From the IMG/VR virus record IMGVR_UViG_3300020112_001004, positions 1 through 64,000 of that record: 64,000 bases of DNA. One strand, written 5' to 3'. Of this stretch, positions 1 through 64,000 are shown piece after piece. The DNA is from a virus (taxonomy: Duplodnaviria; Caudoviricetes). Numbering within the stretch: the first letter of the stretch is position 1; every line of letters starts with the position of its first letter. Under the pieces are notes generated by a model. It ran no database searches. It was given only the letters and a program-made list of their open reading frames with translations, and was not told the DNA's origin. Both the position numbers and the translations under genes were made by a program.

Positions 1-83
1 GAAGAATATATCTTAAGAGCATAAGGTAACAAATCAAATATTTTAGATAATAATATAATATAGATTAAAAGGAGAAAATAAAA

Positions 84-416
84 ATGAAGAATAAAGTAAG
101 TTTTGAAACTAGAGCAGATGAGATTTTAACTGCATTTAATAATGCTATGAAGGAAAATAATTCAATAGTTCGTTTTCAATTTTTGAGGAGTGTAAAAGAA
201 ATGAAAGCTATGTATAGTGTAGATGTAATAGCAGTAGTTGAAGATGAAATGCTAAAAGAAATAAAAAATACAAATTTCATAATGTCGGACAGATTCTATA
301 AAATTGTAAGAACAGTGATAAAAGAAATGGGATATGAAGACAGAACAAGACCAGCTAACAACACAGGTAACGTTTTCTCAATTAATTTATTTAAAGAATT
401 TTGGGAATGTCACTAG
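84..416 (+). CDS. hypothetical phage protein
   Basis: 110 aa ORF, AGGAG RBS, downstream of motif-A promoter-like repeat. Confidence 0.75.
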   Translation: MKNKVSFETRADEILTAFNNAMKENNSIVRFQFLRSVKEMKAMYSVDVIAVVEDEMLKEIKNTNFIMSDRFYKIVRTVIKEMGYEDRTRPANNTGNVFSINLFKEFWECH

Positions 417-498
417 TTTGGAGGGCGATTTTCGCTCTCTAATACCCTAAGTATATATAAGTAATACGATTTAATTAAAGGGAGTGTCGAAGGAGGTT

Positions 499-1137
499 AT
501 GGCGATGGAAATCAAAGAAATATTACAATTAATAACTAAACTAGAGGATGAGTTTGATTCTAAAGAGGGTAAACGTCTCAACCCCTATACCGAGGAGGGA
601 CTTGCTCTAATTACAGATAAATACCACTATGTCAACTATGGATTAAGAGATATTATAACCAATAAGGAGGAGTTAAGAAAAGCGTATTTTCAAGTGTACC
701 TAAAGCTATATTCTATTTATCTAAAGCGCTTAATAAAAAGAAATGAAGGTGGATTACTATATGAGATAATTTCTCTTTGCTGGGCTATCGACTATAAGGA
801 TGATTTTTGTATAGATTACTGTTGCAGTAGAAACTCTATTTTATGGGTTCTTAAAGACAATAATGATGGTTACTTTAGTAAGTATCATTATGGATATGGA
901 TATGGTTACAATATTTTTGCACAACCTTCAGAATACTCTGATGAAGTTCTAAAGGAGGCAGTTAGAATAATTTATGGCATAGCTGGAGAACAGTTTGATA
1001 AACGAGTATACAAGGGTAAGGCATTATTAGAACAACCTGTAGAGGAGGGATGGCATAAACTTGTTATGTATTGTTTAGACTATTTCCAAGAGGGGCAAAT
1101 AAAAGATGAACTGTATCTAGAGTGTGCGTTGGCTTAA
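499..1137 (+). CDS. hypothetical protein, C-terminal ELYLE-tag family; paralog of 54196..54828
   Basis: AGGAGG RBS before ATG 499; high visible identity to 54196..54828 (LEQPxEEGWHKLVMYCLDYFQEG); ends DELYLECALA. Confidence 0.8.
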   Translation: MAMEIKEILQLITKLEDEFDSKEGKRLNPYTEEGLALITDKYHYVNYGLRDIITNKEELRKAYFQVYLKLYSIYLKRLIKRNEGGLLYEIISLCWAIDYKDDFCIDYCCSRNSILWVLKDNNDGYFSKYHYGYGYGYNIFAQPSEYSDEVLKEAVRIIYGIAGEQFDKRVYKGKALLEQPVEEGWHKLVMYCLDYFQEGQIKDELYLECALA

Positions 1138-1203
1138 GAGCATAAAGGTAACAAATCAAATATTTTAGATAATAATATAATATAAATTAAAAGGAGTGAT
1201 TAC

Positions 1204-1668
1204 ATGGGTAATAAAACCGTAGATAAAAGAGATTTAGTTATAAATCAAGGTGAAGAAATATTGTTAAACAAGTTAAAAGACCATATAGAGAATGAATTTT
1301 GTAACTACGTATACCTTGAGCTTACGCTTGGAGAAGGTATCGAAGATTATTATATTAATTGTATAAAAAATGAAATGTTAACAGTTAATGGAGCGTTCAA
1401 AATTAAAAAGCTTAAAAAGGATGGAAAAAAAGTACATCACTCAATGGACGATTTATTAAATCTTTTGATATATTTTTTAAGTATAAGTCTTGGGAAGAGG
1501 GCACTTGCAAATAGAGCAAAAGAGATAGTAGAAAAATACGGGTCAACCGTTTACTTAGAGGGGATGGAATATTATTTAAAAGAGACTCTCTTGGGTATAA
1601 AATCAGATTATTTCGATAAACTTCGTAACGATTTCGAGAAAATGATAGAAGAGTATATCTTATCTTAA
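1204..1668 (+). CDS. hypothetical protein
   Basis: 154 aa ORF with AGGAG RBS and own motif-A repeat. Confidence 0.75.
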   Translation: MGNKTVDKRDLVINQGEEILLNKLKDHIENEFCNYVYLELTLGEGIEDYYINCIKNEMLTVNGAFKIKKLKKDGKKVHHSMDDLLNLLIYFLSISLGKRALANRAKEIVEKYGSTVYLEGMEYYLKETLLGIKSDYFDKLRNDFEKMIEEYILS

Positions 1669-1736
1669 GAGTCTAGGGTAGCAAATCAAATACGTTAGAT
1701 AATAATATAATATAAATAACCCAAAGGAGTGATAAT

Positions 1737-2171
1737 ATGGGACAGCTATATAGTTTTAAGGGATTGGTTAATATGTGGATAGATAACAATGAATTTGCAT
1801 TGTATCTTACTCCAGAGCTGGGAATGGTATTATTCGAGGAGGAATGGGATAAAGAGGGTAGGTTGGTAGACGGTAAATATCATCATGAATGTAAAATATA
1901 TGACCTGTTAACAGAGGAGCAACATTGTGAACTGTTCAACTTAGAGGATAATTTAGATAAAATTATCGAAGATAAATATATTCAATATATAAATTGTGCC
2001 ATGGATTATCTAGTACAAGAAATTAGTTATAATAAAATAGTAAAACTGGTTTCTGATTTTAAAAATCATCCAAATGGGGCTGTTTATTCTACAATAGACA
2101 AGGCAGTTAGTAGTTACATTGTCAAAAGGAAAGAAGAATATCCAGAGTTGTATTTAGAAGTAATGTTATAA
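1737..2171 (+). CDS. hypothetical protein, ELYLE-tag family (paralog of 2195 and 4988)
   Basis: LYSFKxLVNMWIDNN...YPELYLEVML shared by three paralogs. Confidence 0.8.
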   Translation: MGQLYSFKGLVNMWIDNNEFALYLTPELGMVLFEEEWDKEGRLVDGKYHHECKIYDLLTEEQHCELFNLEDNLDKIIEDKYIQYINCAMDYLVQEISYNKIVKLVSDFKNHPNGAVYSTIDKAVSSYIVKRKEEYPELYLEVML

Positions 2172-2194
2172 AATAAATTAAAAGGAGTGGCAAT

Positions 2195-2635
2195 ATGGAA
2201 CAGTTATATAGTTTTAAGGAATTGGTTAATATGTGGATAGATAACAATGAATTTGATTTGCATTATGCTCCAGAGTTGGGAATGATACTGTTCGAGCTAG
2301 AATGGGGCAAAGATGGTAGGTTGATGGACGGTAAATATTATCCAGAGTGTAAATTATCTAAGTTGTTAAAAGAGGAACAATATCGTGAAATAGGTCGCCT
2401 TGAGCATAGCCTAAATAAATTTAAATTTATCAAAGGTAAATACGTTCAATGTATAAATTGTGCCATGGATTATCTAGCACAAGAAATTAATTGGGGTAAA
2501 GTGGCAAATCTGATTTCTGATTTTAAAAACAAACCAGATACGCTTGTTCATTCTACAATAGATGGAATAGTTAGAAGTTACATTGTCAAAAGGAAAGAAG
2601 AATACCCAGAGTTGTATTTAGAAGTAATGTTATAA
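2195..2635 (+). CDS. hypothetical protein, ELYLE-tag family (tandem paralog of 1737)
   Basis: near-colinear similarity with 1737..2171; ends YPELYLEVML. Confidence 0.8.
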   Translation: MEQLYSFKELVNMWIDNNEFDLHYAPELGMILFELEWGKDGRLMDGKYYPECKLSKLLKEEQYREIGRLEHSLNKFKFIKGKYVQCINCAMDYLAQEINWGKVANLISDFKNKPDTLVHSTIDGIVRSYIVKRKEEYPELYLEVML

Positions 2636-2663
2636 AATAATTTAAAAGTAGGAGTGATGACAA

Positions 2664-3287
2664 ATGAAAAGAAATAAGATTACAAAACTAATAATGATAG
2701 CACTATTATCATTAAATCTATTCACAATTTTTACTGTTAAAAAACAAATTAATAAAAATTTGAATGAAACACAGTATAGTGAACAAGCCACTTCCAGAGA
2801 CGAAAAAGTGGAATATGATAAAGTTATCTTAGAGAGCTTGAGAAGTGTTAGTCGACTTGAAATAGGACAAATCTCTGGGCATGAAGAGGTTGAAGTTAGT
2901 AATTGCAAAAATAGTAAGTTGTTTCATAATTGCAATATTTTAGACTTTAAAGCCGTGTGCCATCTATATATTAATTTTGACAGTATTGGGGAAGATTCTA
3001 TAATAATCAAGGATAATACAGTGTTTATATTTACCAATATTAAGAAAGAAGTAGAAATTGTAGATGTAGCGAGTAAAACGAATAAAGGACTTTTAAGTTT
3101 TTACGAGAGGAAATATTCCAGTGAAGAATTTAATGATATACAGCAAAACGTAAAGGGTAAAATATTGGATAAGATTGAAGAGGGAGATTACAACGATACA
3201 ATTAAGAGAGTAGGGGAGGATAAAATAGAAAAGTTAATAAATAGGTTAACCAATGATAAATACGAAGTAAAAATAGTTGTAAGATAG
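2664..3287 (+). CDS. membrane-anchored protein, possibly DUF4230-like
   Basis: N-terminal hydrophobic helix after MKRNKI; family call from general resemblance only. Confidence 0.5.
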   Translation: MKRNKITKLIMIALLSLNLFTIFTVKKQINKNLNETQYSEQATSRDEKVEYDKVILESLRSVSRLEIGQISGHEEVEVSNCKNSKLFHNCNILDFKAVCHLYINFDSIGEDSIIIKDNTVFIFTNIKKEVEIVDVASKTNKGLLSFYERKYSSEEFNDIQQNVKGKILDKIEEGDYNDTIKRVGEDKIEKLINRLTNDKYEVKIVVR

Positions 3288-3398
3288 GTAACAAATTAGG
3301 ACAAGTTGATAATAATATAATATAGAGAGGACAACCTCTCTAGTACATACTTGCTTAATAAGTAAGTAAATAATAAATTAAAAAGGGGTTTAATAAAA

Positions 3399-4091
3399 AT
3401 GGGGAAAAAGAGAAAAAAGAAAAGGACGTATTGGTATGTAAATATAATAGATGAAAAAAATAATAATAAGCCTTATATAACCTCCAAAGGGAAGAAAGCA
3501 GGTCAGTCTATTAAATTTAATAGTTTTGAAGAGGCTAAACAGTTTATACAAAAAGGAGTGTACCCAAAAAAGAAGTATGATGAAAAAGAAAAATTATATA
3601 ATTATATATTTTTAGATGGCTCATGGTGTTGTAAATGCAATAAAATAAGTAAATCATTTGCTTCTGGATTTATCCATGTGATAAACGGAGAAGTGGTCAA
3701 GGAAAAAGTAAGTTTGGTAAATACTAAAAAACACAAGGAGACTAAACAATTTTTTGATAAAGACAAGACTGGTATTAGTGAATTATACGCTCTAAATATG
3801 GTATTAGAATATATAAAAACATTAAAGCCATCAAAATATAAAAAAGATAGTGTAGTTATAGTAACTGATAGTGTTCAATATATTTATTGTATAAATGAAT
3901 TAAAAATTAAAAAACAATATAATGAAATATCTGAAAAAATAAAAAACAATTATAAATATTTGATTGATAATGGTTATAAAATAAAATTCAGACATGCAAA
4001 AAGCCATAATGGTTGCAAATATAATGATTATATAGATGAAAAAGTTAGATTGGGTAGTAGATTGACTTTACCTTTTACTCAAGAGGATTAA
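3399..4091 (+). CDS. ribonuclease HI-like protein
   Basis: FLDGS...SELYAL...VTDS...HAKSHNGCKYNDYID acidic motifs of RNase H fold. Confidence 0.75.
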   Translation: MGKKRKKKRTYWYVNIIDEKNNNKPYITSKGKKAGQSIKFNSFEEAKQFIQKGVYPKKKYDEKEKLYNYIFLDGSWCCKCNKISKSFASGFIHVINGEVVKEKVSLVNTKKHKETKQFFDKDKTGISELYALNMVLEYIKTLKPSKYKKDSVVIVTDSVQYIYCINELKIKKQYNEISEKIKNNYKYLIDNGYKIKFRHAKSHNGCKYNDYIDEKVRLGSRLTLPFTQED

Positions 4092-4117
4092 TATTAATAA
4101 ACAAAGGGGATATAAAA

Positions 4118-4831
4118 ATGAAAAGGAACAAAATAGTAAAAATATTAATGAGCTTAGGATTAGTGTTATTCACACTATTTGGAGTATCAACTACAGCTAA
4201 AGCAGGTACTAAAAGTTATAGTTTAAATAATAATTGTATAGAGTACAATGTTGGAAATAATTTAAAAAGAACAAAAAAAGAAAAAGTAGAAAAACCTACT
4301 ATAATAATTGATTATGCCCATAGAGCAGTAAAAAACGGACAAATAGACCATGGTGCAGAGGGAGAATTAAAGGGGAGAGTGTATTATGAAGATGATATAG
4401 CAAATGATATAAGTTTTAAGGTTGGAAAGAAGCTTGAGGCAGAAGGTTTTAATGTATTATACACCAGAAATATATCTGGGTTCTGTTCTCTTAGCGATAG
4501 GAAAGAGTTCTGTAGGAATAATAAACATGATTTATATTTAAGTATTCATTTGAATAGTTGCGAGAATAATAATACAGCACATGGAACAGAGGCTTTTAGC
4601 AATGATAGAAAAGAGTTAGCTAATAAAATAGTTGATAGGCTAGTTAAAGACCATGGGTTTACCAAGAGATATGTTAACGAAGATAAATTTTACTGCAAAG
4701 ATGTAGGAGGAGATTTGCTTTTAGAGGTGTCCTATATTAACCATGAGAAGGATTTACTATATACTTTAAATAATAAAGATTCAATAGCAGAGTCAATAGC
4801 AGATGAAATTATAAAAAATTATAGGAACTAG
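4118..4831 (+). CDS. secreted N-acetylmuramoyl-L-alanine amidase (Amidase_3)
   Basis: signal peptide; IIIDYAH, E, YLSIHLNS, GTE, LLEVSY zinc-amidase motifs. Confidence 0.85.
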   Translation: MKRNKIVKILMSLGLVLFTLFGVSTTAKAGTKSYSLNNNCIEYNVGNNLKRTKKEKVEKPTIIIDYAHRAVKNGQIDHGAEGELKGRVYYEDDIANDISFKVGKKLEAEGFNVLYTRNISGFCSLSDRKEFCRNNKHDLYLSIHLNSCENNNTAHGTEAFSNDRKELANKIVDRLVKDHGFTKRYVNEDKFYCKDVGGDLLLEVSYINHEKDLLYTLNNKDSIAESIADEIIKNYRN

Positions 4832-4987
4832 AAATTACAATACTAGACGATAAGCCAGTTTGGGGGAGTCTATAAGTGTTTTGACGTTTAATTTTTAGAC
4901 TAGATTGAGAGTTGATAGATAAGCGTAAAAAGTAACAAATTAAAATGGTTTGCTAATAATATAATATAAATATTAAGGAGTGACAAT

Positions 4988-5425
4988 ATGGAACGGTTAT
5001 ATAGCCTTAAAGAATTGGTTAATATGTGGATAGATAACAATACTTTTAATCTGTGTTATACTCCAGAGTTGGGAATGATATTACTCGAATTAGAACGGGA
5101 TGAAGATGATAGGCTGATAGACGGTAAATATTATAGTGAATGTCATTTATATAAGTTGTTAAAAGAGGAACAACATGGTGAAATAGTATACCTTGAGAAT
5201 AACTTAGTTAATTTTACTGAATATAAATATGCCCAATATATAAATTGTGCTATGGATTATCTAGTACAAGAATTTAATTATAATAAAGTAGCAAAACTGA
5301 TTTCTGATTTTAAAAACAAACCAAATACGGCTGTTCACTCCACAATAGATAGGATAGTTAGTAGTTACATTATCAAAAAGAAAGAGGAATATCCAGAGCT
5401 GTATTTAGAGGTAATGTTGGAATAA
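4988..5425 (+). CDS. hypothetical protein, ELYLE-tag family (paralog of 1737/2195)
   Basis: colinear similarity; ends YPELYLEVMLE. Confidence 0.8.
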   Translation: MERLYSLKELVNMWIDNNTFNLCYTPELGMILLELERDEDDRLIDGKYYSECHLYKLLKEEQHGEIVYLENNLVNFTEYKYAQYINCAMDYLVQEFNYNKVAKLISDFKNKPNTAVHSTIDRIVSSYIIKKKEEYPELYLEVMLE

Positions 5426-5470
5426 GGTAACAAACCATACAAAAATGATAATAATATAATATAAAGCAGA

Positions 5471-5545
5471 GGAAGTCAACAAAGACTTCCAATACATAGT
5501 CTTAAGATATGTACCCACTCTTTGGAGGGGTTAATTTAAAAGGTG
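5471..5545 (+). ncRNA. motif B copy (full three-stem form) upstream of RNAP gene
   Basis: GGAAGTC/GACTTCC-AA-TACATA...TATGT-ACCCACTC/GAGGGGT-TAATTTAAAAGG. Confidence 0.8.
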
Positions 5546-5553
5546 GTATGTAG

Positions 5554-8523
5554 ATGAGTAAATTTAAGAGTTTTAATCAAAGATGTTATTTTAAGATTCC
5601 AAGTGACGTATTGGTTGAGAATGAATTAGATTTAGAATTAACAGATAAATTAATAAAAAGATATTCAATGAGAAATGCAGGAGGGAATTCACAACTATTT
5701 AGATTTATAGAAACAATTAAAAATGAAAACACCTTAAGCAAAGAAAAAAAGATAGAAAAAGCAAAAAAAGATTTGAAAGAATATATGCAAAAGGATAGAC
5801 CTAACGGGAAGAAAATAATAGAATTGAGGGAAGAAATAAATAATTTAAAATTATTAGAGGATATAATAGCAATTAAATTTAATAATAAAAAGCATTTTAA
5901 AGACATAGAAGAAAATGGAGTTGATATAACTTACAATGGGGTAAAAAGACACTATGTCAGATTGGTTGGGACTACTGGTGGGGTAAAGGCAAGTACTGTA
6001 TTATTTATTAATAGCGCAATTAGTCCGATATTAAGAGAAATAATAGAGTGTGGAGCAAGTGAAGAATTTAAGATTATACCAGCTAAATTAGAAGCTTATT
6101 ATGCACTATGTGCGTCTGGTTCTACACCATTAAGAAAAATGCCTAGAATAGCAGTAGTTAAAGATTTAGAAATCGTAATCCATGAAAATGTTGAAGTACT
6201 AAAGGGGAATGTTTGGGATGACGAAGAACAAAAACATTATTATATGAACAATAAAGAAGTTAAAGAGATATTAAAGAAATCTAATAAAAGAGAGGATTAT
6301 GGAACAGACGAAGAATACGAGCAAGTGATAGCACAACAAAAAGAGATAATATCTATGAGGCAACAAATAAAAGACTATGAAAATACTTATACAATAACTG
6401 AAGTTAAAGATTATGCATTAGAAAAGAGCCCATGTGATGGATTAGGGGTTATGACAGTAGAGTTTGCAGAGAGTCTTAAAAAAGAACTCAATATAAATTA
6501 TATACCTAGTGGGGTTAATACAAGATGTGCTTACGGTAAAGGTATGTTATTTACAATGGACTGCATAAAGTTCGTAGAAGTTTTCAATGGGGCTAGTGAA
6601 GAGAATCCTCAAGGATATAAGTTTATAGATTTTTGGGGGAACAAACAAGATATAAGAGAGATTGATGTAATAATGACTCAGAACCAAGTTAAGTTAGCTG
6701 GAGCATATAAAAATATAGAAGATTACGTAGGAAATATGAAAAAGTACGGTTGGAGTTTTTCAATAACAAAAGTTTGTCCTAAACACTTAGAAAGAACAAG
6801 AAATTTAAACTATCAATTTTTACAATCTTATGAGTTCAGTGATGAAGATATAAAAGAACTTTGCAAAGATACTGTAGAGTATTTAAGAGATGTAACAGGA
6901 GGGGACTATTATAAGTCATTGCTATTCTTAAAAGGTAACTCACCTATAGAAGAAGATGATTTTGAGAATGAACAAGCTGGTTATGTAAAGGCTTTAATGG
7001 TAGATAAAGAATTATATAACTATAATTATATAAGAAATAGTTTTATAAACTTTAGTAGAAAAAAAATAAGAGAGGCAAAAAAAGGAAATATAATTGCTAG
7101 AGGTAATTATCAAATAGTTGGAGGAGACCCATTTGCATTGCTACAGCACATTTTTAAATTAGAAGTAACAGGTATTTTAGGAAAAGAAGATTATTATAGT
7201 GCAGAATGGATGAATGAGGGAGTGGATTGCGTGTCCAGCTTTAGAGCACCTATGACAGCTCACTCTAATATAGGTAAATGGAATATAATTAAAAAAGACA
7301 AGGTAAGCGATATGGTAAAAGCTAATGTAGATGACGAATACAAAAGAGCGAGTTACTGGTTTAAATATATAAATACAGCCATTATGGTAAATATATGGAA
7401 CTGCGACCAAGAGAAAATGAACGGAATGGACTATGATTCAGACGCTGTTATGACATTTAGTAGTAGGGTTTTAGTGGATAATGTAAGACCAACCTTACCC
7501 CTAGTATGTTTACAAGATTCTACTCCTAAGGTTAGTGTGAAGGTGGCTAAAACTTTATTAGCTAAAGCAAATAAAAACGGGTTTGGAAACGCAGTTGGTA
7601 GAGTAACCAATGTAGCAACTGCAATGTACGATACAATGGCTAAATTTGAAAAAGGCACTCCAGAATATAATGAAATGCAATATAGATTAAACTCTTCACA
7701 AGCAATTCAACAGGAAGTCATTGATAGTATCAAAGGTATTAAACCAAGAAGCTTCCCTAAATTCTGGATAGACGAAGAGGCTCTAGATAATTGCTTATAC
7801 ATGACCGAAGAGGAAAAAGAATTTAATAGAAAATTAATCACAAGCAAAAAACCTTATTTCTTTAAATACAATTATCAAAGCTTAGCAACAGAGGATAACT
7901 CTAATAATGCAAAAGCAAAATGGGATTATATAATAAAAAATAGAGAGAATCCTGTGAGAGTGGCAGAAGAAGAAGGAGTAGATATCCAAGAGGTTATCCA
8001 AAGTAGTAATAATAGTAATTTAACAAGGCACCCTTCTACTATGAATAGAATATGTATGCATTTAGAAAAAGAGCTAAAAGGATTAAATAAAGCTACAAAA
8101 ACAACTAGTGAATTTGATACTAAAGTGTTTGTTACAGATAAAACAAAAAAAGATTTAGATAGTGTAATAAAAACACTAAAACAAGTAAGAGATGATTATG
8201 TTATCTTTAGTAACCAATATAGATTGATGGATAAAGAGGAAAAGCTTAATTGTAGACAAGACGTTATGGAGGGGTTTAAAACCACACTATTACAATCCTG
8301 TGGAAATGAGGAAATTATAATAAATACAGCATTTGATAAAATGGGAAATGACACTATTGTAGTATCTATATTGTTTGACTTATTTAGAGATAGGTTAATA
8401 GATAATTTATTGAAACATTATAAACACCACACAGTGATAAGACGTGCTAAAGAGGGAGAGGCTTATCAAGTTAAGTATTTGGAAACTAACTATGTAGTTG
8501 GAATCAAGGAAGTGGAACTATAA
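5554..8523 (+). CDS. YonO-like single-subunit (two-barrel) DNA-dependent RNA polymerase
   Basis: 989 aa; CDGLG, R..YGKGML, FRAP and NGMDYDSD (DxDxD Mg-binding) motifs typical of YonO/RdRP-like polymerases; SPbeta-like context. Confidence 0.85.
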   Translation: MSKFKSFNQRCYFKIPSDVLVENELDLELTDKLIKRYSMRNAGGNSQLFRFIETIKNENTLSKEKKIEKAKKDLKEYMQKDRPNGKKIIELREEINNLKLLEDIIAIKFNNKKHFKDIEENGVDITYNGVKRHYVRLVGTTGGVKASTVLFINSAISPILREIIECGASEEFKIIPAKLEAYYALCASGSTPLRKMPRIAVVKDLEIVIHENVEVLKGNVWDDEEQKHYYMNNKEVKEILKKSNKREDYGTDEEYEQVIAQQKEIISMRQQIKDYENTYTITEVKDYALEKSPCDGLGVMTVEFAESLKKELNINYIPSGVNTRCAYGKGMLFTMDCIKFVEVFNGASEENPQGYKFIDFWGNKQDIREIDVIMTQNQVKLAGAYKNIEDYVGNMKKYGWSFSITKVCPKHLERTRNLNYQFLQSYEFSDEDIKELCKDTVEYLRDVTGGDYYKSLLFLKGNSPIEEDDFENEQAGYVKALMVDKELYNYNYIRNSFINFSRKKIREAKKGNIIARGNYQIVGGDPFALLQHIFKLEVTGILGKEDYYSAEWMNEGVDCVSSFRAPMTAHSNIGKWNIIKKDKVSDMVKANVDDEYKRASYWFKYINTAIMVNIWNCDQEKMNGMDYDSDAVMTFSSRVLVDNVRPTLPLVCLQDSTPKVSVKVAKTLLAKANKNGFGNAVGRVTNVATAMYDTMAKFEKGTPEYNEMQYRLNSSQAIQQEVIDSIKGIKPRSFPKFWIDEEALDNCLYMTEEEKEFNRKLITSKKPYFFKYNYQSLATEDNSNNAKAKWDYIIKNRENPVRVAEEEGVDIQEVIQSSNNSNLTRHPSTMNRICMHLEKELKGLNKATKTTSEFDTKVFVTDKTKKDLDSVIKTLKQVRDDYVIFSNQYRLMDKEEKLNCRQDVMEGFKTTLLQSCGNEEIIINTAFDKMGNDTIVVSILFDLFRDRLIDNLLKHYKHHTVIRRAKEGEAYQVKYLETNYVVGIKEVEL

Positions 8524-8525
8524 TA

Positions 8526-8543
8526 GAGGGGCGTTGCCCCTTT
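8526..8543 (+). terminator. probable intrinsic terminator after RNAP gene
   Basis: AGGGGC-GTT-GCCCCT stem followed by short T run. Confidence 0.55.
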
Positions 8544-8599
8544 ATAAAAGGAACAAATTGGACAGGGAAGATAATAATATAATATAAATATAAAAAGGG

Positions 8600-9040
8600 G
8601 TGTGTTATATGGATATAGATTATCCAACAGATAATATAAACAACATGATAAGAGTTATAAGGGGGATGGAGTGGGCAGGTAGAGATTTAGATACTATGGT
8701 TGAATTGGGATATATTATAACGCATGGTGATTTTTCAGACGATAATTTAATAGGGAAGTCTGCGCCATTTCTTTGTTATCAATTTTGTGCCATTCCATAT
8801 AGATATATAAGTTATTCTTTGGGAGATATATTAAGTGATAAAGATAAAGATATTATACACTATTTTAGATTGGCGTTGGAATTTGTAATAAACCATATAA
8901 AAGAACTTTGGCACGATATTTTACAACAACTTAATGATGAATCTAAGATAGGTACTTGGGTGCGTAAGGAATTTATTGGGTTTATGGAAGAAAATAAAGA
9001 TAAATATCCAGAACAGTATCTTGAAATGAAGCTATTATAA
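8600..9040 (+). CDS. hypothetical protein, ELYLE-tag family (paralog of 9063)
   Basis: tandem duplicate; ends YPEQYLEMKLL. Confidence 0.8.
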   Translation: MCYMDIDYPTDNINNMIRVIRGMEWAGRDLDTMVELGYIITHGDFSDDNLIGKSAPFLCYQFCAIPYRYISYSLGDILSDKDKDIIHYFRLALEFVINHIKELWHDILQQLNDESKIGTWVRKEFIGFMEENKDKYPEQYLEMKLL

Positions 9041-9062
9041 AGGTAATGAGTTTAAAAAAGGA

Positions 9063-9503
9063 GTGTATTATATGGACATAGGTTATCCAACAGATAATAT
9101 AAACAACATGATAAGAGCTGTAAAAGGAATGACATGGGTGGGTAGGGATTTAGATGGTATGGTTGAATTAGGATATATTATATCACATGGTAATTTTTCA
9201 GAAGATAATTTAATAGGGAAGCCTACACCATATCGTCCTTCTCAATTTTGCTATGTTCCACACAGATATGCAAGATATTCTTTGGGGAAAGGGCTGAGTG
9301 ATAATAGCGAAGATATTGTGCATTATTTTAGAATGGGACTAGAATTTATAATAAATTATATAAAAGAATTTTGGTGTGAGATTTTACAAAATCTTAATAA
9401 TACATGTTATAGAGATAGTTGGATGTATAGGGAGGTTATTAGGTTTATAGTAGAAAATAGAGATAAATATCCAGAACAATATCTTGAAATAATGTTATTA
9501 TAA
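9063..9503 (+). CDS. hypothetical protein, ELYLE-tag family (paralog of 8600)
   Basis: tandem duplicate; ends YPEQYLEIMLL. Confidence 0.8.
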   Translation: MYYMDIGYPTDNINNMIRAVKGMTWVGRDLDGMVELGYIISHGNFSEDNLIGKPTPYRPSQFCYVPHRYARYSLGKGLSDNSEDIVHYFRMGLEFIINYIKEFWCEILQNLNNTCYRDSWMYREVIRFIVENRDKYPEQYLEIMLL

Positions 9504-9607
9504 AGGTAACAAATTGGACAAGGGTGATAATAATATAATATAGGGAGGACAACCTCCCTAGTACATACTAACTTAGGTTAGTGAATAATTTAAAAGGGGT
9601 TGGGTTT

Positions 9608-10084
9608 ATGTTAAAAATAAAAGCAAAAACTTTAAGAGAATTTGGAAGAATGATAGGACAAGGAAGTACAAGGGAGATATATGTTTTAGACGGAAAAACT
9701 TACAAGGTTGAGACCAAACACTACGGGGACGTTGCAGAATGTAATAAAAACGAGTGGGATATTTATAATAAAAATAAAAGAAGTAAATTTTTAAGCAAGG
9801 TCATTGACCACAATGAAGATTTTACAGTTATAGAAGTGGAAAGATTAGACTGTGAAGTAATTGACAAACATTCTTGGGGTTATGAATCATGTTTTAATGA
9901 CATACCAACTATTTTTGACTTAGTTAAAGGCAATGAAGATTTAAAAGGTAAATTACACGTTACTCCTAGAGGGTTAAAATCTTTTTGTACTAAATATGGA
10001 TTAAGTTATGAAGAGTGTGCTTGTAGTTTTCAATTTGGACTAGCTAAAGATGGCTCAATAAAATTAAGTGACTATGCTATGTAA
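9608..10084 (+). CDS. small protein-kinase-fold protein
   Basis: IGQGSTREIY Gly-loop, YKV lysine, NxxE helix C, C-terminal IKLSDYA (DFG-like); ATG at 9608 follows RBS. Confidence 0.5.
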   Translation: MLKIKAKTLREFGRMIGQGSTREIYVLDGKTYKVETKHYGDVAECNKNEWDIYNKNKRSKFLSKVIDHNEDFTVIEVERLDCEVIDKHSWGYESCFNDIPTIFDLVKGNEDLKGKLHVTPRGLKSFCTKYGLSYEECACSFQFGLAKDGSIKLSDYAM

Positions 10085-10109
10085 TAATTTAAAAACGGGG
10101 GTATGAATT

Positions 10110-10478
10110 ATGGGTATTACAAAAACTAAATTAAATAAAACTAGAAACGAAATAGAAAAAGGTGACGTTGTATATGTTGACTTAAGTAGTTTTGAAGACG
10201 GCTCGGTTCAAGGAAACGGGGTTAATAGTACTGGTAGACCTTGTGTGGTTGTGGGCAGAGGGTTTAATAGTGAACTAATAGTGTGCGCATTAACCAGTAA
10301 AAGTAAAAAAGACATGCCAACACATACAAGGGTAAAAATTAAAGGTAGAGAATCTATTGCCCTATTAGAACAACTATTTACAATAGAAAAAGAAAAGATA
10401 AACTCAAAAAGGTGGCATGTAACAAAAGAAGAAATGGACAATATTGAATCCTGTTTAAAAATAAGTTTAGGTCTTTAG
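10110..10478 (+). CDS. PemK/MazF family endoribonuclease (no adjacent antitoxin seen)
   Basis: KGDVVYVDL...GSVQG...RPCVVV...IVCALTS...PTH...SIALLEQLFTIEK; catalytic Arg and Thr positions retained. Confidence 0.85.
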   Translation: MGITKTKLNKTRNEIEKGDVVYVDLSSFEDGSVQGNGVNSTGRPCVVVGRGFNSELIVCALTSKSKKDMPTHTRVKIKGRESIALLEQLFTIEKEKINSKRWHVTKEEMDNIESCLKISLGL

Positions 10479-10489
10479 GGGGCGAATAT

Positions 10490-10813
10490 ATGAGAAGAAT
10501 TACAAGAACACAAATTTGTAAAGCTACAAAAAGATATTACGAAGAGAATATTTTAGACGAGGAAGATGGTATAACCATAAGTAGGGCAGACATAGATAGA
10601 ATGCTGGAGGATTTAGGAGAAAAATTAGAAATATTAATAAAGGTGCTTGAAGAAGAGGAAGGGGATTTGTCGCTACGAATTGGAAATTTTGTTTTAGAAA
10701 AAAAGAAGTACAAGAGTTGCAAACGAAAAAATCCAAAAAATGGGATAGTGAACGAAGTGGAAGAAAGAGATAATTTTTTAATTAAATATAAAAAGACAGC
10801 TAGTAAAAAGTAA
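10490..10813 (+). CDS. HU/IHF-like DNA-binding protein
   Basis: IGNFVL...KRKNPKNG arm motif; small basic protein (cf. SPbeta YonN). Confidence 0.65.
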   Translation: MRRITRTQICKATKRYYEENILDEEDGITISRADIDRMLEDLGEKLEILIKVLEEEEGDLSLRIGNFVLEKKKYKSCKRKNPKNGIVNEVEERDNFLIKYKKTASKK

Positions 10814-10874
10814 CAAATTGGACAAGGTTGATAATAATATAATATAAAAAATAATTTAAAGTGGGGTAGATATT

Positions 10875-11225
10875 ATGGGTAGAATAGGATTTATAAAAGA
10901 AAACAAAGAGGAAAAAGTAAAAATAGATACATTAAAAAGAAAAAGAATCGGGTTTATAGACGACGAAATTAATGAGTTAGAACCTCATAGAAAAATTGGG
11001 ATAGGTTTCGTGAAGGAGAAAGAAAAAGAAGTTGTTACAAAAACAATAATAGAAGATATAAGGGAATATGATAAAGCGGTGGATAAATACTTAGAAAAAA
11101 ATAAAAAAAGATTAGAGCAATTAGAAAAACTTGCCAGAATAAAAAATGAAAGGATTACTATAATAGAAAAGGTTCAAGTACCGGTTAAAAAAGACGATAA
11201 GAAAATAATAATAGCTACTAAATAA
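10875..11225 (+). CDS. hypothetical protein with three IGF motifs
   Basis: RIGFI, RIGFI, IGIGFV; N-terminus resembles 46075 ORF (MGKIGFI). Confidence 0.7.
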   Translation: MGRIGFIKENKEEKVKIDTLKRKRIGFIDDEINELEPHRKIGIGFVKEKEKEVVTKTIIEDIREYDKAVDKYLEKNKKRLEQLEKLARIKNERITIIEKVQVPVKKDDKKIIIATK

Positions 11226-11228
11226 CTT

Positions 11229-11252
11229 AGGAGGGGTTGCCCTCCTTTTTTT
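11229..11252 (+). terminator. intrinsic terminator
   Basis: AGGAGGG-GTTG-CCCTCCT followed by long T run. Confidence 0.8.
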
Positions 11253-11319
11253 ATTTTAAAAGGTAACAAATTAAAAATAGTAGATAATAATATAATATAA
11301 AAAGAAAAGGGGTGGGAAT

Positions 11320-11841
11320 GTGATTAATAGAGAAGAGTTAAAAAACAAGTTTATTGAAAAGGTTATTTTATACAAAGGGAGTGAATTTAGAAACGCAGGT
11401 GCGGTTGGATTTTTAAAAAGGGAACCACTGTTAATAGGAGAGTTTAAAGTAAAAACAATATATGACGCATTAGAAAATAACAGGATTGTTGGGATAGCCG
11501 ACCTACTGACCGAAGAACAAATTAAAAATTACAATAAAGATTTTACACTTAGAGAAATTATTGTTGATAAAAAAAAGGTTAGAATATGTAATTTAAATAA
11601 TTACAGAGACGTTGTTGAAGGTGGGGTGAAAGCATGTATACCCTTAATATATAAAAACTATAAACAATATGGAGAGCCGTTTATGGAACGTTTTAAAAAT
11701 TACGAAGCTATGACAAGAAGTATAACGTTCGGGAACCGTTTGAACGACCGTAAATTAAGTATAATAATGAGCATATACACCGATTATATAGTAGAAAACA
11801 AAGACAAATTTCCAGAATTATATCTAGACATAATACTATAG
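11320..11841 (+). CDS. hypothetical protein, ELYLE-tag family
   Basis: ends KDKFPELYLDIIL; own motif-A repeat. Confidence 0.75.
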   Translation: MINREELKNKFIEKVILYKGSEFRNAGAVGFLKREPLLIGEFKVKTIYDALENNRIVGIADLLTEEQIKNYNKDFTLREIIVDKKKVRICNLNNYRDVVEGGVKACIPLIYKNYKQYGEPFMERFKNYEAMTRSITFGNRLNDRKLSIIMSIYTDYIVENKDKFPELYLDIIL

Positions 11842-11975
11842 GATTAAAAATTTTAAAATAGCAATAATTCGCCTCACGTTTTAAAATATGTGAGGTGAAT
11901 TAATTGGTAACAAATTGAAAACAGTAGATAATAATATAATATAACAAAATAATAATTTAAAAAGGAGACGATAAC

Positions 11976-12326
11976 ATGATAAACCAATCTTTATTAACAA
12001 AAGGTTCTGTAATATTTGCAGATTTAGGAGAAATAACAGGAGAGAACCATCTACAAAAAGGGAAAAGACCTTGTATAGTAGTAACAAACATAAAAGGAAG
12101 TAATAAATTAACAGTGATACCAGTAACATCACAAATTAAGAGAACTCAATATTTTAACCACGTGATTATAGAACAAGGAGAGGGAGGGTTAAATAAAGAA
12201 TCTATGGCTTTACTAGAAGATATTACTACAATAGCCAATAATCAAATAATTAACTCAATAGGTATGATTTCAGAAAAAACTGTCAATAATATAAATGTTG
12301 CATTAAGACAGTTGATAGCTGTATAA
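11976..12326 (+). CDS. PemK/MazF family endoribonuclease (second copy, no adjacent antitoxin seen)
   Basis: KGSVIFADLG...QKGKRPCIVV...VIPVTS...HVII...GLNKESMALLEDITTI, closely following the EndoA/MazF pattern. Confidence 0.88.
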   Translation: MINQSLLTKGSVIFADLGEITGENHLQKGKRPCIVVTNIKGSNKLTVIPVTSQIKRTQYFNHVIIEQGEGGLNKESMALLEDITTIANNQIINSIGMISEKTVNNINVALRQLIAV

Positions 12327-12350
12327 TATATTTAACTAGGAGGAGATAAT

Positions 12351-13628
12351 ATGAAAAGTTTAAAAGAATTAATGATACGACTTGAGGAGTATTTGTCAAA
12401 GCATGGGAAAGAAATAGAAGTGTCCAAAGCGATTAAAGAAGAATTCTTAGAAAAAGGATTGAGTCTAAGAACCACTAACTTATTAATAAACGGCATGGAA
12501 CTATCGGAATTGACAAAAGTTGAGCTTATAGCTATATCAAAAGCTCTACATAATTTAGGGATTGTAATATTTAATCCTAAAACATATTTTACGGAAAGTG
12601 AATTAAACGGATATAAAGAGTATAAACATAAACAAGAGGAGATAGAGGATATAATAGCCTTTGAGAACTGTATTAGTAATAAATTCGGTTCTGAATATAC
12701 AACTTGTTATGTTGATATTAATTTTATATATTGGTTAGTTAAAAATAGGATGATAGCGTATGATTTTGAAACTCAAAGGAATGCCAGATTAAAAAAACTA
12801 GGTGGGGGATATATTAGGAAGATTAATGTCAACAATAAAAGTGTCGAAGAAATTAAAAATTTATATCTTAATGGCAAAGCTTTTATAACCACTCTAACTT
12901 TAAATTTAGTAGGAGAAGGCGACATAAGATATGACGCAGATTCTAATTCTCTATTGATAGACACTAGAGAGGTTATATTAACTTGCATAGACGGGTGGCA
13001 CAGGATAAGTGGTATAGTTAAGGCTGTAGAGGAGGCTAAGCTAAATAATAAAACTTTAGAAGGTTATGTTAACATAAACATTGAAACATATACTGTTGAC
13101 GAAGCTAGGAATTTTATATTTGTTAATGAAAAGAAAAATGCAATAGATAAGAATTTCACCAAAACTTTATCTAATGATGAATATAATATATACGCTAAAG
13201 AAATAAATTTTTATGGAGATAAAAATTCCAATCCTCTTCATGGAGAGATAGCTATGGATTATAGTGAGCACAAGATACAAAAAACTAAAACAATCCAATA
13301 TATAATAGCAGAGGCTCTTAGAATTGCTAAGTACGAGGCTAGTGTTCTAAAAAGAAAAAAAGAAATCTGTGGGTTGATTGATAGAATTAATTATATAGTT
13401 GAATCTATAAAAGAAGAGACCGAATGTTTTAATGAGAGTGTTTTTAATTCAATGTATGTCTACGGTCTTTATATTCTGGTGAGCACTGAGAATGACTTTG
13501 AAACGCTTGAAAAAGACATAAGATTGATAATTAATAGCGAGGAGAAATTAAAAGCCTTGAAAACAGATTCAAAGGACTGTAGCATGGCTAAAATCAACAA
13601 GTTCTGGAGGGAAGTAAAATGTTTATAG
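12351..13628 (+). CDS. DGQHR/DndB-like (ParB/Srx fold) protein, SPbeta YopQ-like
   Basis: TQR...CIDGWHR...F...E signature; position upstream of recombinase-like gene. Confidence 0.7.
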   Translation: MKSLKELMIRLEEYLSKHGKEIEVSKAIKEEFLEKGLSLRTTNLLINGMELSELTKVELIAISKALHNLGIVIFNPKTYFTESELNGYKEYKHKQEEIEDIIAFENCISNKFGSEYTTCYVDINFIYWLVKNRMIAYDFETQRNARLKKLGGGYIRKINVNNKSVEEIKNLYLNGKAFITTLTLNLVGEGDIRYDADSNSLLIDTREVILTCIDGWHRISGIVKAVEEAKLNNKTLEGYVNINIETYTVDEARNFIFVNEKKNAIDKNFTKTLSNDEYNIYAKEINFYGDKNSNPLHGEIAMDYSEHKIQKTKTIQYIIAEALRIAKYEASVLKRKKEICGLIDRINYIVESIKEETECFNESVFNSMYVYGLYILVSTENDFETLEKDIRLIINSEEKLKALKTDSKDCSMAKINKFWREVKCL

Positions 13629-14548
13629 GATTAAAGAAAGAAAAAACAAGAAACAAGTTTCTAGAAAACAAACTGATATTTTTAAATGACGCAAAATATA
13701 GTGACCAGACCTGCGAGAACTATTATAGAATGTTTAAAAACTATTGTAACCAGTTGGAGGTTATATACGATAAAGATTTAATGTTTTTTAACCAAGACGA
13801 GATAGAGAACATATTAGACTTCGTCTCTACTTCTAGTAGCAAGACCAAAGAGAATTTAGCTAGTTTAATTAGAACATATTTAACTTATTGGAATAATAGA
13901 GAGGCAACTAAAACAAATATAAACTTTATAGACCTTATACCTAGAAGTAATATAGAAGTTATAAATAAACAAAGATTAAAAAATAAATATATTGGTTGGG
14001 ATAGGCTAAGAGATATTATAAAAGAAGCAAAAACAAAAATAGATATAAACCCTTTAGAAGAGTTGTGTGTGGTTTTGGGGAGATATGGATTAACCACCGA
14101 CGATATTCTAGAATTAAAGACATATAATATAGTAGATAATTTTTTAGTTATAAATGATAGGAAGTTTGATATTTCTTGTGATATTAAATTAATAGAGGAT
14201 TGTATTAATATGAAAGAGATTCTTTACAGGGGTGAACCAACCCTTTTAGAAAACGACGAAAAAATATTAAAACATATAATAGGAAGAGAAAATAACTATA
14301 GAGTTGTGAGAAGATATATTTATAAAATAATGAATGCAACTAATAATGATATAACCCTAAAAGATTTAAATAAGAGTGCTGTTTTTGACGAGATATTTAA
14401 TATATATAAAAGGAAAGGATTTTTAAAAACTGTAGATTTTAAAATAGCTTTAAAGAAAATAATGGGAAGAAAAGGGGAGTCATCTTATAGTTTATATAAG
14501 GGGGAGTTCTTGGTTTTATTCCCTAGTTTTAAAACTAAAATAACTTAA
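13619..14548 (+). CDS. tyrosine-recombinase-fold protein, probably catalytically dead (SPbeta YopR/MrpR-like repressor)
   Basis: integrase SAM-like N-terminus (T..NY..., KDL..FN..EI); YGLTTDDILELK lacks the catalytic Arg of the GxR motif; no HxxR. Confidence 0.6.
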   Translation: MFIGLKKEKTRNKFLENKLIFLNDAKYSDQTCENYYRMFKNYCNQLEVIYDKDLMFFNQDEIENILDFVSTSSSKTKENLASLIRTYLTYWNNREATKTNINFIDLIPRSNIEVINKQRLKNKYIGWDRLRDIIKEAKTKIDINPLEELCVVLGRYGLTTDDILELKTYNIVDNFLVINDRKFDISCDIKLIEDCINMKEILYRGEPTLLENDEKILKHIIGRENNYRVVRRYIYKIMNATNNDITLKDLNKSAVFDEIFNIYKRKGFLKTVDFKIALKKIMGRKGESSYSLYKGEFLVLFPSFKTKIT

Positions 14549-14781
14549 AAAATCAACGTAATTTCGTTAAATATTAAGCACCGTTTAAAAAGAATAACGA
14601 GTGGTAATATGAGATATATAACAATAAAAAATAAACAAAAAAACATTAAAAAATAGAGGTGGTTAGAAAAATGGGATTTAAGTATGGTGATTTAGAAATA
14701 ATAACACCAGAGGACAGATACACTCAAGAGGAGTGTACTGTTTTTTGTTTGAAAGAAAATAATTTAAAAGGGGAATGTGTT

Positions 14782-15330
14782 ATGGAAAATGAAATCAAAA
14801 ATAAGAATTTTGAACTAAGAGTAGCTGAAGGAGAGGTAGTTTTAGAGGCAGAAATAAAAAAAAATAAAATTAGAGGATTTGAAGTAGTTAAAGAAGAGCA
14901 CAGAAAATCTAAAGAGGCAGAAATAAAATTACCAATTAGAGGAGATAGAAGAAGTGCTGGATATGACTTTACTACACCAGTTGATATAGTTGTTCCAGCA
15001 CAGGGGGATAGCGAATTAATTTTTTTAGACATTAAAGCTTATATGCAGGAAGACGAAGTTCTAGAACTATATGTTAGAAGTAGTATAGGTATTAAGAAAC
15101 ATTTAATATTAAAAAACACTGTGGGTATAATAGATAGTAGTTATTATTCTAATCCAAACAACGATGGAAATATTGGCGTTAAATTCCACAATACTTCAGA
15201 CAAAGAAGTTGTTATACCAGCAGGGGAAAGAGTTGTGCAAGGTATATTTAAAAAATATTTAGTTATAGACGAAGATAATTTTATGCATGAAGAAAGAATC
15301 GGAGGATTCGGAAGCAGTGATAGAAAATAA
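14782..15330 (+). CDS. dut: trimeric dUTPase
   Basis: SAGYDF, RSS, GIIDSSY, GERVVQGIF, RIGGFGSS motifs; RBS before ATG 14782 (in-frame upstream starts 14659/14671 possible). Confidence 0.93.
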   Translation: MENEIKNKNFELRVAEGEVVLEAEIKKNKIRGFEVVKEEHRKSKEAEIKLPIRGDRRSAGYDFTTPVDIVVPAQGDSELIFLDIKAYMQEDEVLELYVRSSIGIKKHLILKNTVGIIDSSYYSNPNNDGNIGVKFHNTSDKEVVIPAGERVVQGIFKKYLVIDEDNFMHEERIGGFGSSDRK

Positions 15331-15425
15331 TTAAAAATATAGGAGGGGTTAACCCTCCATTACATAGCCAAAAAGGCATGTACCCACCTATTGGGGGTTA
15401 ATTTAAAAAGGAGATTCTTATTCAA

Positions 15426-16469
15426 ATGGGTAAATTTAATGATGTTTTAGAAAATGCGTTAGGAACTGTATTTAAAAACAAGTTAAAGGATTGTAAAATG
15501 AGTAGTGGCTTAATGGGAAAAAGTGTAATGTTATATGGCGATAATGGTACAGGTAAAAGTAAAATAGCCTCCGAACTTTGTGACAATGTAATTTTCTTGA
15601 GTTGCGAGAATGGATTAAATGCTATAGGAACTGCAAAATATATCAATATTAATTCGTGGATAGATTTTATAGATGCCTTAGACCGTCTAGAGAACAAAAA
15701 CCTTATTAATTTAATTGAACAAGGGGAAGAATTAGCTGTTGTTATTGACGGTGTTGATACATTAAATCTACATTGCCAAAGATATATTGCATCAAAACAT
15801 GGTTGTAAAACCATAGGTAGCATCCCACATGGAGTAGGTTGGGACGAATATAAGAAAGAGGCTCATACTCAGATGGCTAGGTTTGGACGATTACCATACC
15901 TAAAAGTCCAATTACTTCATGCAAAAGAAATTAATTTAGAACCAGACATGTCAAAACCTAAAAAACTGTATTACAATTTAGATTTAGACGATAGGTTTAA
16001 AGGGGCTTCATTAAAAGACACAGATATAGTATGCTATCTTAGTGGAGCTAGAGTTGGCGAAGCTGGTAATCAAATATTAAGTAGTGGTGTTTTTGTAAAA
16101 ACCGAAGAGAATTTTGCAAGATGCAAATATATGTCATTCCCTCCTGTTATAGAAGAAGTTTCAGCAGAAAAAATAAAAGAGGCACTAAAAGAAGCCATAG
16201 AGGAGGAGATGCAAGTGCAAGGGGTTAAATCTCACAATGTTATTGATATAATGAATGACCAAGCCAAAGAAGATAACAGAGAACACGACGATTTAATTCA
16301 AGAGTTAAAACAAATATGGGTTGCACTTGAAGAAGATGATAAAAAATTTGCTAAATTTAGTGACTTAATTCATGAAGAAATAGGTAGTGAAATTTCTATT
16401 TCTGAAACTAATTCCAGCCACGATGAAGCATTAAAATCACTAATAAGAAGAGCGAATAAACTAATTTGA
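15426..16469 (+). CDS. AAA_24 / Sak4-like ATPase (SPbeta YorG-like)
   Basis: MLYGDNGTGKS Walker A, ENGLNA, VVIDGVD, LLHAKE. Confidence 0.75.
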   Translation: MGKFNDVLENALGTVFKNKLKDCKMSSGLMGKSVMLYGDNGTGKSKIASELCDNVIFLSCENGLNAIGTAKYININSWIDFIDALDRLENKNLINLIEQGEELAVVIDGVDTLNLHCQRYIASKHGCKTIGSIPHGVGWDEYKKEAHTQMARFGRLPYLKVQLLHAKEINLEPDMSKPKKLYYNLDLDDRFKGASLKDTDIVCYLSGARVGEAGNQILSSGVFVKTEENFARCKYMSFPPVIEEVSAEKIKEALKEAIEEEMQVQGVKSHNVIDIMNDQAKEDNREHDDLIQELKQIWVALEEDDKKFAKFSDLIHEEIGSEISISETNSSHDEALKSLIRRANKLI

Positions 16470-16600
16470 TATAGGTAATAAATTAAATCAACCAGATAAT
16501 AATATAATATAAGACAGTGGAAGTCGATAAAGACTTCCACTACATAGCCAAAAGGTCATGTACCTAAAATAAAAATATAATAATTTAAAGGGGTGATATC

Positions 16601-17548
16601 GTGAGGAAATTAACTATTGAGTTTATTAAAGAAAAATGTAGAGAACATGGAGTAGAATGTTTAGAGGAAGAATATATAAATAACAAAATTGGAATGAGAT
16701 TTAGATGTAAATGTGGAAATGAATATAAGGCATGTTGGGGTGATGTTACTAATAAGGAACAATGGCAGTGTTCAGAGTGTAATGGTAAAACAAAATGGAC
16801 TATAGAAGAAATTAAAAGAATATGTAAAGAACACGATATAGAATGTTTAGAAAAAGAATATGTAAATAATAATACTAAAATGAGATTCAAATGTAAATGT
16901 GGAAATGAATATGAGGCAAGATGGAGTGATGTTACTAGAAATAAACAACGGCAATGTCCAGAATGTAGTTTAAAAAATAAAGCAGAAAAACAAAAATTAG
17001 ATTTTAATGAAATTAAAAGAATATGTAAAGAACATGGAGTAGAATGTTTAGAGGAAGAATATATAAATGCTAAGACTAAAATGAGATTTAAATGTAAATG
17101 TGGAAATGAATATAAAACACAATGGAAAGGTGTTACTAGGTTTAATCAATGGCAATGTCCAGAATGTAGTGGTAAAACCAGCAAAGGAGAAAAATACGCA
17201 ATAGAATTTTTAAACAAAGAAGGAATACAATTTAAAACACAAGAATCTTTAGGATGTATAAACCCAAAAACAAAAAAACAATTATACTATGATTTTGTAA
17301 TAGATAAAATAATTATAGAAATAGACGGAGAACAACACTATAGACTAGTGAATTTTGGGACTACAGAAGAAAAAGCTGAAGATGATTTTAATAAAGCTAA
17401 ATATAGAGATAAAATTAAAGAGCAATATGCTAAAGATAATGGTTATAAATTATATAGAATAAAATGGTTTGGTAGTGCCACTAATGAAAATATAAAAAAA
17501 TTGAACTTAGAGCTAGAAAAAATATTAAAAGAAAATAATTTGATATAG
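16601..17548 (+). CDS. putative homing endonuclease: CxC...CxxC zinc-finger repeats plus DUF559/Vsr-like nuclease domain
   Basis: three FKCKCG...QCPEC repeats; SKGE...YDF...IEIDGEQH...D..K..YA C-terminal domain. Confidence 0.75.
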   Translation: MRKLTIEFIKEKCREHGVECLEEEYINNKIGMRFRCKCGNEYKACWGDVTNKEQWQCSECNGKTKWTIEEIKRICKEHDIECLEKEYVNNNTKMRFKCKCGNEYEARWSDVTRNKQRQCPECSLKNKAEKQKLDFNEIKRICKEHGVECLEEEYINAKTKMRFKCKCGNEYKTQWKGVTRFNQWQCPECSGKTSKGEKYAIEFLNKEGIQFKTQESLGCINPKTKKQLYYDFVIDKIIIEIDGEQHYRLVNFGTTEEKAEDDFNKAKYRDKIKEQYAKDNGYKLYRIKWFGSATNENIKKLNLELEKILKENNLI

Positions 17549-17606
17549 GTAACAAATTAAATCAACCAGATAATAATATAATATAAAGATTAGCGAGGTG
17601 AATGAT

Positions 17607-17693
17607 ATGTTATTAATAGCTTCACTAGGAATTATTAGTTGGGTGGCGATTATGTTTGCAGTTACATGCTCATTACATGAACATGAGAAATAG
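17607..17693 (+). CDS. 28-aa hydrophobic peptide
   Basis: GAGGTG RBS, MLLIASLGIISWVAIMFAVTCSLHEHEK, behind motif-A repeat. Confidence 0.5.
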   Translation: MLLIASLGIISWVAIMFAVTCSLHEHEK

Positions 17694-17806
17694 TTTATGG
17701 ATTAAATATTTTTAAACAAAAGGAAGTCAACAAAGACTTCCAATACATAGCCAAAAAAGGTATGTACCCACTCTTAGGGGTTAATTAAAAAAAGGAAGGG
17801 TTTTGT

Positions 17807-17962
17807 ATGAGAAAAGCACTATCAAAAGTTTTTTCAAAACGTTTTTTCAGTAATATTGACCTAGAACGTATTTTGGGATTAATGCTATCGTTTATTGATG
17901 CAATATGTTTAATACTTTTTTTCATAATGGTTGTATCTGGTTTATATTATGTCTTGTTTTAA
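17807..17962 (+). CDS. 51-aa membrane peptide, truncated paralog of 18066..18392
   Basis: MRKALSKVFSKRFFSNI vs MREALSKEFSKRFYSNI. Confidence 0.6.
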   Translation: MRKALSKVFSKRFFSNIDLERILGLMLSFIDAICLILFFIMVVSGLYYVLF

Positions 17963-18065
17963 GTGGGATAATGAGAAACACAAGGAGGATTAATTCCTCC
18001 GTTACATAGCCAAAAAAGGCATGTACCTACTCTTGGAGGGGTTAATTTAAAAGGATGGGTTTTGT

Positions 18066-18392
18066 ATGAGAGAAGCACTATCAAAAGAATTTTCAAAACG
18101 TTTTTACAGCAATATTGGAGTAGATTGTATTTTGGGATTGGTACTATCACTTATTGGCGTAGACTGTTTAATAGTTTTTTTCATATTGGATTTAATAGCG
18201 TATTTAATTTATATTATACCTTGTTTAAGAAAACGCCCAAATTTTTTATTAAAGGATATAATATTTGAAATTATGTTTTCGGCTTTATTTGTTTTTATTA
18301 GTTGTTCATATCCAATTTTAGCAGTAAGATTAATATTGGCAATATTAGGATGTATATCTTTTATTATATTATTTAACTACAAGGAGGATTAA
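18066..18392 (+). CDS. membrane protein
   Basis: 108 aa, several hydrophobic segments. Confidence 0.7.
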   Translation: MREALSKEFSKRFYSNIGVDCILGLVLSLIGVDCLIVFFILDLIAYLIYIIPCLRKRPNFLLKDIIFEIMFSALFVFISCSYPILAVRLILAILGCISFIILFNYKED

Positions 18393-18464
18393 TTCCTCCA
18401 ATACATAGCCATAAGGCATGTACCCACTCTTAGAGGGGTTAATTTAAAAAAGGATGGATTTTTT

Positions 18465-19433
18465 ATGGAAAATTTAAAAGTTGTTAATCAAGTTAGTATT
18501 AGTGGAAGAATAGTAGAGTTTAAAGACGGAAAATTTATCTCTTCTGATTCAAAAGAAAATAAAAAAGATTTTAAAGGTATTGTACCAGACTCTCATAGAA
18601 TAGCAGTTGCTGGTAAACTAGTGGTTCGTACTGTTCATGGGGACGTAGAAGTAAAAGTTTACGTAGGAAGATATAAAAAAGATGGTTCAGAAAAGAAATC
18701 TTACACTTATCTTTCTAATATTTTAGAGAAAAAAGTTCCTGTTTTAAGTAACTGTGAAGATAAAGAAGATGTACCAGTTATAAAAATATTTGGAAATAAT
18801 AACTATTGCCCACAAATAAAACCTAACAAATTTGTAAAAGATGGAGAGGTCAAAAAACCAACAAATATAGATTTTGGTAATTTCTCTGTTATAGTAGAAT
18901 CTGATATTGATTTAGAAGATACAAAAGTTGAGTTCAATATTGTTGGAGTTGTAAAAAAAATAGAAGATGAAAAAGTTGACGATGTAGCAACTGGCAGAGC
19001 AATATTAAAATTAATAATGATTGATGATTACAAAGAAATGGCATATGATGTTAAAATAATAGTAGAGAAAGATATAGTAGATGATTTAAAAACCGAAGTG
19101 GAAATAGAAGATAGAGTTATAGTAGGTGGGATTGTTAAAACAACAACTGTGGAAAACAAAAGTAAATCCTCTGGAAGAGCAATAGGAGTAATCAGAAGGG
19201 TTAATGCTTCTAAAGAATTTAAAAGAACTGAGTATGTGTTACAAGGATTAGATTTCATTAGCAGAGACAGTGAAGAATATATATTAGATTCAGTATTAGA
19301 TATAGCTTTAGAAAAAGCAAAAGAGGACGACGCTAAACTAATAGCAATTAAACAAGAAAGTGATAAGAAAGAAGATAAACCAGCTCCTGCTTCTGGAATT
19401 GGCAAGAAATCTAGATTAGCTGATAGATTCTAG
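18465..19433 (+). CDS. probable phage single-stranded DNA-binding protein (tandem OB folds)
   Basis: NQVSISGRI and EFNIVGVV OB-like starts; location between Sak4-like ATPase and RusA; low-complexity tail ending in F. Confidence 0.55.
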   Translation: MENLKVVNQVSISGRIVEFKDGKFISSDSKENKKDFKGIVPDSHRIAVAGKLVVRTVHGDVEVKVYVGRYKKDGSEKKSYTYLSNILEKKVPVLSNCEDKEDVPVIKIFGNNNYCPQIKPNKFVKDGEVKKPTNIDFGNFSVIVESDIDLEDTKVEFNIVGVVKKIEDEKVDDVATGRAILKLIMIDDYKEMAYDVKIIVEKDIVDDLKTEVEIEDRVIVGGIVKTTTVENKSKSSGRAIGVIRRVNASKEFKRTEYVLQGLDFISRDSEEYILDSVLDIALEKAKEDDAKLIAIKQESDKKEDKPAPASGIGKKSRLADRF

Positions 19434-19441
19434 GGGACTAA

Positions 19442-19903
19442 ATGGGAAGAGAAAGTGTTGAACTAGTATTTAATAAAGAAAGCATGGATGAGTATAATAG
19501 AGAATATCTAGAAACTCATCCAAGAGCTAAAAAGAACCCGATAGATAGTGTATTCATAACTACACTAAATAAGATGTTGATTACGCCTAATAGAATGGTG
19601 GCTAATGGCAACAAACAACGCTATGAGGCATATATTAAATGGATGATTGAAAAGAATGAGTTGCAGGGTTTAAAAATAATGAAGTGTGATGTGGAGGTAG
19701 AATTAACGTTTGGTAACAAGCGACTTCATGACCTCGATAATAGTCAAGCAGTTTTAAAGTATATATTTGATGCAAGTGTTGACGCTGGGCTATTGGTAAA
19801 AGATGATTATTTTCATGTTGAATCAGTTTTTACTCACGCTAAATATGAAAAAGGAACGGAAGAATTACGGATAGTATTCAAAAATATTAAATTGGAGGAG
19901 TAA
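19442..19903 (+). CDS. RusA-like Holliday junction resolvase
   Basis: RLHDLDN...K...D...GLLVKDD motif. Confidence 0.8.
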   Translation: MGRESVELVFNKESMDEYNREYLETHPRAKKNPIDSVFITTLNKMLITPNRMVANGNKQRYEAYIKWMIEKNELQGLKIMKCDVEVELTFGNKRLHDLDNSQAVLKYIFDASVDAGLLVKDDYFHVESVFTHAKYEKGTEELRIVFKNIKLEE

Positions 19904-19975
19904 TCCTCCAGTACATATATAATAATATGTCTCACCAAAGTGAGTAATAAAATAATTTAAAGAGGGTGTTGTTTG

Positions 19976-20716
19976 ATGAAATATATGGGAAGTAAAGCTA
20001 GATTATCAAAAAAGTTTGCTACATTATTCAACAGGATAATATAGGAGAAAGATATAAAAACCTACGTAGAACCATTTGTTGGTGGTGCTAATATGATTGA
20101 CAAAGTAGAGTGTGAGAATAGGATTGGTATAGACTATAATGAGTATCTTATATCCATGTGGAACGCATTACAAAAAGGTTGGGAATTCCCTAGAGAAATC
20201 ACCAGAGAAGAATATCATAGAATAAAAAACAATATGGATTCTTATCCAAAAGAATTAGTGGCGACAGTTGGGTTTTGTGCGTCTTATAATGCTAAATGGT
20301 TCGAGGGATATGCTGGGATTGTTCATATAAAGGATGGGAGAATAAGGAATTATTATGACGAGGCTATTAGGAATATAGAAAAACAACTACCTAGCATAAA
20401 AGACGTAGATTTCAAATATGGAAGTTATGATGATTTTACATTTAAAAAAGCACTTATTTACTGCGACCCACCATACGAAGGAACCACAAAATATAAAGAC
20501 GATTTTGACCATTGTAAATATTGGGCGTGGGTAAGAGAACAAAGTAAATACAATATTGTTATATGTAGTGAATATAATGCCCCAGAAGACTTTGTTTGCA
20601 TATATTCAAAGGAATTAACAATCACATTGAATAAAAGCTCAAGGAAAAAAGGTATTGAAAAACTATTCGTTCATGAATCATTGTATTACGATATAAAAGA
20701 TTTGGTAAATATTTAA
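19976..20716 (+). pseudogene. D12-class DNA adenine methyltransferase interrupted by an in-frame TAG (20042-20044)
   Basis: MKYMGSKARL...RII*EKDIKTYVEPFVGGANM...YCDPPY all in one frame. Confidence 0.75.
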
Positions 20717-20730
20717 AACTTGGAGGAAGT

Positions 20731-21189
20731 ATGAGCAAAAAATATAAATGTAAAAAATGTAAAGAGGAATACGAGGAGTATGAAGTTGCTAAACAAGGGA
20801 AATCTTACGTGTGTAAATATTGTGATACTGAATATTATAACTGGTGTTTACTTTATGAAGAGGTTAAAGCAATTAATAGCCAAGACCAACTAAATATAAA
20901 GCAAATAACTCAACTTAAAAGGTTAAATAAAGAAGAAGGATTAGACTTTCTAAAGATGTATTATACATTATTATACATGGAACTGATAGGTAAATTTACA
21001 ACAGAAGAATACGATTTAATAGGCTTAATAAAATATTATTATAATGAGGCAGTGGATTATTATAAGAGCAAATGGGAATTAGAAGATAATAATATAATAA
21101 AAGAACGAGAAGTTGAAATTGTAAAAACTAAAATGGTTAAAGAAGAAAAAGAAAAGATTGAGAAGGGGTTTGATTTTTTAGAAGATTAA
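20731..21189 (+). CDS. zinc-finger protein upstream of helicase (SPbeta YorH-like, possible loader)
   Basis: CKKC...CKYC; synteny with helicase. Confidence 0.55.
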   Translation: MSKKYKCKKCKEEYEEYEVAKQGKSYVCKYCDTEYYNWCLLYEEVKAINSQDQLNIKQITQLKRLNKEEGLDFLKMYYTLLYMELIGKFTTEEYDLIGLIKYYYNEAVDYYKSKWELEDNNIIKEREVEIVKTKMVKEEKEKIEKGFDFLED

Positions 21190-21257
21190 ACCCCTTCTAT
21201 TACATATATAAAATATGTCTACCCTAGGTAGTTAATAAATAATTAAGAGGTGTATAT

Positions 21258-22802
21258 ATGAAATATGAAGAATTGGCAAAAAAATACGTTAGTGAAAGAA
21301 GTAATTTATATGTGTTATCTGCTTTATTTAAAAAGCCCTCATTATTAAAAGATATAGAATATTTAATAACCGAGGACGATTTCACTTATAAATTTGAACA
21401 TGTGTTATTTAATACAATATACAATCTATCGTTAAAAAATATAAACAAAATAGAACCTAAAGACGTAGAGAGTTATTTAGCAGAAACCAATAAAAAGGCA
21501 TATGAAATAGTTTTTGATGGAGCAGATAACGAGGAAACTTTTTTCGACATGATTGGATTAGAAGAGGAAGTAGATTTTGATTTATATTATAATCGAATGA
21601 AGAAAATGAGTCTATTAAGAAACTACGTTAAAAACGGTATTTCTGTAAATGATATATTAGACCTAGAAGGATTCGATACAGAAAAAGAAACTCATCAGAG
21701 AGAATTGCTAGAAGATTTAACTCTTGAGGATATAATAAGAAAAGTGGACAATAGAATCCTTACAGTTAAAGAAACAATAGAAAACAATCTAGACACAGAA
21801 TATAAGAACTCTAAGGACATATGCGAAGATATATTGAACAAATTATTAGAGCGTCCGAGTTATGGATTTAACTTCGAAAGCCTTTATTTAAATACAATAG
21901 GTTTTGGTTTAGTAAGGAGACAATTCATACTAGAATCTAGAAGGTCTGGTACAGGTAAATCAAGGAATGCAGTTAAAAGAATGGTTGGGGTATCAGCTAA
22001 AGAAGTATATAATATAGAAAAAAAAGAGTGGGAAGTAAATCCACACCCAGTGGGGTCGTTATTGATTCAGACAGAATTAGAAATAGACCTTGAAGTTGTG
22101 CCTATGTTTTTAAGTTTTATTTCTGGTATAAACCAAAAGAAAATAAAGACAAATAAATTAACCGAAGAGGAGAGAGAACGTTTAGTTCATGCCACACAAG
22201 TATTTAGAGAATCCGATATAACTATGGTTACTCAACCAGAGTATGACACGCTATTCATAGCAAATACTATTGAAAAGTGTAAATTAAAATCTGATGATTT
22301 AGGTCTGGTTATATTAGACTATATAGAATTAAATGGCGCATTATCGGCTGAATATAGTAAATCTATGGGAAGAGTTAATATAAGACCAGACTTGATACTA
22401 TTAAATCTAAGCAAAAAATTAAAAGATTTTGCTAGAAAATTTAATATTTGTATGGTGGCTTATACACAAGTAAGTGATTCTAATCAGAATATACCCCCAG
22501 AATGTAGAGATTATCGCTGTATACAAAATGGTAAGGCTATCCAAAATAAGGCAGATTGTGGTATAGTAAGCACTATGCCAACAAGAAAAGAATTAGATAA
22601 GATGGAGAGTGTAATAAGTCAAATAGGTATTGAACCTAATTTAGTATATGGTATTTACAAAAATAGAAATAATGATTTAAAAGAGTGCTTGGTTTGGGTA
22701 CGACAAGATTTAGGAACTGGAGAAGTTGTTGATTTATTTGTAACAGATAAAGAATATAATATAATAGATGTCGAGAAGATAAAAATTGAGTTTGAGGAAT
22801 AG
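21258..22802 (+). CDS. replicative DnaB-like helicase
   Basis: SGTGKSR Walker A, TELE, VILDYIEL, YTQV, KAIQNKAD, KNR. Confidence 0.9.
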   Translation: MKYEELAKKYVSERSNLYVLSALFKKPSLLKDIEYLITEDDFTYKFEHVLFNTIYNLSLKNINKIEPKDVESYLAETNKKAYEIVFDGADNEETFFDMIGLEEEVDFDLYYNRMKKMSLLRNYVKNGISVNDILDLEGFDTEKETHQRELLEDLTLEDIIRKVDNRILTVKETIENNLDTEYKNSKDICEDILNKLLERPSYGFNFESLYLNTIGFGLVRRQFILESRRSGTGKSRNAVKRMVGVSAKEVYNIEKKEWEVNPHPVGSLLIQTELEIDLEVVPMFLSFISGINQKKIKTNKLTEEERERLVHATQVFRESDITMVTQPEYDTLFIANTIEKCKLKSDDLGLVILDYIELNGALSAEYSKSMGRVNIRPDLILLNLSKKLKDFARKFNICMVAYTQVSDSNQNIPPECRDYRCIQNGKAIQNKADCGIVSTMPTRKELDKMESVISQIGIEPNLVYGIYKNRNNDLKECLVWVRQDLGTGEVVDLFVTDKEYNIIDVEKIKIEFEE

Positions 22803-22813
22803 GAGGTGATAAT

Positions 22814-22858
22814 ATGTCTTGTGGTGGAAAGAAAAAAGGTGGCAAGAAAAAGAAATAA
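22814..22858 (+). CDS. 14-aa basic micropeptide MSCGGKKKGGKKKK
   Basis: perfect AGGAGGTGAT SD just before ATG. Confidence 0.55.
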   Translation: MSCGGKKKGGKKKK

Positions 22859-22949
22859 TTAAACAAAGAGGAGGATTCAATCCTCCAGTACATATAATAA
22901 TATGTCTCACCTAGGTGAGCAATAAATAATTTAAAGCGAGGGTGATTAA

Positions 22950-23402
22950 ATGGTTATTATAAGTGGATTTCCAGCAGTGGGAAAGAGTTATATGTTTAAT
23001 AATTTAAAAGGTAAAAAAGTTGCAGATAGTGATTCTTCGCTATTTAGTTGGAAATATGTTGATGGTGAAAAGGTTAGAAACGAGGATTTCCCTAAAAATT
23101 ATATTGAGCATATTAAATCATTAAAAGATTATGATTATGTATTAGTCTCTACTCACAAGTCAGTTAGAGAAGCTTTAGAAAAAGAGTCCATACCTTATAT
23201 ATTAGTATATCCTTCAAAAGATTTAAAAGAAGAATATATTCAAAGATATAAAGAAAGAGGTAGTAATGAAGCCTTTATAAAACTCATGGACGAAAATTGG
23301 GACAAGTTTTTATCTGAATTAGAAGAGGAAACTTTTCCAACTAAACTAGAGTTAAAAAATGGCGAAACACTTATGAAATTATTCGAGCATAAAATAATTT
23401 AA
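22950..23402 (+). CDS. P-loop NMP-kinase-like protein
   Basis: IISGFPAVGKS, DSDS, RY..RG lid. Confidence 0.65.
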   Translation: MVIISGFPAVGKSYMFNNLKGKKVADSDSSLFSWKYVDGEKVRNEDFPKNYIEHIKSLKDYDYVLVSTHKSVREALEKESIPYILVYPSKDLKEEYIQRYKERGSNEAFIKLMDENWDKFLSELEEETFPTKLELKNGETLMKLFEHKII

Positions 23403-23466
23403 CAAACGGAGGAATTATCCTCCAGTACATATAATAACTAATCTAGCAAGGAGGTATAAATTTGTT

Positions 23467-24606
23467 TTGGATAGAAATGAACTACTTAATTATTTAACAG
23501 AAGATAAACTTATTAGTTTTATGGAAGAAGAATTGGATAGTATATTTTACAGAAGGGAAAATGGGGCTTTGGTTTTCGGGGCGATATGTCATGGAAACCC
23601 AGATTCCAATAAATTATACTTCTACACAAGCACGAAGACGTTTCATTGTTATTCACAGTGCAGTTGTAATTATTCTATATATGATTTAATATCTGAAGTT
23701 CTTCAAGTTGATTTCGCAGAGGCTTTTAAGTATTTAGCTAAATACCTTGGGGTGGAAGTAAAAAGACAAGAAATTAAGGGTATTGGTAAAAAGAAAAAAG
23801 AAAATAACTACAAGTTTCTAAAAAAAATTAAAAGAAATAATTTAAAAGAACAACAAGAGATACAGACTTATAGCAGTAATATATTGAATTGCTTTGAGTA
23901 TAATTTAATATATGAGGAATGGCTTGAAGAAGGGATAGATATAAAAGCTATAGATAGATTTAGGGTAGGATATTATGACTATGGTAAACAAATAACAATC
24001 CCATATTTTTATATGGACGGTAGCCTTGCTGGTGTAAGGGTGAGAAACTTAGATAAAGAAATGTCTGAACTAATGGGTAAATATCACCCAATAACAGTCC
24101 AAGGAGTAACCTATAAATTTCCATCAAAAAATAGTTTTTATGGTGCTTATGAGAATAAAAAAGACATAATGAAAACTCATAGATGCATATTGTTTGAGGG
24201 AGAAAAATCAGTGTTAAAAACATGTAGCTGGTATGAGGATAGTATAGGGCTAGGGCTACTAGGAATGAACTTTTCCTTTAGACAAGCTAATATATTAAAA
24301 GAGCTTGGTGTAGAAGAGGTTGTTGTGGCTCTTGATAAACAATATAAACAGGAAGAGATTGAGGATAGAAAATCAGAAGGCTATAGAGAATATACTAACT
24401 ACTTAAGGAAGATTTATAAAATAGTAAAAATGCTGGAAAAATTTATGAGTGTGAGTGTCATTTTAGATTTTGACGGATTGTTAGAATACAAAGACTCACC
24501 TGTGGATAAAGGAAAGGAAATATTTGAGGAATTATATAGTAAAAGAATATCGTATAAAAGCGAAGAATTAGAGAGGACTGTAGAAGAGAGATTAAAAGGA
24601 GAATAG
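23467..24606 (+). CDS. DNA primase
   Basis: ICH...FHCYSQC zinc domain; FEGEKS and LDK TOPRIM motifs. Confidence 0.88.
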   Translation: MDRNELLNYLTEDKLISFMEEELDSIFYRRENGALVFGAICHGNPDSNKLYFYTSTKTFHCYSQCSCNYSIYDLISEVLQVDFAEAFKYLAKYLGVEVKRQEIKGIGKKKKENNYKFLKKIKRNNLKEQQEIQTYSSNILNCFEYNLIYEEWLEEGIDIKAIDRFRVGYYDYGKQITIPYFYMDGSLAGVRVRNLDKEMSELMGKYHPITVQGVTYKFPSKNSFYGAYENKKDIMKTHRCILFEGEKSVLKTCSWYEDSIGLGLLGMNFSFRQANILKELGVEEVVVALDKQYKQEEIEDRKSEGYREYTNYLRKIYKIVKMLEKFMSVSVILDFDGLLEYKDSPVDKGKEIFEELYSKRISYKSEELERTVEERLKGE

Positions 24607-24617
24607 GGGAGGATTAT

Positions 24618-25478
24618 ATGGAATTTAATAAGAATGAACTAGTAAAAAGTCCGTTAAATTATACAGGGGGAAAGTTTAAATTATTGCCACAACTATTCCC
24701 TTTATTTCCAGAGGATATAGGCACTTTTTATGATTTGTTCGCTGGAGGGTGTAATGTGGGGGTTAATGTTAGAGCTAATAGAATTATATGTAATGACATA
24801 GAAACTCATGTAATAGATTTAATGAAAGAGGTTCAAAAGAATGGAGTTACAAACTCTCTGAATATGTTGAAAAGCACTATAGAAAAATATAAACTTTCAA
24901 AAACCAACGAAGAGGGGTTTAAAAGATTAAGGGACGATTATAATAATGGAAATAAGTCTTGGGATATGTTTTATGCTTTAGTTACAAATGCGTTTAACTA
25001 TCAAATAAGATTTTCAAAACAGGGTAATTATAATATGCCTTTTGGGAAAAATAGGAGCAGTTTCAACCCAAACTTGGAGAAGAATTTTATTAAATTTTTT
25101 AATAAGGTAAACGAAAAAAATATAGAGTTTATTTCTTCAAGTTTTTTAGATTTAGAAATAGAAAATTTAAATAGCGAAGATTTTGTATATTGCGACCCTC
25201 CTTATTTAATAACCTGTGCAAGTTATAATGAGCAAGGTGGGTGGAATATTAATTTAGAAAAATCACTATTAAATAAATTAGATAAGATTAATGACAAAGG
25301 GGTGAGATTCGCCTTAAGTAATGTGTTGGAAAACAAAGGCGAGTCGAATGATATTCTTAAAGAGTGGGCTAAGAAATATAAAATACACTATTTAAATAAC
25401 TCATATGGAAATTGTAATTATCACGCCAAAGACAAGGCGAAAAATAACACCGTTGAAGTGTTAATAACCAATTATTAG
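24618..25478 (+). CDS. Dam-like (D12 class) DNA adenine methyltransferase
   Basis: SPLNYTGGK, DLFAGG, YCDPPY, EVLITNY. Confidence 0.9.
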   Translation: MEFNKNELVKSPLNYTGGKFKLLPQLFPLFPEDIGTFYDLFAGGCNVGVNVRANRIICNDIETHVIDLMKEVQKNGVTNSLNMLKSTIEKYKLSKTNEEGFKRLRDDYNNGNKSWDMFYALVTNAFNYQIRFSKQGNYNMPFGKNRSSFNPNLEKNFIKFFNKVNEKNIEFISSSFLDLEIENLNSEDFVYCDPPYLITCASYNEQGGWNINLEKSLLNKLDKINDKGVRFALSNVLENKGESNDILKEWAKKYKIHYLNNSYGNCNYHAKDKAKNNTVEVLITNY

Positions 25479-25553
25479 GAGGCAACAGCCTCCTTTTTAC
25501 ATATTTAATATGTACCTACTCAATAGAGGGGTTAATTTAAAGGAGGATAAAAT

Positions 25554-27368
25554 ATGAAATACAAATTAATACAAGGGTTAACAAAAGATTTTAAATTATT
25601 ATCACAGGAGGAAATTTTAAAAGAGATATTAGAAAAAAGAGGGGTGTTGGACGTTGAAGCTTTTTTAAAAGCCAACGAGAATGATGTATATGATGGTAGA
25701 TTATTAAAGAATATGGATAAAGCTATAGAATGTTTTGTTGAACACATGGGCAAAGGTAGTAGAGTCCATGTAATTGTGGATTGTGACACCGATGGTTGTT
25801 CCAGTGCAGGTATATTGGTTCAGTATATAAGAAGAGTATTTCCGGACACAAAAGTTACCTACGGCATGAACGAAGGTAAAAAGCATGGAGTGTTTATAGA
25901 TGAACTGCCTCCTGCTGAAGAATTTGACCTTTTAATATTACCCGATTGTGGGTCTAATGATAAAATTGCTTGTGATAAATTAAAAGAACTGGGGAAAGAC
26001 ATAATAGTCCTAGACCACCATCTAATAGAAATAGAAAATCCAAGTGCCATAGTGGTTAATTGTCATGATGGGCAATATCCCAATCCAACATTAACTGGTT
26101 CTGCTATGGTGTACAAGTTTTGTAAAGAGCTTGACAAAGAATATCATATAGAAGTAGCTGATGATTATATTGACTTATGCGCTCTTGGACTTGTGGGAGA
26201 TATGGCAGATGTAATAGAAGAGGAAACTAGATTCTTAATAAAAAAGGGTAGTGAAAATATAAAAAATGACTTTATCCAAGAGATATTATTAAAAAGAAAA
26301 ATTATAGAAAAGAAAGAGGATAAAGTAGGAATAATCCCTTCTATTTTTGGAATGAAAGTTGCTCCAGTTTGCAATGGGGTTGTTAGGTGTGGAAATTACG
26401 AGCAAAGATTAGATATGATGAGAGCACTATTTGGAGAACAAGAGGACAGAATATACCAACCACGAAGAAAAAGTAAAAACGACCCTAAACCAGAACCTGT
26501 GGTAGAGTCGTTACAAGTAAATGTTTTAAGAATGTGTGACAGTGTTAAAAGTAAACAAACCAAAGAAGTTGGAAAAATAGTTAAAGAAATTGTCAATGAA
26601 ATAGAATTTCAAGAACTTTATAAAGACAAAGTTATAATATTAGATTTAAGCAAATTAGAGACGGAGGTAAATCCAGTATACACAGGATTATTAGCGTCTA
26701 AGGTGGCTAACCAATATAAAAAACCAGTGTTGATATGTAGCAGTGATGACGAAGAGAACTTTAGGGGTTCTGGTAGAGGGTATAGCTTGTCTGGTATAGA
26801 AAGCTTAAAACAAGAGGTTGAATCAACAGGTTTAGCTAAAGGGGCTGGACATGATAATGCTTTTGGTATCTCTTTTAAAAAAGAAAATATAGATGGCTTA
26901 AGAGAAAGTTTAAACAAAAGATTGGACTATGTAAGCAATGAGGATATCTGGTTGGTAGATTATGAAACTCCTTTTAACTATTTAAAACTAAAAGACGTAA
27001 AAAGAATTGGAGAATTGAATGATATATTCTGCACAAATTTAACTAAACCAAAGTTTGCGATAACAGGAATCCAACTCGAAATAGGCGACATATCGTTGGT
27101 TGGAAAAAATGAAAATGTCCTAAGAATAACTAAAGAAATAAATGGACAAGTGTTTAAAATGATAAAACTGAATAGTAGTATAGAAGAGTACTGTAATATA
27201 ACAGGGAAAACAGTAAATGGGATAGGTAACAAATCTCCAAAGGGAAAAGTAATTTTAGAGATTATAGCCGAGTTTGATATTAATGTGTTTAATGGGGTTG
27301 CAACACCACAAATAAATATACTAGATTTCAATGTGGAAAAAGAAAGTAAAACTAGATTGAGATTCTAG
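25554..27368 (+). CDS. recJ: RecJ-like ssDNA exonuclease (DHH family)
   Basis: DCDTDG, HG, DCG, LDHH, GSGRG, GHDNAFG. Confidence 0.9.
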   Translation: MKYKLIQGLTKDFKLLSQEEILKEILEKRGVLDVEAFLKANENDVYDGRLLKNMDKAIECFVEHMGKGSRVHVIVDCDTDGCSSAGILVQYIRRVFPDTKVTYGMNEGKKHGVFIDELPPAEEFDLLILPDCGSNDKIACDKLKELGKDIIVLDHHLIEIENPSAIVVNCHDGQYPNPTLTGSAMVYKFCKELDKEYHIEVADDYIDLCALGLVGDMADVIEEETRFLIKKGSENIKNDFIQEILLKRKIIEKKEDKVGIIPSIFGMKVAPVCNGVVRCGNYEQRLDMMRALFGEQEDRIYQPRRKSKNDPKPEPVVESLQVNVLRMCDSVKSKQTKEVGKIVKEIVNEIEFQELYKDKVIILDLSKLETEVNPVYTGLLASKVANQYKKPVLICSSDDEENFRGSGRGYSLSGIESLKQEVESTGLAKGAGHDNAFGISFKKENIDGLRESLNKRLDYVSNEDIWLVDYETPFNYLKLKDVKRIGELNDIFCTNLTKPKFAITGIQLEIGDISLVGKNENVLRITKEINGQVFKMIKLNSSIEEYCNITGKTVNGIGNKSPKGKVILEIIAEFDINVFNGVATPQINILDFNVEKESKTRLRF

Positions 27369-27419
27369 GTAATAATTTAAAAGAATTTAATAATAATAAA
27401 ATATAGGGGGAAATTGAAA

Positions 27420-27572
27420 ATGATTAACGGAAAGAGATATAAAGTAATGGAAGTATATAATAGAGAAGGGGAAAAACACTATTTAATTAAAAATACTAGA
27501 ACAAACAGTACAATGGTAATTGATGAAGAGAGAGCTAGAGAATTGTATAAAGAGGGGCAATTAGAGTATTAA
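27420..27572 (+). CDS. 50-aa hypothetical protein
   Basis: GGGGG RBS, degenerate motif-A upstream. Confidence 0.5.
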   Translation: MINGKRYKVMEVYNREGEKHYLIKNTRTNSTMVIDEERARELYKEGQLEY

Positions 27573-27661
27573 TCAAACAGGAGGTTGTGAAATCTCCTTA
27601 TACATATTTAATATGTACCTACTCTTAGAGGGGTTAATTAATTTAAAAAGTGAGGTATTTT

Positions 27662-29092
27662 ATGAGAACCAATAAAGATTTAGTCTATTTGCATAACCAC
27701 ACAGAGTGTTCAAATTTCAAATTGACTGACTCAATCGCCAAGGTTGAACAGTTGATAGACAGGGCAGTAGAACTTGGGCAAAAAGGAGTAGCAATAACTG
27801 ACCACAATATATTATCAGCCCATGTTGAAGCAATTAATCATGTTATGGCACAAAAGAAAAAAGGAAGTTATCCAAAGGATTTTAATTTAATTTTAGGGAA
27901 TGAAATATACCTAGTCAGTGAAAAAGACATGCATAGAAAAATAGAGAATAAAGAACCAGTTAAGTTTTATCATTTTATCCTTTTAGCAAAAGATGAAATA
28001 GGTCATAGACAGATAAGAGAATTAAGTTCAATGGCTTGGGAAAGAGCATTTAATTATAGAGGATTAACTAGAACACCAAACTACTATGGTGATTTTATCA
28101 AGGTTCTAGGGGAAGAAAAGGGGCATATAATCGCTTCTACAGCGTGTCTTGGAGGAATGTTAGGCACTTCAATTTTAAAGACAATAGAGGACGACTCTGT
28201 GTTTGAAGATATTGGAGAGTTTTTAGAGTGGTGTTTAGACACTTTTGGAGAAGATGATTTCTTTTTAGAAATGCAACCGTCTATAGTTAAACATGACGAA
28301 AATGGTGAAGAAATATTTAATGAACAAAAGTTTGTTAATCAAAAAATAATTAATTGTGCAAAAGTGTATAATTTAAATACAATAATAACAACTGATGCAC
28401 ATTATATATTAAAAGAAGATAGAGCTATTCATGAAGCTTATTTAAAGTCTGACAGCAAAGATAGTGGTAAGGAAAGAGAACTTGGAGACTTCTATGAAAC
28501 AACCTATATGATGGATATTGAGGAGATATATAAATGTTTAGATTATTTAGGCGAGGAAGAAATAGATAAAGCCATAGATAATACTGTTAAGATATGCGAG
28601 AGGATTGGAAATAATAAAGATTATGGATTGTTCCATAAACCTGTTATCCCACTAACTCCAGTGCCTCATAAATGGGAATGGTTTAAATTTAATGTAAACG
28701 TGATAGAAGGATATCCAAACACTAAAAAGTTGTGGGAAAGTGACAATCCTTATGAAGGATATTTAATAAGTCAACTATTCAGAGGAATTGAAGAGAGACA
28801 AATTAAACCAGAGCATATGAAAGAGATTTTAGACAGAATAGAAGAAGAATGTACTACAATAGTAGGGTTTAATGAGTTAAATAAGGGAGCTAATGTTTCA
28901 GCATACTTCTTGACAATGCAGAAATTAATGGATATATTATGGGAAAATAATATATTAGTACCAGCAGGAAGAGGGTCTGGTATCGGTTGGTTACAAAACT
29001 ATCTTTTAGGAATAACACAAGTAAATCCACTAACACAAGGAGTGGAAATGCCTTCATGGAGGTTTCTGACTCCAGACAGACCAGATATGCCT
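27662..29092 (+). CDS. dnaE: DNA polymerase III alpha subunit, exon 1 (PHP domain and palm start)
   Basis: LHNHTECS, AITDH, TTDAHY, GRGS, ends RPDMP at the intron. Confidence 0.92.
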
Positions 29093-29412
29093 AAACAATA
29101 TTGGGCAGTTTAAACCATGTGAACCTAGATACTAGGGTGTGAGGTAGGTCGTAAGATATTGAATAGTAAATGATTCATTAACCACCTTGCTAACAGGGAA
29201 ACCTAAGTCGAAAGATATGGCAATCCTGTGCTAAGTCTATTAATAGAAAAGTCAAACGACTAGCGAAAGCATAACATGGGACGTACCCCATGTGAAGAAG
29301 CGAGTAGCGTACATTCAAGGTGAAATTCCTTGTTTGGAAGTGCATGGATATCATTAAGAGTTTAATGATATATGATATAGTCTATTCTCCGTGGAAACAT
29401 GGAGTAGTAAAG
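29093..29412 (+). ncRNA. group I self-splicing intron (ORF-less, 320 nt) in dnaE
   Basis: removal restores in-frame RPDMP|DIDFD; P1 UGCCU/GGGCA with U.G at the 5' splice site; AAUCCUGUGCUAAG, AACGACUAG and GAUAUAGUCUA core elements; terminal G. Confidence 0.92.
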
Positions 29413-32046
29413 GATATAGATTTTGATACTCCTTCCCATTTAAAAGAAAAAGTATTCAATGTAAGTAAGGCATATTTTGAATCAATAGGTGGCTCATTCA
29501 TAAGAATAGCAACCTACTCAACTTTGAAAGCTAAATCAACAATTAAAACAGTATGTAAAGGTCTAGGAATAAATAATGATGAAGCTGGGTATATAGCCTC
29601 TTTAATAATAACAAAGAGAGGGCAAGACCAAACCATAACACAAAGCTATTATGGAGACGAAGAAAAAGGTATTGAGGTAAATAAAGAATTTAAAAACGTA
29701 ATAGACGAATATTCTAATATTGGGTTATTAGATATGTTGTTAAAATTGGAAGGTCTTAAATGTGGATGCTCCAGTCACGCTAGTGGAGTTTTACCACTAA
29801 ATGGTAAAGTGTATGAAACAAATAGTATAATGAGAACACCTAACGGAGAGTTGATAACAGCTTTTGATTTACACGAGAGTGAACAATTAGGCAATCTTAA
29901 GTATGATTATTTAATAACTCAAGGGGCTGGACTATTGCAAACAACTATGGAGGCATTAATAGAAGATGAGTATTTAGAGTGGCAAGGAAGTTTTAGAAAA
30001 ACTTATAATAAATATTTACACCCAGATGTTTTAGACCTTAAAAACGATAAACTTTGGGAGAATTTTAACTCCGGTAAAATATTATCCCTATTTCAATACG
30101 AAACAGTTATAGGTGGAGAAGTGTTGAAAAAAATTAAACCAGATAATCTTCTAGATGTAGCCTCAGCGAACTCTTTAATGAGATTAATGGCAGATGGGGA
30201 GCAACCAACAGATAGATTTGTAAGATATAAAAACAACCCACAAGAATGGGAAACAGATATGGATAATTATGGGTTAACTAACGAAGAAAAATTATTATGC
30301 CACGAACTTGTTGGAAAAGAAGGGGGCGTAATGAATAGCCAAGAATGTATGATGACGACTTGTATTAAGTTTTGTGGTTTTACAGTACCAGAAGCTAATA
30401 TTCTTAGAAAAGGTACTGCTAAGAAGAAGAAAGCGTTAATACAAGAGAGTTACCAAAGATTTTATGAAAAAGGCTTAGCGATAGGAAGAAGTAAAAATAT
30501 GCTTGACTATATATGGAATGAGCAAATAGGTTTACAGTTGGGTTACGGGTTTAGCGTATTGCATTGTGTAGCCTATTCATATATTGCTATCCAAGAAGCA
30601 TATCTATATACTAATTATCCCTCTTTATACTGGTCTAATAGCGTACTACAAGCAGAGTCTGGAGCTTTAGACGAGTCAAAAGATAAAGCCACTAACTATG
30701 GTAAAGTATCTACTGCAATAGATAAAATTAAAAAGAACGGAACAAATGTAAAACTTCCAGATATAAACGAATCTTCTTTAGAATTTAAGGTTGACGTTAA
30801 AAACAATGCAATTTTATACGGGTTAAAGGGGATAAATACTATCAATGGAGAAAATGTTAAATCTATTATGGATAATAGACCATATAAGAGTTTAAAAGAC
30901 TTCCACGAAAGAATGGTGTTAACTAAAGTAGAGAAAACTTCCTCAACTGGCAAGACGCAAAAGAAATCTATAATAACAGATAAGCAAACAATACAACTAA
31001 TAAAAGCTGGATGCTTCAACGAAATAGAAAACAAAAATAAAATAGATATATTATTGGATTATCTTCACATGATATTCCCAGATAAAACAAAACTAACTGC
31101 TACAGATATAAATAAAGCGCTTGACCTTGGTCTTGTATTTGGTTTTGATGAAGAGGTAAAAATGTATAACTTTAAAAACTTTGTAAGTGGCTTAACTAAA
31201 ATTCAAGACGAAAATAGCAAATCTGTTAAATGGGTTAATTTTGGAGAACTTGGAGAAGATGAGGAGTATGTAACAGATAGATTCTTCGAGATGTTCCCAA
31301 CAGTCACTAAATTAAAATATGATAATAATGGTAGCTTAATGATAACCGTTACTGGCAGTGGTAAAGGAAGTTTCCCTAGTGAATGCAAAAAGCAAATAGA
31401 ACCATTAATTAAATATCTAAATGATAAAGAATTTTTAGAAATATATAATAATATAAAATTTAATGAAAATATTAAAGAGCATATGGTTAAAACAGAAGGG
31501 GACGCTGAGTATGAAGCAGTAAAATTTGCTGAATCCAAAACTAGTTTAGACTTTATAAATGACAGTTTTGGCGCTGTGGATTTTAACGAATTGAGTGAAA
31601 CACCAGAGGTAGTAGGAGTTACTAGAATAAAACAAAAAGTTTTAGTAGATGGAGTGGAAGAGATAAAAGTAAGAGAGTTTGACAAATATAAACTTAACAA
31701 TGTTATAGGATATGTTATTGATAAAAATAACGCAAAGCACATGGTTAGTTTATATACAAAATATGGAGTAGTTAATGTTAAGTTTAATCAAGGTGAGTAC
31801 GCCTCTTATAATAGTAACATTTCTTTTATTGATGAGAACGGAGATAAAATAACACTAGAAAAATCAATGTTTGAAAAAGGTAATTGTGTATTAGTACAGG
31901 GGTTTAGAAGAGGAAGTCAATTTGTAGCCAAGAAATATAAAAATAGCACTTACAACCATTGTATGGTTAGAGTAACCAATATAGACGTGGAAACAGGGTT
32001 AATAACCGTAAGAGAAGATAGATTAAAGAAAGAAGATTTTATATAA
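29413..32046 (+). CDS. dnaE: DNA polymerase III alpha subunit, exon 2
   Basis: DIDFD, SHASGV, KYDYL, LFQYE, YGFSVLH, LPDINES, OB domain. Confidence 0.92.
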   Translation, partial: DIDFDTPSHLKEKVFNVSKAYFESIGGSFIRIATYSTLKAKSTIKTVCKGLGINNDEAGYIASLIITKRGQDQTITQSYYGDEEKGIEVNKEFKNVIDEYSNIGLLDMLLKLEGLKCGCSSHASGVLPLNGKVYETNSIMRTPNGELITAFDLHESEQLGNLKYDYLITQGAGLLQTTMEALIEDEYLEWQGSFRKTYNKYLHPDVLDLKNDKLWENFNSGKILSLFQYETVIGGEVLKKIKPDNLLDVASANSLMRLMADGEQPTDRFVRYKNNPQEWETDMDNYGLTNEEKLLCHELVGKEGGVMNSQECMMTTCIKFCGFTVPEANILRKGTAKKKKALIQESYQRFYEKGLAIGRSKNMLDYIWNEQIGLQLGYGFSVLHCVAYSYIAIQEAYLYTNYPSLYWSNSVLQAESGALDESKDKATNYGKVSTAIDKIKKNGTNVKLPDINESSLEFKVDVKNNAILYGLKGINTINGENVKSIMDNRPYKSLKDFHERMVLTKVEKTSSTGKTQKKSIITDKQTIQLIKAGCFNEIENKNKIDILLDYLHMIFPDKTKLTATDINKALDLGLVFGFDEEVKMYNFKNFVSGLTKIQDENSKSVKWVNFGELGEDEEYVTDRFFEMFPTVTKLKYDNNGSLMITVTGSGKGSFPSECKKQIEPLIKYLNDKEFLEIYNNIKFNENIKEHMVKTEGDAEYEAVKFAESKTSLDFINDSFGAVDFNELSETPEVVGVTRIKQKVLVDGVEEIKVREFDKYKLNNVIGYVIDKNNAKHMVSLYTKYGVVNVKFNQGEYASYNSNISFIDENGDKITLEKSMFEKGNCVLVQGFRRGSQFVAKKYKNSTYNHCMVRVTNIDVETGLITVREDRLKKEDFI

Positions 32047-32055
32047 AGAGAGTGA

Positions 32056-32192
32056 GGAGTAGTCAATGTTAAGTTTAATCAAGGTGAGTGCGCTTTTTAT
32101 AACACTAATATTTCTTACGGTGATGAGTGCAGAATTAAAATAGCACTTACAATCATTAAGAGAAGAGGTTAAAGAAAGAAGATTTTATTTAG
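32056..32192 (+). repeat. degenerate, internally deleted duplicate of the dnaE 3' end
   Basis: three blocks match ~31766-31850, ~31941-31961 and ~32009-32046. Confidence 0.8.
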
Positions 32193-32194
32193 GA

Positions 32195-32224
32195 GGGGAG
32201 CTTTTAGCTCTCCTATTTGTTTTT
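32195..32224 (+). terminator. intrinsic terminator
   Basis: GGGGAGCT-TTT-AGCTCTCC followed by T-rich run. Confidence 0.7.
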
Positions 32225-32381
32225 AAATCAGAGATTGATAAGTGATAAACACTAAATATTAAAACAATCTACAAAGGAAAAACGGTCTAAAAATCAACGT
32301 AAATACGTTAGTTGGATTTTGATAAAGAGTAATAAAAGCAATAAAGTTGATAACAATATAATATAAAAAGGAGGGATAAAA

Positions 32382-32816
32382 ATGGAAGAACTGGAAAGAA
32401 TGATGGACGATATAATGGGAATTGCGTTTGAGTTAGAATTCTATTATGACTTAATATTTTATATAGGTGCCATGTATAACGTAGTAAGAGATAAAGACAA
32501 TATAGGAGCACCGAGAAAAGAAATAACTCAAGCCACAGAATGCTTGGTTCAATTTGCTAAGGACTTGTATAATGATGGGACTACCACCCAAGAACTTGGA
32601 GAAGGGTTATTAGAAGCGTTTATAGAGAGAGGTATAGAATATACGATTGATTCCTGTAAGAATCAAAATTGTCATGTAATCAAAGAGTTATTTAGTATAG
32701 TTAAAGACCAGAACTTAAAAGGTGAATATTATATTTTAATTGATTATTTTAGAGAATATTTTATTGATTATATTAAGTATAACGAACCAGATTTATACCT
32801 AGAATTTATGTTATAG
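32382..32816 (+). CDS. hypothetical protein, ELYLE-tag family
   Basis: ends EPDLYLEFML. Confidence 0.75.
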   Translation: MEELERMMDDIMGIAFELEFYYDLIFYIGAMYNVVRDKDNIGAPRKEITQATECLVQFAKDLYNDGTTTQELGEGLLEAFIERGIEYTIDSCKNQNCHVIKELFSIVKDQNLKGEYYILIDYFREYFIDYIKYNEPDLYLEFML

Positions 32817-32826
32817 GAGGGATAAA

Positions 32827-32940
32827 ATGGAAAAATTAGTGGTTTTTTTAGTTTCGTTCTTTGCTTCTGCTTTAATAGGGGGAGTGGTCGCAAAAATATT
32901 AATGGGAATTTGGCTTTTCTTTGATAATAAAAGAGTGTAA
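32827..32940 (+). CDS. 37-aa membrane peptide
   Basis: AGGAGGG RBS; MEKLVVFLVSFFASALIGGVVAKILMGIWLFFDNKRV. Confidence 0.55.
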   Translation: MEKLVVFLVSFFASALIGGVVAKILMGIWLFFDNKRV

Positions 32941-33038
32941 TTTCATTAAAAATTAACGAAATTACGATAAAAATTAATTGAGTAAAAATTAACCACTGGT
33001 GTGGTAATATGATATAAATTAATAATAAGGAGTCAGAT

Positions 33039-33923
33039 ATGGAATTTGATATGCAAGGGCTAAGACATCAATGGGTCGAGGAACTTAAAGGTAGAGTAGA
33101 AAAAATAAAAATGGAGTTAGGTATAACACCAACACTCGTAATATTATCTGCTAAAGACTATGATGAAGCGTCTAAATTATACGTAAATAATAAAATAAAA
33201 ATTTGTGAAGAAGTTGGAGCTAAGGGCGTTCAGTTAAAAATAGCGTGGAGGGATAAATCCAAAGAAGAGTTAGAACGAGAACTTGCTGGTCTTATAGATT
33301 GTTTAAACTCCGATGAGAACTGTCACGGTATAATATTACAACTACCTTTCCCTATTATATCCAAAGGATTCGCTGATAATTTGATAAAAGCAGAGAAGGA
33401 TGTTGACGTTTTTAGTGACCTAAATAAAGGAAAGATAATGAGTGGTAATTATTCTTTACTCCCAGCAACAGTTCTAGGGATTAAGAAGATTATAGATAGT
33501 CAGTTTAAAACATTAAGGGGACAGAATATTTGCGTAATTAACAGGTCGCAACTAATAGGGGTACCATTGGCTAACTTGTTGGTTAATGAAGGGGCGACAG
33601 TCAGCGTTTTGAACTCTTCAACCTATTGGTACAACAGAGATTTGTTAATGAAGACCTCAGACATAATTATTACAGCCACTGGAAATAGAGGAATATATAA
33701 TAGCAATGATATAGGTGATAATTGTAAATTAATAATAGATTGCAGTATGAAAAAGGTCGATAATATAAAGGGAGTCGGAGACTTCGTTAAGGAAGATATA
33801 TTAGTTAATAGAGAAGAGGTAGTAATTAGCTCTGGGTACGGTCAAACCGGAGTGGCTACGACTCTCGCTGTTGTAGATAATTTATTATCTTGCTGTGAAA
33901 ATAATTTAAAAAAGGAGTGTTAA
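33039..33923 (+). CDS. folD: methylenetetrahydrofolate dehydrogenase/cyclohydrolase
   Basis: ASKLYVNNK, HGIILQLP, EKDVD, PAT, INRSQLIGVPLA. Confidence 0.9.
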   Translation: MEFDMQGLRHQWVEELKGRVEKIKMELGITPTLVILSAKDYDEASKLYVNNKIKICEEVGAKGVQLKIAWRDKSKEELERELAGLIDCLNSDENCHGIILQLPFPIISKGFADNLIKAEKDVDVFSDLNKGKIMSGNYSLLPATVLGIKKIIDSQFKTLRGQNICVINRSQLIGVPLANLLVNEGATVSVLNSSTYWYNRDLLMKTSDIIITATGNRGIYNSNDIGDNCKLIIDCSMKKVDNIKGVGDFVKEDILVNREEVVISSGYGQTGVATTLAVVDNLLSCCENNLKKEC

Positions 33924-33924
33924 T

Positions 33925-34005
33925 ATGAAGAAGATAGTTAATAAAATAAAAGAGATAGTTAAAACAATAGGTGAGATATACAAAAATAAAAGAAATAATA
34001 TTTAG
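33925..34005 (+). CDS. 26-aa basic amphipathic peptide
   Basis: AGGAG RBS; MKKIVNKIKEIVKTIGEIYKNKRNNI. Confidence 0.4.
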   Translation: MKKIVNKIKEIVKTIGEIYKNKRNNI

Positions 34006-34148
34006 GAGGTTAATACCTCCAGTACATAGTGGCAACAAGTTAGATAATTATGATAATAATATAATATAAGGAGGAGCAATCCCCCTAGTACATATTGAAC
34101 CATATGTCTACCCAAAGGTAGTTAAATAATAATTAGGAGTGTTATTAA

Positions 34149-34604
34149 ATGGAATTAGAAGAGATAAACAAGATAAAATTGGTAAAAAAAATAATAAAAT
34201 CTTCAAGGATAATAGAAGAAGAATTTGGTGGGGGTTATCTTTATAAAAATGATTTAATCAAACTAGGTGCTTTTGTGTCATATTTAATGGCAGACACCTA
34301 TAGTGGACTACTAAACTTATATATCAAAAATGATATAAAACAAATAAAAAGAATATATTTTGACGCAAGGACAATGTCGGATTTACTTGATTATACTGAC
34401 AGAACGACGAGGATATTTCTTAGGTCAAATTTAATAACCGGTATGGAATTTATATTCTTCTCAAAATGGGATGACATTATAACAAAGATGATAGAGTTTA
34501 CGAAGAAGAAAATTGAAGATAAAAATATAGGAGAAAAGGACATTTACTTTATAGAACTATTAAAACGTGAATGTGCACTGCATGGTTATGAAATAGATTT
34601 TTAA
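34149..34604 (+). CDS. hypothetical protein
   Basis: 151 aa, RBS, preceded by motif A and motif B. Confidence 0.75.
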   Translation: MELEEINKIKLVKKIIKSSRIIEEEFGGGYLYKNDLIKLGAFVSYLMADTYSGLLNLYIKNDIKQIKRIYFDARTMSDLLDYTDRTTRIFLRSNLITGMEFIFFSKWDDIITKMIEFTKKKIEDKNIGEKDIYFIELLKRECALHGYEIDF

Positions 34605-34626
34605 CTAATTTAAAAGGGGCGATATT

Positions 34627-35559
34627 ACGGGTAAAAGAATAAAATGGACTATAGAAAAGATTAAAGAAAAATGTGAAGAGCAAGGAGCAGAATGTTTAGA
34701 GGAGGAATATGTAAATAATGCCACTAAAATGAAATTTAAATGTGGGTGTGGGAATGAATATGTGGCAAGATGGAATGATGTTGTTGGTAAAAATCAATGG
34801 CAGTGTTCAGAATGTAGTGGCAATGCAAAATGGACTATAGAAAAGATTAAAGAAAAATGTAGAGAACATGACGTTGAGTGTTTGGAAGATAAATATGTAG
34901 ATAATAAAACCAAAATGAGATTTAAATGTAAATGTGGGAATGAGTATGAAGCAAAATGGAATAGTGTTATTGGTAGAAACCAATGGCAATGTCCAAAATG
35001 TAGTGGTAGAGCAAAATGGACTATAGGAGAGATTAAAAGAATATGTAAAGAACATGGAGTAGAATGTTTAGAAAAAGAATATGCAAATGCTAGAACTAAA
35101 ATGAGATTTAAATGTAAATGTGGAAACGAATATGTGACAAGTTGGGATAAAGTTACTAGACAAAATCAATGGCAGTGTTCAGAGTGTAATGGCAAAACCA
35201 GTAAAGGTGAAACAATAACCCGTGAATTTTTATCAAAGTTACTAAAAGATGAAAACCTATTTGAAGAACAAAAGACATTTGAAGATTTAGTCGATGAAAA
35301 ATTATTATCTTATGATTTCTTTATTCCAGAATTCAATATCTTAATTGAGATACAGGGTGTCCAACATTATAAACCAATAGAAATGTTTGGGGGAGAAAAA
35401 CAATTTAAAAAACAACAACACCATGATAAATTAAAAAGAGAATACGCAGAGCAAAATGAACTTATACTAATTGAGATACCTTGGAATTGTAATGGGATAG
35501 ATACCGAGGAAAAATTAATTGAAGAATTAAAAAATAAATTAAGTGGGCTTATTAAATAA
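34627..35559 (+). CDS. putative homing endonuclease paralog of 16601..17548; natural start appears to be ACG (mutated ATG)
   Basis: same zinc-finger repeats and SKGE...YDF...IEIQGVQH domain; homologous frame extends upstream of ATG 34729 to ACG 34627 behind an AGGGG RBS. Confidence 0.7.
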   Translation, partial: TGKRIKWTIEKIKEKCEEQGAECLEEEYVNNATKMKFKCGCGNEYVARWNDVVGKNQWQCSECSGNAKWTIEKIKEKCREHDVECLEDKYVDNKTKMRFKCKCGNEYEAKWNSVIGRNQWQCPKCSGRAKWTIGEIKRICKEHGVECLEKEYANARTKMRFKCKCGNEYVTSWDKVTRQNQWQCSECNGKTSKGETITREFLSKLLKDENLFEEQKTFEDLVDEKLLSYDFFIPEFNILIEIQGVQHYKPIEMFGGEKQFKKQQHHDKLKREYAEQNELILIEIPWNCNGIDTEEKLIEELKNKLSGLIK

Positions 35560-35641
35560 GGAGGTTTATGCCTCCAGTACATATTGAACTATATGTCTAC
35601 CATTAGGTAGTTAATAAATAATAATTAGGAGTGTGTTATTA

Positions 35642-37888
35642 ATGGGATATGAAGACAGAAAGTATACAGGGAAGAGTGCCACTTTGAAGGTGAATTTTTG
35701 TAGAAAACTTTATAATAATGGCAACTATTATGTAGCAAGTTTTTTTATTTTGGAGCTCCAACATGGGGAACTCTCTCTGCCATATGGCGAAGAAAATCTA
35801 GTAGCTAATGGGAAAATTACCTGCGATTTAGACAAGGATTATGAGTACATTCTAACAGTAAAAGAATATGAAGACCCAAAATATTCAACAAGTCACGAGA
35901 TTTGTAGTATAGTTCCAATAATTAAAGTAGATTCACTAGATGAACAGATTATCTTTTTAAGAAAAATACTAACCCAGACACAATTTAGTAATTACTATGA
36001 TGTATTTGGAGGTAGCGAGGATTTACTTAAACCCCTAAAAAAAGGCGATACGAAATCATTATTAAAGATAAAAGGAATAGGTCTGAATACAGTAGATAAA
36101 CTATTAAATAAATATGAGAATAATATAGCAAATGCTAATATTATTATTAAAATTGCTAAATATGGGCTAAGTGACTCAGAAATTTGTCTGATGATTAAAA
36201 GTGGATTCAATGAGACCGAAATAGTAAAAACAATGGAGCGTAATCCATATGAATTCATCTCAAAAGTTAAAGGGTTGGGGTTCAAAAAGATAGATGCTAT
36301 AGCCTTAAAAAATGGAATAAAAGAAGAAGATTTAAGGAGAATCAAAGGATTCATAACCTATGCGATAAATAAAAGAGTAGAGAATGGTAGTACTAAAATT
36401 GGTTTAGACGAACTCGAGCAAGAGTTGGATAATGAATTTGGTGTGGATTTTAATATTGATTTAGCTATTGAAGCTTTAAAAGATATGGAACAAAATGAGG
36501 ACTTATGGGTTAGTGCTGATAGAAGCGACATCACTACAACAGCTATTAGAGAAAGTGAAAGATATGTTGCTAAAAGATTAATTGATATTATGAGAGACGA
36601 AACTAAATTAGATTATGATTTGGGAAAGATAAAAGTAGCAGAGAAGAGTCAAGGCTTTGAATATTCAGAAGAACAAAGAGGGGCTATTAAACAGCTACTA
36701 GAGAACAAAATAAGCGTATTAACAGCCCTAGGGGGTTCTGGTAAAACAGCCGTAGTAAGAGGAGCGTTAGCTTGTCTTAAAGAAGGCTATGATATAAGGC
36801 TTATGGCTTTATCGGGAAAAGCTTCGTCAGTATTAGCAAATGCTTCTGGATTAGAAGCTAGTACAATTCACAAGTTTTTAATTGATAAAGTAAGAGAAAA
36901 TATTGTACCAGACGTTGTAGTTATAGATGAATGCTCGATGCCAGATATAGGTCTTACTTACAAGTTGTTACAACTCCTACCTAACACTGTGAAAATAATA
37001 TTTATTGGTGACCCAAACCAACTACCAGCAATAGGTGCCGGAAATCTATTGTTTGATATGTTAGAGAGTGGTGTTATTCCAACGATTAGATTAACAAGAA
37101 TTTATAGACAAGGATTAAGGTCTGGCATAGTGACAGAATCTAGAAAGATAACAGAAGATAAAAATATATTGGAAGACGGGTATGGCGTAACTGTAAAAGG
37201 TGAAGATAAGGATTTTATAATGGATATTTATAAAGAAAAAGAAGATAGTTTGGATAAGGTTATGGACTACTATAAGAAATTATTAAAAAAATATAAACCT
37301 AAAGATATAGTAGTGTTATCTTGTGTAAAAACAAGAGGCGAGGCTTGTACCTATAATATAAATAATAAAATCCAAGAGATATTGTTTAAACCAAATGAGA
37401 GACATATAGTTGTGGGCAAGAAGGATAGAGAGTTTAAAATTCATGTAAAAGATATAGTTATCAATGGGAAAAATAATCCTAAATGTGTTTGTGACGAAGG
37501 AACAGTTGGTATTTATAATGGAGAGGTTGGGACGGTAATTTCCATAGACGAAACAGAAAAGACTATTTGTGTTAATTTTGGTAAGGGAAGAGAATGTGTT
37601 TATATAAATCAAGAACAAATGGCTCATATAGAACTAGGGTATTCTTACACAATACATCGTAGCCAAGGAATAACAATCCCTGCTACCATAATGGTTTTAG
37701 ATAATACTATGATAATGATGGCGAATAAAAATTTAATATATACTGGTATAACTAGAGCAAAAGATATTTGTTATTTAGTAGGACAAAAAACAACATTGCA
37801 AAAAGGGTTAAGAACAAGTGGAATTGCAAAAAGAAAAACTTTCTTGAAAGAGTTTTTAGAGGAATACGGAACTAAATTAGAGGGTTAA
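35642..37888 (+). CDS. RecD2-like SF1B helicase
   Basis: IKGIG HhH, GGSGKT, IDECSM, GDPNQL, RIYRQ, TIHRSQG, YTGITRAK. Confidence 0.9.
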   Translation: MGYEDRKYTGKSATLKVNFCRKLYNNGNYYVASFFILELQHGELSLPYGEENLVANGKITCDLDKDYEYILTVKEYEDPKYSTSHEICSIVPIIKVDSLDEQIIFLRKILTQTQFSNYYDVFGGSEDLLKPLKKGDTKSLLKIKGIGLNTVDKLLNKYENNIANANIIIKIAKYGLSDSEICLMIKSGFNETEIVKTMERNPYEFISKVKGLGFKKIDAIALKNGIKEEDLRRIKGFITYAINKRVENGSTKIGLDELEQELDNEFGVDFNIDLAIEALKDMEQNEDLWVSADRSDITTTAIRESERYVAKRLIDIMRDETKLDYDLGKIKVAEKSQGFEYSEEQRGAIKQLLENKISVLTALGGSGKTAVVRGALACLKEGYDIRLMALSGKASSVLANASGLEASTIHKFLIDKVRENIVPDVVVIDECSMPDIGLTYKLLQLLPNTVKIIFIGDPNQLPAIGAGNLLFDMLESGVIPTIRLTRIYRQGLRSGIVTESRKITEDKNILEDGYGVTVKGEDKDFIMDIYKEKEDSLDKVMDYYKKLLKKYKPKDIVVLSCVKTRGEACTYNINNKIQEILFKPNERHIVVGKKDREFKIHVKDIVINGKNNPKCVCDEGTVGIYNGEVGTVISIDETEKTICVNFGKGRECVYINQEQMAHIELGYSYTIHRSQGITIPATIMVLDNTMIMMANKNLIYTGITRAKDICYLVGQKTTLQKGLRTSGIAKRKTFLKEFLEEYGTKLEG

Positions 37889-37974
37889 TATCCCTCTTCT
37901 ACATAAACGGTAACGTTTTTGAGTATAATGACCATAATATAATATAAATAAAATAATTAATTGGGAGTGTAGGT

Positions 37975-38487
37975 ATGAATAATAATTTTGATAAAAAAGT
38001 AGTTGAAGTATTAGAAAAAGATATGGAAGGGTTTAAAAAACTAAACAGTCGTAGTGGGGTTCTTAATTATCCATTGTTTAATATATATAATTTATTTGAA
38101 TTGGGGACTTTATTATCATATGGGTTTAGCGCTATTTATCTTGAAGAATGTGAAACTGGTGGTTTTGAAACTTTAAAAGGTATTGACACTACGACTATAA
38201 CAGGAGAAGGCGATGGTAGAGGTTCTGTGTATACTCTTTTTGGTCAGCATAACATAGGGATGGGTCAAGGTTTGAGTTTAAAAAATTTTGAAGAGGCGTA
38301 TAGAATGATGACTATAGGGGTTGATTTTTTATTAAATTATGACTGTTTAACCGAGCCCTTGGTTGAACAAGTGCTTGAGACATCTTTGAACAAGTGGTAT
38401 GCAGATATGGTCAAGAATGAGTTAATTAAGAGATTCAAAAAAGATGTGAATAAATACGGAGATTATTTGCTAGAATTTATGCTATAG
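37975..38487 (+). CDS. hypothetical protein, ELYLE-tag family (variant)
   Basis: ends KYGDYLLEFML. Confidence 0.75.
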   Translation: MNNNFDKKVVEVLEKDMEGFKKLNSRSGVLNYPLFNIYNLFELGTLLSYGFSAIYLEECETGGFETLKGIDTTTITGEGDGRGSVYTLFGQHNIGMGQGLSLKNFEEAYRMMTIGVDFLLNYDCLTEPLVEQVLETSLNKWYADMVKNELIKRFKKDVNKYGDYLLEFML

Positions 38488-38564
38488 CTGGGGTTAGACC
38501 CCAAGTACATATTTAATATGTACCCACTCTTAGAGGGGTTAATTTAAAAGGAGAGATTATAGAT

Positions 38565-40694
38565 ATGGGACTTAAAGTTGTAAAGAGAGACGGAATACTA
38601 GTAGATTTTGACGCAAACAAGATTGTTGAGGCAATATCAAAAGCTTGTAGAGAGGTTGGAGAAGAGGAGGAATTACTTAAACAGATTTCAAGACATATAA
38701 GTAGGGAAATTGAAAAAATAGCTGAACAAAAAAGAAAAGCAATAAAAATAGAAGAGATACAAGATTTAGTAGTAAAAATGTTAAAAGACACTGGATTTAA
38801 TAAAGTTAGTAAAGTCTATCAAGAGTACAGAGAAAGAAGGACGGCGATTAGAGAGGCAAATAGCAATTTACTAAAGAGTGTTAGGGGTGTAATAGATGGT
38901 AGTAACGATGACGTATTAAAAGAAAATGCTAATAAAAATGGTTACGTGTCTAGTATACAAAGAGATTTGGTAGCCGGTGAAATATCAAGAGCTATAGCTA
39001 AAACAATGATACCCGAGGATATAATACAAGCCCATTATGAAGGGCTTATAAAAATCCATGATTTAGATTACTATATGTCACCAATTCATAATTGTGGATT
39101 AATAAATTTACAAAGTATGTATACTAACGGAACTGTTATAAATGGCGTAAAAATAGAAACGCCAAAAAGTTTAAGGACAGCAATGAATCTTGCTACCCAA
39201 ATAGTGTGTCAAGTCGCTAGTCAACAATATGGTGGTAACACTATAAGCTTGGGACATATGGCGCCTTTTGTAAGAGTAAGTAAGAATAAACTAATAAAAA
39301 AATATAACAAATACCACTTAGACCAAGACACAAGAGATAGATTAGTCAACGAAGAATTAAAAGGGGAAATTAAAGATAGCGTACAACTGTTTAATTACCA
39401 ACTTTTAACTCTTAATAGCACCAATGGTCAAAGCCCATTTACAACTCTTGTAATAGATATAAACGAGGACGTTGAGTACACAGAAGAGATAGTAATGTTA
39501 GCAGAGGAATTCTTAAAACAAAGAATACAAGGAATGCCTAATGACAAGGGCGTATTTATAACTCAAACATTCCCTAAGATAATATATATGTTGGATGAGA
39601 ATAATATATATGAAAATTCTAAATATTATTGGCTAACCAGACTATGTGCAGAGTGTACTGTTAAAAGAATGGTTCCAGACTATATGTCTGTTAAAATGTT
39701 GATGAAGCACGTTGGGGCTAAAATTCCTACGATGGGATGCAGAAGTGAACTAACACCTTTATGGGACGAGGAAGGAAACCTTTTAAGTTGGGGAAGAGGG
39801 AACGTAGGAGTAACCACTATTAATTTACCATACGTGGCTTTATTGAGTAAAGAAGAAAACAGAGATTTCTTTGAAGTGTTAGATGAGAAATTGGAGCTAT
39901 GCAAAAAAATGGGTTGCTTAAGATTTGACAAACTAAAAGGGGTAAAAGCAAGTATAAGCCCTATATTGTGGCAACATGGTGCATATTTAAGACTTCAACC
40001 AGACGAAGAGATTTTACCACATTTAAAGAAATTATTTACAGTATCTTTGGGCTATAGTGGACTATATGACTGCGTAAAAGTTTTAACAGGTGAGAGTCAT
40101 ACCGACGGTATTGGTAAAGCCCTAGGATTAACAATAATGGAACACCTAGATGATAAATGTAAACAATGGAAAGAAGAAACAGGGTATTTATTCGGAGTCT
40201 ATGGCACTCCTATGGAGTCTAGTACGGACTGGTTCTGTAAAGCTATCAAAAGGAGATTTGGAGAGGTCAAGGACGTAACAGATAAAGGATATATAGTTAA
40301 TAGCTACCATATAGACCCTAGAGAGGAGATAGACGCTTTCACTAAGTTAAGTGTCGAGGCTGAGTTCCAAAAACACAGTTTAGGTGGTTCAATATCTTAC
40401 GTAGAAACACCAGATATGACTAAAAATATTGAAGCTGTTTTAGATATAATGAGGCACATTTACGAAAACAACATCTATGGAGAGTTAAATATAGAATGTG
40501 ATTATTGTGCAGAATGTGGAAGTTTTATGGTGGCAAACCTAGACGAAAACCAACATTGGAGCTGTGGGAATTGTGGATGTGATGACTATGACAAACTAAA
40601 TATAATAAGAAGATGTTGTGGTTATATTGCAGATATGAAACACGCCAACGAGGGTAGACTAAACGACGTAAAGGCTAGAGTAAAGCATATTTAA
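38565..40694 (+). CDS. nrdD: anaerobic (class III) ribonucleoside-triphosphate reductase
   Basis: ATP cone VVKRDG, IHDLD, NC, MGCRS, TPMES, CxxC...CxxC, RRCCGY glycyl loop. Confidence 0.95.
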   Translation: MGLKVVKRDGILVDFDANKIVEAISKACREVGEEEELLKQISRHISREIEKIAEQKRKAIKIEEIQDLVVKMLKDTGFNKVSKVYQEYRERRTAIREANSNLLKSVRGVIDGSNDDVLKENANKNGYVSSIQRDLVAGEISRAIAKTMIPEDIIQAHYEGLIKIHDLDYYMSPIHNCGLINLQSMYTNGTVINGVKIETPKSLRTAMNLATQIVCQVASQQYGGNTISLGHMAPFVRVSKNKLIKKYNKYHLDQDTRDRLVNEELKGEIKDSVQLFNYQLLTLNSTNGQSPFTTLVIDINEDVEYTEEIVMLAEEFLKQRIQGMPNDKGVFITQTFPKIIYMLDENNIYENSKYYWLTRLCAECTVKRMVPDYMSVKMLMKHVGAKIPTMGCRSELTPLWDEEGNLLSWGRGNVGVTTINLPYVALLSKEENRDFFEVLDEKLELCKKMGCLRFDKLKGVKASISPILWQHGAYLRLQPDEEILPHLKKLFTVSLGYSGLYDCVKVLTGESHTDGIGKALGLTIMEHLDDKCKQWKEETGYLFGVYGTPMESSTDWFCKAIKRRFGEVKDVTDKGYIVNSYHIDPREEIDAFTKLSVEAEFQKHSLGGSISYVETPDMTKNIEAVLDIMRHIYENNIYGELNIECDYCAECGSFMVANLDENQHWSCGNCGCDDYDKLNIIRRCCGYIADMKHANEGRLNDVKARVKHI

Positions 40695-40797
40695 ATATAA
40701 GGAGGATTAAATCCTCCACTACATAGTTACCTTTTAGGTAACAAATTAAAACAGCTTGTCTATAATATAAAGAAAATAATTTAAAAGGAGATTTATT

Positions 40798-40905
40798 ATG
40801 GAAGTAAAACAAATAATCTGTTCTAAGGACTCTCATATAGCTAAACAAAAACAAAACAACCCAGACCACAAGTTTTCAAAAGAAATAAAAATAAAAAATA
40901 ATTAA
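40798..40905 (+). CDS. 35-aa hypothetical peptide
   Basis: AGGAG RBS; between nrdD and nrdG. Confidence 0.4.
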   Translation: MEVKQIICSKDSHIAKQKQNNPDHKFSKEIKIKNN

Positions 40906-40928
40906 ACAATCTAAAAGGAGTGTTGTTA

Positions 40929-41447
40929 ATGAGAGTATCAAATATCCAATGGGTGGAGGCTACTAACTATTTAAATGTGGGTTGCACTATATTCTTTCAA
41001 GGTTGCTCATTATCCCCAAAATGTGAGAATTGTCACAATTATGAAATATGGAATCATAATGGTGGTCATGTGTTTACAGAAGAAGAACAGGATAAAGTTA
41101 TAGGGCATTGCAAAAAGCCTTTTATAAAAAGGCTTGTACTTTGTGGGGGTAATCCAAGTGACCAACTACATTCAGAATTAATAGCGTTTATAAAAAGATT
41201 TAAAAAAGAGGTTAACAAACCAGTAATAATCTTTGACGGATATACCTATGAGGAACTTCAAACAATGCCAGAGAGATTCGCAATAATAAGCGAGTGCGAT
41301 ATATTAATAGACGGTAGATTTGTTCAAGCATTATACGACCCTCGTGCTAGGTTCTTTGGTAGTCGAAACCAGAGAATAATAAACGTGCAAAAATCTCTAC
41401 GAGAAGAGAGAGTTGTTCTAGAAGATAATTTCCCTTGGTATATTTAG
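40929..41447 (+). CDS. nrdG: class III RNR activating radical-SAM protein
   Basis: GCSLSPKCENCHN, GGNP, DILIDGRF, GSRNQR. Confidence 0.92.
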   Translation: MRVSNIQWVEATNYLNVGCTIFFQGCSLSPKCENCHNYEIWNHNGGHVFTEEEQDKVIGHCKKPFIKRLVLCGGNPSDQLHSELIAFIKRFKKEVNKPVIIFDGYTYEELQTMPERFAIISECDILIDGRFVQALYDPRARFFGSRNQRIINVQKSLREERVVLEDNFPWYI

Positions 41448-41519
41448 GAGGATTAATTCCTCCAATACATATTTAATATGTACCCACTCTTTCGAGGGGT
41501 TAATTTAAGGAGTGTTTTT

Positions 41520-42815
41520 ATGGTAAATTATTTTAAAATTGTAGAAATTGTAGAGGGCTTAAGAAATACTACAAAGTCAACGGAGAAATTAGCTATACTA
41601 AAAGCCAATAAAGATAATGGGATATTACAAAAAGTATTAGAATATACTTACAACCCTTATAAAAAATATAAAATAACAGAAGATACTTTTAGTAAATATA
41701 ACAGCTTCAACTGTGATTTTGAAGATATATTTGATTTATTAAATCTACTTGCTAAAAGTAATATAACCGACTATTTAAAAAATGAGGCAGTTGGGTTTGT
41801 AAATCTAGCAGACCCACGATTAAGAGATTTATTTAAGTCTATGTTGGTCAAGGACTTAAGGATTGGTTGTAATGCTAAAACAATAAACAAGGTGTGGGAA
41901 GGACTTATACCAGAGTTTGGTTGTATGTTAGCAGAGAGTATATTTAAGAATGACAATATCAAAAAAATAGAAGGAAAAGAATTTAGTATCACCACCAAAC
42001 TGGACGGCTTTAGAATCCTATGCTTTAAAGAAAATGGTGAAACAGTTTTTTACACAAGACAGGGGCAAGAGTATATAGGGCTAGTTGAAATAAAAGAAGA
42101 TTTAAAAGATATACCAGATAATATAGTTATAGATGGAGAACTATTGTTAAAGGATATACCAGAGGATATGGAGAGTGGAGATGTATATAAAGCCACTTCT
42201 AAAATAGCTCGTAAAAAAGGTGAGAAGAGAGGGCTTTGTTTAAATGCCTTCGATATTATAGATAAAGAGGGCTTTTTCAAAGGTAAAGATTGTACTCCAC
42301 ACAAAGTGAGAAGAGAGAAATTACACGAGTTCATAGAAAATAACAATTTCAAATTCTTAAAGGAAGTTAAAGAGTTGTACAGAGGCAAGGATATTGATAA
42401 AATTTATGAACTATTAGATGAAGCCAGAGAGAACGGAGAAGAAGGGATAATGGTATCTTTATCTAGTGGTGTATATGAAACCAAGAGAAGTAAACAACTA
42501 TTGAAAGTTAAGATTATGCAGACTATGGACGTAAGAGTGCTTGAAGTTTATGAGGGAGAAGGAAACTTTAAGGGTATGCTTGGTGGCGTGATATTTGAAT
42601 TTGAACATGAAGGCGCTATCCATGATTGTAATTGTGGGAGTGGATTTTCCCAAGAAGATAGAATTAGATTCTGGAACAATAGGGACGAAATATTAGATAG
42701 AATAATAGAGCTACAATATTTTGAAGTAACTCAAAACAAAGACGGTGGATATGGATTAAGATTCCCCGTATTTAAAGGTATAAGAGATGATAAGACAGAA
42801 CCAAGTTATCACTAA
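41520..42815 (+). CDS. ATP-dependent DNA ligase
   Basis: TKLDGFR, DGEL, EGIMV, LLKVK, GSGFS, LRFPVF; start moved to ATG 41520 (41478 lies in motif B). Confidence 0.92.
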   Translation: MVNYFKIVEIVEGLRNTTKSTEKLAILKANKDNGILQKVLEYTYNPYKKYKITEDTFSKYNSFNCDFEDIFDLLNLLAKSNITDYLKNEAVGFVNLADPRLRDLFKSMLVKDLRIGCNAKTINKVWEGLIPEFGCMLAESIFKNDNIKKIEGKEFSITTKLDGFRILCFKENGETVFYTRQGQEYIGLVEIKEDLKDIPDNIVIDGELLLKDIPEDMESGDVYKATSKIARKKGEKRGLCLNAFDIIDKEGFFKGKDCTPHKVRREKLHEFIENNNFKFLKEVKELYRGKDIDKIYELLDEARENGEEGIMVSLSSGVYETKRSKQLLKVKIMQTMDVRVLEVYEGEGNFKGMLGGVIFEFEHEGAIHDCNCGSGFSQEDRIRFWNNRDEILDRIIELQYFEVTQNKDGGYGLRFPVFKGIRDDKTEPSYH

Positions 42816-42883
42816 AAAAAGTAACAAATTAAAATAACTTGTCTATAATATAATATAAAATAAATTACAAAGTGGGTGAATAA

Positions 42884-43540
42884 ATGGACATAGTGGTTAA
42901 AGAAATAGAGAAAAAGTTAACTTATGATTTTATATTAAATAAGCACTATGCAAAGAGGAAACCTAGTATAAGTTGGGCGTATGGATTATATATAGATAAT
43001 AATTTAGAAGGTGTATTAACCATAGGTAAACCAGCATCTAATTCACTATGTAAAGGTATATGTGGAGAAAAATATAGTAAACAGGTGTTTGAATTAAACA
43101 GGTTATGTGTTAACGAAGGATTGGAAAAAAATATATTAAGTCGATTTGTATCAAAAGTATTGAAGGATTTAAAGAAGCACAATCTAATAATAGTATCATA
43201 TGCAGATGAGGGTATGCACCATCATGGTTATATATATCAAGCTACAAATTTTATTTACACAGGAGCGACTCTTGGGAGGACAGACAAATATGTACCACGA
43301 GGTAAACACAGTAGGCACTATGATAAAGGAGACGAGTTTAGTCATCTAAGGGTTGTAAGAAGCGTGAAGCACAGATATGTATATATATGTGGAGACAAGA
43401 AATTCAAAAAAGAAATAATGCAGTGCATGAATTATAAGGAAAAACCTTATCCAAAAGGAAATAATGAAAGATATGTTTTAGGGGAAGAGCAAAAAAGATT
43501 AATATATAATAAAAAGACCCACGAGTATTATTATGATTAA
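42884..43540 (+). CDS. Mom-like (GNAT-fold) DNA base modification protein
   Basis: HYAK..P, ELNRL, VSYAD...HHGYIYQATNF. Confidence 0.7.
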   Translation: MDIVVKEIEKKLTYDFILNKHYAKRKPSISWAYGLYIDNNLEGVLTIGKPASNSLCKGICGEKYSKQVFELNRLCVNEGLEKNILSRFVSKVLKDLKKHNLIIVSYADEGMHHHGYIYQATNFIYTGATLGRTDKYVPRGKHSRHYDKGDEFSHLRVVRSVKHRYVYICGDKKFKKEIMQCMNYKEKPYPKGNNERYVLGEEQKRLIYNKKTHEYYYD

Positions 43541-43559
43541 AAAATAAATTAAAAGGAGA

Positions 43560-43811
43560 ATGAGTATGATAGAAAAATATTTATTACAAAATTTACCAAT
43601 AAAAATGATATTAGATGACGAGATAATAGAGGCTAATTATTCTGGCTGTGATTATGAAGGAGTGTTGTTTGCAAGTGTTACCACTTATACTAGAGCAGGA
43701 ATAATAAAATGTCATGAAATCAGTGAGCTTGACTTAGTTGTACAAGAGTTGAATCAAAAACTAATAAAGAGCAACGACTTTAAATTCTTTGTAGATGGGG
43801 AGGAGATTTAG
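43560..43811 (+). CDS. hypothetical protein
   Basis: 83 aa ORF with RBS. Confidence 0.65.
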   Translation: MSMIEKYLLQNLPIKMILDDEIIEANYSGCDYEGVLFASVTTYTRAGIIKCHEISELDLVVQELNQKLIKSNDFKFFVDGEEI

Positions 43812-43812
43812 T

Positions 43813-43884
43813 ATGCTTAAGTTTTCAATTTGTGTTTTAATCTGGGTGTGGATATATAAAGAGTTGACAGAAAAGGAGGATTAA
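43813..43884 (+). CDS. 23-aa hydrophobic peptide
   Basis: GGAGGAG RBS; stop overlaps motif-B hairpin. Confidence 0.4.
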   Translation: MLKFSICVLIWVWIYKELTEKED

Positions 43885-43941
43885 ATCCTCCAATACATAT
43901 TTAATATGTACCCACTCTTTAGAGGGGTTAATTTAAAGGAG
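43875..43941 (+). ncRNA. motif B copy (canonical form)
   Basis: GGAGGAT-TAA-ATCCTCC-AA-TACATA-TTTAA-TATGT-ACCCACTC-TTTA-GAGGGGT-TAATTTAAAGGAG. Confidence 0.8.
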
Positions 43942-43948
43942 ATAATAT

Positions 43949-44563
43949 ATGAAAATTGAAACTTTAGAAGTAAGTGGAATTAAAACAGCAATAAAGGGAA
44001 TGCGTAATCCGTTGAATAGTTGGCATTTATCAGATTCAGATTTAGATAATGGGATAATAGGCGAAAAGGATTTAGGGTTAGCACAAAGACTTGTCTTAGC
44101 AGGAACCGAACATGGTAAATTTATGAGACAAATTTATGTATCTTTTGATATTACAGCGCCTTTATATTTCTGGTCAGAGTTTGATACGTATCATTATAAT
44201 ACAAAAAACTCTTGCAGTACAATGCATAAATTAATGAGTAAACCAATAACACTTGATGATTTTGAGGACTGCAAAGGTAAATATTCTTTACTTAGTGATA
44301 CAATACAAGCAATAAATGTATTAATTAGAAGATATAAAGAGTCCACAGACCCAGAGATTAAAAGACAATTAAAAATAACAGCCAAATCAATTTTACCTAG
44401 TAGTTTTCTTCAAAAAAGAACAGTAAGTTCTAACTATCAAGAAATAAGAAATATTTATTTTCAAAGAAAAAATCATCAGCTTAAAGAGCTTTGGCAAGAC
44501 TGTTTCTGTGAATGGGTAAAAACATTACCATATGCAGAGGAGTTAATAATAATTAGTAAATAG
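43949..44563 (+). CDS. ThyX-like (flavin-dependent thymidylate synthase related) protein
   Basis: EHGKF, ITAPLYFWSEFD, NSCSTMH, LPSSF, QRKNH..EW pattern; canonical RHR motif not seen. Confidence 0.55.
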   Translation: MKIETLEVSGIKTAIKGMRNPLNSWHLSDSDLDNGIIGEKDLGLAQRLVLAGTEHGKFMRQIYVSFDITAPLYFWSEFDTYHYNTKNSCSTMHKLMSKPITLDDFEDCKGKYSLLSDTIQAINVLIRRYKESTDPEIKRQLKITAKSILPSSFLQKRTVSSNYQEIRNIYFQRKNHQLKELWQDCFCEWVKTLPYAEELIIISK

Positions 44564-44574
44564 GGGGTGGTTAA

Positions 44575-45069
44575 ATGAGCGCAACGCCACTACAGAAAGA
44601 AGCTTTAGAATCTATTTTATGGAATGAAGAGCATATATTGCCTCTTCATTGTTTCTATATTGGTTTCTTTCTAAACAATACCAATGACGAAACAATTAAA
44701 AACACCCTTATTCAGAATAACTTAAAAGATAAAGAATACCCACAGTATTATCACTATTATTTTGACTTTAGAAAATACGGTGAATTTATATGGGATTTAA
44801 AAGATTATTTTTATTCAGCCAAATCTGAAAAGGTAGAAATGGTGGAACAGTGTGGAATAATTGGAATGGACTATATAATAAAAGAGCTTGGGTATACAAA
44901 CCACTTATCTTCTTTTGTAGACCATATGGCAAAGTTGGGATATGTATATAGTGGGAAACACATTTTCAATGTTAAGTCCACCCTAGTTTTACTACAAAAG
45001 TATTTACAAACTCACTATGAAGAGGACGTAAAAACGTATGGTGACATTCTATTAAATTTAATGTTGTAA
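44575..45069 (+). CDS. hypothetical protein, ELYLE-tag family (variant)
   Basis: ends TYGDILLNLML. Confidence 0.7.
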   Translation: MSATPLQKEALESILWNEEHILPLHCFYIGFFLNNTNDETIKNTLIQNNLKDKEYPQYYHYYFDFRKYGEFIWDLKDYFYSAKSEKVEMVEQCGIIGMDYIIKELGYTNHLSSFVDHMAKLGYVYSGKHIFNVKSTLVLLQKYLQTHYEEDVKTYGDILLNLML

Positions 45070-45124
45070 GGTAACAAATTAAAGCAATATGATAATAATA
45101 TAATATAAGAGAGAGGAGACGCTT

Positions 45125-45316
45125 ATGGATAAAGAGTTGATGTTAACAAAATTAAAAAAACTAGAAAAGAAAAAGCTAGAAAAAAAAATGAGAGAGTTTA
45201 GGGAGGAGCTAATTGTAGCAATAGATTCTTTAGACTACCCTAAACAAAGTGAACTCTATGACAAAATAAACAACCACAGATATTTAATATATAAATTGAC
45301 ACAGGAGCTAAAATAG
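45125..45316 (+). CDS. hypothetical protein
   Basis: 63 aa, GAGGAG RBS, motif A upstream. Confidence 0.65.
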   Translation: MDKELMLTKLKKLEKKKLEKKMREFREELIVAIDSLDYPKQSELYDKINNHRYLIYKLTQELK

Positions 45317-45517
45317 AATAAACCCAAGAGGGTGTATTCACCTTCTTGGTAACAGGAGGTGAATATCATCATAAAAGCAATACTATTAATAGTAACAGTT
45401 GTAATACTAGATGGTTTAACTATGAAACTGGTGCTACTTTTATACGAGTGGCTTAGAAAAATGGGGAAATAAATTAATTCCCCATACATAGAAATAATTT
45501 AAAAGGAGTTTTTTGAT

Positions 45518-46012
45518 ATGAAGAAAAAAGATTTAATATTTCTAAAAAAGTTAAACAATGAAATAAACAAAATAAACAATAAATATGGACAAATGGATAT
45601 TAGAATAGAGTTCTCCCAAGAGGAAAATTCAAGACTAAATATAGCAAAAATAATAGAGCAAAATATAAATGTAACACAAGACAGGGTGAGAATATCTCAA
45701 TCACACATTAAAAGCAGAGAATATACAGAATACTGCGTAGACCTAGTTTCCGTAGCACTGGATATATATGGTGGCTTAGGGTTCTTTTGGCATAAGATGA
45801 GAAAAATTGAAGGGCTGTCAAATAGGAATATAACAGCACTAAAAAGAAGAGACGAAGATAAAAATAGTAATATATACAGAGGAATGTATTTAATAACTTT
45901 GCTTCCATTAGTTGTTTGCATTTTCGCAAATGGTATCATTCAAAAAACAGGATTAATATTATCAATGATATTTTTAATAATAACCTTGGCTAGTAACAAA
46001 GGAGTTTCCTAA
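45518..46012 (+). CDS. hypothetical protein with C-terminal transmembrane helices
   Basis: two hydrophobic segments at C-terminus. Confidence 0.7.
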   Translation: MKKKDLIFLKKLNNEINKINNKYGQMDIRIEFSQEENSRLNIAKIIEQNINVTQDRVRISQSHIKSREYTEYCVDLVSVALDIYGGLGFFWHKMRKIEGLSNRNITALKRRDEDKNSNIYRGMYLITLLPLVVCIFANGIIQKTGLILSMIFLIITLASNKGVS

Positions 46013-46074
46013 AAAAGTAACAAATGGTATAATATTAATAATAATATAATATAAGTAAAATGGGGGTAGATAAT

Positions 46075-46767
46075 ATGGGTAAAATAGGATTTATAAGAGA
46101 AGAAGAAAACAAGAATAATGACAAGTCTAAGAAAGACGGATTAAGACTAAAGAAATTAGAAGTTGAATTTATTGGAAGAGAGAAAGAAATTGCACCAAAA
46201 AATATAGAGATATTAGAAGAAGAGATAAATAACGCAGAAGTGAAAAAGCCTAAGAAGAAGAATAGAATTAATAGGAAAATAGTGAGTGTCTTAGTGGAAA
46301 ACGGGATAGAGGAAAAGTATGCAAAAGAGATATCAAGGAGTAAAGAAGAAAGTGACAGGTTCTTAAAACTAATAGAGAACAAAAAGGAAAATGAGCTGGA
46401 AAACGGTTCAAAAATAATTAAAAGCAAATTCACAACAAGAGAAGAAGAGGAGGATAGGTTGTTCTTTTTGGACAATAGGATGGACAGGCTTAACTCAAAA
46501 TTATTTGATACAATAGGTAGATTAGAACAACCAGTAACCAATGAAATTTTAATAGACAATATTTTAAACAATAAGCCAATAATTGTTGATAAAGTTTTTG
46601 AAAAAGAAATGAAAAAGGTAAAATCAATGTTACATGAGTATAAAGAAATAGTCCAAGAGGTTATAGACATTCAAAATAAAATAGATAAAAATAAACGTTT
46701 GATAAATGTTGACGAACAAAAAAATTTATTAAAGATGTACGAGTTAGCTGTTAAAAAGTTTGAGTAA
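46075..46767 (+). CDS. hypothetical coiled-coil protein with N-terminal KIGFI
   Basis: same upstream/RBS and N-terminus as 10875 ORF. Confidence 0.7.
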   Translation: MGKIGFIREEENKNNDKSKKDGLRLKKLEVEFIGREKEIAPKNIEILEEEINNAEVKKPKKKNRINRKIVSVLVENGIEEKYAKEISRSKEESDRFLKLIENKKENELENGSKIIKSKFTTREEEEDRLFFLDNRMDRLNSKLFDTIGRLEQPVTNEILIDNILNNKPIIVDKVFEKEMKKVKSMLHEYKEIVQEVIDIQNKIDKNKRLINVDEQKNLLKMYELAVKKFE

Positions 46768-46841
46768 TGGGAGGTTTCCTCCCGATACATATTTATTATG
46801 TACCCACTCTTAGAGGGGTTAATTTAAAAGGGGAATGTGAT

Positions 46842-47078
46842 ATGAGTAAAAAAGAAATTATAAAAGAGTTAAAAGAGTTTATAGAAGAGATAAATGACGC
46901 TTCAAAAATATTAAGGAGAAAATATGGCTTAAGAGAAGCAAGAGCTTATATATCAGAAGTTTTTATGGACTTGTGTTTTGATATCGTTCACTTAGGTTTA
47001 GAAGGTGAAATATCTATTACAAGAGATTTTAGTGAAACTAGAATAATATTAAAGTGTTCTGAGGAAGTAGATGAGTAA
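46842..47078 (+). CDS. hypothetical protein
   Basis: start moved to ATG 46842 after RBS; the 46767 start reads through motif B. Confidence 0.65.
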   Translation: MSKKEIIKELKEFIEEINDASKILRRKYGLREARAYISEVFMDLCFDIVHLGLEGEISITRDFSETRIILKCSEEVDE

Positions 47079-47080
47079 TC

Positions 47081-47518
47081 ATGGACGTGAAGTATACTAT
47101 TATAAGTAATACACTACAATCCTATACTAATATAATTGGGGAGCTTTGGGTAATAGGATATCTTTTAAAATATAAAAAAATTAATGAACTAAAGAATGAC
47201 TACGAACTACAAAGTGTAAACGGATTCAAACCAACAGTTTCTACGATATTAAATTTAAATGATTGGAGATATCTGGACACAGTTAATCATGGAATGTTTG
47301 GCAGAGATGGAGAGGATTATAAAGCAATATATAATGATTTAACGGATTATGGTATTAGATACATTTTTAGCAATTTTAAAAGAGATGAACTTGAGGGGTT
47401 TTTTAGAGACTTTTATAGTGGGCTTAGATTTCATAAAACAATATGTCAAAGAATAATAAACTATATAGAGAACAATAAGGAAAAATACCCAGATATTTTT
47501 CTTGAGTTGAAATTATAA
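47081..47518 (+). CDS. hypothetical protein, ELYLE-tag family
   Basis: ends KEKYPDIFLELKL. Confidence 0.75.
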   Translation: MDVKYTIISNTLQSYTNIIGELWVIGYLLKYKKINELKNDYELQSVNGFKPTVSTILNLNDWRYLDTVNHGMFGRDGEDYKAIYNDLTDYGIRYIFSNFKRDELEGFFRDFYSGLRFHKTICQRIINYIENNKEKYPDIFLELKL

Positions 47519-47534
47519 GAAAGTGGGGAAACAA

Positions 47535-48311
47535 ATGGCGAATAAGTATTATGCTGTTAGGAGCATTGATGGGAGAAAAGTGAGACAGATTTTTGAAGAT
47601 TGGGAAGATTGTAGAGTTTATGTAAAAGGTCATAAGGCAGAGTATAAAGGCTTTAAACTATTAGGCGATGCCGAGGAATATTTAGAGGAAGAAAGCGAGT
47701 TAAAAATATTCGACCCTAATGTTCATTTTAAAAAAACAATAATGTGCTATGTTGATGGGAGTTATGATGCAAAGACCGATAGGTACAGCTATGGAATAGT
47801 GATGATGTTAGGCAATACATGTATAGATATGATTACTAGGGTATTTGAAACAAACACTGGTGAAAGGAATATTCTAGGGGAACTAGAAGGAGCATTGTCA
47901 GCAGTAAGAATCGCTAAAAATAAATATAACGCTAACAAAACGGTGGTCGTTCATGATTATTTAGGCATTCAAAATTATATAACAGGAGAATGGAAACCTA
48001 AATCAGATTCTGCCAGAGAATATAAAAAGAAAATGGAAAACCTAATGAAAAAAATTCATGTTAAATTTAGATGGGTTAAGGGACATGAGTGCGAATGTTT
48101 AGGTAACGAGTTAGCAGATGTGTTAGCAAAAAGTTGTTTAGGTATTAAATACACCTTATTACCAGTAAATAAGATATTGGGAGAAAACAATTTAATAATT
48201 AGGAACAATGTTTTACCTACAGTAGTTAAGTTAGGGTTAACCAAAGTGGAGCTAGACAAAGAGGAGATTATACAAGAATATTTAAAGGGACAGGAAGAAA
48301 ACGAGGAATAA
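47535..48311 (+). CDS. ribonuclease HI with N-terminal hybrid-binding (viroplasmin-like) domain
   Basis: KYYAVR...W.DC...VKG..A.YKGF; YVDGSY, GELEG, HDYLG, WVKGH...NELADVLAK. Confidence 0.88.
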   Translation: MANKYYAVRSIDGRKVRQIFEDWEDCRVYVKGHKAEYKGFKLLGDAEEYLEEESELKIFDPNVHFKKTIMCYVDGSYDAKTDRYSYGIVMMLGNTCIDMITRVFETNTGERNILGELEGALSAVRIAKNKYNANKTVVVHDYLGIQNYITGEWKPKSDSAREYKKKMENLMKKIHVKFRWVKGHECECLGNELADVLAKSCLGIKYTLLPVNKILGENNLIIRNNVLPTVVKLGLTKVELDKEEIIQEYLKGQEENEE

Positions 48312-48392
48312 AAAGATTGATAGAACAGGAGGGTTTTCCTCCTATTACATAACTCACTAAGGTGGGTAATAATATATTAAGGAGTGTTGTAA

Positions 48393-64000: not shown

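Follow-up and report, generated by a model that had tools for sequence, protein, structure and literature searches.

We found that a large clostridial phage related to SPbeta of Bacillus encodes two divergent MazF endoribonucleases that lack canonical antitoxins, in a genome where the sense-strand hexamer UACAUA occurs once within genes and is concentrated between genes, almost always directly after a hairpin. The analysed contig is 112,402 bp in length and 76% complete; the window, a stretch of 64,000 nucleotides, covers its positions 1 to 64,000, and all features below are given in these coordinates and lie on the plus strand. It is quite possible, at a little under an even chance in our judgement, that the phage provides MazF activity itself and uses it to process transcripts in a programmed way, to shut off the host, and to control the switch. 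The evidence for this reading, and for the alternatives that compete with it, is set out below.

Family, fold, and selection of the phage MazF proteins

The two genes, MazF-1 (10110..10478; 122 aa, with an extra N-terminal helix) and MazF-2 (11976..12326; 116 aa), both encode proteins of the PemK/MazF endoribonuclease family, as the initial annotation had proposed for these ORFs. Both match PF02452 (PemK_toxin) of Pfam end to end, with E-values of 2.8e-16 and 1e-16 and scores of 60.1 and 61.5 bits over profile positions 1-109 and 2-108, respectively (curated cut-off: 23.1 bits). Both also match PHROG 1936 ("MazF-like growth inhibitor"), and there is no other PemK match in the whole 112,402-bp contig. 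The AlphaFold models (pLDDT of 80.1 for MazF-1 and 94.4 for MazF-2) each form the MazF beta-barrel with a C-terminal helix, and their best Foldseek matches are 4mdx, 7bxy, 1ne8, and 4mzp, all with a probability of 1.00. Among the best structure matches, the TM-scores to B. subtilis and S. aureus MazF are 0.82-0.85 for MazF-2 and 0.67-0.75 for MazF-1.

The two proteins are 30% identical to each other, and their identity to B. subtilis MazF is only ~30%. At this level the specificity of MazF proteins often differs, which counts against the reading that the phage supplies its own UACAUA-specific activity. The beta1-beta2 loop of MazF-1 (residues 29-40), which is long, odd, and modelled with low confidence, counts in the same direction. 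A profile of the phage subfamily matches S. aureus MazF and B. subtilis EndoA at ~1e-42 and E. coli MazF at 1e-14, and the far stronger match places the subfamily much nearer to the UACAUA-type enzymes than to MazFs of other kinds.

In alignments, the Arg-Pro and Thr-Ser positions equivalent to Arg25/Pro26 and Thr48 of B. subtilis MazF are kept in MazF-1, MazF-2, and their orthologues, in agreement with the catalytic RP and T(S) positions named earlier. Across the 69 sequences of the subfamily alignment, the Arg is present in 66, the Pro in 68, and the Thr in 59. The catalytic role of the Arg25 and Thr48 equivalents is described in PMC7354611. His and Ser positions are also kept in both phage proteins. 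Comparison with near-identical metagenomic copies gave pN/pS values of 0.16 and 0.21 for the two mazF genes. On these grounds, both genes encode real, selected MazF endoribonucleases, which are probably active.

One conserved residue is missing. The loop Glu (Glu20 of UAC-type MazFs and Glu24 of E. coli MazF) is essential in MazF-Da and E. coli MazF (PMC8634880), and its absence from both phage proteins therefore counts against an enzyme supplied by the phage. Its position is occupied by Leu in MazF-2, by Val in the MazF-2 orthologue, and by Val in MazF-1 in the likeliest alignment of the longer loop of that protein. MazF-1 departs at two more near-invariant positions, with Ala in place of Pro and another residue in place of Gly. 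Such changes would suit a catalytically dead MazF fold, with a binding role only, for one or both proteins. We regard this as very unlikely, given that the Arg-Pro, Thr-Ser, His, and Ser positions are all kept. Moreover, the loss of the loop Glu is a subfamily trait and not decay, because the column is hydrophobic in most of the 69 nearest homologues (V, 20; E, 20; I, 16; L, 7).

Operon organization and the link to sro genes

MazF-1 is the middle gene of a three-gene early operon, between a kinase-like and an HU/IHF-like gene. The operon is preceded by a promoter-like repeat at 9506..9542 (GTAACAAATT-N10-GATAATAATATAATATA), one of 34 copies in the contig, and by a leader element, "motif B" (9543..9582). 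In this leader, an 8-bp GC hairpin (MFE -13.6 kcal/mol) is followed after 1 nt by UACAUA (9562-9567) and then by a second small hairpin. The first gene (9581..10084; PHROG 4301) encodes 167 aa and probably starts at residue 10 (nt 9608). For this protein, Phage_T7_kinase is the closest named feature cluster, and the neighbours in the Atlas structure search are protein kinase and APH folds (TM 0.59-0.69); the predicted small kinase-like fold matches the earlier description of this neighbour. The last gene (10490..10813) encodes a predicted HU/IHF-like DNA-binding protein of 107 aa, with TM-scores of 0.65-0.72 to IHF/HU models in the Atlas structure search and a pN/pS of 0.05. Both neighbours are retained in two other loci (L005 and L006), where the kinase-like gene adjoins MazF-1 and the HU-like gene lies 3' of it.

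MazF-2 heads an operon that runs from promoter to terminator and includes a YopQ/SroE-like and a YopR/SroF (MrpR)-like gene. The yopQ-like gene (12351..13628; 425 aa) begins 24 nt after MazF-2 and matches SPbeta yopQ (tblastn, E 3e-15) and PHROG 5732 (E 2.8e-36). It overlaps by 10 nt with the yopR-like repressor gene (13619..14548; 309 aa), which matches PF22822 (MrpR_N_CB, E 4.6e-10) and PHROG 5830. The unit is closed by an intrinsic-terminator-like hairpin with a T run (14719..14747); in the ORF that nominally spans this terminator, the PHROG dUTPase match starts only at residue 60. Upstream of MazF-2 lies a gene for a 173-aa protein (11320..11841) with its own promoter-like repeat at 11263 and a C-terminal [YF]P[ED]xYL[ED]xxL tag (...FPELYLDIIL). 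The initial annotation had placed an ELYLE-tag protein in front of MazF-2 and MazF-2 at the head of a yopQ/yopR-like operon, both of which are borne out. It had also assigned MazF-2 its own copy of the motif-A promoter-like repeat. This copy is present (11907..11943) but is not peculiar to MazF-2, as the MazF-1 operon has one too; the repeat is the general early promoter-like element of the phage.

The order of a YopQ/SroE homologue followed by a YopR/SroF (MrpR) homologue is that of the sro (yopM-R) operon in SPbeta and phi3T, and a MazF-related function stands at the operon head in both cases. In phi3T, host MazF, which spares the sro operon, promotes lysogeny, and the proteins of the operon work via MazE (PMC10769878; bioRxiv 10.1101/2025.11.27.690993; bioRxiv 10.64898/2026.08.06.743204). 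The tie between the operon position of MazF-2 and this published lysis-lysogeny circuit, which the initial annotation had not drawn, is the most informative context that we found. The order of MazF, YopQ-like, and YopR-like genes is kept in another locus (L007) at 49-51% protein identity. There, the MazF-2 orthologue (P0003, 49% identity) has the equivalent operon position and is preceded by a YopP-like integrase. We recovered the MazF-sroE-sroF order in no more than two independent cases, which counts against the reading that the phage supplies its own MazF activity.

There are also differences from SPbeta and phi3T. Those phages use small host-MazE-binding proteins and the MazE-like antitoxins AimX and YosL, whereas the present operon encodes MazF itself. 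The operon in the window starts with MazF-2, with no SroA/SroB or YopP/SroD integrase-like gene, and no aimR-aimP pair was evident beside it. No integrase or tyrosine-recombinase domain was found in the contig (112,402 bp, 76% complete), and temperate growth is therefore not established, a further point against the reading that the phage supplies its own MazF activity.

In the phi3T operon, the place of MazF-2 is taken by the MazE-binding proteins, which favours a different division of labour. Host chromosomal MazF may be the enzyme that cuts UACAUA, and the phage proteins may be modulators that act as a sponge for host MazE (like SroA/SroB of phi3T), form mixed dimers with host MazF, or cut another sequence. 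In favour of this, too, the loop between beta1 and beta2, a contact region for RNA as well as for the antitoxin, departs from that of the canonical enzyme. We consider this explanation unlikely: a pure decoy would need neither the catalytic Arg nor the catalytic Thr, yet both residues are retained, under purifying selection, in the two genes and in their orthologues.

Search for antitoxins

Neither mazF gene has an adjacent, co-transcribed antitoxin of the MazE/AbrB, RHH, or Phd type; the neighbours encode the kinase-like, HU-like, and tag proteins. Searches for MazE/AbrB, RHH_1, and RHH_3 (PF04014, PF01402, and PF12651) gave no match at E <= 1 across the contig, which is 76% complete. The 135-bp gap before MazF-2 contains no small ORF. 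We found no tandem repeats near either mazF gene and on this ground rejected a type III RNA antitoxin. The search of the rest of the genome that the initial annotation had called for thus gave no canonical family match in the 112-kb contig, and its description of the genes as antitoxin-less holds for the canonical families tested and for the immediate neighbours; with 76% of the genome at hand, it leaves room for a non-canonical or unlinked inhibitor.

The tag proteins were considered as YosL-like antitoxins after their tag (...YLE[LM]ML) was seen to resemble the GYMEM helix of MazE/AimX/YosL. This candidate was rejected. At least 19 paralogues in the contig carry the tag, too many for a dedicated antitoxin, and hhalign gave a probability of 0.1% between the tag family and SPbeta YosL. 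For YosL/AimX homologues in the contig, tblastn returned noise only (best E 1.2). A complex prediction for two MazF-2 chains and the 173-aa tag protein, run without controls, scored 0.00 and counts neither way. We also rejected a conserved partner gene upstream of phage MazFs; the genes at this place in Lactobacillus phage 3-521 and in Clostridium phage NatCom_42228 are related neither to one another nor to their counterparts in the present phage.

These results bear on whether the genes are ordinary toxin modules that serve prophage stabilisation, superinfection exclusion, or abortive infection, with an inhibitor that is non-canonical (kinase-like, HU-like, tag protein, or RNA) or lies in the 24% of the genome that the contig lacks. 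No canonical antitoxin domain occurs in 112 kb, the upstream neighbours of MazF in other phages are mutually unrelated, tandem RNA repeats are absent, and both the UACAUA architecture and the conserved sroE/sroF link would be left unexplained. Ordinary modules are thus rather improbable, even with a contig that is 76% complete, tight gene spacing around MazF-1 that resembles a toxin-antitoxin operon, and phage MazF-like genes that are widespread and occur elsewhere without annotated antitoxins.

Distribution of UACAUA and hairpin elements

Chromosomal MazF of Bacillota, namely S. aureus MazF and B. subtilis EndoA, cuts U^ACAUA (bioRxiv 10.64898/2026.08.06.743204). On the sense strand of genes in the phage contig, UACAUA was observed twice against 35.4 +/- 5.1 expected (z -6.6) from a synonymous-codon shuffle, which is the appropriate null for genic depletion. 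One of the two copies actually belongs to an intergenic element, and the true in-gene count is 1 against ~35 expected. This sole copy in the contig (12547-12552) lies in the YopQ/SroE-like gene of the MazF-2 operon. Of the 4096 hexamers, UACAUA is the one most depleted from the sense strand of genes. Its reverse complement is not depleted (68 observed vs 61 expected), which indicates that the depletion acts at the RNA level. Under a maximal-order Markov expectation, UACAUA was not among the most depleted hexamers listed, probably because its sub-words are themselves depleted in genes.

Sense-oriented intergenic copies number 34, compared with ~7.5 predicted from base composition. A GC hairpin of varying stem sequence lies 0-3 nt before UACAUA in 32 of these copies. 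Five of the hairpin-UACAUA elements sit ~22 nt downstream of a promoter-like repeat, and several elements are found at gene ends. We found no published description of such an arrangement of phage MazF and UACAUA. The earlier suggestion that motif B is the target of the MazFs, as nucleases for processing or host shut-off, has strong circumstantial evidence behind it in the published site after a hairpin, the genic purge, and the subfamily profile; the cutter may, however, be the host MazF and not a phage enzyme, and both phage proteins lack the loop Glu. The heterodimer with altered specificity and the mimics of MazE or MazF that the initial annotation had also put forward stand as possible rivals. 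We infer that the phage enzymes are active and may cut UACAUA, with effects on the transcripts that carry it.

Phages are known to avoid polymerase signals in a strand-specific manner, as with the class II terminators of T7, and the present phage encodes a YonO-like polymerase. With this precedent, the hairpin-UACAUA elements and the purge might be unrelated to MazF and reflect a termination or pause signal of a YonO-type polymerase, or the site of another RNase, while the MazFs would be generic host-shut-off RNases of other specificity. The several elements at gene ends fit a signal of this kind; the five that closely follow promoter-like repeats do not, as a terminator makes little sense there. 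The hexamer and the published MazF site are one and the same sequence, and the presence of two MazF genes in one genome would be a coincidence. We judge this explanation to be quite improbable.

Comparison with other phages and known systems

SPbeta and phi3T are enriched in UACAU(A) and not depleted, so the purge is specific to the present type of phage. A 170-kb relative without any PemK gene has a mild UACAUA depletion (33 vs 52, z -3.3), and no depletion is seen in Thomasclavelia phage TR-TP1, a carrier of a MazF-like gene. Because the MazF-less relative is mildly depleted and the MazF-bearing TR-TP1 is not, host MazF alone could explain the purge, a further point for the host enzyme as the cutter. 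The search for homologous proteins returned near-identical copies only. Searches for related loci, with single proteins and with YopQ and MazF-2 alignments against viral, genome, and metagenome contigs, found nothing close except one 170-kb phage with a YopQ-like gene (26% identical) and no PemK.

Among known systems, the chromosomal MazF/EndoA (NdoA) of Bacillota (B. subtilis, S. aureus, and Listeria) shares the Pfam family, the fold, and the equivalents of Arg25/Pro26 and Thr48 with the phage MazFs and provides their best sequence and structure matches; the phage hexamer is exactly its published site. The phage proteins differ in their ~30% identity, in Val/Leu at the position of loop Glu20, in the lack of a mazE partner, and in their occurrence as two divergent copies in early operons. 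Compared with SPbeta and phi3T, the present phage has no YosL/AimX homologue detected in the contig and a genome purged of UACAUA. PHROG 1936 genes in Lactobacillus Herelleviridae, TR-TP1, and Lachnospiraceae phages are solitary MazF homologues (31-42% identical) without annotated antitoxins, but their neighbours are unrelated, none of those examined precedes sroE/sroF, and TR-TP1 lacks the purge. The RNase RegB of phage T4, made early and specific for sequence, has a toxin-like fold and cleaves early phage transcripts at defined sites. It offers an analogy only, being of another family, with another site (GGAG) and no repressor-operon link.

Proposed model and significance

If the phage does supply its own MazF activity, the two enzymes would be made from general early promoters, with no type II antitoxin dedicated to them, and would provide the UACAUA-specific activity that the SPbeta/phi3T phages of Bacillus obtain from their host. 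The removal of UACAUA from all coding sequences but one would make phage messages immune. The sites kept only between genes and in 5' leaders, right after protective hairpins, would let MazF trim polycistronic phage transcripts at harmless points, while host or competitor mRNAs would be cut. MazF-1, made together with the kinase-like and HU-like proteins, may be the copy for early take-over and processing. MazF-2, co-transcribed with SroE/SroF-type repressors, may tie MazF activity to the lysis-lysogeny circuit, and a feedback cut may take place at the lone in-gene site, which lies in the sroE-like gene of the MazF-2 operon.

A broader version of this model is tentative and, in our view, rather doubtful. 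A clostridial SPbeta-like lineage may have taken the MazF arm into its genome and rebuilt its whole transcriptome around a six-base site, such that genes are immune, ~34 hairpin-insulated sites programme processing, and the in-gene site in the MazF-2 operon is a switch point. A toxin without an antitoxin would then be safe because the phage itself, and not a protein partner, gives immunity.

MazF is commonly regarded as a toxin of the host or as a defence, and recent work on SPbeta and phi3T showed that host MazF is sensed and manipulated by phages. If the model is true, the phage-encoded MazF would differ in three ways, namely, its place in a repressor operon, the lack of an antitoxin, and messages made immune by deletion of the cut site, with insulated sites between genes. 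This would represent a new use of a toxin, in which immunity is written into the substrate instead of an antitoxin, and a directly testable model that connects MazF activity to the outcome of lysis-lysogeny or host shut-off. It would also offer a source of natural, orthogonal, six-base-specific RNases together with their matching processing sites.

MazF Genes of the Early Region

The source contig from IMG/VR is linear, has a length of 112,402 bp (the window being the first 64 kb) with ~30% G+C, and is estimated to be 76% complete. Up to 57 kb, almost every gene is located on the + strand. Only two genes in the contig match PemK_toxin (Pfam), both across the entire profile and both assigned to PHROG 1936, namely, MazF-1 (10110-10478, + strand; 122 aa; E = 2.8e-16) and MazF-2 (11976-12326, + strand; 116 aa; E = 1e-16). 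The two proteins share 30% identity, and the best solved relatives of both are B. subtilis EndoA/YdcE and S. aureus MazF. A subfamily profile built from the 68 nearest homologues matched these two relatives at ~1e-42, M. tuberculosis MazF9 at 1e-25, and E. coli MazF at 1e-14. The AlphaFold models (pLDDT 94.4 for MazF-2 and 80.1 for MazF-1) superposed best on RNA-bound B. subtilis MazF and S. aureus MazF; in MazF-1, the N-terminus carries an additional helix, and the beta1-beta2 loop is long and poorly modelled.

As noted in the initial annotation, both proteins keep the Arg-Pro and Thr-Ser catalytic positions (roles described in PMC7354611), and the alignments extend this to their orthologues. 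The conserved beta1-beta2 loop Glu of UAC-type MazFs, which is required for the activity of MazF-Da and E. coli MazF (PMC8634880), is absent from the aligned MazF-1 and MazF-2. Because this column is hydrophobic in most members of the nearest MazF subfamily, the missing Glu is a subfamily trait. Compared with near-identical metagenomic copies, the two genes have pN/pS of 0.16 and 0.21. Judged by sequence, these are functional genes rather than relics, and they probably encode active MazF-family enzymes.

Distribution of UACAUA

The strict six-base site U^ACAUA is common to the MazF of B. subtilis, Listeria, and S. aureus (bioRxiv 10.64898/2026.08.06.743204). In 101.9 kb of called genes, we found two sense-strand copies of TACATA, compared with 35.4 +/- 5.1 expected from 300 synonymous-codon shuffles (minimum 21), which ranks first among the 4096 hexamers for depletion by z-score. 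Unlike the cases of GATC and CAATTG, the reverse complement shows no depletion (68 vs 61 expected), which argues for selection on RNA. TACATT (29) and TACATG (16) are still common, so the purge signal is the six-mer. The copy at 46786 is in fact part of a hairpin element in intergenic DNA that precedes the true start codon; the sole genuine in-gene site, at 12547, lies in the yopQ/sroE-like gene of the MazF-2 operon, which represents 2.5% of the coding sequence.

Across the genes of the whole contig, AACATA, ACATAA, ACATAG, ACATAT, and TTACAT show ~2.5-fold sense-strand depletion, which suggests weaker selection against near-cognate sites. Also, GATC is entirely absent from genes (every GATC-containing hexamer 0 vs 14-31 expected), and CAATTG (2 vs 33), GGATAC/GTATCC (0), and TCCTGA/TCAGGA (0) are strongly depleted; these patterns look like restriction-site avoidance at the DNA level.

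The ~10 kb of intergenic DNA contains 34 sense-oriented UACAUA, compared with ~7.5 predicted from base composition. A GC-rich hairpin, with a stem that differs from site to site, is located 0-3 nt before 32 of these 34 copies (mean MFE -9.9 vs -3.2 kcal/mol in control windows), and the MazF-1 operon has one such element as its leader (9562). Possibly, the hairpin-UACAUA element has a meaning independent of MazF, although its hexamer is the exact MazF site. Many elements extend into UUUAAUAUGUACC(C/U)ACUCUUAGAGGGGUUAAUU (window 25498, 27601, 38506, 41466, 43894, and 46786), such that UACAUA can pair with a downstream UAUGUA, and their conserved C-rich stretch adjoins the ribosome-binding site. 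These extended elements could be a cleavage-dependent translational switch.

Among other phages, UACAUA is enriched in the SPbeta (28 vs 13.6 expected) and phi3T (10 vs 5.9) fragments, mildly depleted in a PemK-less 170-kb relative (33 vs 52), and present without depletion in TR-TP1 (12 vs 15.9), which has a MazF-like gene.

Transcription Units and Neighboring Genes

A 34-nt promoter-like repeat, GTAACAAATT-N10-GATAATAATATAAT, has 34 copies in the contig, on the transcribed strand (e.g., window 26, 1148, 9506, 11907, and 54848; further sites in contig 99188-111280, - strand), and is one very uniform early promoter class on both early arms. Copies at 9506, 10810, 11263, and 11907 divide the MazF region into units. 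Unit 1, conserved in two metagenomic relatives, encodes a 167-aa protein with a predicted small kinase-like fold, MazF-1, and a 107-aa protein with a predicted HU/IHF-like fold. Unit 4 contains MazF-2, a YopQ/SroE-like gene 24 nt further on (SPbeta yopQ, tblastn E = 3e-15; PHROG 5732), and a YopR/SroF(MrpR)-like gene that overlaps the latter (MrpR_N_CB, E = 4.6e-10), and ends at a terminator-like hairpin (14719). Genes for a 116-aa protein and a 173-aa C-terminally tagged protein lie between these units. The initial observations that a kinase-like ORF and a tag protein precede the MazF genes, and that MazF-2 heads a yopQ/yopR-like operon with its own repeat, are confirmed by the predicted fold, a C-terminal tag common to at least 19 paralogues, the copy at 11907, the gene order, and both matches.

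The tag-protein paralogues (~126-173 aa) have very divergent bodies and a near-invariant extreme C-terminus, [YF][IV]I.NK[DE]E[FY]P[ED].YL[ED][LM]ML. Their genes occupy window 1737-11841 (six) and contig 104457-111252 (13), many with their own promoter-like repeat in front, and hhalign found no relation of the family to YosL. The proteins encoded at 10875-11225 and 46060-46767 both start with MG(R/K)IGFI(K/R)E..., a motif repeated within the first. A YonO-like single-subunit RNA polymerase (989 aa; 5554-8523) has relatives in Clostridium phage c-st and in Enterocloster and Thomasclavelia phages; the match in Enterocloster phage PMBT24 is annotated as 'RNA-dependent RNA polymerase.' In a close relative (L005, 86-4072), this region was called as 629-aa and 357-aa genes with a NUMOD4 homing-endonuclease gene in between.

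For antitoxins, we found no MazE/AbrB, RHH_1, or RHH_3 domain at E <= 1 anywhere in the contig, no small ORF upstream of MazF-2, no tandem RNA repeats near the MazF genes, and no YosL or AimX homologue in the contig. On these grounds the description of both genes as antitoxin-less holds in all tests possible; a hidden antitoxin is possible, as the contig lacks 24% of the genome. MazF-like genes of other phages also have no annotated antitoxin, and their upstream neighbors are mutually unrelated.

Relationship to the SPbeta/phi3T Circuit

In an exhaustive HMMER search, P0003 (49%) was the only cluster with >45% identity to MazF-2. Its 4.4-kb contig, L007, has the order YopP-like integrase, a 418-bp spacer with no credible ORF, MazF, YopQ-like (51% identical), and MrpR-like. 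The placement of MazF directly upstream of two repressor-type genes is therefore conserved across substantial divergence. The sole sense UACAUA (1905) in 3.9 kb of L007 genes, a length too short for statistics, is inside the MazF orthologue. No PemK gene was found in the more distant 170-kb phage that has a YopQ-like gene.

In SPbeta and phi3T, aimR-aimP(-aimX) is followed by the operon yopM-R (sroA-F). The phi3T decision centers on host MazF: AimX and YosL share a MazE-like helix and both inactivate MazF, and phi3T_93 binds MazE, which frees MazF and promotes lysogeny (PMC10769878; bioRxiv 10.1101/2023.04.27.537455). At the operon position where the present phage has a MazF gene, phi3T has MazE-binding proteins.

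The main rival explanation is that the cutting enzyme is host MazF, with the phage proteins acting as its modulators. The hexamer is the exact MazF site, the phage has two MazF genes, both proteins are close to UACAUA-type enzymes, and the link of MazF-2 to sroE/sroF is conserved. For these reasons, MazF is the most economical explanation of the phage transcript architecture, and the phage genes are the likely source of the UACAUA-cutting activity. Our literature searches found no published account of a phage-encoded MazF used this way. If the phage enzymes are the source, this would explain why they need no antitoxin, since the target is missing from the phage's own messages. We infer that the phage MazFs cut UACAUA and, in doing so, may control processing, shut-off, and the switch.
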